This document shows, piece after piece, positions 1 through 64,000 of a DNA stretch of 64,000 nt. A program made the translations under genes and the position numbers. The notes below the pieces were generated by a model. The model saw only the letters and a program-made list of their open reading frames with translations. It made no database searches and was not told where the DNA came from. Within the stretch, counting starts at the first letter, position 1, and the number at the start of each line of letters is the position of its first letter. Source of the DNA: the human T2T-CHM13v2.0 reference genome, Homo sapiens; NCBI RefSeq assembly GCF_009914755.1, contig NC_060945.1. One strand, given 5' to 3'.

Positions 1-251
1 CCCACTGGGGGAGTCACAGGTGAGCAGAAGCAGCCTCATACGTTTCCCTAGTGTCAGAGCCAGAGCTATGAGACAACCAGGCTATGAGCATCTAGGGTTT
101 TGTTGTGCTTTTGTGATCTCTGACTATCAGAAATATGGAGCGTTGTTCAGATATCCCTGCAACTCGAGGAAATTCATTTAAACTAAAGCATGACAGCTGT
201 CAGTGAGATGAAAGGTAGAGCTGAATCTGGAGCTCCTTCGTGCAGGCCTGT

Positions 252-633
252 CGTATTATTCCATTCTCATGCTGCTATAAAGAATTACCTGAGACTGGGT
301 AATTTATAAAGAAAAGAAGTTTAATTGGCTCACAGTTCTGCAGGCTGGACAGGTAGCATGGCTGGGAGGCCTCAGGAAAATTTCAATCATGGCAGAAGGT
401 GAAGGGGAAGTAGGCACGTCCTACATGGCTGGAGCAGGAGGAAGAGATCGAAAAGAGAAGGGCTACACTCTTTTAAACAACCAGGTCTAGTGAGAACTCA
501 CTCGCTATCATGAGAACAGCAAGGGGGAAACCTGCCCCTGTGATCCAGTCACTCCCACCAGGCCTCTCCTCCAACACTGGGGATTACAATTCCACACGAG
601 ATTTGGGCAAGGACAGGAATCCAAACCATATCA
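252..633 (-). mobile_element. MST-family (ERVL-MaLR) solo LTR
   Basis: Typical MST sequence (gagactgggtaatttataaagaaaagaagtttaattggctcacagttctgcagg ... ccaaaccatatca). Perfect 5-bp TSD CCTGT at 247-251 and 634-638. Confidence 0.92.
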
Positions 634-2994
634 CCTGTCAACATTTCCATCTCCTTGACCAAGTGGGAGTGAGAGACTCCTGACCCCTCTCCTGGAATAA
701 GGATAACATAACCCAGGGCTTCAGAGTTGTGAGCTCCATGTGCTAGCTTGTTGCAGCAAGTCTTGCAGAAGTTGAGTGATGGGGACAGAGACCCAGCAAA
801 GGCTCTCCTAGGAGAGCTGCATGATGCATTAACAGTGTCCACTACAGTACAGGAGCCTTTCAGGAGAGATATAAGGAGGAGTTTCCTGAGCAGGAAAGTT
901 GTTGATCACAAGAACAGGTGAGCAATGAAGACAAAACTAAACTGGAGTCACAACAACTCGGATATAAATCCACCCTGAGGCAGGGGACTGGACCCATTGA
1001 GCTGCCAGAGCCCTTATATATCTATAAGTTGACTTCAGAGAGTTTCAAATCCGATAGGACTTTGCAAGTACCATATCGAAGATAAAGAAGCTGATCCAAG
1101 GGAACGTTGGCCAAGCCCACTTTGCAGTTGAGAACAACATGGCTTAAAAACAGCCTGCACAGCTTCCTGGACGTCCCATCACATTTGCCAAATAGCATTT
1201 TGGTGAGCTGAGAATCAACGAATGAGAAACAGATGGATTTAATGTCCCTTGAAATTAGGGATGGGTGAGCCCAGCCACACTGTGGAATTGCTGAATGTCT
1301 CAAACTATTTTTTTCAAGTATCTTTGGTTCAGAAAAACCAAAACCATGGTTTTGCAAAGCACGTTTCCTCTCATTCATATGAGGGTTCGTGTATTTTAAC
1401 GGAAATTTGATCTGCATATTTCAACTTCTTTACACTTCACTTATCAAAATGCTAAATAAAATTTCCAGGAAGTCTGAGAAATATTTATAACTTTTTTTTC
1501 CAAACTATTTTATTTAGGAAAGGAAACAATGGGGAAGTTTGGAAAATCCTACAAAAGAGAAGGTGGGTTCAGGTGGAAGTTCACACTTTTAGGGAGTTCT
1601 ATGTCCCAGAATTACGCACATGTTAGGTGTGCAGTCACAATGTGCTCAACGAGTATATTTGAAAATCTCTTGAAAAGTGAGGGGAAAGGTGGGAAAGTTC
1701 AATAAGGACAAGCTTGAGGAAAGGCTGAAAAATACAACATAATTTAAAATAGCTTCTCATCTCTAATAGCCAGGCAGTGTATTCCTAGCAGCCATAAATC
1801 TAATGACGCAGAACTATAGCATTCTTGTATCATCCACCAGCATGAACTCCACCATTCAGATGTCTTTTCTCTTTATAAGACTTGTGATAAAGGTGCTTAT
1901 AGGATGCTCATGAGTGGAGGGATGGCAAGAGGAGAGGGTAGAAGAAATGCACCACAGAGGGTGGGTGGGAGCAGGCGGTGGAGTGAGTGCCCAGCGCCAT
2001 CTTTGTTTTAGAGAATGACTCTGACCACAGACTTATGTGTGAGCCCTGAAGAGCTGTTTCTACTTAAAGCTTAGCTTTCGGTTCCAGAGGACCAAGTAAG
2101 ACACAAGCGGGAGAGACGCAGTCATCCCATCTCTCAGGGAGCTCAGTCTGTTTGTATTGTGCTGGAAGCACAGTGCTTGCTCATCACCGACAGGCAGACT
2201 TCTGCTCATAGTGTCATTGGCAGAGAGTGCAGCAATGGACACTGCCCAAAAGGAGAGAAGAAGGAAAAGGCAACTCCTTGTGGTATCTGATTACGTTTGT
2301 CTCAAATGCCCAGGAGACATTCCCTGGGGATTCCCAGAAAAGCAATTTAAGATGGGGATTTGACAGGGAGCAATAATAATTATTGATACAATCTGAAGAA
2401 TAATGTTTATTACGATGAATATGCTTCTCATTTAAATCCCCAGGCTGGTGCAGGAAGCACAAACATGGATTACATATCTCTTTAAAGCCATGTATTTTCT
2501 GGCTTTTAAATTAGAAAACCCAAGTAGGGTTGTGTGGCAGTGACAATAGGAGTTGTCAAATATTCCTGGGACTCCCCCACATTTCCCAGCAGCCTTCCAG
2601 GTAGTTAGGTTGGTGGCAGTGATTGATCTGGGCCAACAGGGTGTGGGCATGAATGATGTGTGGCATTTTCTGACCAAGATAGTCAATTCTTCCATTCCTC
2701 CCTCCCCTCCTCAGAGATCTTGGTCTACAATTTGCCCAGATGTTTTAGCTAAACTGGACTTCTCACAAAGGAGAACTGAGCTTTTACTCTGTTAAACCAC
2801 GGTGATTTGGCGGGGGCGAGGGTGGGGGGTCTTGTTTGTTACAGTGGCTAGTGTTAACTAGCCTGATTAACACAAGCGTTAACTAGACTAATACAGGTTG
2901 TAAACTTACAACCTGTCATTATGATACCCTGATAGTAATAAAGCTGGTGGTTTGGGGTAAGATTCTCAGAAGTTTTTGAGAATATAGTAGTGCC

Positions 2995-3510
2995 TTATAT
3001 TAGTAATCTACTGCTGTATTAAAAACTACCTTAAGAGGTAGTAGTTTAAAACAACAAGCATTTATTATCTCAAAGTTTTTGACGGTCAGGAATTTTGGAG
3101 TGGCTTAGGTAGGTGGCTCTGACTCAAAGTGTTTCATGAAGTGCAGTCAAAATGCTGGCAGGAGCTGCAGTTATCCAAAGGCTTGATTGGGGCTGGAGAA
3201 TGCATTGCTCATATAGGAGCCCTCAATTTATTGCTGGTTTCTGGCTGGAGTTCTCATTTCCTCATCAGATGCTCCTCTTTGTAACGATTCTCAGGCAAGG
3301 GAAGCTAGCATCATTCAGACAGAGTAATCCAAGAGAGAAAGCAAACAGGAAACCACAGAATCTTTTATTGCCTAGTATCTCATGTTGCTTCCTCCCCCAC
3401 CTATTCATTAACAGTAAGTCACTCAGTCTAGCCACACTCAAGAAGAGGAGAATAGGTTACAGCTTTTCAAGAGGGTTTCAAAGAATTTGTGAACAGATTT
3501 TAAACTACCC
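2995..3510 (-). mobile_element. MLT1-type MaLR LTR (older F/G/H-like)
   Basis: Contains tttaaaacaacaagcatttattatctca...gtcaggaattttggagtggcttag...ggcttgattggggctggag and is homologous to the element at 46.7 kb. Confidence 0.8.
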
Positions 3511-5619
3511 CAGAGTGGGTACACCCCATTACCCCAGAGTGGGTTTGTAGGTAGCTAAGGGGGTAGAATGGTGGGTGGCACCTAAGGTGGGGGGTTCAGT
3601 GACCCAACATAAATCAGGCTAATAGAGTGTAATGGTGTGACTGCTCCTATCTTACATTATTCCTTAATCTCAACAGCGGATGAAGGGAACCCAGCCAATT
3701 CTCTTCAAGCAGCCTGGACTGGGCCCCTGACAAGCATCTGCATATGGAGATGCCAAGGTAATTTGAGATGGGGATTTTCTACAGGGAGCACAGAGAAATT
3801 CCTGGTTGCTTACCTCTGTGCATAGACATGATGCAGAGGAAATGAACTCTCATGAAACAGGACATTGTGCCGTAACCAGGCTTGCCCTGGCTGTATAGGG
3901 AGGTGAGTTCCGGCATTGTCCTCTGACATAGCCCCCTCCTCCCAACCTCCCAGCTTGCCCGGCGCTACATAGTGTGCTAATTGCTGATAGAAACCCTGGG
4001 AGTTTGCAGAGGAGGATAAGATAGATCCTACAGAAAGAGAAATTCTTCCCTTTGCATAAAACCTGTGCAAATGAAGCTGATCTTGATCTTAGCCCATGGC
4101 AGGGAATGGCAGTAACACTGGAAATATTGGCTTTGTGAAGGCTGGAATTTTTCATCTTTCCTCCTATATTCATAGTGCCTATATAAGTGTGCACTAAATA
4201 AAAAGCACCTTGCTGGTATTTTTTAATTAATTGAATGAGCTAGCATTTACCATGGAAGAAGGTGTGGTGGCATAAGAGGGTGACAGGAGTTCTAGGTCTC
4301 ATAGGTTCCTGATGCCAGAAAATTCACCAGCCCAGCCATACTGATGGCAGCCTTGCACCCTGAGGAAATGGTTGTGTGAGTTCCTATGAAACAATAACAT
4401 TGGGATCTAATCCAATTATGATATGACCCACTCTTGGCTGAGCCCAAAGTGGGATCTGCACCATGGGGCAGGGAAAGGACCAGAGATAAAGGCTCAGTTT
4501 ATGCCACTCCTTCTCAGGCTGATGGTGTTTACTTGCATAGCCATAAAAAGCAGCCACTGGGGACAGTGGGAGAGTGTGGTAAAGCTGGACATATTGCATT
4601 AGCTTGCTAATCACTATTAGCAGCAGTGAGAATGGGACATTTCCTTAGACTCCCCGGATTTGGACAGCAACAGCAGGTTCTGGGGCCACAGTGGTGGTAC
4701 AACAGAGCTCCCCTGAGCCGCCAGTGTCCAGAATGTGAAGTCCTCTAGCCTAGGGGGAACATAGCTTCTCCTACTAGGAACTGATAAGGAGGAGCCACAG
4801 CTCAGCAATGGGAAGGGTAGACTTCTTTCTCATCTTGGCATGGGCTTCCCTGGTTGAAACACCAGACTGGTGAAGCATGACATACTGGTTTGAGTTAGTT
4901 TTATTTTATCTTTAAGAGGAATTTTAACTGGACTATCACCCCCAGGAAATGTTTCATGTAAAGAATAGCCAAGAAGGCCATAGATTCCATCCCACCAATG
5001 ACACACAGCAACTGACCATTCACCCCCATATCCTGCACTGGATTTTCCATATGGCCAACTCAAGTACACATATTGCTTTACCAAGTGATGCTCATCTTTG
5101 CCTGCAATTACCACCGTGATTACATTTCTCCTCATTAGCCTAGATGGGAGGGTGCAGGGAAGGATGGTTGGATCAGGAGATCTAGTTACCATACTCCGAC
5201 GCTGAATTTGCTGGGTGGCTCTGCTCAAGTCAGTTGACCCATCTGTGCCTCCTCTCGTGGCCCTTGTTCAGATATGCAGTGATTCCATGACTGATTTTCA
5301 GTGTTGGTCTCAAGCATGTAGCTGCCACTTGGTGCAGAGCATTAGCATATCTTTGTAATTGCTAATGAGGGAAACAAAATTCCAGAAAAGCTGTTTGGAG
5401 GAACCTAAGAATAACACTATGAGCTAAGCATTCTGCCCAAACAAATTTTGTTAAAAGAAAACCAAATTATTATCCTTTTGCAAAATAATAGCAATAATGG
5501 CCTTAACTAACATTTGCCAGGCTCTAAATATGTATCTTGTGGTGTCTAAATATTTTACACATTGTTTTCATTCCCTCCTGTTCACCCCATTGGTGAGGGA
5601 GACATTCCACACTAGAATT

Positions 5620-6010
5620 ATGAGGATGACCAAACACATTACACTCGATGCTTAACAGATGCGATTGACGGCAGTTATTATTCACATACACTCGCAGCTT
5701 GGGAGAGGTGAACACAGCATGGGATGCTGGCCATACAGGGGTTGCCCTCAGGAGCAGGGTGAACAGGCAGGGGCTGTGGGTGGCAAGCTTTGTAGCAACA
5801 AGAGGGTGAGGTGCTCCCTGGTTCCTGCAGGAGAATGTGATGGGCTTTGAACAATTCCGAGGTTAGCAGGAAACTGATACCCACTACTCAGGGATAAGTA
5901 GGAGCTGTGCCTGGTCCACTTGATAAGGTGGGTTGCTTGACTGGAGCCTTATCTGCAAGAGTAGAATGGAGAGAGGCTCTTGTGGGTAGGTCAGTAGAGG
6001 TACTGCTGAT
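5620..6010. mobile_element. Probable old ERVL-class LTR fragment, family uncertain
   Basis: Resembles recalled LTR sequence (gaacaggcaggggctgtgggtggcaagctttgtagc). No TSD found. Confidence 0.4.
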
Positions 6011-6074
6011 TTGACCAGATTTGAAGGCAGCACACTATACCACGCCTCAATTTCAGCCTTTACATGACACACAC

Positions 6075-6245
6075 ATCGTATTATTTCATCATCGCAACAC
6101 TCCTATGAAATATCATTAAGCCTTTTTACAGATCATGAAATTGAGGCTTAAATGAGGCCAAGCAAATTGCCCAGTGTTTGCTAGCTGGCAAGTGGCTGAG
6201 CTGGTATTCAAAGCCAGGTTTGTTACTCTCAGAGTCTGACCTCAT
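6075..6245 (-). mobile_element. MIR SINE
   Basis: ttttacagat..gaaattgaggct..aaattgccca..gctagc..agtggctgagctggtattcaaagccagg is the reverse complement of the MIR core. Confidence 0.8.
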
Positions 6246-6920
6246 AAGCAACTGTGGACAGGTAGATGTAACAACCCATCTTAGACATGAATCAAGAAAA
6301 AAGAAGGACAAGGGGGGAACACCCTACCCCAAATAACCAGAGAGCTCAACTTAAACACACACAGTCTTTTGTTCTGTCCACCATGTGACCTCCTGAGTCC
6401 CACGCTACCTTCCACAAGGCAGCTGGGTTAATAAAGCCACCTCAGTGACCATTAACAGCAGCAGCTCTGCCTCACACTTTAATCAGTGGTCCCTGAAGTG
6501 CTTACAAGCCCAGCTGCTCGGGACACACTTTTGATTCTACAGCCTGGAGGAAGAGAAACCATCCAAGCAGATCAACCATTTCCCAGGTGCTTCAAATTCC
6601 CAAGGTCAGAGACGGCACCAGTCAGTCATCCTTTTGCATGTGGATGTTGGGTATGTCAAAGGGACTTGATGTTCTGGAATAAATTCCTTTACACAGAAAA
6701 GAGGCTTTAGATCTCTTTCAGTCCAAAACCTTCATTTTATGGTTAAAGAAAGTAAAGTGGCCTCCCCAAGGTCACAAAGTTGGTTAGGGCAGAACCTGCT
6801 TGGATCCCTTCCCTAAACCCTTTCCCAACTTCCTCCTCCCATGCACACCTCCCACTCTCAAGTGGAAGAAAGGAGAAACTCTCTTCCTCAGCACCCTTTG
6901 CAGTTAGGCTGACCATGTGA

Positions 6921-7358
<438 letters not shown>

Positions 7359-7770
7359 AGAAAGAAAGCATGGCGAAAGAGCTCTCTCACCATCCTCTCC
7401 AACCTCTACCTCCTATAAGAGCCAGTGAAGGACCTGAGGCTTGAAACCAGAGGTGTCTTTTAGCCATGAGGGAAAGTTCAGAGATGCGGACACAGCAACT
7501 CAGCCTCATGTGGCTGCTAAATCAACCCCCAAACTGCCCTTCCTGACTCCTCATTTCAGTAACAATTAATCCAAGTTTAAACCACTGTTAGTCATGTTTT
7601 CTCTTTGCAGCCAAACACCCTCCTCTGAGCAGCAGTCACTAGAGTTAGGCAGTGGGTGAATACCCAGAAATGTCACTCAGTAGCAACCAGACCCAGGGCA
7701 AGAAACTTTTCTCTGTCTCAGTTTCCTTTTTTGGAAAATGGGCATATATTTTTACAGAGGTGCTGTAAAG

Positions 7771-8311
7771 TAGTGCTCCCCAACCTTTTTGGAACCAGGG
7801 ACTGGTTTCGTGGAAGACAATTTTCCCATGGACCAGGGGTGTGGGGGTGGGGGAAGGTTTCAGGATGACTCAAGTGCATTACTTTTATTGTTCACTTTAT
7901 TCCTATTATTACATTGTAATATATAATGAAATAATTATACAACTCACCAAAATGTAGAATCAGTGGGAGCCCTGAGCTTGTTTTCCTGCAACTAGTCAGT
8001 CACACCTGGGGGTGATGGGAGACAGTGACAGATCCTAAGGCATAAGATTCTCATAAGCAGCATGCAACCTAGACCCCTTCCATGTGCAGTTCTAAATAGA
8101 GTTTGCTATGAGAATCTAATGCCGCCACTGATTTGACAGCAGGTGGAGCTCAGGCAGTAATGTGAGCAAGGGGGTGGGGGACGACTGTAAATAGAGATAA
8201 AGCTTCCCTCGCTCACCCATCATTCACCTCCTCCTGTGTGGCCTGGTTACTAAGAGTCCAGGACTGGTACCCATCTGTGGCCCGGCAGGGGGGAGTGGTT
8301 GGGGACCCCTG
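7771..8311 (-). mobile_element. MER1A hAT-Charlie DNA transposon, inserted in a MIR
   Basis: Terminal inverted repeats tagtgctccccaacc / ggttggggacccctg, ~540 bp. Perfect 8-bp TSD CTGTAAAG at 7763-7770 and 8312-8319. Confidence 0.92.
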
Positions 8312-8426
8312 CTGTAAAGCTTAAATATTTATAAAGATTGTATAATATTTTCTAGCTCACAATTGACTGTTAGCTATTATTATTTCATTATTCTCTCAGC
8401 CTACTTTCACAGAGGCTCTCCAACAC

Positions 8427-8590
8427 AGAGCTCCTCAAAACTTTTGACAATACAGATGAATTACCTGGCAATTGTGTTTAAATTCAATTTCTGATTCAAA
8501 AAGTCTGCCATGGGCCTAAGACTGCATTTATGAAATCTTTTAGGGTATGTCTGTGCTGCTGGTGCTCAGATCACACTTTGAGAAGCAAGA
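8427..8590. mobile_element. MER5A-like hAT MITE
   Basis: ttctgattca...ctgc.atgggcctaagactgcattt...gctgctggt..cagatcacactttgagaagcaag. Confidence 0.7.
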
Positions 8591-9344
8591 CTGTGGGACC
8601 CTCTGGGTCTGTTTCCTGCTAGTTCAGCCTTCTAGCTGGTGGATTTGCACTAATAGTATGCCCCAACCTTCTCGTTATACTCATGGAAGCTCTTTCCTAC
8701 AGTCAGACTGTCCTTACATCCAGCAGCATATTCATGAAATTCTAATTCCTGGGCTTAGCCAGTGACTCAGACCCTCCTTCTCCAGGTCTAATGGATGTCA
8801 CTGTCAATCACAATGTCACCCTCAAAGGCCCACGGTCTAGCCTAGTCAGAGGGAACTGGATGTACAGAAAGACAGGTATATGGAAGAAATCTGGGGCTTT
8901 TTGAGGATTTCATTCAAAGCAGGATGCAAAGGTTCATATACTTCAGGACTGGAGCCACTTGGGGGCCTTGGTCTCAGGATGATGTATGTTATGATAACCC
9001 CCAGGACTAGAATCCATTAATTCCCTTGATCCAGCACTGTGCTCCAGCCCTGGGACAGGCTTAAAGTTTGTCCTGACCCAGTTCATCTCATCTGCCTGCC
9101 TGTACTTCTGTCAGCTGCCTGTGCCAGATGTTTTATTCCCCTCCTTCCACTTGTGAAGAAGCTCAAAACCTGCGATGAGCTCTACTTCCTTCCAAGGCCA
9201 GTCTTGCCTTCACATACCTCTTCCCCTTCTTCTCCCTGTACTCTCTCCACTGGGTCTCCCCACACTCTTGCCCCCCAGTCCTGTGCTTTGCTCTCCATGT
9301 TGCTGAAGTTCACGTTCTTTCCTTCCAGATTGTACCCTCAATTC

Positions 9345-12130
9345 CTCTCAATCGATTTTGTGTTGCGTGACTACCATACAGTAGGTAATTCATAATGAAA
9401 AGATATTTATAAAATTTATTCTCACAGCTCTGAAGTCTAGGAAGTCCAATGTCAAGGTGCTGGCATCTGGTGAGTGCCTTCATGCTGTGTCATCCCCAGG
9501 CAGAGGACAAGAGAGCAAAAGAGAAGGAGATGGCCAAACTTGCTTTTATAACAAACCCACTCTCATGATAACTAACCTACTCCTGCAATAATGACATTAT
9601 TCTATTCATGATGGTGAAGCCTTCATGGCTTAATCACCTCTTAATGGTCCCACCTCTTAATACCATCACAATGGCCATTACATTTCAACACAAGTTTTGG
9701 AAGTGCAGTGTTTTGATTATTTGTCCCCTTCAAAAAGTATGTTGAAAAGTCTCAATGTAGCAGTATTAATAGGTGGGGCCTTTAAGAGGTCAGTGAGTCA
9801 TGCGGGTTCTGCCTTCATGAGATTAATCCATACATGAATTAATGGATTAATGGGCTATCACAGGAATGAGTCTGTTTAAAAGCCAGCGTGGCTCTCATTT
9901 TCACACCCTTGCCATGTGATGTCTTGAGCCATACTGGGATTCTCCAGAGAGTCCCCACCAGCAAGAAGGCCTTCGCCAGATGTGGCCACTCAACCTTGGA
10001 TTTCCTCAGAACTGTAAGAAATGAATTTATTTTCTTTATAAATTATCCAGTCTCAGTTATTCAATTTTAGCAACAGAAAACAGAGTAAGGCAGGAGGGGG
10101 ACATTCAAACCACAGCATTCCAACCACGGCCCCCCCAAAACTAATGTTTTTCTGACATACAAAATGCATTCATTCTATCTTGATGCCCCAGAAGTCTTAA
10201 CTCATTTCAGCATCAACTCAAAAGTCCAAAGCCCAGAGTCCCATCTGAATTAGAAATCGGGGAGACTCAAGGCATGATTCATGCTGAGGCAAATTCCTCT
10301 CCAGCTATAAACTGTGAAATTAACAAGCTACATGCTTCCAAAATACAATGGTGGGACAGACATAAGATAGACATTCCCATTCCAAAAGGGAAGAATAAGC
10401 AAGAAGAAAGAGATAATCTGCTTTGACTCCATGTCCTGGGCACTCTGGGGCAGGAGTTGGGTTCCCAGGAACTCAGGCATCCTTGCTCCTATGGCTTTGC
10501 TGAGTTCAGTCTACCTAGCAGGTCTCACGGGTTGGAGTGTGGCACCAGCAGCTCTCCCAGGTTAATATTTCAAGCTGGTAGCTCTACAGTTCTGGGGTCT
10601 CAGAAATGACCCTGGCTCCACTAGGCACAGCACAGCCCCTGCAGCAGCTCCAACTCCACATTTAGACTCAGCATTGCCCGAATAGAGCTCCCTGTGATGG
10701 CTCTGCCTCCATGACAAGTCTTTGCCTGGGCCCCCAGGTAGACTGTGACAGCCTTTAAAATCTAGGTGGAGGTCACTGTGCCCCACAGCTCTTGCATTCT
10801 ACATGCCTGCAGAATTAGCACCATGTAGATGCTGCCAATGTCTACAGCTTACACCTTTTGGAGCAGTAGATTGAGCCACAACTGGGGCCACTTGAACCAC
10901 AGCTGGAGCAGTGGAGAATCACTGCACCAGGATGTAAAAACAGAGACCCAGTGTGGCCCTGGACAGTGAGCCTGTAGAGGGCATCCAGGCCCATCCCCAA
11001 AAACCATTCTGTCCTCTGAGAGCTCTGGACCTGTCATTGAGGGCAGCTTTGAAGATCTCTGAAATGCCTTTGGGGTCATTCTTCCACTGTCTTGATGAGC
11101 CCTTCCATCTGTACGAGTCTCCTTACCCAACAGTTTGTTGGCCACACCCTTGGTTTCCTCATGTGAACACATTTTCATTCTGTAAATGGTCAGGCTGAAA
11201 ATTTAAAAAATTTTTCTGTTCTGCTTTTGTTTTAAATTATAAATTCCATCTTTAAGTCATTTTTCCCCTCTTGGATCTTACTATATGCAGTTAAAAGTAG
11301 CTGCACAACTCCTCCAATATTTTGCTTAGAAGTTTCTTCTACTGGATATTCTAGTCGGGCACTCTTAAATTCCACCTTCTGTAAATCCCTTGAGCATGGA
11401 CACAATTTGACCACGCTCTTTGCCATTTCATAACAAGGATGCTCTTTACTCCAGTGTCCAAAAAGATACCCTCTTTTTCCACCTGAGACCTCATCAGAAT
11501 GGCCTTTACACTCAGCATTTCTAACAACATTCTGATCATGGCCACTCAAGTAATCTGTAAGAAGTTTCATACTCTCCCTACAGCTCTCCTCTTCTTCTGA
11601 GCCCTCTCCAAAATTGTCCTTACTACTCTGTTTATGGAAATGTAGGCTTTTTCTAGCCTACTCTTCCAAATTTTTTCAACCTCTATCGATTGCCCAGTTC
11701 CAAAGCTACTTTCACATTTTCAGGTATTTGTTATAGTAACAGCCTCAATTCTCAGTACCAACTTTCTAACCATTTTGTGTTTCTATAAACACAGGTTGGG
11801 TAATTTATAAAGAAAAGAAATATATGCTCACAGTTCTGAAGGCTGGGAAGTCCAATATCAAGATGCTGGCATCTGGTAAGGGCCTTTGTGGTGTGTCACC
11901 CCCATGGCAGAAGGTGGAAGGCAAGACAGCATGAGAGAGCAAGAGAGCAAGAGGGGGTCAAATTCACTAGTACAAGCAGCCTACTCTCATGATAACTAAC
12001 CCACTCCGGCAGTAACAACATTATTCAATTCTTGAGGGTGGAGCCCTCGTGGCCTCATCACCTCTAAATACTGTCACACTGGCAATTAAATTTTAACATG
12101 AATTTTGGAGGGGACATTCAAACCACAGCA
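9345..12130 (-). mobile_element. Two-LTR MST (MaLR) element: LTR ~9345-10117, internal region 10118-~11760, LTR ~11760-12130
   Basis: Both LTRs share gaagtccaat.tcaag.tgctggcatctggt, ctctcatgataactaacc and the terminus ggggacattcaaaccacagca. The 1.6-kb interval resembles MaLR-int and ends ctcagtaccaa. Confidence 0.88.
9704..10092 (+). mobile_element. MST-type solo LTR nested antisense inside the left LTR of the two-LTR element
   Basis: TG...CA ends. Contains aactgtaagaaatgaatttattttctttataaattatccagtctcag. Flanks GGAAG / GGAGG form a degenerate 5-bp TSD. Confidence 0.85.
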
Positions 12131-12469
12131 CTCTCCAAACCTCTCTTAGCATCTTCTATAAGCCTCTAGTTTACAATATGCCAAATGCCACTATGGCCCC
12201 TTGTTTGAAACATGTTTGTCTCCCCAGTCACTGAGCTTTCTGAAGGCAGCAACAGCCTTTCATCCCAGATCCTCTTTCTGGCTGGACCCCTCCCCTGGCT
12301 CCACCCCAACCTAACATGCCTTCCAGGCACCTGTGTCACTCTGGAGGCGGAAGAGCACAGGCAATTACCTGTGTGATGTGTTTTTCCATCTTTGTTTCAT
12401 TGCCTTCATCAACCTTCTGATTAAGGTAGCCAGAAGCTGCTGTATGATCAAGTGAAAAAATAAAATCTC

Positions 12470-12690
12470 AGAATTATTAATCACTTCTAATGTGCTGGGC
12501 ACCCTGATAAGAAATTTATGTATGCCAGTTTAATTAATTCTTGCAACTATTATCGCTATTGGATTTCTATCATCTCCACTTTACAGATGCGGAAATGGAA
12601 GCTGAGGGCAGGTAATAGGAATATTGCCTGAGGTTCCACAGCCAGGAAGAGAAGCAGTGGAGCCAGGAGCCCAGCCTCTGTTAACTTCTA
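12470..12690 (-). mobile_element. MIR SINE
   Basis: catctccactttacagatgcggaaatggaagctgag..ttgcctgaggttccacagc. Confidence 0.75.
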
Positions 12691-14734
12691 GCAAAATGGC
12701 TCAAGGAAATATCAGCACAAACCTGGTTCTTGGCTGGCTTCTCCTTTTCACTGGTGGACAAACTGGTGGAAAAGTGGAGGGTCCTGTTTAAAAGAGAGTA
12801 GTTTAGTTAAATCACTGAGTTTTATTTCCTCCCACCAAACTATGAGTTGTTATGGTAAGATCCCTGAGTCAATGCCAATCTTCTACAGTCCTGGGAGCTT
12901 AAATACACTTGGCAAGCAACACCAAGTTATACAGTTTCCAATACTTAGAGGTATCTGTGAATGCAGATCTTAATGCAGTATATTCTTCTGGGGCTGCATT
13001 TTCTGTCTGAAACAGAGAATGTATCTTAGATGATGTGCTTAGCATAGAACATGCTTCATCTCAGGACTCAGTTAGGATAACAACAAGGCAGGCACATTGG
13101 CCAGTGTCAAGTGTGAAGGTCCAATTTAGGCCCTTACTGTGTTGAAGGCCGCTGGGCAGATGCCAGGACAGACACAGAGGCCAGGCTCCAGCACAGCGTC
13201 AGGGGAAGTCCATGCCAGGGTGTACTTGATCTGATCTCCCACATAACATAAATGATCCTAGAGACGAAGGTCCTGCCAAGAGATCTCCAGGTGACTCCAG
13301 GAGTCCTTGAGGCTGTGAATCTTTGCACCATACTTTAAATTTCTACAAAGCCCCAAATGCCTGTCGCCTCCTCAGCTCCTTTTGTAAAGGAACATGGGTA
13401 AACCATGGACCATTAAGAGTAGACAAAGTTTTGCCAAGTCCTTGGTGCTATGTAGGGAAGAGCTTCTCAGAATGTTCTACTGGGTCCCTCTAGCTGTGGA
13501 GTAGGGCAAATGAGCACCGGGGGTCTGGAGGGATAACCCGAAGCAGCCCCATAACTTGCATGGAATGTTTTTGAAGTCTTGTATTTATCTTAATAATTCA
13601 TGAGAATTTTACATTTCTTTCCATGCTATACCCATGTCTATTTTATATTAAATGTAGCATTAATAATTGCCCGAAACCTGAAAAAAATGGTGCCCCAGAA
13701 AGCTGTACCCACAGTTCTCCTGTAGCTGCCCTGGGGGAACATAGGCCCCAGTTCAAAAGCACCGATGTATGGCATTAATCTCACTGATTATTCTAGAACC
13801 TTCTCTGGCCCACACTTAGAAAAACCACAGGCAGCCAGGGGCTTGAACCTAAGCAACATGCACACAAGTTCAGACCCAACAAAGGGAAGAATTTCCAGGA
13901 GAGATTTGTGCATAGGCTCAAGAAGCCTTTTAGAAAATGAACAAACAAAATATCTCATCATAAGTCAGGGACACCTAATATTTTGGATTCTCTGAACACT
14001 GATGTAGTCTACAGAGATCCTCCTCAGAAAAAAAAAAAAAACCCACAAAACATTTCTTAGGTCTGTGTGTCCTTTAGAGATTTCTAGCGACCTGAGACCA
14101 TCTGTGGGTCCCTAAGAATATAAAGATTCCCACTGAGATCCTTTGTGCAAAGGTCCCTTGTAGAGGGCATATGTTTTCTTTAAATGTTTTGAGCCAACGT
14201 CTAAACATTGAGAAAGTTCACACTGTTGTCTGGATCCTGGAGACTTGACAGCTTTGGACCTACATGATCTCATGGCTCCATGGAGGGGAGGAGCTGCCGC
14301 TGCCCCTGCAGCTGGGATTCCCTGTCCCCTCTGCCACACCACCCCCATTCCTCCTTCACAGAACCCGCCGGCCCCTGTGGCCGCTGAACTGGTGACTTGT
14401 CATGCCATTAGGTCATCGTCGGGGACATCAGGCCCTGACAGTGGCCAAGAGCCATCTGGAGTCCATGCTAGTCATCACGTGCCCCAGCTGACCTTCCACC
14501 CAGACCTGCTGCAGGGCTGTGGCTGGAGAAAAGCTGGGTCAAAGAAGCGGAAGAATCTACAGATACATCCAGTACTAGGAGCATTGGTTGCAGTGGAGGA
14601 GTTCAATTCCCCATACGGGGAATATTCTCCCCACTCCACTTGGAATGGAGCCATGAGGGTGAGTGGAGAGTCAGAGTCTGCCGCAGCCTTGGGGCAGAAA
14701 CAGCTTCCCAGACAACATCGGCACCTTCCCTTGG

Positions 14735-15165
14735 GACGGTGGTGGCTGCAGCAACAAATTAACACAAATAGGGTGACTTAAAACAACAGAAATGTATTGT
14801 CTCACAGTTCTAGAGGCCAGCAATCTGAAGTCACAGGGTCCACAGGGCCATGGCACCCTCTGGAGACTCAAGAGGAGAATCTGCCATTTGCCGCCTCCAG
14901 CTTCTGGTCTCTCCAGGCATCCACTGGCTTGTGGCTGTGTCACTCCAATCTCTTCTTTCTGTCTGTGTTTTCTCTTTTGTCTCTTCTGAAGACTCCTGTC
15001 ATTGGATTTGGGGCCCACCTAATCAATCCAGGATGATCTCATCTGCAGATCCTTCCCTTAATTATATCTGAAAAGATGTTTTTTTTCCAGATGAAGTCAC
15101 ATTCACAGGTACTCGGGATTAGGACTCGGACGTATCTTTTGGGGGTCACCATTCAACCCACTACC
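14735..15165 (-). mobile_element. MLT1B/C-type MaLR LTR
   Basis: cttaaaacaacagaaatgtattgtctcacagttctagaggcc ... cattggatttggggcccacctaatc ... attcaacccactac. Confidence 0.88.
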
Positions 15166-15936
15166 CAGCTTCTTAGCCACTGGCATACGTCATAGGCAAC
15201 AGCAGCCCCTAATAACAAGTATCAGTCATGGTGGTGGCTTTGCCGGTGTTCATGGTAAAAAGTGCCCTCCATGAGCCAGACCTGAGTGGGGAGGAGAATA
15301 CAGAACCACATCGCAACTTGACTTGGATGCCCTTGGTAATGAGCATGAGAGCCCAACCGGAGGACACCAAGAGGTCTCTGGGAGAGATGGAGGCACATGA
15401 AAGAGGTCCTGGAAGAGTCAGTAGGGGCTGAGCCTGATTTTTTTTTAACATGCTGTGACCTATTTGCACCCCAAGGCTGCTGAGGCCTGGGGAAGTGCTT
15501 AATTTGCACAGCTGCATCCTCATGAGAGCCCTGGTCTCATCTGAGTCCACCTGCCCATGCCCCAAATCCAAACCAGTGTGTTCCACTCTCATGCTCTGCC
15601 AACCAGTATGAGGTGAGCCATCCAACACTCACTGAGCATTTCCCGTGTGAAGTTCCCATGCTGGGGTACCCCTCTCCCTAGAGCTCTAGATGGAGAGACA
15701 GAGAGGCATTCTCCAATCACCTGGGAAAAGTCAGTTAGGTGTGGATGCCAGAGGTTTTCATCGTCCTATTCCTGTCCCTTATTTAAAAAGTGAGTGGGCT
15801 CTGTGTTCACTGTCCCCTGGTGGGATGCAGTAGAAATAAAGGCAGAAATTGCCCAGCTTTGGTCTTCTGGAAGTCTAAGCCCCTGGGGGATTTCAGAGAA
15901 TCTACTGAGCTGGCAAAATAAAAGGGCTTAGGGGTA

Positions 15937-16308
15937 TGTATTAGCCCATTATTGCTATAAAGAACTACCTGAAACTGGGTAATTGATTAAGAAAAGAGGT
16001 TTAATTGATTCAGTTCTGCAGGCTTAACAGGAAGCATGACTGGGAGGCCTCAAGAAACTTACAATCATGGCGGAAGGTGAAGGGGAAGCACGTTTTACCA
16101 TAGTGGAGCAGGAGAGAGAGAGAGACAAGGGGAAAGTGCCACACACTTTTAAATGATCAGATCTCATGAGAACTCACTATCACGAGAACAACAAAAGGGG
16201 AAGTCCACCCCCCGTGAGCCAATCACCTCCCACCAGGTCCCTCTCTCAACACTGGAGATTACAACTCAACATGAGATTTGGATGGGGACACAGAACCAAA
16301 TCAGATCA
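15937..16308 (-). mobile_element. MST-family solo LTR
   Basis: TG...CA ends, homologous to 252-633. Flanks GGGTA / GAGTA form a TSD with one mismatch. Confidence 0.9.
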
Positions 16309-16674
16309 GAGTAGAAACAAAAAATACTGGACCAATAAACAGAAGGAACATTTCCCCAGATCAGGCAATTTTCCCCAGGTCAGGGAGATATTCTCCTGGG
16401 GTGTGGGGAGGAGACTGGGATAGCTCAGCAAGGTCCCAGGAAGGCGGCAGCTGCCTGGTCCTCTTAGGTACTTGAGAAAGGTATCTTCACCCCAAATGGG
16501 GCTTTGAACCTCAGGCCTAATTGCCCCAAGGGCCAGTCAATGGACTGTAATGTATATAGACTGATGATGAGGCCCAATGAGGACCAGAGGATCCACTCCT
16601 GCCCCCACCCCACTCAGCAGTTCCACAACCTACATATGTCCCTGAGACCATGATCTGGTCACAGAGTAAGGAAA

Positions 16675-17053
16675 GTGCCTTGGTTTGCTAGGGCTGCCCC
16701 AACAATTCCACAGACTGGGTGGCTTCAACAACAGACTTTTTTTTTTGTAGCACTTCTAGAGGTCAGAAGTCCAAGATCAAGGTGTCACTTGGCTATTTCT
16801 GAGGCCTCTCTCCTTGGCTTGTGGATGACTGTCTTCTGCCTGTGTCTTCACATGGGCTTCTCTCTGTGCCTGTCTGTGTCCTAATATCCTCATTACAACA
16901 CTGATCATATGGATTTAGGGCCCACTCTAATGATCTCATAGTAACTTAATTGCCTCTTTAGTGGTCCTGTCTCCAAATACCATCACATTCGGAGGTACTG
17001 GAAGTTAGAACTTCAACAGAAGAATTTTAGGAGTCCGAATTCAGCCCTTTACA
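16675..17053 (-). mobile_element. MLT1A-type MaLR LTR
   Basis: tttgctagggctgcc..aaca..ccacagactgggtggctt..aacaacag ... gaagtccaagatcaaggtgtc ... aattcagccctttaca. Confidence 0.88.
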
Positions 17054-17789
17054 AAGAGGAACTTTCAGGAAATGATCCAGCTTGGTGAAGAAATGGTTCT
17101 CTTGAAATAAAATTTAAGTAAATAAAAAACACAGATTTCTCTTTTGTACACACCTCGGGATGTGGACTGATTCATGCCTACTGGCCCCCACAGGTGCCTT
17201 TTCCCCAGGCAGGAAGGTACAGATCCTGGGAGGGGCATGATTGTGTTTTTGTTTTTTATTTTTTAAAGGAAATCTCCAGGTGATTTTCAGTCCCTCCCAC
17301 AGAGGCCCACTGCTGTGCCAAGTGGGCACAGGGCAAATCCCAAAGCTCTTGCTCAGTTATAAGACAAATAGTCAGTAGGTGCCTTCTATAGGCGAAGCGT
17401 TGTGCAAGGCACCTGGAGGAAAACTAAAGTATGTGGCCTGCCCTTACCTGTTATATACAGCAAGGCGCTCGGTCAAAGCAAAGAAAGCCCAAAGGCATTC
17501 CCAAGCTTGGTGCTCCAGACCTCCCTGTGCACTCACATGCCTGCGCTCTTTACTCTCATCCAGGTTCTTTCTCCCTCCCTAGATCTGCTAAGAAGTGTAT
17601 ATGGATGGGTCACCTTTTCCAAAGAAGGGTGGGAACGTCCTCCCATCAAGGGAAACAAGTGTCCTGTGGTGGCAAGGAATAAGGAGAGTGAGGAATATGA
17701 CTTTGTGGCAAATGCTTTAACTTGGACGTAAGAGCTAAGTCTGGCATTGCTGCAATTGAATGGATACTATTGTCCCAACTTTGCAGAAG

Positions 17790-18000
17790 ACTCTGCGTAT
17801 CTTACTTTGGGATCCCCTGAAAGTGGACCTTTGGACAAAGATTTTCTATGCAAGCAGTTTCTTGGGCAGGGATCCAGGAAGCACAGTGAGGGAGAGGGGA
17901 ACAAGTGCTGGGAAGGGGAGGGGATCAGTAGAGGACACGCTAGTGAGTGGGCTACTGCTGCAGGCGCATGGGGCTCAGTCCCAGTGGGGACTCTGAAGCC
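17790..18000 (-). mobile_element. LTR16-like ERVL LTR fragment
   Basis: gacaaagatttt..tgcaagcagttt.ttggg..ggatccaggaagcac resembles the reversed 3' end of the LTR16 family. Confidence 0.5.
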
Positions 18001-18441
18001 TAGGGCCATGAGCTCAAGTAAGCATGCATTGGAATAAGGAGAATGCCCAGACCTTGTAGGATTGTTGGTCATAGAGTCTGAATTGACATTGATAGCTGGG
18101 GACATACGGGAGCCAGGTAATACATGGAGTCCTGGCCCAGGTCTAGCTTACAGTGGATTTGTTTGACTCATAGACCACTGAGTGGTTGTTTTCCTAATCA
18201 CTCAATAGAGAGTTGGAATGAAAATGCTTGGTGGTTGTCAAAAGTCTCACATTGGAACCTTGACCTGTAGCATAAGAGTTTTAATACCGGGGAAAGCCAA
18301 ATAGAAACCCAACCCCTGTCCTTGGTCAAAATAATTTTTAAAAAAACAAAATGCATCCCCAGGAGAACAATGGAGCTTAGTGGTACCAGCAAAAATTTGA
18401 AGAAGGCAAGGGTGGTATCATTGCCATATCCCAATTTAATC

Positions 18442-18981
18442 TGTTAGGGAAGCAGGAGCCCAGGCGAGCCAAAGTGACACCATTTTTAAATCAATTCCAT
18501 CTTAAAACTGGCAAGGCATATTTCTTGCCAGTCACGACCCATGGTCCTGAGATGTTTACAGCTAAGGAAGCAGCTTAGTGATGCTACAAGGACACACTCC
18601 TACAACAACAAAAAGTCCAGATGTCCCAATACTCATATATGTTTCCAAGATAATTATAGTTACGCTTTGATGTACTTACACACTAAAATGTCAAGGATAG
18701 TTTTATTTAAATCAATAGAATAATTTTGTCATGCTGTCAGCCCACCCGTATGTGGGCACAACTTGGTTTAGTCTCTACATAGACAAGACCCCTATATAAA
18801 AAATTAAACTTAAAATAAAGATGATACATTCCTCTGCTTGCTTCCTGAGGAATGTAATGGAGTAGTTTCTAATAAACTTGCTTCTTTCACTGTGCTCTGT
18901 GACTTGCCTTGAATTCTTTCCTGCATGAGATACAAGAATCCTCTTTTGAGATCTGGATTGGGACCCTATTTTCCAGCAACA
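18442..18981 (+). mobile_element. ERV1-class (MER4/MER41-group-like) solo LTR
   Basis: TGTTAGGG...GCAACA ends, TATATAA near 18793, AATAAA near 18871, MER4-group-like 3' end (tctggattgggaccc). Perfect 4-bp TSD AATC. Confidence 0.85.
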
Positions 18982-19214
18982 AATCCATCAGTCTGGCCAC
19001 TACAGAAATCAGAGGGTCATGGAGATGACAACGGGCTATCACAAACTCAAGCAAGTAGTAGCATCCATTGTAGCAAGTGTGCCATACGTGGCAAAGAGAG
19101 ATTAACACAGCCTTTAGAACATGGTGTGCACAGGGGTGCTGCCCTTGACCTGGAAATGTGTACTTTGCCCTATGTATCAGCAAAAAAGACCAGAAGTAGT
19201 TCCCCTTCATGTAG

Positions 19215-19492
19215 GACTGATATAGATTTCTCCTGAGGCCTCTTTCCTTGACTTGCAGACAGCCACCTTTTCACTGTTTCCTTACCTGGTCTTTCCTTCG
19301 TGTGCACACATCCTTGGTGCCTCTCCCCCTCCTTATAAGGACATCAGTCATACTGGATTAGTGTGCTACTCTTATAACCTCATTTAATCTTAATTACCTC
19401 TTTAAAGGCCCTATCTTCAAATACGGTCATATTGGAGGTTAAGGCTTCAACCCATGCATTTGAAAGCGGAGGGACAAAATTTAGTCTGTAAG
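19215..19492 (-). mobile_element. MLT1A-type LTR fragment
   Basis: ccttataaggacatcagtcatactggattag ... ctcatttaatcttaattacctctttaaaggccctatct. Confidence 0.85.
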
Positions 19493-19829
19493 AGGCACCA
19501 TGGCACAGATAGACAGAATGACTCAGCCAGCTATGATCAGCCATCTCAGTTCTGGCACAAGGAGCTCACAGAGTAGCTAAGGTGACAGAGAAGGAGATTC
19601 AGGTTGTGCCTGGACCTAACAGCAAGGGCTCCCTCTCATCAAGGCTGATCTAGCTTTGGCTGCTGCTGCATGTCCAACCCATCAGCAGCAGAGGCCAACA
19701 ATGACACAGAGACCTGTCTAGCCCAAGTGCGTGCCCCCTCCCAGGGGACGAGTGTCGCCAATGACTGGCTTCTGCATGGGTATGTAGGTCCAGCCCCTTT
19801 TCTTCAATTTGGGAAAACTCTGATGGATC

Positions 19830-20016
19830 ATTCCGGTTATGGAGCTCCTGTGGAAGCAACTGAGGTCTCAGTCATAGCACCATCACAGGTCAGCTTCTCT
19901 CTCTGCCCAGTTCTGCCATCCTCACTCCCTTACATGTGTATCTCCCAAGAACACTCCCCAATAAACGTCAGCACTCAGCTCTCAGAGTCTGCTTTCAAAG
20001 GACCTATGATAAGACA
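19830..20016 (+). mobile_element. LTR16-like 3' LTR portion
   Basis: cttctctctctgcccagttctgc..cctcactcccttaca..tctcccaagaacactccccaataaac..ctcagagtctgcttt...taagaca. Confidence 0.7.
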
Positions 20017-23000
20017 GTAACCTTTCTAAAACTGATCTGAGAATGAGCCTGCATTCAGAATATACTTTCCCCACTGTAGAACACTGGTGCCCCTCATCTA
20101 CTTTAAATATTTCTGTGGCTTATTACCCTAGTTGAAATACACACCTGGCATTCTACAAAAGGAATCGAAGTATTGTCTCAAAAGACTATCTTCATAATTA
20201 ATCAAGGCCCACTGAGCCATAGGGCCTCCAGCCTTTCCCTAACTGAGGGATACTTCTGCTAATGGTGAAGCTTGGTGTTAAAAATAATGTTTAGACCTGT
20301 TTTGTGATATTCTGAATGTAGAACAGCCAAAGCCATTTAGATTAGTGTCATTTGTTCTCATAAATGTGAATAAAATGCTTTGTGGGACTATCAAATTCTT
20401 TAAAACACGTTACATAAAATGTGCAGATAATCTTAAGAGATTCCTTTTAGAGTTGGTGTGTTTCATTCAATAAACTTGTTTTATCAAATCACATAACATT
20501 TATTTAATTGTCACCAATCATTCTTTTATTTCATCATATAGAGTATTGCATATTTGTCTTATTTTTTTTTTTTTACCAAGAAATGAACTTTCTAAAACTT
20601 ATGAAAACATTTGGACGGTAGCTTACAAAAATACACAGTGATAGATAGATTTTTCCTTATTCTCTTAAGGTGTATGTGGAAAATAAAGTACAAAGATCAA
20701 TGGAGAAACTAATATCTTCCTGCCTGCCCATGTTTTCAAGCAATTAATAAATAAGAGAAAAGAAGAAGCAAAGAGACAACAAAAATATATAATGACATCC
20801 CTTCACATGGGGTGGGGGAGAAGCACCACCTCCTCTCCAACAGGATACCCACACCTTCCAGATTATCTGGGTAGACCTCAAATTCCAATACTCTGATCTG
20901 CCATCCTCAGAAGATCACGTAGGACTGTCAGATACCTTGTTCTCTTTGGGGAAAGGGTATAGAACACAGAGTCCCAGTAATCACACACCTTCTTACCCAG
21001 CCTACAATGGCTTCAGAGCACAGAGGCTGCAGTGCCCTTGGCTTCCTGACCAGGCGCTCCTGGTTGGCCTTCCCCCAGCACTTCCCAGCAGACCTGGTTC
21101 CTGGTAGTGACGCCTTTGCTTTTCTTCCAGGTCTATTTTTGTCCAGAGTCGCCAATTCCCCACCACAAGTCTCCGTTCTTTTCCCCCAAGGACCTTCATT
21201 GGTTTCCCTAAAGGGGTTTTCCCTTGCCCAATCCTGGTGCCTTTGAGTCACAGCCGGCATCCTTGCCAGGGGGCCACCAGCCCATTCTGCTAGCTGACCA
21301 ACAATCCTGTTTTTGGGTCTAAGGAAAAGTGTCTCATGTGATCATCAGAGCTTGAGCCAGAGGACATATATGGGCAGGGCTTAGACCAAGGGCCAAAGGC
21401 AACAGGCCCCAAGTGAGGGCAGAGATGTGAAGTCATAGATAGTCACTGCTGCTCCAGGCACCCACCTGGGAGAGCCTGCATTGCCCCATGAGTGACCAAG
21501 TGGTCCCATTCCTCTGGATATAGCAAAATTAAGAACCTTAGCCATGAAGAGGTCAGGAGGCTTAAAGGGACATTTCTGAAGTTGGGGCCTTTGCACTTGA
21601 AGTTATCCAAGTAGTTGAGCATTAGACGTCTTCCTCTTAAACCTTGTACGCTCTCCACCAAAAGGTTTGAAGCCTGGTAAAACTCTTGAAAAAATGCACA
21701 CCATTGTGGTAGCCATGTCTTCAATTAGCCCCTATCCATAGAGCAACATTTTAGCTCAGTGACTGCAAAGACACCCTCTCTTCTTATTTTATCCCTAATG
21801 CTTAGGTTGCTGCTGGCTAATACTTAGTATTAAATAATTTATTTAATACTAAGAAGAATTAAATAAATATTGATGGCATGAATGATCATTCTGACTTGAA
21901 AGGGCATTTATTGAACTTTTTAGTCCACCAAACACCATAAGCCCTTGATTTTTATTTCTTCTGCTCTAATTTCTCAGAGCTTGTAGATATTTCCTAGCAG
22001 GTCATCGTTGCCACCTGGGCAAGACAGGAAGGCTACCCTCATCCCACTCACTTGTTCTCCTTTTGATCATATACTCTCATGTTCGCCAATGCATCAAATT
22101 GGTGACCTTCTTCTAATCACAGACAAGTACAATAAGATTGGAAGGTGTCATGTTTTGGCAGGTGAACCTGTTTCTATAAGGATCCTGAAAAGACCAAGGT
22201 ATATTTATTACCCTCAGTTTCTTTCCTTGACTTGCTCTTTGCACTCTGATGGGCCAGCCTTGGAATATCTCCAAGAGCAGCTGTTGGCAGGTCTTTCACC
22301 CCAGGAAAAAATTATCAGCTCTGTATTACTCAAGTTGTCTCTAAAGATGTTGGTCATTAGCCACTTCACTCTCTCTCGCCTGCTTGTGAAATATGGGTTG
22401 GATTCCTTCTGACATGTTACATCCCCAGTTGATCTCCTAAAGCAAATAGGAATTTATGGAGACATTCAACCCAGGAGTTTATGACCTGGCTGGGAGGGAA
22501 AATCTCCTGCACAAACATCTTCTCTAATTTTTTTGTATCTTTCCCATCTCAACATTCCCACTTCCCAAAGACTCTAATGAAACAGAAGCACAGTTTTTGA
22601 TTGAGCACCCAGTCTGTCTACTATAATACTCTCTGGATCCCTTGTTACCAATATATTTATAATCCTATTTCTAACTAAGGAGTTTAGTTATAAGCTAAAC
22701 TCCAGCATTTCCTCAGGAGGTGCTGGCCTCATAAATGTCCTGCAAGCAAGGAAAGTAGATCTTCCAGGAATGGCAGGAATCACGAGAAGACTGAAGGGTC
22801 AGCTCTTTAATTGGACCACCTCAATCGTTTGGGCTGTTAAACAATATTTTTGCTCAGTCTTTCCCACATTATAGTAATTAAATAGTTCCTTCCACATCCT
22901 CAACAAAGTCAAACACAGCAGCTTCACTGGGTGAAAAAGACCACTCTTGATTTGGGTGAAAAATGTTCTTTCCCACCCGTGAGGAAGGCCAAGCAGCGAA

Positions 23001-24599
23001 TCCTCCCACTGCTGAGATTAGAGCAGTTATTTCTGCTAACACTGCCATCCCTTCTCTCTCCAGAACACTTTCTCTGTTATCAAGTTGAGCAAAGCAAGGA
23101 AAAAGTAAGCTGGTCAAATGTTTACTTGGTTGGTGAGCGTTGATAAAATGTTGGCCTCTGTGTGGTTCTGGATGAGACATGCACCCCCTGACCCAGCCAG
23201 CCCTGGGCTACAATGAGAACGAAGGAGCAGGTGATAGCTCTTAAACAACCAGCCAGTCCCAGGTTTTCAGCCCAGTGTTTGTTCACTTATCCCAGACGCT
23301 TGACTCACGAGGGACCGTGTTTATACTGGCTCTGTCCCAGGGTCACTTTGGTTGAGTGGTATCCATTGGTGTGGCTCCTACAGCAAAAGACCAAGTCCTG
23401 ATGCCAAGAGAGATTAGGAGTTTGCAACGGGAAAGAAGAGGAATAAACAAAAAAGAGTGGCTCCAAGTCAAGTAAGTTGCTGAGCTGACTTGAGCTTGTT
23501 TCTACTTGTGGGAAACTAAAATCAATCTCTGGTCTGGTTGAAATAATCTTCAGACTGTCTGAACACCATAGTTGGTGGCACAGATTTACAGACATCTCAG
23601 CAGATTGGAGTGCAGAAGAGCAGAGAGTAAGTGGGTTATGAGCCAGCTTAAAGCTTCACTCAATGGAAACTGGAGCCCCGTCTTTCCAGAGAGGCAAAAA
23701 ATGAATAATAATAATTGTGATGACGATGATGATGATGAGACATTAAATAAACCTCCTTGGAGCTTTTTGCTGACTTCTTCTGCTGGTGCCTGCACTTTCT
23801 GCCTCCCTAGAGGTTCCAACAAACCTTCTGACTCTAAAAGGAAACCCTTCTGAGACCAAAAGGATAGCCAATTATCTCAAGTTTTACAGCATAAATAATC
23901 TAATTGGATACTAAGAGGAGTCCAGATATTTGCACAAAAATTAAACCGTCACACAGAAGGGTGTTATACCCCTGCCTGGCCTCCTTCTTCCTAAAAGCCT
24001 GGAGAGTGAACAGACTTGAGTGTTGAACGACCCCCATTTCCTCCTGCTCTACCATGAGTGGGCACCATGGCCTCAGGCATGGGACCAACCTCTCCATATC
24101 CTCTCAGTTTGAGGAGGGAGGTGCTATCCACTGTGCCTCCCTTGATAGGAGAAATCAAGCATGCATTGAAGCCCTTGACAAAGAAAAAATTGCTGAACAG
24201 AAGCAAGGTCTGCAGGACATGGGTCCTATTGCTGCTGGGCATTTTGCAAGGATAAATATTACATAGTCACTCAGTTTGGTAGGAAGTTTGCTCACAAGAA
24301 TTGGAACTGGAGGGGCTGGAAAATAAAAACTCCAATGGAAAAGGCTAAATTCCTTTTATCTTCATTCTTTATTGTTAACTACTTAAGCCACATAATCCCC
24401 TCAGTGTCAGGTATCCCAGGCCAAGAATCCTATATACCCAGGCACATCGCCACCCCTGCACCACCAGGCCACATAATACTAGAAATTCATTCAGAAAAAC
24501 TCTTTCCAGATTGATTAATTGGTGATTGAATAAGTGAGGGAAGGAATAGGGGAAAGGGCAGAATCAGAAAATGAGAAGCGAACGCAGGAAGACAAAATT

Positions 24600-25022
24600 A
24601 GCGTGGCAGGTACAATGGCACCTGCCCAGATCCCCTCTCTATGGACAGATGGCCGCAGCTGCCAGGAGGGCCATTATACCCTTCAGAAGTGGCTGCAGTT
24701 GCAGAGAGATGCCTGACTAGGGCATCCCACAACTGACAGATCCAGGCAGGTGTATAAAGGTACCACTGGGTCATTTTAACCCAATGCTGAACAATGCTGC
24801 TAAGCCATTTTAGCTCCTGAGCTTCCCTGGCATCCGCTGAGGCTGTCTCCTCTGCATCACTGCTCAGCTCCCACCTCTGTCCACTCAAACTTTTCTTGTC
24901 CTCACTTCCACTGGTGTCGATCTCAAGGGCACCAAATATCCTATCCCTTAAAATCCATTAACAAATATCCTATCCCTTAAAATGCATCTCAGAATCTGCC
25001 TCCAGAGAACACGACTGTGACC
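24600..25022 (+). mobile_element. LTR16-like ERVL LTR
   Basis: cacctgcccagatccc at the 5' end; cacttccactggtgtcgatc..catctcagaatctgcctccagagaac at the 3' end. Confidence 0.6.
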
Positions 25023-25559
25023 ACTAGGAAATGTAGCCAATGGAAATTCTCAAAGACTAAGAGGAGAATGAAGAAGGCAGGGGACACACTCATCTTCTTT
25101 GTGCTGTCATTGCCATTCCTTGTCTGGGTGTCTGCTTCAGCAAGGCACTGGAGCACAGTGACAAAGAAACATGTGTTAGGTTCCTGGGACCTCTTTCTCA
25201 CCTTAGTTTTGTCACTCACGAGCTGTGTGGTCATGGATAAGTCAATGTCTCAGGGCCTCTTTTTGCAAGTTAAGAAACAAGGACAATAATGATCCTACCT
25301 GACATTTGAGTCATCATGAGGATCTCCTACGACCGTGGATGCCAGTGTGCACGGGAGATGGTAACACCCCATCTGCTAGTGACATTTCCCCCTTCTCCAG
25401 CCAAAGCTTGGAAAGACAGCAGGACCTTGAAAATGGCAGCCAGAAAGGCAGCCATTTCCACCCTGAGCTTCAATCCCCAGGCTGAGGAAGTCCTTGCAGG
25501 GAGGAGTTAGCTGCTAGAAGTCATGGGAGAGGGGAGGGTACTATCTCATTAAACTCTCA

Positions 25560-26070
25560 CCCATAGATCATATTGAACACCTGCTACCTATGTGTTAAAC
25601 TCCAGGCCAGTCCACACACATAGGGAGATGGAAATTAACTAAACCTGCAAACAAATAAAAACCTCCCACAGGGAATAAGCCAAGTAACAGGAGTTACAGA
25701 AGGCCTCCCTGAGGAAGTCACACTTGAAATGAGAACTGAGTGACGAGAAGGAGGTATGTCGACAAAGGAGGAAGGGAAGGTGATTGCAATCTGAGATGAA
25801 TATGAGTCCCAAGAAGTCCTCATGGTCAGGGGAGCAGAGAGCAGAAGGCCTGGAACACGAGGGTGAAGCTGGGAGAAGTTGGGAGGCAAGAGCTGAAAAC
25901 GGGCTGGGGAGAGGATGAGGGCCAAGTTGAGCAAGTCCTGGCAGGTCAAAGACTATTAGCTTTATCCTGAATACAACGGGGAGTTGTGGAAGGGCCTTAA
26001 GCAGCAGGCAGATGGTTATACCAGCTGCAGAGGGAAGGATGGATGGCAGGGAGGTCAGAGTGGGTAGCAT
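25560..26070 (-). mobile_element. L2 LINE fragment
   Basis: gaaggcctccctgaggaagtcacacttgaaatgagaactga ... ctttatcctga..caacggg.agttgtggaaggg. Confidence 0.7.
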
Positions 26071-26072
26071 TA

Positions 26073-26476
<404 letters not shown>

Positions 26477-27164
26477 TTAAAGATGAAGACATGAAAATAC
26501 ACAGAGAACAAACAAACATGATGCCAACCAAGCTGTTTGGCTGCAAAGCCATACAGGTAACTACACAATACTACATGGTGGGTAGACCAGATGGACAGCT
26601 ATTTTAGTAATCCAAATTTGAGTGACAGCAGTGGAATTGGAAAGAAGTGGATGGATTTTCAAGCGTGTAGGAGATCAAAAGAAAAGTCAGAACTCAGTTA
26701 CACTTTGGCCACAGGGATGTGGGGAGATGGTTTTTGGGAGAGTGATGGGGTGGCAGTGAGAGACACTGAGATATAGGGGTCCAGAAGAAAACCAGGGTTG
26801 CAGTATCAGGACGGACAGGAGGTCGGGGACAGCATGAGTCCACTGGGACTTGCAGAGATTTGAGATGTCCCGGTGACATATTTCGTAGTGTTGTATTCTT
26901 TTAAGGATACCTGGTTTTATCCTCCTACAATATTCTGGCTCTTTCTGTTTGACTACGATCCATCTGGAATAGTCACCTGTTTAATATAATCTGGCTCCTG
27001 TGCACACAGGAAAGGAGCCACTGTCTCCCTTAAAGTCCCCTTCCAGAAGCAAGAGTGTCCTCACCCCTCCTCAGCCCAGCACATCCTCATGCGAAATCAT
27101 CACGGGAAGCAGGACAGTCCCTGCTATGCAAGGAGAGGGCAGTTGAGCATGAGGGCTGGTTAAG

Positions 27165-27370
27165 AGAAGAGATTTCTGAGCCCGACTCCAAGCCCTACGA
27201 TTTATGAGTTGTGAGATTATGTCTTTGCCCAATTTATTAATCTGTCTAAACCTCAGTTTTTCTATCTGTAAAATATGGTTCTTGAGAGGCTGCAATGAGA
27301 TGATATACCTAAGAGAAAGCCCAGAGCCTGGCAGGCAATAGCCAAGCGATGGTAGCAGTTATTATCCCTA
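27165..27370 (+). mobile_element. MIR SINE
   Basis: cctcagttttt.tatctgtaaaat..ttcttgagaggctgcaatgagatgata. Confidence 0.7.
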
Positions 27371-29477
27371 GTGGAAATCCCAGCACATGAACACTCTTGG
27401 ATTGTTGTTTGTTTCACAGCTCGAGTCTCTGGAACTGGAGGAATCCCTTCCAGTTACCTCCTGTTCTTGCTTTTCGGATGCCGGGGGCCTCTCTTGCCAG
27501 AACAGCGGTCATGAGCCATGAGGGCAGTTTCTACACATCTTCCTAGACAGGATGGCTTGGCTTATGATCTGGAAGATGTTTTGCCACTGTTCAGCCACAA
27601 GAATGGTTGTCATTTGCTCCGTTGCTTGTAAAGGAAGGCTCGTCTATGGCATTTGGTTAGTGAGAGCAGCAGTTTAGAGAATAAGGAAAGAAGTTTGTTT
27701 GAAGAGAGTCTCAGAAAGTGAAAGGTAACTGTTTTACACAGATGATGGATGAAGCGACTCCTTTTGCAATAAGCCCTTATCTTTCCTTAAAGCTTGTTCC
27801 AAGGGGGAAAGCCTATCACCTGGCCTACTGTGATTCTTGGAGTCTCCTCTGGCAAAAGAGGTGGCAGTTGTGGCTTGCCTCCATTTCGTTTTCTCTGCTG
27901 AGACCTCCAGAAAGTCAACCTGCCTCAGAAGGTGCAGGTCCCATGGGTTGTGGCCCCTCAAGGGATGGTTACAAGGCAGGCAACTGAGTCACACATTTCG
28001 TTGCTTCCCAGGACACTGGAGACTTCTCACCTTGAGGGTGGGAGAGGTCTGACGGTTTGAAGGAAAGAGGGATTCCTACATACTGCAGGTCTTGGTAGGG
28101 AAAATGTCTTTGTTTATGAAGCCTTGGCGAGCACAATCATGAGTGATTTGGGGAAGGATTTCCTGGGGAATGGAGACTCTGTGAAACAGACAGGTCTCGC
28201 CTCATTTCTCTCTAGTCCCTGGCAGCAGCTGCTCACAGGAAAGAGTGCAGGGTCTTTGCTAAGATTCACTGAGGTTCCAGCACTGCATAGAAACAAGTAG
28301 CTAAGTGTCCCAGTAATTGTCACCATCTGTACCTAAGAGAAAGGAAAACCTCACGTGTGACCATCTTTTTTTTTAAGCAATCATTTCTTGAGAGAATAAA
28401 GCAGAAAAACCTGAACTTATCCTTTTGCTTGTACTAGGAGAAAGAGAAAACGCAACAAAACACACACACCTGACCCCTAGCTAACCTTTCTCAGGATGGG
28501 GATGGGAGGGTCCTGTCTGGAATCTCAGAAGTTGGGGCTTCCTAAGGCACCCCTACACCCCCGTTTCCTGGAATCTGCTAAAAGAAAATGGAAAACTAGC
28601 CGAGATATTTGACTGAGGTTTCTTAAGAAAACATATTCTCGGTTTGGGTTGTTTTCTGAGGGGAGGGTTGGAGCGATGTGGTTTAAGTAAGAAAATTGCT
28701 CATGAACAGTGATGGAAATAGTGACTCTCTTGACTGTTCCACATGTCTCTGGCTATAGTTACAGGAAGCAAAGTGGAACAGTGTTTGCGAATTACCTGGG
28801 GAACGCGGGCAGAGTGGACAACTGATCTAAAAGGCTGGAGCCAAGAAAACATCACTGCATCAGTGATCTGGGTAATTCCATGGCTGGAGCATGTGTTTAG
28901 TTACTTAAGTGGAAGGTGGGGACGATCTTATTTCGGGAGCCTGGCTAGACTCCAAGATGAAATAAGATAACCTACTTCATCTAATTTGTTGCCCACACTC
29001 CCTAGAGACTAACGCATCTCAGGTCTCTCTGACGTCTATCCTAGTGAATCTCAAAAGATTTATTTTCATACTCTTTTAATAAGGTCAGTCAACCAAAATC
29101 TAAACTACTTGACTTGACTTTGAAAATGGTTTTAGAATCACAGTTCATAGTATAAGAGCACAAACAGTTTCCATTATCTTTGAATAAATCCAATAAATAA
29201 TATTCACAAATTCTAAGACACAGACAATTTTAGTTGTTTGACCAACAGAATCAGTTTTTCTCCGGTGTATCTTTGTGGTTAGCCTTTATGATGTCACGTT
29301 TCTGCTACCAACTATCTATTCAGGGAAAGATAAACAGAGGGCAAACAATATTTGTTTATACCTTTTGGGTTAAAGACACAAAAAATTCTGCTTAATTGCC
29401 TTCATCAATCAGTAGAAGATCCTAAATTCCTGGGGATCATGGAGCTCAAATGGTTAGGGTGGGCCATGTGTACACAG

Positions 29478-29830
29478 TCATTCATTCAATAATTCATTCA
29501 CTCTCTCAGCCAGTCAATAAGTGTTGCACATCTGCAAAGTGCCCGGCACTGGGCTAGGCTCTGGGCATTTCAAGATGAATAAGACCCCACTTCTGAATGA
29601 CGCAAAGAGCTTTCCAGCTACACAGTGGCATTTGTAATGTCACAGGCAGTCCAAGGAGGGAGTGGTTACTTCACAGAAGTCACTAGAGAAAAAGAGTATT
29701 TATGCAGGGCCTACAAGGATGGGAAAGATTTTGGCAGGGAGAAGCAGAGGGCTAAGGAGCTCTAGAAAGATGAGTTTCCAAGTATAAGCAAACTGAGGAA
29801 GCTGGAAATGAGGAAAATGGGGTGGTCAGC
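29478..29830 (-). mobile_element. L2 3'-end fragment
   Basis: tcattcattcaa ... gtgcccggcactgggctaggctctggg ... gatgaataagac. Confidence 0.7.
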
Positions 29831-30879
29831 ATGGCTGAAGCTTGGGAAATGCGGAGCGGAGTGGTGGCAAATAAGCCACTGACAAATTGCCGAGTTTCTT
29901 CGGAAGTAACGAGTGGGGCTTTTCTCTGTAGTAGCTGGGAACCAAAGAAAATGTGTGCGTGGAGGCAGAGGCAGTCAGGGATCTGATCGGAAAGTTCAGT
30001 GTGCTGTCAGGTGAGGAATGCATTACACAGGTGGGTTGGAAATACTGGGATAGGAGGCAAGAGATACAGACTTGAGCAAATGCCTGAGAGGGAAGCAGTA
30101 GGTTGCTGAGCAGGGCATTGCCGAGGGCAAGAGGAGAAGGAGGTGGCTGTGCAGAGGGGGCAGGCCACCCATCTGGACTCTGTCCTGGCCCCACTCTTGG
30201 CAGCTATGGGACCAGGTTTAAGTGGCCTCCAGTTCCTCTGGAGAGAGAGAAGGACTGGGTACAGCAGCCCCTCCCCCAAGCCTATTGAGACATCTGTAGG
30301 AAAGAGAGTTCAGCTCACTGGGAAGGAGAAGCCTTCAAGGCTGGAGAGCGCTGTGGTGATGTGGTTATCTAACTTTGCTGTGGGTCAGAATTGCCTGGGC
30401 AGCATAGCAAGCGGTCCCATCCCTGGAAACTCAGACTGGGCTGCCTTTGTAGCTGCACCACACTTTGGAAAACCCTAATCTCACATCTGGGGTGTTTTCT
30501 GATTCTCTGTTTGGAGGATTCTGAAGCTCAGAGGGGCTGGGTGGGTCCAGCCTGAAAGGGGCACATCCCATCACCTCTCTCTCCTCCACCATTCACAGGG
30601 ACGCCCAACACGATGCCCTCCGTGTCTTCATCTCTCCCTCTCCACCTCCTCAGTCCCTTTCCCTGGACTTCATGGGAGCCTGTTGAGCTCAAAAGATCCC
30701 CAAGAGCCAAGATGCAAGCCTGCAGATTTCAGGACAGCTGGTCCTGGCGCTGCTGGCTGCTCGCAAGGGCCGGGCCTCCTCATTGCCGTCACCAGCCCCC
30801 GTTGGGCCTCATCAGAGCAAGACCAGGCTCGGCTGATGCTCGGCGCTGTATTCCTTGACACCTCCATGAGGCTTGCTGC

Positions 30880-31005
30880 CCAGCATGTCCCAGGCTTGCT
30901 GGAAATGCTGAAGCTCAGGCTCACCTCAGACCCACGACTCAGAGTCTGTATCTTTTCCAGATCCTGGAGTGATCGCATGTGCACGTATAAATCGGAGAAG
31001 CTTTG
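30880..31005. mobile_element. MER5-like MITE fragment
   Basis: cttgctggaaatgc..ctcaggctcacctcagaccc..gactcagagtctgtatcttt..cagatcc. Confidence 0.6.
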
Positions 31006-31055
31006 GCTTCCATAGCCTCTGCTGGCTGTAACTAATCCTTCCTCACCCCATACTG

Positions 31056-31285
31056 AGGGAAAAGAAAGAAGGGAAGGGAGGGAAAGGAAGGGAAGAGAAA
31101 GGAGAAGGAAGGACAGGGGGAGAGAGAGAGAGAGAAAGGGAAGGAAGGAAGGCAGGAAAGGAAAGAAGGAAGGAAGGAAGGGAGGAAGGGAGGGAAGGAG
31201 AAAGAGAAAGGAAGGAAGAACAGGAGGTTAGGAGAGAGGAATGAAAGAAAGAGAATGAGAGAGGGACAGAGGGAGGGAGAGAGAA
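31056..31285 (+). repeat. GA-rich low-complexity tract (GGAA/GAGA/GGGA)
   Basis: About 230 bp that is almost entirely purine on the + strand. Confidence 0.95.
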
Positions 31286-32574
31286 TGATTCTGTGAGTCT
31301 CTTAACTCTGGTCCTCCTGTTACACATCTTTTCTTCTACTTTTCCTTTGTTTCACACTTAAGCTTTGAAGATGTAAAGTAGGACCAGAGGGTGAGAAATT
31401 CAAGAACCTTGAAATAAAAGACCTTTCTGTTTGCTTTTCATTTCCTAAAAAGGAAGTCCTCACTGACTGTTCCTGTAAGGGATATTAAGCTGTGTGGATT
31501 GTGAGTGATTCGTCACACAGCAATTTGGAGCAGGAAGCACATGAAACCCTAGAGCTAGCCTGCACGCAACTAATTGAAGCCCTCAATTAATCGGATTGGC
31601 TTCCACCTTCAGGAGAAAAGCAAATACTAAGAAAACAAATTAGCACCTGGAATTTAACAACTTCCCTTTTTTGGTGTGGGGGCGCATTATATTCAGAGTA
31701 CATGATAACTGATGGCTCGTCTCATAGGCACAGACATCTTTACAATCCTCTAAGGCAGAGTGGTGTGGTGGAAACGGAGTTGGCAGAGGCATCAGATCTG
31801 CCCGGGTTTCCATCCCAGCTCCAGCATGCATGGGCCATGTCGCTTGGCAAGCAGTCTCACCACTCAGAGCCTTGATTTCAGGATTAAAAAAATAATAACC
31901 TATTCAACAGAATCATGGTCGAGAAGATTAGGGGTTTGTGCAACTCCTTACCTGGTGGATACTCAACCGGAATGAGTTCTCTTTCTCAGTTCCTGCCTAC
32001 AGATCTATAGACACTTAGCTTTAAAAGCTTTGATTATGGCCAGTTGCCTGGTCTACCTAATACCAGCAGAGGAGTGTATTTTCCCTACTATGGTGGAACA
32101 GAGGTAAAGGTTTTCCAAGTTTGAAGCAATCATACAAACAAAATAGGAGCCCAAAGACTTCTGCGGAGCTTTGGAATGAGAGGTGCCCATTCTGGTTTCA
32201 GAAACGCCAGCGCCATCTCTTGGAGGAGCATGAAATTGTTTCCTTGGGCTGAAGAAGCATCCATGGGGCCCCAGGTAGGTTCAGCTGGTCCTCTCCTTCT
32301 TTCAACTGTAGTTTCAGACTGGAACCCCAGGGCTTCTTCCAAGGGAAACATTCTTACTTATTTCCTTATAAAGGTCCTGCATACCTTTGTTTGTCTCTCT
32401 TCCAATCAAACCATTCTTTCTCTCTAATTTCATCGGGTCCAGTATTTCCAAATTTCAGTCCCAGTTTGTAAATCTACAACTCAAGCCAAACCTTCAAAGA
32501 CTGAATTTTCTAAGTGGTTAGTTATCCTTCTAACACAGAGGGTCTTCCTTCTAACACCCCAGCAGAGGCCGGGT

Positions 32575-32800
32575 AGCCTAGCACTCAAGATCCTGGACTC
32601 TGAAGCTAGACCACTGTGTTTAGCATCCCCTCAGCCTTCCAACTGTGTGACCTTGGAAAGTTACTTGACCTCTCTGTGCCTCAGTTTCCCCACCCACAAA
32701 ATGAGGCTGACAGCAGACACCACCTAGAATGGTTGTTGCAGCATTACAGGAGTTCACACCTGCAGCACTCGGTGCAGGCCTGTGACAGATCATGAGCAAG
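32575..32800 (+). mobile_element. MIR SINE
   Basis: ctgtgtgaccttggaaagttacttgacctctctgtgcctcagtttccc is a near-consensus MIR core. Confidence 0.88.
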
Positions 32801-34054
32801 TGTTTGCCATCATCTTGGTTTTCAGTGGCTGTTCCCTTACACACCACTTACGACGCTGGGCTAGGATTTCACTTGACTTGTCCAGGTTACCCACCAGGCG
32901 GTGTTTCTGTAGCATGGGCAGTAAAGGCAGCATAAATCTAGGCCACACTCACAAATGCACATTGTTAGCACACAAACCCCGTGATTCAGATGCAGGTGGT
33001 CTGGGGGCCTGATTTTTAGAGCTGCTGCACTCAGTTTTGTGCTCCTAGGGGGCAGGGACTAGCTCCATCCATCTCAGACCCCAGCCTGCATGCAGCAAGC
33101 ACCCGCCCCCTTGAAAGTGCTCAGCTCAAGTTGCTTTCCTTCTCCATCTTCTTTAATAAATGATCTTGGAGTGAACAAATGGGAGGCTGACAGTATTACA
33201 CTAAAATAACAGGAGTTTCTGGTCACCTGAGAAGCACAATGGTCTCTCATCTTCTCCTTACTCCATTAGGAGTTCATATGCCTGCATTTTCCTCATTAAA
33301 TCTGAGGTGCTTTTCTGAACTCTATCTGAGAAGGAGCTGAAGTAATCAATGAGTGTCTCACACACAAACACATGGAAACAGGTTCTTAGTGAGAGCGGTG
33401 GGGACTCTGACTCCAAATTTAATGATTTTTCACTAAAAAGGAATGACGCTTCCCTTCACTAGAAAGCAATGATGTCTTCGGTGGTTGCATCAATGACCAA
33501 ACATGTATAATAAACTGCTTCTTTGAACTTGAGGACATCTGATTAAGAGATAGAAAGCAAAACAAGCCTTCACAGATGGTAATAGTGCTGGGACACATCA
33601 CCTTTTGTGAATAACTGAAGAGTATATATTAATAACAGAAATCACATTGGTGTGCCCTTACTGAGGATCGACAAAGGAGAACACGTCTATGTTTTGTGGA
33701 AACACGACTGAAGCCTTCATCCAATGACGTTGGCCGGCCCCGCTCTCCTCGTGCCATCAAGCACTCTACGCTGACTCAGTAGAGCAGCACAGCCCTGTGT
33801 GTGGAGAGATTCCCATGCACCATGGGAAGAGGGACCAAGCCTGGGCCCTGGAGGGCGCAGCCGGTGCAGTCTGCAGCAGGCTCTGTGTTTCAATAACTGT
33901 GGTGTCCCCACACCCCAAGGGCCATCTGTAGATCTGCTGCTCCAAAGTCTCTCACAGTGGCTCTTCTTTGGAGGTCACTCTCCAGTTAAGTGGGGGACCA
34001 ACTGCAAACTTCTCCCATCAATATGAACTGCAATATGATATTGCAGCAAACAAA

Positions 34055-34076
34055 ACACACACACACACACACACAC
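34055..34076. repeat. (AC)11 microsatellite
   Basis: Read directly from the sequence. Confidence 0.95.
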
Positions 34077-35607
34077 TCTCCCAGAAGCATTTAACAGGAG
34101 AAGTGTGTACCTACACATTTAGTCCCAAGATCTCTTTCCAGGCCCTGTCCAGGTTCGTGGTGGAAGCCTGTCCTCTGCACACTGGCTTCCCCAAATCTTC
34201 CCATATTCCAGAGCAGGGGAATCCTTTCTCCATCTTTTGGCTCAGATCTACTGCGGAGTGTGGGAGAAATATTAAAAGTAATGATCCTTGATGGTTAAAG
34301 CTGCCTTATCAAGTTCCTGCCCCTGGGTTTAAATAAAGTCTCTTTTTCTGCCAGCTTTAGATAAGGATGGAGGGTGAGAGAAACAGACAGAGACAGAAAG
34401 AGAGAGACAAGAAGGGAGAGAGGCAGAGAAGCAAGGACTCTATAGGGAAAGAAAGAGCTTGGACATTAATTCATTTTATGAATATTTGTTCTACTCTTCT
34501 TAAGAACAAGGTTTGTCCCAGGTGCCTTGGGGGCAAGAGAGAATTTAAGGGGTGGCAAGGGGCCACTGTCCCGCATCTTGGGGACGTTGTAGGCAGGCAG
34601 GTAGGGATGTGCTAAGGTTCCCGGGTCCTGGAGATGCCAGGCAAGTTGGAAAATGCAGAAGAGGAGGCTGGGGTGGACAGGGGTCATTTTGGCTGAAGCT
34701 GGTTATGAGAGGCTTAGAAGGTGAAAGTGTCTGCTGTGCTGGGCCCTGAAATGTAGGTCTTCTTGGCCACAGTGGGAAAGGGGAGCCCTAGAGGTCCTTG
34801 AACAGTCTGAGTGACAACACCTGGGCTGCCCAGCCCCAAAGGCCAAAACCAAGACACGTCTTTGTCCCAGAGGTTGGGCTTGGTGGCTGCAGCTGTGGAT
34901 GCTGACCCTTTCATGGGCATGGGGACAGGTGAAAAGCAGGAGCGAGGCAGGCAGGAGTGGGTGCCAGCACCAGCCCACAGCCATGAGGCCTGTGCCAGGC
35001 CAGCCTGTGGGGACACTGGGTCCCCGAGAGAGACATGGAAGCTCCCGCCAGCAGGAGACTTGAAGGTGGTCAGTTCTGAAGTCCTCTCCTCCTTAGGCCT
35101 GGACCTGGGGACACAGGCTCCAGCCAGCAGCAGGAGCCCATGAAACTCATTTGTCCCAATCTTCTTCCCAAGTCTCAACAGCTTTCGGGGGGTTCTGTGA
35201 CAGATGCCCCACTTCCAGCTCCACAGCCAGCCCTACGCTAACTCTGACAGATGAAAGGCCTCAGAATCCCCTTCTTCAATTGTACTGCACCCAACTTGTG
35301 GAAAGCAAAACAATATTAAAAATACTTTTTAAGAAACTCTAGAATATATTGTCATCAAAGTGATCACGGTTCTGCTTATTTTTGGTCATCGCAACCAATG
35401 TACTGAGCCCCCTTTGCCCAGACCCTAGCAGGTCCTGAGTCTCAGCGTCCACAAAACGAGGCTATGGCCCTTGGGGAGTTCCGTGCGGTGCCACAATTGG
35501 CCTCTGAGTTACTCTAGAGTGATAAACGCAGCCTTGGCAGTAAAATACCAGAGAGGTAATGAGTGCGGACTCCGTGCTCCCTCCGCAGGGGCAGGTGCGT
35601 GAGGCTC

Positions 35608-35626
35608 TAGCGCCACCTCGTGGGCC
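35608..35626 (-). promoter_or_regulatory. Strong CTCF motif in a CpG-enriched patch
   Basis: Minus strand GGCCCACGAGGTGGCGCTA versus consensus TGGCCACCAGGGGGCGCTA. Confidence 0.75.
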
Positions 35627-35854
35627 GTGGGATTCGTGCCCATCTCCTCCCGGGCGGGAGTTCCTCTGGAGCCAGGAACTCTTTGGGCTCAGGGTGTCTT
35701 TTTAGAAAAGCTTCTGACGTTGGTTCTTCTTTAGTGGACCTTCTCCGGTAAAACGGGGTTAACAACTCCAAACTTTTCCCCACCTAAAGGGATTGAAAGG
35801 CTGTTTCAAAGGAATTAGAGCTCTGAGACTGCAACCCACAAAACACACAATAGC

Positions 35855-36165
35855 ATATACACAGAGATGCACATAGAAACATAGACACACAGGGACACAC
35901 ACCAGAGATACACACACACACACACACGGACAGGCAGACACATGGCCACAAACACATACACAGAGATACACACAGAAACATATACACACAGGGACACACA
36001 CCAGAGATACATACACAGACACACACGGACAGGCAGACACAGGGCCACAAACACATACACAGAGATGCACATAGAAACATTTACACACAGGGACTCACAC
36101 CAGAGATACACACACACACGGACAGGCAGACACATGGTCACACACACACACACACATACATACAG
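35855..36165. repeat. CA-rich minisatellite, ~99-bp unit, about 3 copies
   Basis: Anchor ACAGAGAT recurs at 35861, 35960 and 36059. cacacggacaggcagacac appears in each unit. Confidence 0.92.
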
Positions 36166-37489
36166 TGATATTCAACAAGGGAAGGGTGCACCCACAGGCT
36201 CAGTCTTGAGACCTCTCTCCAGGCTCCTGGGTGGGTTGGGGAAGCTGAGCCTCCCTGCCTGCTCATAGCACACAGCCTCCACAAATCTTGCTCTATTCCA
36301 GAGTGAGAAAGGAACGTTAAAACTGATGATCCCTGATGGCCAAGGCTGCCTTATCAAGATCCTGTTCCCGATTCAATAAGAAAAGATGCCTCTTGTGCCA
36401 GCAGCAGATAAGGCTGCAGCCCTGGGCGTTCCCAGGAGAGCGAACAATGGAAGCCCCCAGGATGCCTCTATATGAGGTAGGATGGTTACTTGCCCAGTCC
36501 CTGCCTGCCAGGCCCTTATCTGGGAGGCGCTGGTTCGGGTTGCACCCTCCTGTGTTCCTAGCGGGGGCTGCTGCACACCAGGCTTCTGAGGCCTTCCTGG
36601 TGGGGGTTGGTGGAATGGCGGCGGGGGGAGGGTTTTGACGGTGCATCCTGAAGTGCTCCCTGCACCTTTCCCAGAAAAAGAAAAGGATGCCATGAAAACA
36701 CTTCACCCTAGACATGGTTTACCCTCGGGAAAGCTGATGTGAAAGAAGTTCCAGGGGGCCAGGGATAGAAAAGGATTTAGAAAGATGAAGGCAACAGACA
36801 AACGACACTTACAAAGTGCCCAAAGTCTGCAAGTCCTGATAGTCACAGGGAAGGACATCAGCTGGCGGGAAACCTCACCTTTTAGGCCTGCATGTCAGTC
36901 TTGCACTGCTGAGCTGTGTGACCCTAGGCAGGCTACTTAAACCCTCTGTGCCCTGGCATCTCCATCTACAGAATAAAGCTTCTAACAGCATAGGCCTCAC
37001 ACACCTGTGTGGAGACCCCATAAGTCAACAACATGTGTTTACCCGAGGAAATAAATATGGGTGCCCCTTTAGGCCTGTCCCACAGAGTTATACAGCTGAA
37101 AGACCTCAGAGTAGGTCCACACCCCTTACCAAGTAATGCAGGCCTTGATTAATTGCCACTTGAAGGGAGGTGGGGAGAAAGCACCCTGTCACATCACAGC
37201 TAAATTTACTAAAAAAGAAACTCTTTGCCCACTTATCTTTCGAAAGTGCCTCACAGCAGAGACAGCCCCAACCCCTTCCTCTCTCTCCAGCCTCACCTCT
37301 CCTCCTAAAATTCAGTTCCTCCTCACACTCTCAGTGCCTGGCCCCGGCCATGCATTAGATGCCCTGAAGAGCTTTTGAAAAGGACCAATCCCTGGGCCCT
37401 ATCTCAGGTGTGTCTGAGCATCTGTAGATTTTAGAAGCTCTGAGGAGGATTTACATGCATTTAGGGTGGAAATCACTTGTAAGTAAATT

Positions 37490-37985
37490 TTTTTAACTGT
37501 TCCCTGTAAATATGGACCAATGGACCACTTATGGCTTCTGCTAATTCTCTTACATATGCCCATGGTACCTTGTTGCAGTATCATTTGTATAATAAAAAGA
37601 TTGGAGCCAACCAGAAAGTCCATCAATGGGGGGAAAATTAAATAAAATGTAGTTCATTCAGCAATGGAATACTATGCAGCTCTGAAAAATGAATCAGGAA
37701 GCTTTCTATGAACAGATGTGGGAAGTCTCCAACGTATAGCATTAAGTGGAAAAAGCAAGACATAATGGTAGTGTGCACGTTCTATATTACATAAAATGTG
37801 AATAAAGGCAGTTTATATTCATGTTTTCTTGGATATACATTTAAAAAACTCTAAAAAGATACACAAAGAATGGTCTAGTAGTCATTATAGGGGGTCTGGG
37901 AAGGCAAGAGATAATATATCATATTTTCAAATTTTTGAATTATGAGAACATGTCATTCATTCAAAAATTGAATGTAAAAAGGGTT
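37490..37985 (+). mobile_element. Old L1M 3' fragment
   Basis: tccatcaatgggg..aattaaataaaatgtag..attca..caatggaatactatgcagc. Confidence 0.75.
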
Positions 37986-38689
37986 AAGAAAGAGAATAAA
38001 GCAAGGGCCGGGACACATCTCCACTGTCTTCCCATGGCCCTCTCAGAAGTGGATCACACCTGGTGCTGGGCAGGGGGACAGAAATTGCTGTGGCCTGAGC
38101 AGAGCCTGGGTCCAGCCAGCATCTACACAGCCCACGTCCTCCCAGGGGAATTTCTCTGTGCTCTGTTTTGAGGGGATGGTCCTGGTACTGGAGTAGCAGA
38201 GCCAGGTCCCTGCTTCTTGCATACCCCTGAGGCTGCCCTGTTTGCTCTTCTTGTGTGGAGGGCATTGGCAGAGGCCTCTGGCCTGTAGAACCTTTGTGAG
38301 CTGAGCCACAACTCACTTCGAGCTGTTCTCTGCCCTGGCTTTGCTACCCTGAGGTCTCCAGTGCCATCCACACCTTCCGTCTGCCACCGCCAACAGCCAC
38401 AGGTGATGGATGGGGACCATAATGTGAGAGGAGAATTGTGTACTGGAAATCAGCATGAAGGGATATCCAAAGACCTGGAGAAACCCAAATCACATGGGGA
38501 TGGGAGAGTGAAGACCCAAGGGAGGGATGTGCGGCAAGACCTGCTCTGAGCTCTGAGGGTGCAGATGTAATCAAGACTGAGTGCTGCCCCACCAGACCTG
38601 TAGACGAACTCTCCTTCTGGTGAGGCAGTGAACCTGCAAGCACGGGAAGGTGGTGGTGGGTTGGGTGCCATGGAGGAAATGAGGAAGCA

Positions 38690-39900
38690 GGAGATACACT
38701 GGGGGCCAGGTGGGGTTGCAGGTCTCAGCAGGGTGGGGCTGAGGTGGTGATGGGTGAGGGAGTGAGCTGTGGAGTATCCAGACAGGGAAAGCAGCAAGTG
38801 CAAAGGTGCTGGGACAGGAGTGGATTTTGCGGGTCTGCAGGGCAGTCGGTGTACTGGGAGTGGAGTGGATGAGGTAGGACATGGAGGCTACAGAGTCTCA
38901 GAACCCGTCAGAGGCTGGTGTGCAGTCAGGTTCTGCAGGGCATTGTTGGCCACTAGGAGGATTACAACTTTTTCTCTTACCCCAAGTGGACTTGAAACCA
39001 TTGGAGGGTCTGAGGGAAGAGTGATATGGTCAGATGAAGTTTTTAAATCATGTATTTAATTATTCTAGTTGATGTGTAGAGAATGGAATTGGTGAGGGAG
39101 GAGAGAGTAGAAGTAGGGGGACAAGTTAGGACTGATGGGAGATTGAGTTGCTCCTTGGCCGTCACAGGATTCTGCATCCTCTGCCTTTACCATGGGCCTT
39201 GCCTGCCTCTCCCAGGGACAGAGTGTACCCCTCCAACCTTATTGACTGCGCATTTGGCCATGTGACTTGCTTTGCCTCGAGGGACATGAGCAAAGGCCAC
39301 ATCTGAGCAGAAGTTTTGAGGGCCATTGCCTGGTTGGCTCTTGCTTTTTTCCCTCTGCTCTGAGAAGAGGCATTTCCAACAGGGGGTCCCCTCCAGTCCA
39401 GGTCCTAGAATGGGAAAGCCTATGGAGCAGGGCTGCCACCGTGGCACACAGCCATGACAGAGGTGGGAGTGAGAATGAGATGGCTGTCGTCGTAAGCCTT
39501 GGAGATGTGGAGAGTGCTGACCGACACAGGGGCCCTTGGGGTACCAGACTACAGAGGCACTGCTGGAACGGTGTGAGGTGAGTTGACTTTGTAATGTTTT
39601 CTGAACAGCAGAGCTACCCAAATTGGAGTTTGATGTATGGCATTAGGGAGAGTTTGATTTGGTTTAGGGATATGTTAAGTTCGAGATACTCATTAGACAT
39701 CTAGGTAGAGGCTGGAGTTCCTGGAAAATGTCAACTACAGGTACAACTTGGAGTCATCGTCTCACATTTGCAAACTCAATATATGCAAATGGTATGAAAA
39801 GTCATGAGGCTATACGTGATCAACCAGAGAGAGGGTGTAGAAAGAGGTGTCTTCTTAGGACCTGGGGCACTCCAGCATGTGCAGAATGGAGATCTCAAAG
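38690..39900 (-). mobile_element. L2 fragments interrupted by an old MLT1-like LTR (~39170-39540)
   Basis: L2: cagcaagtgcaaagg..gaaaccattggaggg and tgttaagttcgagatact.attagacatcta. LTR: ggccatgtgacttgctttg. Confidence 0.6.
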
Positions 39901-39984
39901 GGCGAGTGAGCACTGACCTGGTGGTGGCATAGGCAGGTGCATGTCAGGGAGAGAGAACCTGTGTGCAAATACAAGGAAGGTGAG

Positions 39985-40332
39985 TGACATGGTTTGGCTG
40001 TGTCCCCACCAAAATCTCATCTTGAATTGTAGCTCCCATAATTCCCACATGTTGTGGGAGAGGGCAGGTGGGACATACTTGAATCATGGGGGCAGTTCTC
40101 GTGGTGGTGAATAAGTCTCGCGAGATCTACTGGTTTTATAAGGGGAAACTCCTTTTGCTTGGCTCTCGTTCTGTCTTTGCTGGCTGCCAGGTAAGATGTG
40201 CCTTTTGCCTTCCATCATAATTGTGAAGCCTCCCCAGCCACTTGGAACTGTGAATCCATTAAACCTCTTTTCCTTTTATAAATTACCCAGTCTTGGGTGT
40301 CTTTATCAGCAGCATGAAAACGGACTAATACA
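39985..40332 (+). mobile_element. THE1 (THE1C-like) solo LTR
   Basis: tgacatggtttggctgtgtccccacc ... gaaaacggactaataca. Perfect 5-bp TSD GTGAG. Confidence 0.95.
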
Positions 40333-42326
40333 GTGAGAGAGCATGACACCTTCAAGAAGGGGGCAGAGGACAAACTCTCCAGCCTGCCTGGGCTCATGCC
40401 CAGCACTGTGGCCCTTCTCTATCCAGGAGCCTTCCCTGTCATTATGCACACCCTCAGTCACTGTCCTCTGCTTGGCAGCACCTCTCTGGACTCACGGTTT
40501 GTGGACCAGTTTGTTCTCATTAATCCCACGACTTAAATTTCTAGCACCCATGACACACAACCTTTCCCTCTCCTAACTCAACCCCTTTGTCACTTTCCCC
40601 CACTTCTGACGTAAAGGTAACCCATCTTCCCCAATTACAATTTCTTGTGGCCCAGCCTTGCCCCAGTACCAATTTTTAGGAGATGATTTTTGTCACCATA
40701 GGTTTTATTTTACTGTGAAAGGCATAAGATTTGTTTGGGGCTCTTCTCTCTCTATGTCCACCTTCCCTGCCCTCAAGTTCACCATGCTCCCCCAGCATGA
40801 TCTCCAGTCTTCCCTAATGGCTGTTGGCTCCACTTCCCTCCAGCACTCTAAGAGTTATCAGCCTGCAGAATTATGAGCTGCTCAGGTCACCCTACAGCAA
40901 GTCACTCCTCCCACCCAGATCATTCTCCCTCAACCCATCAGAGCAATCCCTGGAAAACAGGAAGGTGGCCCTTCACTCCCTCCCCTGCCACACTCCCGCC
41001 TGGCAATTCCACCATGGCTGCTTTCAGCCTCACAGGGACCTCAAGTCCCTGGATACTTCCATCCATGCCATGATGTCTGGAACTCTCAAGAAATATTTTG
41101 GACAGTTTATCTGCCTGCTCTTGGATTTATTGAGCAGGGAAGAAACTCTGTAAGTTCACATATCTCTACTCTATCCCTGACAATTTTTTTCTGGGACTGG
41201 AGAGGAACCAGAAAGGGAATGGAGTTGGGGATTGAGGAAAGAGGGGAGAAACAAGAGAAGGGAATACCTTGGGCAGCTGGGCAAGAAGAAACAAAGCCAC
41301 ACCATCCAGAGACAGGGATTTTGGAATAACTGCAAAGTCACAAAAGTATTGGGAAGATGACTTAATGCCCTTGAATTCAAGTCCTCAGACATACACAGAT
41401 ATTGTGGTGATCATCATAGCAAAGCTAGCCTTCCCAGGAAAGAGAATGCCAGAGGTTTTCCTCAGAGGAGGCATAGAATTAGCCTAGCCAGTGACCAGTT
41501 AGCCAGTGACCAGTTAAAGGACAAGTGTTGACTTTGACTTTACCCCAGTCCACTCACGCTGCCACCCCCATGCCCTACAGACCCAGCCATGTCCTTGTGT
41601 AAAGCACACCAGGAGACACCAAAGGTATCACAGAGCAGGTCCAAGTGGGACATGGGTTCTGAAACCTTAATGCAAACCAATGGCATGCTGGTATCTGATC
41701 CCACCATGACCTTCATCTCGAGAAAGGTGCCACGAGGCTGTTTCTTGAAAGGAAGTTTTGTTGACCTGGTTCCTATACTGAATATGACCACTCACTACCT
41801 GGATTTCTTTAGCCATTTGGAATAGGAGCAAGACCACAAGCGCTCATTACCTTCCTGCATGAAATTACATCTCCTGGGAGGAAGAGAGCCATAAACATCA
41901 AGGTGGGTGTCACCTGGTCTTAATTTCTTGGCTTCATTAGAAAAATCTGAGAACTTGGAATGACATACCCACAGAGAACATTTGGGTTTACATAAACTAG
42001 TATATCCTTCATGTATAAATACATAGTTTAATGTAAAAGAATTGTGGGCCCAAACCAACAGTTTTAGGGTATTTAATTAGGATATTATTCAATAAGCACA
42101 AACGGCTCTTCCTAGGTCGGTATTTGATTCACCACTGAAAAATTTGAAACTAGGAAGCAAATCTCTAGAGAAGTTGCATTTATTATTTTGGAGTAATGGT
42201 AAACTTTGGGGATTTGATGAAAACGATGGGCCATCTCATCATAAAAATTCACACATACAAACATTTTTTTCTATGCAATTTAGAGGGTACCCAGCCCTAG
42301 CTAAGAATCTCTGATCTATTGATTAA

Positions 42327-42692
<366 letters not shown>

Positions 42693-43054
42693 TAGTGCCT
42701 GAAAGCTACGATGACATGGGCGTGAAATGGGCCCAGTGCAGACTACATGTGTGAGAAGAGACTTCCTTCAGGCCAGCACGACACTTCTTCCCTATGGTCA
42801 CAAGTGCCTTTTTCCTCTTTGTGTAACAACTCCTCTCTAACCATCTGCAGTTTGCATGTGTTGAACCAAACCCTAACTCCAAAAACTTAGGTCTGGTCAG
42901 TTGAAACCTCCCATTTATTTGGCTACAGTGATGGGTTTGGGGATGGATATGTGACCAAAGTCAGTGAGTGAGACTCAATTCCAGGACTCTCTTGAGACTA
43001 CTGGGAAAAACAATGCTATTTCTGTTGGAGTGGTTGAGAGGCCATGATGTAAGC

Positions 43055-43269
43055 CAGGGATTCTCAACCAGTGGTGATTTCACCTCCCATGGGACATTTG
43101 GGAACACCTGGAGACATTTTTGGTTGTCACTTCTAGGGATGTGCTACTGACATGTATTGGGTAGAAACCAGGGATGCAGTTGAACCTCCTACAAATGCAT
43201 GGGACAACCATCCCCAACAAAGAATTATTCTGCCACAAATGCCAATAATGCAGAGGTTGAGAAACGCTT
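43055..43269 (+). mobile_element. MER20 hAT-Charlie MITE nested in an old MLT1-like LTR (~42830-43470)
   Basis: cagggattctcaacc..gggacatttgg..ctggagacatttttggttgtcac ... gaggttgagaaac. TSD (A/C)TGTAAGC. Confidence 0.92.
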
Positions 43270-43964
43270 CTGTAAGCTTAGAGTTTGAGCAACTATTTTG
43301 GTGTTGCATAAAATGAGCCTGCCCAAGACTGAGGCCAACTGAAAGGAGATAAAGCTGAGAGATGGAGGAAGGGCAAGTCATGAAGATGTCCTTTGAGATC
43401 TGGGATGCATCTCTGTCTGAAGTTGAGCCCTGGACTTTACAAAACTGTATCATTTACAAGTAATTGCTTCCTGATTCAGCCTTCTGTTGATTCAACAACA
43501 CATGTTCGTTAGGTGGCTGCCAGGTGCCAGGACTCTTACTTTCATTGAGTTATACCAGCAACGATGTTAATGAGAAACAAATAACACAGATAAATAAAGA
43601 AAATAGAACTGGGAATGGCGGATTGCATACAGAGGCTAATTCAGATGAGGAGGAAACTGGAAATCAACAACAGAACATCCTCCGTGTGCATATATTGTGG
43701 TCTATGATGTATGAAAATGTAAAGTACATGATATTTGGTGCTCCTGAAAGAGTGTGGCTGCAGTCACAGTCATCAAATCCTTGCAGTGTCTTCACAAAAT
43801 CTCAAGTTCAGAACCCCTCTAGGATTGCTATGTAGGTACTAGTATAGAAGAGAGCATTTCTGATCTGTAAAGAGAAAACATGCAGGATTCTGCCTTCAGA
43901 TGGCATTTTATTTCCTGGCTGGGGGCATGAGACAGACTTTTGGTATTGAAGGACTTTGACTCCT

Positions 43965-44668
43965 AGATGCTGGCAAGGCTGTGGAGAAATAGAAACGCTT
44001 TTACACTGTTGCTGGGAATGTAAGTTAATTCAACCACTGTGGAAGGCAGTGTGGCAATTTCTCAAGGATCTAGAGCCAGAAATACCATTTGACCAAGCAG
44101 TCCCATTACTGGATATATACCCAAAAGATTATAAATCATTCTGTTATAAAGATGCATGCACACATATGTTTATTGCCACACTATTTATAATAGTAAAGAC
44201 TTGGAACCAACGCAAATACCCATCAATAATAGACTGGATAAAGAAAATGTGGCACATATACACCATGGAATACTATGCAGCCATAAAAAGGAATGAGTTC
44301 ATGTCCTTTGCAGGGACATGGGTGAAGATGGAAGCCATCATTCTCAGCAAACTAACACAGGAACAGAAAACCAAACACTGCATGTTCTCACTCATAAGTG
44401 ACAATTGAACAATGAGAACACATGGACACATGGAGGGGAACATCATACACCAGGGCCTGTCGGGAGGTGGGGGGCAATGGGAGGGAGAGCATTAGGACAA
44501 ATACCTAATGCATGCAAGGCTTAAAACCTAGATGACGGGTTGATAGGTGCAGCAAAGCACCATGGCACATGTATACCTAGGTAACAAACCTGCACGTTCT
44601 GCACACGTATCTCAGAACTTAAAGTAAAATTTAAAAAAATAAAAAAATAAAATAAAATAAAAATAAAA
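43965..44668 (+). mobile_element. 5'-truncated L1PA (ORF2 C-terminus, 3'UTR, A tail)
   Basis: ORF RCWQGCGEIETLLHCCWECKLIQPLWK...DWIKKMWHIYTMEYYAAIK is the L1 ORF2 cysteine-rich end. Degenerate TSD aaggactttgactcc / aacgattttgacacc. Confidence 0.95.
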
Positions 44669-45684
44669 CGATTTTGACACCACGAAATTGCTGAGTCCTG
44701 AAAGAGAACAAATGGTTCTGTGCAGACCAGGCACTACAGAGAGGTGCAGAGCTGAGGGGCAAATGAAGGCTCACATGGAGCCCAAGCTCCCATCACCCAG
44801 TCTTGCACTTGCCTTGAGTGTGTGTAACCCCAGGGAGGGGCACATTGTTATGAATTATTTGCCCAGAGGGTTTGTCTGCCCTGAGCAAGTGCCTTTACTT
44901 ATTTACACAAAGGGGTCCTCTGTGCTGGGTGGTAGCCCCACTGGTGGAAGCTGTAGTGTGCCCCAATCTCTCTTCTCATGCCTTCTCCATAGTCACAGAG
45001 CAATGACAGCATTCTTCTGGCCCCTTGCTGTCAGATGCAGGCACTGCCTACCATCTGATCAATGGGGAGTAATCACACATGCCATGCAGCAGCTTATAGG
45101 GACTTCCCTAAGGGACACCTGTCACATGCTTTTTGTCCCTGTTCTTTATCCTTTCCTCATTAGTGCTAGCTGGACTGCAGATGTTATTCAACCAAAGACA
45201 CACGCCCTGATGAAACGCACACGGGGCCTGCTGGGGAAGCACTTGTTGGAGAAAACTCCAGGAGTCAGGAGCAGAAGTGAGCATGTGGATCACCTGTTGG
45301 ACATAATGGTTCTGCAGCAGTGCACAGAGGGCTTACAGGGCCTGGCATCTGACTGTGGGAGAGGGACTTAACCCTTAGGAGGGTTTTAAACTTATGTCTC
45401 CTAGAAAGACTAGGAGTTTGGATCCAACAGCAGTAAGAGGCAGCGGGACCTGTCTCTGGTTTAATTCCATCAGCTCAGCTTCATGGCTGAGGAACACTCA
45501 TTCCATCCCTTGGTGAACCAGGGTTTGAAGTCCAAACCTTGCAGTCTCAGTTTCCATGACATGGCAGATGGGACCTGATTTGCCACCTCGAGCACTCAGC
45601 TGTACCAACTCAGACACCAACTTGTGGGAAATCAGTCTTGAAAAAGACTTGTAGCCTGTGTTGGTCAGTTGTTCCAACACAAGT

Positions 45685-45977
45685 CTCAGAGTTGCTCTGT
45701 GAAGGTATTCTGTAGATGTGGTTAGCATCAACAATCAGTTTGCTTTGAGTAAAGAAGATTATCCTTTTTAGCCTGGGTGGGTGGGCCATGTTGAAAGACA
45801 TTAAGAGCCACACTGAGAAAGAAGAAATGCTGCTTGTAGATGACAATGTCAGCTCCCACCACAGTTTCCAGCCTGCTAGCCTAAGGATTTCAGGCTTTCC
45901 CAGCCAGACCCCCAATTCCTTGAAATAAATAAATATATATCTTACTGGTTCTGTTTTTCTGGTAGAACTCTGATACC
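45685..45977 (+). mobile_element. MLT2-type ERVL LTR
   Basis: ctgtgaaggtatt.tgtagatgtggtta ... ctttgagtaaag.agattatcc ... tactggttctgtttttctgg.agaact. Confidence 0.8.
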
Positions 45978-46663
45978 TAGTGCAAGTCCAACTTGGACTT
46001 GCTTTTCCATGAATATGTTGGAATTAGAGCATCTATGTTTGACCAGCATAACTATGCACAGGGGAGCAACAAGATAACAAAGATCCTGGATCTTCTTACC
46101 CTGCGGATCCACAATAGCCCTTGGCCATACACCTCTGGATTTTTACACAGAAAAGATGCAAACTTCTACCTCAATGAAGCCATTGTTTTTCTTCTCTCAT
46201 AGCAAACTTAATCCTAAGTAATGTATATTTATTGGGTGACTATTATTTGCTCAACAGATAAGGAAAGAGAACTTCTGAGGAACTAAATGACATACCCAAG
46301 ATCACGCAACCAGCAAGTGGTAGGAATAAATGCACGCCTGTGGGGTTTGAAAGCCCACACTATTTGAACTACAAAATCCAGAATTTCAGGGTCCCACTTA
46401 TGCTTCTACAACAGCCCTTTTACATCTAGGCGTGGGGGGAATATTTCCTTAAGCAATAGTCTTTGGCTTCAGAAAATCTGAGCGTCGTCATATACTTTCA
46501 CAATGGAATGAGAGAAGAGCCAGCCAAAGGTATTTCAGAAGCAGAGAGAGCACTTTGCAGATCTAAGGTCTACCAAGGCTATCTCAGCTTAGCCATTCTT
46601 CAGGTCTAACGCGATGTACTAGGTTAGGCAGAAGTCACAGGCCGAAGTCCAGAGAAAACAAGA

Positions 46664-47115
46664 TGCATCAGTCACTGTGTAACTATTTATTGCTGTGTAA
46701 CAAATTTCTCCATAAACATTTATTATCTCACAGTTTTGGTGGATCAGGCATTCAGAAGCAGCTCACGTGGGTGGCTGGTGGCTCAGGGTCTCTCATGAGG
46801 TTTCAGTTAAGATGTTGACCAAGACTGAGGTTACACGAAGGCTTGACTGGGGCTGGAGAATTGGCTTTTGACAGGAGGCTTCATTTCCTCATCCCATACA
46901 CTTCTCTGTAGGGCTGCAAGTCTTCATGACATGGCAGTCTCTTCCCCCAGAATAAGTGATGCAAAGAGAAGGCCACGCTGCCTTCTATGACCCAGTCCCA
47001 GAAGTCACACACTGTCACATCTGCTATATTCTATTCATTAAAAGCAGATCATTGGGTCCAACCTATACAAAAAGGGTGGGGAAATTAAGCTCCACTCTTG
47101 AAAAGAGGAAAATCA
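46664..47115 (-). mobile_element. MLT1-type MaLR LTR hosting the putative ERG alternative last exon
   Basis: ttgctgtgtaacaaat..catttattatctcacagttt..ggatcagg ... ggcttgactggggctggag ... cagaagtcacacactgtcac. Confidence 0.85.
47049..47062 (-). CDS. ERG: Coding part of a putative ERG alternative terminal exon, (G)-W-T-Q-stop, with UTR to ~46670
   Basis: Minus strand reads gcttaatttccccaccctttttgtatAG|GT TGG ACC CAA TGA when read in the same phase as the canonical ETS exon. AATAAA at 46719-46724 and 46686-46691. Consistent with my recollection of a short ERG isoform ending WTQ (unverified). Confidence 0.7.
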
Positions 47116-47924
47116 TAGGCGACCCATATTAGAACAAGACAGAATTCTGCACAGACATTCATCAACAATAACTAACCAACAGAGGGCATTTGGCAGAGGA
47201 AGCAAACCTTCTGTGGAATAACGAAACCTACGGTACAGAGAGTGAACTCTCAGCCACCTCCCAGGAGGACATGAAACATCCTCTGCAGAGAACAATTAGA
47301 GTGCAGCACATTTCACAACATTGCTGAACACTGCTCCAACAGGGGCATGCTCCTGGTGGAAGCAAAACTGGGGCTCAGCTTCCATCCTAGGCCTCTGGAC
47401 CCGTGATGGGAAGGGTTCTTTTTCCATATTATTTAAAAAATAACTAAAGTCAAAGGGACATTGTATATACAGAACAGTGTTTGAAATGAACATGTATAAC
47501 CAATAAAGAAAACACTACCACAAAGAGAATTAGAACATTGCCAGGCTCTTAAAAGATCTGATTCTCCCTTCTTAACCCCATCCCTCTTCTTCCCGTTGAG
47601 AGGTAATCACTATCTTGGCTTTGGAATAATCATTCCCTTGCTTTTCCTCGTTTTTTTGTTTGTTTGTTTTGTTTTTTTCACTACCATTGCATGACGCCTA
47701 AATAATATATTATCTTTCTCTGCTTTCAAAATGTAAATAAATGGAACCATATCATATATGTTGTCCTGCTACATGCCCCTTTGGTGCGACAGTGAGTTTG
47801 TTAAGTTTCATTAATTGCTGTATAAACTCCATTATGTGGATATACCTGCATTGGCTAATCCAATCTAATGTTGATGGATTCTTGGTTGATGAATGCTCAT
47901 GAAAAAATTTCTTTTTTCTATATG

Positions 47925-48020
47925 CATGACCCAATCACCTCCCACCAGGCCCCAACTCCAACATTGGGGATTACAACTGAACATGAGATTTGAGCAGGGA
48001 CATAGATCCAAACTGTATCA
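47925..48020 (-). mobile_element. Truncated MST LTR end
   Basis: catgacccaatcacctcccaccaggcccc..tccaacattggggattacaa..catgagatttg...ccaaactgtatca. Confidence 0.85.
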
Positions 48021-48028
48021 GACTTTTT

Positions 48029-49526
48029 TTTATTAACTTTAATTTTGAGTTCAGGGGTACAAGTGCAGGTTTATTACATAGATAAACTTGTGTCATGGGT
48101 GTTTGTTGTCCAGACTATTTCATCACTCAGGTATTAAGCCTAGTACCCATAAGTTATTTTTCCAGATCTTCTCCCTCCTCCCACCCTCCCCGCTCTGAAA
48201 GGCCCCAGTGTGTGTTGTTCCCCTCTATGCGTCCATGTATTCTCATCGTTTAGCTCCCACTTATAAGTGAGAACATACGGTATTTGGTTTTCTGTTCCTG
48301 TGTGAGTCTGTGAAGGATAATGACCTCCAGCTCCATCCATGTCCCTGCAAAGGACATGATCTCATTCTTTTTATGGTTACATAGAATTTCTTGGTGTACA
48401 TGTACCATATTTTCTTTATCCAGTCTATCATTGATGGGCATTTAGGCTGATTTCATGCCTTTGCTATTGTGAATAGTGCTGCAGAGAACACTGAGGTGAA
48501 CATGTCTTTATAATAGAATGTTTTATACTCCTTTGTGTATATACCCAGTAATGGGATTGCTAAATCGAATGGTATTTCTGTCTTTAGGTCTTTGAGGAAT
48601 CACCACCCTGTCTTCCACAATGGCTGAACTAATTCACACTCCCACCAACAGTGTATAAGCATTCCTTTTTATTCACAACCTTGCCAGCATCTGTTATTTT
48701 TTGACTTTTTAATAATAGCCATTCTGACTGGTGTTAGATGGTATCTTATTGTGGTTTTGATTTGCATTTCTCTAATGATCAGTCATGTTGAGCTGTTTTT
48801 TCAAATAATTGTTGGCCACATGTATGTTTTCTTCTGAAAAGTGTCTGTTCATGACCTTTGCTCACTTTTTACAAGGGTTGTTTCTTTTCTTTGTAAAGAA
48901 ATTAATAAATTTAAGTTCCTTATAGATGCTGGATATTAGACCTTTGTTAGATGTATAGTTTGCAAAAGTTTTCTCCCATTCTGTAGATTGTCTGTTTACT
49001 CTGTTGATAGTTTATTTTGCTGTGCAGAAGCTTGTTAATTAGATCCTATTTGTCAATTTTTGCTTTTGTTCAGTTGCTTTTGGCATCTTCATCATGAAAC
49101 CTTTGCCTGTGCCTATGTCCTGAATGATATTGCCTAGGTTGTCTTCCATGATTTTTATAGTTTTGGGTTTTACATTTAAGTCTTTAATCCATCTTGCTTT
49201 AATTTTTGTATATGGTGTAAAGAGGGGGTCTAGTTTCAATATTCTGCATATGACTTACCACTTATCCTAGCACCATTTATTGAACAGGGAATCCTTTCCC
49301 CATTGCTTGTTTTTGTCACTTTTGTCCAAGATCAGATGGTTGTAAGTGTGCAGTCTTATTTCTGGGTTCTCTATTCTGTTCCATTGGTCTATGTGTCTGT
49401 TTTTTGTACCAGTACCATGCTGTTTTGGTTACTGTAGCCCTGTATTATAGTTTAAAGTTGGGTAGTGTGATGCCTTCAGCTTTGTTCTTTTTGCTTAGGA
49501 CTGTCTTGGCTATTCGGGCTTTTTCA
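48029..49526 (-). mobile_element. 5'-truncated older L1PA (L1PA13-15-like)
   Basis: ORF2 remnants ([25 protein letters not shown]; MSFAGTWMELE) and 3'UTR. 13-bp TSD TATCAGACTTTTT at 48016-48028 and 49527-49539. Confidence 0.93.
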
Positions 49527-52500
49527 TATCAGACTTTTTAATGTTTGACAATATGGTGGGTGCAAAATAGATATTATTTTGATTTTAATTTATATACCCT
49601 TAGTTACCATGAGCTTGAGCATTGTTTATAATTAATTGTTCATCATGTTTCCACTCTTGAAAAGTGATCTATTCAATTCTTTTGCATATTTCCCACCGTT
49701 TTTACTTGTTGATTTACAATAGTTAAACATTTTGGTTACTAGTGTTTTGCAGGTGATATGAGTTACAAAACTTTCTCCCAGCAGGTAGTTTATCTTTTCA
49801 CTCTCTTTAATGATATATTTTAATTTAAACACCCTTAATGTTAATATAGTAATATCTATCAATATTTCTTTTACAGGTTGTAGTTTTTATGTCTTGTTTT
49901 ATAAAACCGTTTTGCACCTCAAGGTCATATTCTCCTGTAATACCTTCTAAAATGCTTTATAAGTTTAAATTTTACATTTAAATCCTTAATCATATATGTG
50001 TGACTGATTTTTACATGTGGTATTATGTAGGGGTCCAATTAATTTTCCCCATTATAAAGATTTCTAGTTGTTTGGCCTCATTTATTGAAAAATCCACTCT
50101 TTCTGAGTTGATGTTTAGTACTATTTCTGATTATATCAAGTATGCATATCTGTTAGATTAGTTTATGGACTTTCCTATTCCATTGTTGTGTCTCTTTTGA
50201 GCCATCCATACTGTTATTCTTAATTACAATAACTTTATAATAAGATTTAGTTCCTAGGGGAACAAAAAACACAACACATGTGCTGTGCTTTCAAGCATAG
50301 CTGGGCCTGTGCAATCTGGCCCTCTGTGTAATTTTAAAAACAGCTTGTAAAAAAAAAAATGTACTGCCGGATTTTTTTTTTCAGAGGAATTGCAGTGGGT
50401 TTCTAGATTATCTTGCAAACAATAGACATCTTTATAATATGGAATTATTAAATCCATGTACATGATCCATCACTTCATTTGCTTACGTTGTCTTTAATGT
50501 TTTTAAATGAAGGTTTATTGTTTTCCCATAAAGCTCTTGCATATCTTTATAGAATTATTCTTAGGTATTACATTTTTATGCTATTGAAAATGATATATTT
50601 TTAAATTTAACCTTCTCAATGTATATGTTAGTATGTAAAAATGCAATTGAATTTTGATTCCAACAATTTTGCTAAAACTCTTAAATAAAATTCAAAAATT
50701 AACCTAATGATTAATTAGAATTTTATACATGCACAGCCATATTTTCTATGAATAATAATAGATTTGTTTCATTCCAATACTTACCATTTTTATTTCTTTT
50801 TTCCTTACCATAGTATTCTGGTGAGCCTCCAAACCTATGTTGAATAGTAAGCATCTTTTTCTTGTTCTTGACAGCAAAGAAAATGCTTTTAATTATATAG
50901 CTTTATGTGAAATATTTGCTATACATTTTCTATAGACACTATTATCAAGTTAAAGAAGTCATATTCTTTTCTTAGTTTGCTAGTAGTTAATAAGATATAG
51001 ATGCTTAATTTTACTTTCTATATGTATTCAGATAATCATACTTTTTTCCTATAATGTTTTCATGTGGGGGATACATTAATTGATTTCCCGATATTAACCC
51101 AACTTTGCACTATTTTGATCAACCCACCTTGATCATGATATAATTTCTTTTTTATACATGGCTGAATTCTCCTTATGAATATTTGGTTAAAATTTTTGCA
51201 TCTTGCATTCATAAGAATAATTGGCCTTTTTTTGTACTGTTATTGTTTTTGGCATCAAAGTTATGTTAGCCTACAAATTTTAAAAATTTTATTGGGGAGT
51301 ATTATTCTTTTTTATATTCTCCACCATATTTTGGGAAATTTTGGACCTTAAATATTTGATTGACCTAACTGATGAAGCCATCTGACTTTAGCTTTCTTTG
51401 TGGGAAAAGCTATGACTATGAATTCAGTTTCTTTAATGGCTGTAAGATCATTCAGGTTTTCTGTTTCTTCTTGTGTCAGTTTTGCTAGGTTTGTTTTCTA
51501 CACAAATTTATTCATTTAATATACTTTTCAAACAAATAGGCATAAAGTAGTTCACAACATCTTCTAATCATTTGAAAGTCTTTAGCAACCATAGACTTAT
51601 CCCCATTTTTATTCTTAATATTATCTGTCTTTTCTTTTTTAAAGTACTCTCACTAAAGACAAGATTTGTCCATTTTATTAATCTTTTAAAAAACTCCAAT
51701 TTTTATCTTTGTTGATTCTCTGTATTTTCAGTTGTTCAATTTGTTAATTTCTGTTATGTTTATAATATCCCACTTCCTAATTGTTTTTATTTGTTTTTTG
51801 TTTGTTTTGCTGCCTTTTTGCCAACTTTTTAAAATGGATGCTTAGTTTACTAATTATCATCCTTTTTTTTCTATTTCAATATAAATATTTAGGACTATAA
51901 ATTTCTATTTGCTGTTTTAGCTGTATACCACAAATTTTATATGTATTTTATTATATTAAATCATATTGTCTAAATTACATTGTAATTTCTTTTTTGAAAC
52001 GTTAGTATATTTCCTAAGTAAATTTTTCTACTTAACTTTTAATTGACATCTAGCATAATTACTTTAGGTCTGAGTAGGTATTATATTATTTTAGTCATTT
52101 AAATGTGTTGTGATTTTCTTTATAAACCTATTCATGGTAAATTTGTAAAAATGATTCATGTGTAAGAATTTGTATTTTTTAGTTGTTGGGAGCAGTACTC
52201 TAACCCCATTAAGTCAAGTTTGTTAATCTTCCATTTCTTGTTTTTTTTTTCACCTGTTTTATCAATAGCTCACACAACTATATTAAAAAGTAGGTATGAA
52301 TGTAGTGCAAGAAATTATTTTCTTCTTGTTATAAAATCAAAATGAAATTGACTCCACCAAGAATTGGTGAGAATTTTGAATATTTTAATGTCATCATCAT
52401 TGTGAGTTCTGCTCTATCCATAGATCCTGGAAGCAAAAGTCTTCTGGTCCTCAGTGCACACTCTTTGCTCCAAACCCTATAGGTTGTGGTTTCAGTGTCA

Positions 52501-53605
52501 AGTAAAGGTACAGGGATCCCTGATGGGGCTAGAATCTGCATAACCAAGGCTTCAGCTCCCTGGCAGAGCCACACTCTGAATTCCTGTAAGTATCCAGGAC
52601 TTAAACATTCATAATGGTCTAGGTCCCCATTGCTTGTGAATCCTATAGACTCTAATCTTTTCCCATTAATGGGATAACTTCTCCCAACATCTCTCTCGTT
52701 TTGCTACTCTTCTTATTGTTTCCTTTTACATTTTGTTTTCAAAAATTTCCCCAAGAACTTTGAGAAGTTCAATTTAAACTACTCTACCTTGGGCTTGAGG
52801 GTGGAGGAATGAGATGCTGAGACGTAAGATCTGGTAATAATGCCTACAATAGGCATATTTCCCTCCACAGAAAGGTCAGTACCTCTGTAAATATACAAAC
52901 CAACTGCCTGGCTTCCTGTTTTTTTCTGTATCACGTTCTTGTAGTACCATTGAGAAAGTAGCACTGGGAGGTTGAAAATGTACCTGGCTAGCATCCAAGT
53001 CCTGGGTCTGAGTTCAAGCTCTGCTTTTCACTAGCTACATGTTTTAAGATGTATATTACCATCTTGGAGTCTCTACTTCTCATCTTCAAATGGGGACAGG
53101 AATTCTGCAAGACTCTGAGGTCTACAAAGTCAGGGCCTGTGTTCTATTTCTTTTTGTATTCCTTGGGCCTAATTCCACATCTACTATTGTAGATCAAATC
53201 TTTGTTGTGAATGAAAGAATAAATAAATTTCTGTCTTCAAGATTTTTTGCTATGATGAACTGAGACAGCACATGAGTAAGCTCTTTGTAAACTATTTTTT
53301 TTAAGCACATGAAAAATGTATATTGTTATTGTCACCTTTCTATTATATTTCACAGCAATGTGAGATATCCTCAAATATGCTTTTACATCCCTCATCCTCA
53401 AATGTTTAGATCATCCCCCAATATTTACATATTTTTCAGCAATTGTTTAATATAATCTCTACCCAAGGAAGAGATAGAAGCCACTTGAAAAAAAGTCTTA
53501 GGGACATCTCCCAAAACTGCTTATTATTTGAATGGCTTATATTTTAAAATGTGTGCAGCCAATTTTTCGCTCTCTTGTGCTCCAACCCTTCTTCATACCA
53601 CAGGC

Positions 53606-54096
53606 TGTGGGCGTCTGCCCCACAGACCCTGACCCAATGACAGATGAATAATGTACACTGACACACAGATATTCTGCTTTGCCAGTCCAGCTAAGTGTCT
53701 CAGCTGCTTACAGACTCCCTGGAGAGTACTGTAAACAGTTGTCGACCAGCTAGTGAGACTTACATTTATTTGGTAAAGATTAATTGACAAAGGCTCGAGT
53801 CAACACCACTACAGGGTAATTGACAATGTGGACTTCCCGAGTAGAAAGCAATTAAGCACCTGTGGTAAATCAAAGGTTAGTCTTAAGACCACATGAGTAA
53901 ACAAGCTAGCTAGAAAAACTCTCCACATTCCTTTGTTACTACTTTAATATATTTAACTAAAGGTAAAGGGACCAGGCCACCTTCAGCCAGATCTATTACC
54001 GAAGTTATGCAAACTCTCAGGCCTTCCAAGAGAGTCTGTGGCTGTTACTATAACCATCTTTAATATTTTTCCCACCAGCCTGATTGAACCCCTACA
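53606..54096 (-). mobile_element. LTR22-like (HERV-K HML-5) solo LTR
   Basis: Minus strand starts TGTAGGGGTTCAATCAGGCTGGTGGGAAAAATATTAAAG and ends CA, ~490 bp. Flanks ACAGGC / ACAGAC form a TSD with one mismatch. Confidence 0.82.
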
Positions 54097-56479
54097 ACAG
54101 ACTATGGTAGGTCAGACCCAGAAGTGCCATGACTTTTCAGACATGGTCCACAGGTGTAGCAAGATGCCCCAAGCCCCACTCCTCAGTATTTTTTGGTTCA
54201 TTAAATACAAAAAATGAACGTTGTACTTGGCCTTATATTGTTTTTTAAACCACAGACTGCTTGGGTTTTGTTTTGTTTTGTTTCCATCACTAGTATGTTT
54301 TGCTCCTGAAGATTGTTTTCTGACCCCATGCCTTTGCTCAAGAAAAGAAAAAATTCCCTGCCTGGAATGCATTCTATTCATCAAAACCCTTCCCTTTCTG
54401 AAATATCACCTCCTTCAATAAGCCTTTCCTGCTCAGCCCACTATATGAGTATGAGTATCCTCATACTCAGAAGCAGCTCACACATGCTAAGCTGCCCTAC
54501 TCCAATTAAGAAGAAAATACTAACACAGCATCTATAGCTTTCATTCAAGGAAGGCTGAGTACTTGTTAAGATCATTTTTTCTAAGTTCACTTAGCTGTTA
54601 AAGCAGCAAGGGCAGGATTTGGATCAGGTTCTGTTTGGTTCCAAACCCACCATGAGGAGCCACTGTGCTGTTTTACCTCTGAGAAAGACCTGACTTAAAA
54701 CCCGACCTCTATGTTATGAGAGTCAGGCTCCTAGGATGGGGAACCACGATAGGTGCATGCATGTCTTGTCTTGCATTAGAGATTTTTATGTACATTTTCC
54801 CTTTCTAGATTATAATCTCTCCAAGGGCAAGAACTCCCTAACACCTTTCTGTACCTCTTACATCATTGTGACATCAAAGATTCTTAGCAAATGCTTGTTA
54901 AGTAAATGAGAGCAGACATTCTTGCTCCCCACTGATTTTATCTTGGATGCTAATAATACAGTAACCTTATTTCCAAAAACCATTCCCACAGAGCCCGACA
55001 CACCGTGGAACAAAAACTGAGAATTGGATTGAAGAACTGGATTGAGAAAAGGAAACACTTTGGTGAAATCACAACCTGTAAACAGACCTCAAAACATAGT
55101 GTTCACTCAACTGAAGCTGAACGTTCTATAGCCTGGGTTCATTTGGCTTGATTGCGCATCACTTGTTTACTTGGTGTGTATAACACTCCACAGGAGTCAC
55201 AGGGTCCTTTTATAGGCATCTCTGGTCTGTTGTGGGCCCCGGGTAGTCATAGTCCCACTGTCTTGCTCATTATCCTCCTGCACCCCCAACACAACTGGAC
55301 ATCACACACTAACTTAACAATTCAGCCTCCTTCCAACTGTCTTACCCCTTCTATCTAGTTTCTTCCTGCCTTAATTAACTTCCTAGCATCATATGAATAA
55401 TCATTTGTTTGTTTGCTCATCCTATTGTGGTTGCCCATCCTATGATCTTAACAAGTACTCAGCCTTCCTTGAATGAAAGCTATAGACCCTCTGTTAGTAT
55501 TTTCTTTTTAATTGGGGTAGGGTGGCTTAGTGAACATGGACCTGACAGTGTTGGTTTAAAATCCAGTGACCATTGCATAGTTCCACTTTAAAATGCCCTA
55601 TGTCACATTAGTGTGAATGCACAGAGGCACAGACAGGCCCAGGGTCTCAGGTTAGAAAATATGATGAGGGGAGGGGTTTCTTCTAAAGAGAACTGTGGAA
55701 TTGTCGGATGTGAATCTGGGCCTGTTGTTCGTTTCTCGCTATGCATGTTTCCATGGGACGGACACTCAGTTGTTACTCTCGCTCTCTCCCACCACTTCCG
55801 CTCTCTTTCACAGGAAGAGGCGGGTCCTACCCTGATGGAAACCGGTTCTGGTCTCTGTCCAATGGGAGTCGCTTCCTGTCCTGCACCTTCCCAACCACAT
55901 CAGTGAAAGGGTGGAAGTGCTGGTCTGCCCACTGCAGGCTTAACCCATGTTCTTCCTACTAGGAAAGGGACGTTTCCATTTTCATCCACCTGACTCCCGA
56001 GTTGGTTGCAAAGATAGAAGAAAGGAACAGCCATTTATTCTCCTGGAGGCAGGCCCTGCCGGACTTGAGAGGGCCTTTCCTCTGACCCTAAGCATCAGAG
56101 CGGATGGAGACAGAAAATCCTGAGGCCGCTGTATGGTGGGTCTCTTCACAGCCATGGGGCCCAGCCCCACTCGCCTCCACCAGGTTATGGCCCAGCAGCT
56201 GGGACTCCGTCCAGAAGAGCACCTGCAGCACGTATCCTGTGTTCTCCATCAAAGCGGCCTGGAGTCCGCCTGCGTCCCCAGCAAGCAGCACTCCCGCCCT
56301 AAAACCAAAGGGCGCAGCAAGGAAATGGGAGGGCTGCGCTTTGCTTCCTGTCTGATAACTACCAACAACCGGGCTTCTGCCCAGCATAGCTAGATAAGGG
56401 GAGGGCACTCCATTTGACATGCCCTGAAGACTGTCCAAGCGATGGCTTAGGAAGGCCATTCCAATTTCAAGTCCTGAAA

Positions 56480-56650
56480 GCTGTAAGATTTTTCTGTGAC
56501 TTAGAGTGATTTATAACATAGTTTAACCTCTCAAAGCTTCACATCTGTAAAATATGGATAAAACTATCTCAAAGCGGTATTGTGCAAGTTAAATGAAAAA
56601 GATAGTGTATGCACATTGTTTGGCACTAAGCTATTATTATTATCAAAAGT
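56480..56650 (+). mobile_element. MIR SINE fragment
   Basis: tttaacctctc..catctgtaaaat.ggataa..tattgtg.aagttaaatga. Confidence 0.7.
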
Positions 56651-59156
56651 AGTAGCAATTAGTATTATTGTTTAAAGGAGAAAATGATATCCATTGGGAG
56701 GCTCCTCTTTGGACCTGAAAGCTTAATATCTGGAATTACTTAGAACTGGAATGCCAGCCTCCGCCTCCTGCCAGCAGCCTGCTGCCAATTCTGATGAGAC
56801 AGCTTAGAAACCATTGCCCTGATGCCATAGAAAAGAAGAGGACAGCTAGCCTTTTCCTTTCTCTTCACCCTTAATTTAAAAAGGTTGGGCAAGTTACACA
56901 TCCACCCACCTCCAAACCTTTCAAACAAGTTTCAGTTATATTCTTGCCGAGTAGAAAAACCAAAAATTAATAAGAGACCTTACTTAAAATAAAAAGTTGT
57001 TAACATCTTGATACATCCTGGCTTTCCAGTTAAGAGACTTTACAGAATGGTTCGTGACTTCTACACCAAATTCTTTCTTGTATATTTTGTCTACACCCCA
57101 CCCCTTCCTTAGCCTCAACCTCATGAGTGCAAATGGAAATCAGCCCTGGCTCCTGGCATCCCACGACGACTTGGAGGTGGAAATTGTTAGTCTGGAGTGG
57201 GATTGAGGGCCCCTGAGGCAGACTGACACTCTTTCAGCTGATGCATGTCTAATGCTGAGCAGGCTGTGACCAACCACCCTCAGGACATGTTTTTATGCAA
57301 GTGTGCTGTAGGGGGTGGTCTTCCTCATAAGTGAGAAAACATGAAAGCAAAGTTCATTTATCCCATCAGTTGGCTGCTTCTCACCATTCACCTGGGCCCT
57401 GCAGTGCTGAGAAAATAGGATGTATTTTAATCTCCAAGCAGACTGGACTCCAATCAATTTAGAGACACAGAGCCACAACATAATTCAATTTGGGGTGATT
57501 CCACTGTCTCTGTAATGTCTAAAGCCCTAATGTACTGCTGACTCTTAGGACAAACTGGCACTGATCAAGAGTGAGGCCACTAAGCCATCACTGATTTCAG
57601 ACTCTCACCCCTGACTTTCTATGTATGGACAACACTTAATATTTCACAGAACCCAAGTTGCACTGGACCGAAGAAGACCTAAATAGCCATGTAGTCCATG
57701 TGCTGCCAAACACCTGGCAAATAGTTGCATGGTTGTTAAATAAGCACACCTCATATCCAGGAACTCCTGGACAAAGGCTGACCATTCCATCTGGACCTCC
57801 TCCAACTTCTAAAAAGCTTTCTCTTGAATTTGGCCAATGGGCATCCCTGCTGAGCCCACCTTTAGTCCAGATGTTACCTTTCTGGATGTTCATTCATGCA
57901 TATAGCTGCAAACGTTTTCCAACAGCTTGATATTGCTAGGCACTGTGCTGGGTCCTGAATCAATGGGTGATAAGGGTAATCCCACTTTCAGCAGAGACAC
58001 TGACAGCCCCTACTTGACATGGTCCTGGGTTCTCTCATTCCCCTTGTCTCTCCCCACTGAACCTGCACTAACTGTCCTATGTCCCTCTTTAAGTGTAGGC
58101 CCAGAATTGATGTTGCAGTCTAATGTATAACAAATAAGTCCTCGTTTGTGACCTGTTTCAGAAAATGCAACCTAAGATTGGGCAGTCATGTCACCTTCCC
58201 GTTTAATTTTCTGTCCATATGAGGCAAAATAGCTTAAGATTAAGAAAAAGCTTTTGGAATTAACTAGCCCTGGAACAAGCATTTGTTGCACCTCTTACGC
58301 TGCAGAGCTGGGCAAATTGTTCAATCTGTCAAGACATTTTTTTAAGTGTACCGTAGGGGCAGTTGGAAGGAGTAATGAGGCAGTGTGTATACAGCACCTG
58401 ACCTAGTCATGGCTCATTAAAAGCTGCTATTCTACATCTCATTGCTGTCATCTCCAAAACGCTGAAGTCTTTTCACATGTGCTGCTGCTCCATCAAACTC
58501 CCAGATGTTTTGGGGAGGACTGGATGGAGGTCCTAACACCTTCAAGATCTAACCCGTCACCTCAGCCTGTTCTTTGGCATCCTGGATGTGTCACATAACC
58601 TATTGTCATCTCAGCCCCATGGCATTTGGAGCTGAGATCAGGATAGCTTCTGTATCCTCATCTGAGTAAAGTATGACCAAGTAAGTTCAAGGGCCGCAGC
58701 CTGGGGTTTAATCCTGCGACCTCCCTTCTAGACGAGCATCCATTTTTTAATTAGTACTGTTTGGCTGTGCTTATTCAATGAGTCATGAGTCATAAACTTG
58801 TAACATCTCCAGATTGTTTTATGAAGTCATATCAGGATGAAATTCTGCCTACCTACTATTTCTGTATTATCTTCTTTAGGAAACATGCCATGTGGCTACA
58901 GAACATGAAAAAACCATTTTTTTTTTCCATAAAGTTTCTACATATAACATGCTTCCTGCAGAAGTTTGTAATTCACATATTCTAGCACTAATTATAATCA
59001 GGTAATATTATGACTTTCTCCAACAGAATAATAGTTTAACATTTTTTTGTGAGAAGATAATGATGTTTTACTCAGTAAAATGAGTTTAAAATTACAAGTT
59101 AGAAAAGTTTATCTAGTTGTTTCTATATAGCATTAATCTGGGCTGCTTTGTCAAAA

Positions 59157-59392
59157 ATTTATTTTATTTTTGAATCAGGGTGTCACTCTGTCACCCAGGC
59201 TAGTGGCGTGATCACAGCTCACTGCAGCCTTGAACTCCTGGGACTGCAGTTGTGCACCACCATGCCCGGCTTTTTGTATTTATTTATTTTTTTGTAGAGA
59301 CTGGGTACTCTCATGTTGCCCAGGCTGGTCCCGGGCTCAAGCGATCCACCCGCCTCTGTCCTTCAAAGTGTTGGGATTACAGGTGTGAGTCA
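59157..59392 (-). mobile_element. AluJ-like element with internal deletions
   Basis: gatcacagctcactgcagccttgaactcctggg and atgttgcccaggctggtc. Only ~235 bp long. Confidence 0.88.
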
Positions 59393-59472
59393 ACAAGATT
59401 TCTTTAAACCAAGGTTAAAACATAAAAAGAAGGCACAGAATTTGGTGTATTTTTGAGTAGTCCAAAGTAATT

Positions 59473-59506
59473 TTTATTCTCTAATTAGTCACCTCACGAC
59501 TTTATT
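59473..59506 (-). terminator. ERG: Distal ERG polyadenylation signals (two AATAAA)
   Basis: TTTATT at 59473-59478 and 59501-59506. Downstream on the minus strand is the U/GU-rich element ttctgtgccttctttttatgttttaa. Confidence 0.75.
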
Positions 59507-61465
59507 TGAATGAATTAATGAGAAGCTAAATAAACTAGCTTTTTAAAAAATATTTTCTTCTCTTTCTCCAGGCAATGGGTCACTTTGGGGCGCTGCAGAA
59601 CATCTGTGCTTTCCCTGTGCCCCATCACCTTCCCAGCTCCTGAGCTGTAGCCATCTCTGCTGCACCTGCTGTCAGAGGGCAGCTCCTCCGGCTCCTGCTC
59701 CTGGGTTGCAGGTGCCACATCTGTGCAGAAGGCTTAGGAGAAGCAGTGAGCCTTCTAACTGCAGCAGTCCTGACAAAGCACTTTGTGAACCCCTCCGGGA
59801 CATAAGGGCATCAAACTAGGAACAAAAACACAGTCTTGACTGTGATTTGGTGATTTTACCACATACAAGGCCCGAAAGCCAATTGAAGACAAGAAAAGAA
59901 GACAAATCTCTTGCCAGCAGGAGTAAGATTGTACAGGAGTCTGAGTATACATCAGGGCAAGCCAAGAGACAGGGACAAACAGAGAGAAAAGGTTCATGCA
60001 ATTATGAATATGACCTGGAGGGGGCTTTGGAATTAGATTACAACAGTAACAGAGAGTTAATGCCATTTTGAAACAATTTAAGAATTATGTATTTGAAGGA
60101 ACTCAGTATTATCATGTTATCCAAAATTATCCCAGTTGCTCATAAGACTTGCTAATAACCTGGATTGGGGGTGGAGGGTTGAGGGATCTAATGGAAAACA
60201 TCTGTTAAAATTGGATAATCATGTCTTGTTTTTATGATCTTGCTCATGAGACAGTCTTGAAGAGAGAACTGAGTGATTATCCAAGTAAATGTGTATTTCT
60301 ATGAAGAATGTAGGTGTGTCTTGACTTTGCATTCCAAAATAAAAATGACTGATCTTTTCCATTAGCACAGTTTGGGTCAGCCTAACTGCCAGCTTTCATG
60401 ATTGTATTTATTTATTTTCCCTAAGGAGATACGGGCACTTTGTGGGCCTTCCCAGGCTGCTGCAAAATGATGGATGGTTGGGCTCCGTCTAATCCAAATG
60501 ACACGGGGTGTCAGGAGCATTGGTAATCGTGTCCTGCCGACTTCAAAGCCCACTGCCAAAACATCCACAGCACAGAGGTTTGGCAACTTCACATAATCAT
60601 AGCAAAAGGACTGCAACGTGAAAAAAACAGGCCCTGAAACAGCTATGAAAAGGGCCAGTTCAGAAACCTATTCAGCTAAGATGTTTCGGCTAGCGCCTTC
60701 GCACGGTCACCTTGTATTTTCACCTTTTGAGTTGCCTTCACCTGGACCAAGGTTGGCAGCATTTGTGATTCAAAGAAAAGATGCCCAGGGAAACTGACTC
60801 TAGATTATGGAAATAAACATTGTCTTCAAGGGATAGCCAGCAACATCAGGCTCAGGGCTAGCGAATCCCAAGCCACAGTGCCCAGGTAACTCTGATGTAG
60901 CAGGACTAAAGCTGTCTACCTAGTGAGAGCTCCTGAAAGAGAAACCCCGCAGCAAATCTAGACGTTATCCCTTGTTTCTGTAAAGTGAGAAATTGCAGCT
61001 ATCCATGACGCTTTATTTGCCAGTAATAATACAGTTTGCCTTACGAGTGGTAGCTTGTTCACTGTTCAACAAATGTATTTTAATCATAGCAGGAATTAAG
61101 GGTGATTTGTGACCAGGTGCTGAACTAGAATTTCTCAATGACAACCCCAGCTTCATAGGCCTCTTTCCATTCCAGGCATAAATATGGAGGCTCCAATGTG
61201 AAACCCGGGGTCCTTCTGTTCCAAAAGGGGCTAGAAATAAAAGACAGGAGGGGAGGCAAGAAGGACCTGGAGAGGCTGACGCCATTTGGGTGCCAAACAT
61301 CCTATTTCCTTGGCTCTCCCTTGCACAAGTTCCTGGACAAAGTAAATTATAACACAAAATCCACAACATTCAGCACATGTTTTCATTAAGCAACTTTAGT
61401 CACTAAAAAAAGTGCAAATGCAGACTCCTGTATAAATCTGATTTGCCATGCTAGGCCAAGCTTAT

Positions 61466-61471
61466 TTTATT
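61466..61471 (-). terminator. ERG: Proximal ERG polyadenylation signal AATAAA
   Basis: Plus-strand TTTATT. In the mRNA it reads UGUAUGUAAUAAAAUAAG, with UGUA (CFIm) elements directly upstream. Would give a UTR of about 1.4 kb. Confidence 0.7.
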
Positions 61472-62811
61472 ACATACATTCTGCATTCTAAGAACTAATA
61501 ACTTCATATTGTAAACATTAAGCATACAGAGTTAAAATTCAAGGCCACATTATATCGATTGTCTCTTTTGTCGTGTGTCTTTGGCTGGCCGAGATCAACT
61601 CGTAGTGTATAAATGCATAAGTTATATAATTATTATATAAAAAGGGGGAAAAACATTGACTTGTATACTTCATTCTGACAAACGCACAGCGTTCGCGACT
61701 CAAAGGAAAACTGGAGGCCGCCTACCCAAAATGCCTGCGTGATTTCTGATTGTGGCAGCCAAGAAGGCCATCTCTTACCTGACCCTGTGGAGAACAAAGC
61801 CCCCACATAATGATGAGGTCCTGAATGTTTCTCTTAAATATCAGACAATTCCAGTTAAAATTTTCATTTGACAAACAAAGAAAGAGATGCGCATTTTTGT
61901 TTCTGAATTCTACTACTTCCCCTTTCTCCATTACGCTGTGTCCTTTCTCCTAACACTGGGTTTGGTATAACACTGACTGCATGAACCCTCGAGTCTCCAT
62001 AACTCATTGTACACAGTCCCCAAATGTCCTGAGTCCAGTCTTCATTGCTTGAGAAGTTTCTTTCCCAGCCCTGGTCTCCTCCTTCTCTGCCTCTTCCTCC
62101 TCCTTCTTCACCCCTCTGTCTACAATCACACGCTCACTCTATACACATCCTCAGTCCCACCTTTTAGTTCATAGTCCCGGTAATACTGTAAAGGAGTTGG
62201 AAACTTTGGGTCATCTTCACAGTTTGAGAAAGCTGACAGCTGTCCATCAAACGGAATGTATTTGATTTCAACCAAAACAGCACATGCCATGCAGTTGCAT
62301 ATCAACGTCTGTTGATGGGCCACAGTCTCTCTCGTGTCTTTTCTCTTGTTTTTGATATGTTTCTATTTTTAAATACAGGTAGTTTTCCTTAAAATGGCAT
62401 TATAAACGGTATGTTAGGTCAAAACTGTGTTGTTTCTATTGCTTTAGTTTCATCCCAGTTTGCATTAGTGGGATTCCAAACTCTACTCTAAAGTTTATAC
62501 ATTTCTTAAGACCACTTTCTTTGGCACTTTGTCCTTAAGACTTCATGCTTCTACATACACTGTCTTTTACAAGGTCAGTCCACAGATGATATGTCCATAT
62601 TCGTGACATTTTTAGCATCCTCCTCATTTCTGTAGTAAGACTTCAGTAACTCCCTCCCAAGAGTCTTTGGATCTCTTCCCCGGCTTCCTTCCCCAGCCCC
62701 AGTAAAGCTTTTTTCATTCCTCTTGAGGCACTTTTGATTCATGTTCTCCGATAGAGTTTGTGGCGATGGGCTGGTGAATGCACGCTGATGGGAAAAGCCT
62801 CCGCCAGGTCT

Positions 62812-63332
62812 TTAGTAGTAAGTGCCCAGATGAGAAGGCATATGGCTGGTGGGGAGCCTAGTGTTGGGGTATATACCCCCAGTTGGTGAATTCCAGTATG
62901 GGTTTGGGGCAGCAAAAAAACTGGAAGATGTCACGGGGAGGGCTGGAGGGTGGGGCGCCACAAAGTTCATCTTCTGTGGGTGGGCGTGATAGGAGCCCAT
63001 GTACGGGAGGTCTGAGGGGTACTTGTACAGAGATGACTCCGGGGGGTGGGGCTGGAGGGCCTGGGCGATCCCGTGGAAGTCGAACTTGTAGGCGTAGCGC
63101 TTCCCATGGACCTTGGTCATGATGTTCTTGTCATAGTAGTAACGGAGGGCGCGGCTGAGCTTATCGTAGTTCATGTTGGGTTTGCTCTTCCGCTCTCCCC
63201 AGCGCCGGGCCACCTCGTCGGGATCCGTCATCTTGAACTCCCCGTTGGTGCCTTCCCAGGTGATGCAGCTGGAGTTGGAGCTGTCCGACAGGAGCTCCAG
63301 GAGGAACTGCCAAAGCTGGATCTGGCCACTGC
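62812..63332 (-). CDS. ERG: ERG terminal coding exon (ETS DNA-binding domain and C-terminal region); upstream exons lie outside the window
   Basis: Translation [85 protein letters not shown]...[11 protein letters not shown] is the ERG C-terminus. Minus-strand acceptor is ttttccttcctctcctgacctcattAG|GCAGTGGC (AG at 63334-63333). Stop TAA at 62814-62812. Length 521 nt = 2 + 173 codons (phase 1). Confidence 0.98.
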
Positions 63333-63419
63333 CTAATGAGGTCAGGAGAGGAAGGAAAACTCCAGTGAGCACAGGTTCCAGGGGAAAGAGGCTCTCTGTG
63401 ATGACGGAAGGAGGTGCTA

Positions 63420-63780
63420 TTGGTGTGCCGCCCACATTCCCTTCACCAGGCCTGTCCGTCCATCCCTCAGCTGCAGGGGTGCGGACTGCTCTCGTTCCAT
63501 GGCCACCCACTTCTCCAGAGAACTGCCCTTGCCTGAACAGAGCCGCCGCCTCGCCCACCCCCAGGTATCCCACAGCTGGGTGGACTGAACGGGGTACCAC
63601 GGGCCGGCCCCCTTGCCTCAAGGAAAGACCAACTCCATGACGCTATTCAGGCTTCAGGGCTCCCGTGGGATTGGGCTGAAACAGCGTCCAGCTGCAAGGA
63701 GGCTTGGAGGAGGCCAGAAACTTCCTTAGCGCTGCCCCTGCAGCACTTCCCATTCTCTCTCTCCTGAGAACATGCCGTTA
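63420..63780 (+). mobile_element. LTR16-like fragment in the last ERG intron
   Basis: gagaactgcccttg...gcctcaagg..gaccaactccatg..gctcccgtgggattgggctga. Confidence 0.45.
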
Positions 63781-64000
63781 ATCAGTCACCTGCACAAGCA
63801 GGCTTACCCCAAGCTCTGCATCAAGGGAACCCGACCTAGGACGATGATCTAACAGATTCAAGACCTAGATGGAATGCAGCGAATTCATATGGGGCAAAGT
63901 TCAGGCTGCTTCCATCCATTTCTGACGTCCTTAAAAGAACAGCCAGATCAACCTGGTGTTTAGGGGATGAAAGAGCTATATATTTTTTTTTCCTATTTTG

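What the first reader, a model, noticed from the sequence alone, without database searches (positions are those of the whole stretch)
46670..47090. MLT1 LTR exonised as an alternative last exon giving an ETS-less ERG
Seen in sequence (minus strand): branch-like CTTAAT about 23 nt upstream, pyrimidine tract ttccccaccctttttgtat, AG at 47064-47063, then GT TGG ACC CAA TGA, and two AATAAA (46719-46724, 46686-46691), all inside one LTR. The canonical exon is phase 1 (G|GC AGT), so the same donor would give ...G-W-T-Q-stop. Established: the ETS domain is encoded entirely by the canonical last exon. Inference: skipping that exon and its polyA sites yields a protein that cannot bind DNA, on an mRNA that should escape NMD and lacks the canonical miRNA-bearing UTR. 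It could act as a modulator or dominant negative, including in TMPRSS2-ERG tumours. I recall a short annotated ERG isoform ending this way, so the exon may be known; its LTR origin is the point to check.
Basis: partly seen in the sequence, partly recalled or inferred. Interest (0 to 1): 0.8.

Follow-up and report, generated by a model that had tools for sequence, protein, structure and literature searches.

The report
Known LTR-derived ERG exon 12
This is the already published and annotated rare last exon ("exon 12") of the human ERG gene, which gives an ERG protein without its DNA-binding domain; it lies wholly inside an ancient retrotransposon LTR, and published tests found the protein inactive.

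Summary
On the minus strand, AG 47064-47063 precedes GT TGG ACC CAA TGA. AATAAA lies at 46724-46719 and 46691-46686. The stretch equals the RefSeq alternative exon 46675-47062. Joined to the penultimate exon it reads ...L-A-N-P-G-W-T-Q-stop. The Ets domain lies entirely in the skipped exon.

It is not new. The primer "ERG-ex12pA-R" of Zammarchi 2013 (PMC3589450) matches 46989-47008 exactly, so this is their "exon 12 / 12-pA". They found it used about 50-fold less than the main poly(A) site. [quoted passage not shown] It is not ERG8.

The LTR origin holds. Window 47141-46676 is one 466-nt solo copy of a dispersed repeat with at least 607-1170 candidate copies. The family has TGT...ACA ends, target-site duplications in some copies and its own AATAAA. 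The name MLT1 could not be tested because no repeat library was available.

Three details are new. The AG is specific to this copy: 14 of 18 other copies have GG. The second AATAAA is also specific (0 of 15), as is a ~23-nt deletion. The U-rich element downstream of the cleavage site lies outside the LTR.

This is a low-interest, ordinary case of a transposable element providing a terminal exon.

The parts
46676..47141 (-). Solo LTR-like repeat copy, 466 nt, in the same sense as ERG. It begins TGTCTTG... and ends ...TTACACA.
   Evidence: All 34 other genomic copies align only within 47118-46684; coverage is 0 at >=47120 and <=46680. MAFFT with 9 long copies places the family's 5' end (TGTGGTGG...) at window 47141 and its 3' end (...CTAATACA) at 46676. 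The flanks are unique in the genome.
47084..47089 (-). Branch-point-like CTTAAT, with candidate branch A at 47085.
   Evidence: Among 15 aligned copies, CCTAAT occurs in 4 and CTTAAT in 3. Branch-point use is inferred, not shown.
47065..47083 (-). Polypyrimidine tract, 16 of 19 pyrimidines.
   Evidence: In 13 of 15 aligned copies the tract is interrupted by GA 5-8 nt before the acceptor position, and in one more by AG; this copy has TTTTTGTAT there.
47063..47064 (-). AG splice acceptor of exon 12.
   Evidence: it agrees with the RefSeq exon start 47062 (hub table). Of 18 aligned copies, 14 have GG, 2 GA and 2 AG. The AG is therefore a change of this copy.
46675..47062 (-). ERG alternative last exon, 388 nt. 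It is the RefSeq exon and the 'exon 12' of Zammarchi 2013.
   Evidence: Hub annotation. Primer ERG-ex12pA-R matches 46989-47008 exactly and once only.
47049..47062 (-). Coding part: (G)GT TGG ACC CAA TGA, giving G-W-T-Q-stop. The stop is at 47051-47049.
   Evidence: TGA is at the aligned place in 15 of 21 copies.
46719..46724 (-). AATAAA no. 1, the repeat family's own hexamer. It ends 43 nt before the annotated 3' end.
   Evidence: AATAAA is at the aligned place in 15 of 21 copies.
46686..46691 (-). AATAAA no. 2, ending 10 nt before the annotated 3' end. It is probably the signal used.
   Evidence: None of 15 3'-complete copies has AATAAA here; they have AATAGA, AATTGA, AATGGA and others. L023, outside that set, has it. 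Its use is inferred from spacing only.
46651..46663 (-). U-rich stretch TCTTGTTTTCTCT, 12-24 nt beyond the annotated cleavage site and outside the LTR. It is a candidate downstream element.
   Evidence: Its function is inferred from the general architecture of poly(A) sites.
62812..63332 (-). Coding part of the canonical last exon (exon 11), which is skipped in this isoform. It holds the whole Ets domain.
   Evidence: PF00178, E 1.4e-36, profile positions 1-80 of 81.

Best explanation
Window 46675-47062 (minus strand) is the known, rarely used alternative terminal exon of ERG: RefSeq's alternative exon and 'exon 12 / 12-pA' of Zammarchi et al. 2013.

Mechanism. A sense-oriented solo LTR of an old, abundant LTR-retrotransposon family sits 12.4 kb beyond the normal end of the gene. 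The family is most likely MaLR/MLT1, but that name is recalled and was not tested. When the exon-10 donor (window 70402) skips the exon-11 acceptor, and transcription runs past the exon-11 poly(A) sites, the donor can pair with the AG at 47064-47063 inside the LTR.

Four residues (G-W-T-Q) and an LTR-borne TGA close the frame. The RNA is cleaved at the very end of the LTR (46675). The most probable signal is the second AATAAA, helped by a U-rich stretch in the unique flank.

The exon became usable through changes particular to this copy: a G-to-A change that made the AG, loss of purines in the pyrimidine tract, a G-to-A change that made the second AATAAA, and a ~23-nt deletion.

The product keeps the N-terminal part of ERG and lacks the Ets and transactivation regions. 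By published tests it is a minor isoform that behaves as a null. It is therefore most likely tolerated splicing and termination leakage, not a regulator.

Shown: the sequence features, the reading frame, the repeat membership and boundaries, the copy-specific changes, and identity with the published exon.
Inferred: which hexamer is used, the branch point, and the lack of function in vivo.
For: Identity with the published exon:
- Primer ERG-ex12pA-R, from section 17 of PMC3589450, matches 46989-47008 exactly and once.

Reading frame:
- Exon 10 ends ...AAT CCA G|gtgaga and exon 12 then reads GT TGG ACC CAA TGA.
- The Ets domain lies wholly in exon 11.

Repeat membership:
- The 421-nt query gave 607 first-look candidates in the same genome. 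All 40 scored matched at 67-85% identity.
- The 5' part gave 78 candidates.
- A full copy used as query gave 1170 candidates. Four non-self copies aligned over 1-556 or 1-558 of 558 nt.
- All 34 fetched copies align only within 47118-46684.
- Nine of 10 5'-complete copies start TGTG, with unrelated DNA upstream. The 3' ends read ...CTAATAC(A), with unrelated DNA downstream and no A-tail.
- Target-site duplication: TCTTAT on both sides of L014, and TTGAC/GTGAC at L002.
- The window's flanks are unique in the genome, so the copy is solo.
- Median K2P distance to 16 long copies is 0.34, so the family is old.

Copy-specific changes:
- Acceptor position: GG in 14, GA in 2, AG in 2 of 18 copies.
- AATAAA no. 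2: 0 of 15 copies. The ~23-nt gap is seen against all 15.
- Inherited features: TGA in 15 of 21 and AATAAA no. 1 in 15 of 21 copies.

Usage and function (PMC3589450):
- 12-pA has dCt 16.6 against 10.8 for 11L-pA, about 50-fold lower (section 7).
[quoted passage not shown] S3 legend).

General precedent:
- MaLR is the top LTR family at human poly(A) sites, with 292 sites, and MLT1C is the top subfamily (PMC2553571 passages).
- Old MLT1 elements are spliced only at cryptic sites (PMC1794541 passages).
Against: - No RNA data were available here, so junction use, the exact cleavage site and tissue pattern rest on RefSeq and one paper.
- The family name MLT1 rests on recall. No repeat library could be searched, and Rfam gave only sub-threshold chance-level hits.
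- No full-length element (two LTRs with an internal part) was found among the copies examined. The one candidate pair on C5 proved to be a local rearranged duplication. No shared sequence abuts the LTR ends in 10 upstream and 16 downstream flanks. The 'LTR' nature therefore rests on termini, duplications and the poly(A) signal.
- This copy's own flanks (AATTC and GTGAC) show no target-site duplication.
- Only 1 perfect and 1 four-of-five duplication were seen among about 7 copies with both ends.
- The authors of the 'null' result say that 'further experiments would be required'. It came from HeLa reporter and migration assays with a TMPRSS2-ERG construct.
- The structurally similar ERG8 is reported as inhibitory by others (PMC4716293 abstract and passages).
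Confidence: 0.85

Rival explanations
1. The exon-12 isoform is a regulated modulator or dominant negative. It keeps the dimerisation determinants, titrates full-length ERG or its partners, and matters in TMPRSS2-ERG tumours.
For: - The isoform keeps everything upstream of the Ets domain.
- Its mRNA should escape NMD and carries a short, different 3' UTR (coordinates).
- The protein is robustly expressed from cDNA (PMC3589450 section 10 passage).
- The analogous ETS-less ERG8 binds active ERG isoforms. Its knock-down raised ERG reporter activity in endothelial cells (PMC4716293 abstract and passages).
Against: - Direct test: TE:12pA did not inhibit full-length T1:E4 on the VE-cadherin reporter and did not alter migration. 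The authors rule out a dominant-negative role under their conditions.
- RNA is about 50-fold below the main site in normal tissues. It is 7b-pA that the paper reports as induced in fusion-positive tumours; 12-pA is not reported as induced.
- The splice and poly(A) signals arose by point changes in a decaying repeat. No test of conservation could be run here.
Confidence: 0.1
2. The poly(A) site is the LTR's own, driven by the inherited AATAAA no. 1 (46724-46719). The second hexamer would then be incidental.
For: - AATAAA no. 1 is the family's conserved hexamer, present in 15 of 21 copies.
- PMC2553571 states that LTR-associated gene poly(A) sites are generally the elements' own sites.
- The ~23-nt deletion brings this hexamer nearer to the LTR end.
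Against: The annotated end (46675) lies 43 nt after hexamer no. 1 ends, outside the usual 10-30 nt. It lies only 10 nt after hexamer no. 2 ends (hub table). The stretch just downstream of hexamer no. 1 in other copies is the part deleted here.
Confidence: 0.2
3. The repeat is some other kind of interspersed element and not an LTR, so 'LTR exonisation' is a misnomer.
For: No paired LTRs with an internal region, and no primer-binding or polypurine tract, were demonstrated. No repeat library was available.
Against: - It is a discrete unit of 466-558 nt with sharp common ends, TGT...ACA. It has no A-tail and no long terminal inverted repeat.
- It has 5-6-bp target duplications where preserved, and an AATAAA about 65 nt before the 3' end.
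- These are the marks of a solo LTR.
Confidence: 0.03

Closest known systems
ERG 'exon 12 / 12-pA' isoforms (ERG-12pA, TE:12pA) of Zammarchi, Boutsalis & Cartegni 2013, PLoS One (PMC3589450). Probably the 'ERG7' of the older Owczarek 2004 nomenclature.
   Same: It is the same object. Their exon-12 reverse primer lies at 46989-47008. They describe it as a poly(A) site that gives C-terminally truncated ERG lacking the Ets and transactivation domains.
   Different: The paper's main text never mentions a repeat: 0 occurrences of LTR, repeat or transpos. The LTR origin and the copy-specific AG, AATAAA and deletion are added here. The ERG7 equation is my inference. PMC5404112 names ERG7 and ERG8 as the two ETS-less variants, and ERG8 is 7b-pA. 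I did not read Owczarek 2004.
ERG8 (7b-pA isoform, UniProt P11308-6).
   Same: It is also an ETS-less, TAD-less ERG made by an alternative 3' end. It was also proposed as an inhibitor of full-length ERG (PMC4716293; PMC8102805).
   Different: - It has a different 3' end, an intronic poly(A) site after exon 7b.
- It has a longer unique C-terminus with a nuclear export signal (L297, L302).
- Its siRNA target is absent from this window.
- Its RNA is strongly induced in fusion-positive tumours, which the paper does not report for 12-pA.
- The endogenous ERG8 protein was not detected in VCaP cells.
LTR-borne poly(A) sites and cryptic splice sites adopted by human genes (MaLR/MLT1; Lee, Ji & Tian 2008, PMC2553571; van de Lagemaat et al. 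2006, PMC1794541).
   Same: It is a sense-oriented old LTR supplying a terminal exon, a cryptic acceptor and a poly(A) signal. MaLR is the commonest LTR family at gene poly(A) sites, and old MLT1 copies splice at cryptic sites only.
   Different: Here the hexamer most likely used is a new one made by mutation, cleavage falls at the LTR's last base, and the U-rich downstream element comes from the flank. It is therefore a hybrid site and not simply the element's own. I saw only passages of these papers. Their supplementary lists, which might name ERG, could not be opened.

Membership tests
Solo LTR of an LTR retrotransposon (ERVL-MaLR, MLT1 group) | A discrete unit with common sharp ends, TG...CA, forming a short inverted repeat. 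| tested here: met
   Nine of 10 5'-complete copies start TGTG. The 3' ends read ...CTAATAC(A). Flanks are unrelated. Four further copies align over 1-556 or 1-558 of the 558-nt copy. The window copy runs TGTCTTG...TTACACA, 47141-46676.
Solo LTR of an LTR retrotransposon (ERVL-MaLR, MLT1 group) | Short (4-6 bp) target-site duplication. | tested here: inconclusive
   Perfect at L014 (TCTTAT on both sides) and 4 of 5 at L002 (TTGAC/GTGAC). None was seen in the other about 5 copies with both ends. None is seen at the window copy (AATTC against GTGAC). Decay is expected at this divergence.
Solo LTR of an LTR retrotransposon (ERVL-MaLR, MLT1 group) | Own AATAAA near the 3' end, on the sense strand. 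| tested here: met
   AATAAA at the aligned place in 15 of 21 copies, about 65 nt before the 3' end in undeleted copies.
Solo LTR of an LTR retrotransposon (ERVL-MaLR, MLT1 group) | Very many dispersed, old copies (literature: MLT1 160,000 copies, over 100 My; PMC1794541 Table 1). | tested here: met
   607, 78 and 1170 first-look candidates, which are lower bounds with only 40 scored each. Median K2P is 0.34 to 16 long copies. Halved, and at an assumed 1.5-2.2e-9 substitutions per site per year, that is roughly 80-110 My. This is a rough figure and mixing of subfamilies inflates it.
Solo LTR of an LTR retrotransposon (ERVL-MaLR, MLT1 group) | Copies that flank an internal region as paired LTRs. 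| tested here: inconclusive
   None was found. The C5 pair is a rearranged local duplication. No shared sequence abuts the ends of 10 upstream and 16 downstream flanks. Only 34 loci were examined.
Solo LTR of an LTR retrotransposon (ERVL-MaLR, MLT1 group) | Significant match to a Repbase/Dfam MLT1 model, which is what gives the name and subfamily. | not testable with these tools
No repeat library was available. Rfam gave 4 sub-threshold hits only. A text search for a 16-nt motif found 0 papers.
Alternative last exon of ERG (exon 12 / 12-pA) | Annotated or published exon at these coordinates, spliced from the penultimate exon in frame. | tested here: met
   RefSeq exon 46675-47062 (hub table). 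The published primer maps inside it. The frame was checked across exon 10. Junction reads themselves were not available.
ERG8 (7b-pA) | Unique C-terminus with a nuclear export signal; siERG8 target sequence. | tested here: not met
   The siRNA target is absent from the window, even with 1 mismatch allowed. The C-terminus here is only G-W-T-Q. ERG8 ends in intron 7b.
Dominant-negative ETS-less isoform | Inhibits full-length ERG activity. | not testable with these tools
   The published test was negative for TE:12pA (PMC3589450 section 10 passage and Fig. S3 legend).

The most novel reading that the evidence does not exclude
An inert solo LTR more than 12 kb beyond ERG became a working terminal exon only through a few changes of this one copy: G-to-A making the AG, G-to-A making the second AATAAA, and a ~23-nt deletion. 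If these changes are confined to primates or apes, ERG-12pA would be a lineage-specific ETS-less ERG. Its use might be regulated, for instance by read-through of the exon-11 poly(A) sites. It might act through the retained N-terminal interaction domains in endothelium or blood cells, a setting the published HeLa and migration assays did not probe.
Probability: 0.08. Interest if true: 0.45.

Novelty: already known. Interest (0 to 1): 0.15.

Why it matters
It matters little beyond housekeeping. The exon, its ETS-less product and a negative test of the dominant-negative idea have been in print since 2013, and the exon is in RefSeq. Terminal exons and poly(A) sites taken from old LTRs are a well-documented class.

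The work here adds an anatomy. The whole exon, its acceptor, stop codon and hexamers are LTR sequence. The acceptor and the likely poly(A) hexamer were created by point changes in this copy.

I found no paper linking ERG exon 12 to a repeat. Searches found 0 papers, one search found 1 irrelevant paper, and one search found 0 mentions in the exon-12 paper. The link would nonetheless be visible in any RepeatMasker track.

It offers a tidy worked example of how a decaying LTR turns into a last exon. It also shows that the region is not flagged in NCBI's soft-masking list although it is a repeat.

Tried and rejected
- ERG8 identity: rejected.
- Naming the repeat by tools. Rfam at E<=10 over 46500-47300 gave 4 chance-level hits, the best at 15.1 bits against a cut-off of 75. 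A text search of papers for a 16-nt conserved motif gave 0. The 1993 MaLR paper was not held under the id I recalled.
- Finding a full-length element to prove LTR status. The two same-strand hits on C5, 4.7 kb apart, turned out to share a 101-nt 100% identical piece and an 87-nt 91% piece in rearranged order, so they are not 5' and 3' LTRs. Flank-to-flank comparison found only other interspersed repeats at varying offsets and orientations. The list held no pair either.
- A partner LTR in the window. The only other family member lies at about 2998-3357, some 43 kb away.
- Splice-site scoring (MaxEnt, SpliceAI), cross-species alignment, RNA-seq and 3'-end data have no tool here and were not attempted.
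- One translation call used the wrong frame and was repeated correctly.

Full report
**Observation**

One search shows every feature on the minus strand at the stated places:
- CTTAAT at 47089-47084.
- The tract ttccccaccctttttgtat at 47083-47065, with 16 of 19 pyrimidines.
- AG at 47064-47063, the first AG after the branch-like site.
- GT TGG ACC CAA TGA from 47062.
- AATAAA at 46724-46719 and at 46691-46686.

One search translates 47060-47046 as W-T-Q-stop. The canonical last exon begins at 63332 and reads G|GC AGT GGC CAG ATC.

To check the frame I located the penultimate exon with a published primer and read it. It is a 48-nt exon at window positions 70449-70402, outside the window. It ends ...GCA AAT CCA G followed by gtgaga. 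Joined to 47062, the protein ends ...L-A-N-P-G-W-T-Q.

Pfam places Ets-domain profile positions 1-80 of 81 in residues 5-83 of the last exon's 172-aa translation. Skipping that exon therefore removes the whole DNA-binding domain.

The hub's RefSeq table lists an exon of other ERG transcripts at exactly 46675-47062.

**What it is in the literature**

ERG8, the best-known ETS-less isoform, is a different thing.
- It ends at a poly(A) site after exon 7b (PMC8102805 passages).
- It has a longer unique C-terminus with an export signal (PMC4716293 abstract and passages).
- Its siRNA target is not in the window.

Zammarchi, Boutsalis and Cartegni 2013 (PMC3589450; I read sections 5, 7 and 17, and passages of sections 10 and 28) describe three principal poly(A) sites: 7b-pA, 11L-pA and "exon 12 (12-pA)". 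Their primer ERG-ex12pA-R matches window 46989-47008 exactly and once only. Their exon 12 is therefore this exon.

They report the following:
- 12-pA is used about 50-fold less than 11L-pA in normal tissues, dCt 16.6 against 10.8.
- In fusion-positive tumours it is 7b-pA that they report as rising.
- TE:12pA protein is robustly expressed but does not change migration.
- It does not drive VE-cadherin or MMP1 reporters.
[quoted passage not shown] The Fig. S3 legend adds that further experiments would be needed.

A review names ERG7 and ERG8 as the two ETS-less variants (PMC5404112 passage). Exon 12 is thus probably ERG7, but this is my inference.

**The repeat**

Searches of the window's own assembly gave these results:

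| Query | First-look candidates | Outcome |
|---|---|---|
| 421-nt finding | 607 | all 40 scored matched, 67-85% identity |
| 5' part, 46860-47130 | 78 | 40 scored |
| Upstream, 47040-47420 | 2 | itself plus one 35-nt match |
| Downstream, 46400-46730 | 1 | itself only |

With sensitive blastn, all 34 fetched copies aligned, and only within 47118-46684. Coverage was 0 at positions >=47120 and <=46680.

A MAFFT alignment with 9 long copies and a 3'-end alignment with 15 copies place the family's ends at window 47141 (TGT...) and 46676 (...ACA). That gives a 466-nt copy.

One copy (L014, 558 nt) is flanked by TCTTAT on both sides. Another (L002) has TTGAC and GTGAC. Used as a query, the L014 copy gave 1170 candidates. 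Four non-self copies aligned over 1-556 or 1-558 of its 558 nt.

Nine of 10 5'-complete copies start TGTG, with unrelated DNA upstream. The 3' ends read ...CTAATAC(A) with unrelated DNA downstream and no A-tail.

These are the marks of a solo LTR: sharp TGT...ACA ends, short target duplications, an AATAAA near the 3' end, and no tail. The median K2P distance to 16 long copies is 0.34, so the family is old. My rough estimate is of the order of 100 My, in line with ">100" for MLT1 in PMC1794541 Table 1.

The copy is in the same sense as ERG and is solo. The only other member in the window lies at about 2998-3357.

I could not show paired LTRs around an internal part. I could not test the name MLT1, since there was no repeat library and Rfam gave nothing. 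The name rests on recall.

**How the exon arose**

Other copies were counted at the sites that matter:

| Site | What the other copies carry | Reading |
|---|---|---|
| Acceptor dinucleotide | GG in 14, GA in 2, AG in 2 of 18 | the AG is a change of this copy |
| Pyrimidine tract | GA interrupts it 5-8 nt before the acceptor in 13 of 15, AG in one more; this copy has TTTTTGTAT | the tract improved in this copy |
| TGA stop | present in 15 of 21 | inherited |
| First AATAAA | present in 15 of 21 | inherited |
| Second AATAAA | present in 0 of 15 3'-complete copies (AATAGA, AATTGA, AATGGA and others) | a change of this copy |

One copy outside the 15-copy set, L023, has AATAAA at the second position. 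This copy also lacks about 23 nt that all 15 others have between the two hexamers.

The annotated 3' end (46675) is one base beyond the LTR's last base. It lies 10 nt after the second hexamer ends and 43 nt after the first ends. I therefore infer that the new hexamer is the one used.

A U-rich stretch at 46663-46651, in unique flank, is the likely downstream element.

**Mechanism**

The exon-10 donor must skip the exon-11 acceptor, which lies 7,069 nt away. Transcription must also pass the exon-11 poly(A) sites and run 12,387 nt further. The donor can then pair with the LTR acceptor, across an intron of 23,339 nt.

This competition fits the low usage reported. The stop lies in the last exon, so NMD should not apply (standard rule). 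The 3' UTR is 374 nt of LTR sequence, in place of 3,362 nt.

**Comparison and novelty**

The exon and its product are known and annotated, and the dominant-negative idea has been tested with a negative result.

LTR-derived terminal exons are a known class:
- MaLR is the leading LTR family at human gene poly(A) sites, with 292 sites, and MLT1C is the top subfamily (PMC2553571 passages).
- Old MLT1 copies are spliced at cryptic sites only (PMC1794541 passages).

I found no paper tying ERG exon 12 to a repeat:

| Search | Result |
|---|---|
| MLT1 + ERG + exonization | 0 papers |
| MLT1 + TMPRSS2 + ERG | 0 papers |
| ERG + MaLR + alternative last exon | 1 irrelevant paper |
| LTR, repeat or transpos in the main text of PMC3589450 | 0 occurrences |

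Supplementary tables that might list it could not be opened.

The added value here is the anatomy and the copy-specific changes. It is not a new kind of element.

**Verdict**

The feature is already known and of low interest.

Noticed in passing
window 2998-3357 (minus strand): A second, partial member of the same LTR family, 67-73% identical to the exon-12 copy and to L014. It lies about 43 kb away in the same orientation and is not a partner LTR.
   Followed up: partly
window 46676-47141: This 466-nt repeat copy is absent from the hub's list of stretches soft-masked in NCBI's file, although it has hundreds of relatives in the genome. The masking list therefore misses old repeats.
   Followed up: yes
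L042 (G000:C5:33079001-33088000): Two pieces of this LTR family 4.7 kb apart share a 101-nt stretch at 100% identity and an 87-nt stretch at 91%, in rearranged order. This looks like a recent local duplication involving an old LTR, not a 5'/3' LTR pair.
   Followed up: partly
window 47380-47414: A 35-nt stretch upstream of the LTR matches G000:C3:164365379-164365413 at 97% (L010). It is the only other match of that flank in the genome, and its meaning is unknown.
   Followed up: no
window 46942-46995 (minus strand): A weak Rfam hit to RFPL3-AS1_2 (13 bits against a cut-off of 40, E 1.3). It is probably chance, or that lncRNA region may derive from a related LTR.
   Followed up: no
L043 1497-1544 (window positions 70402-70449, outside the window): The 48-nt penultimate ERG exon, with donor CCAG|gtgaga and acceptor ctgtag|AT. 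It was used to verify the reading frame.
   Followed up: yes
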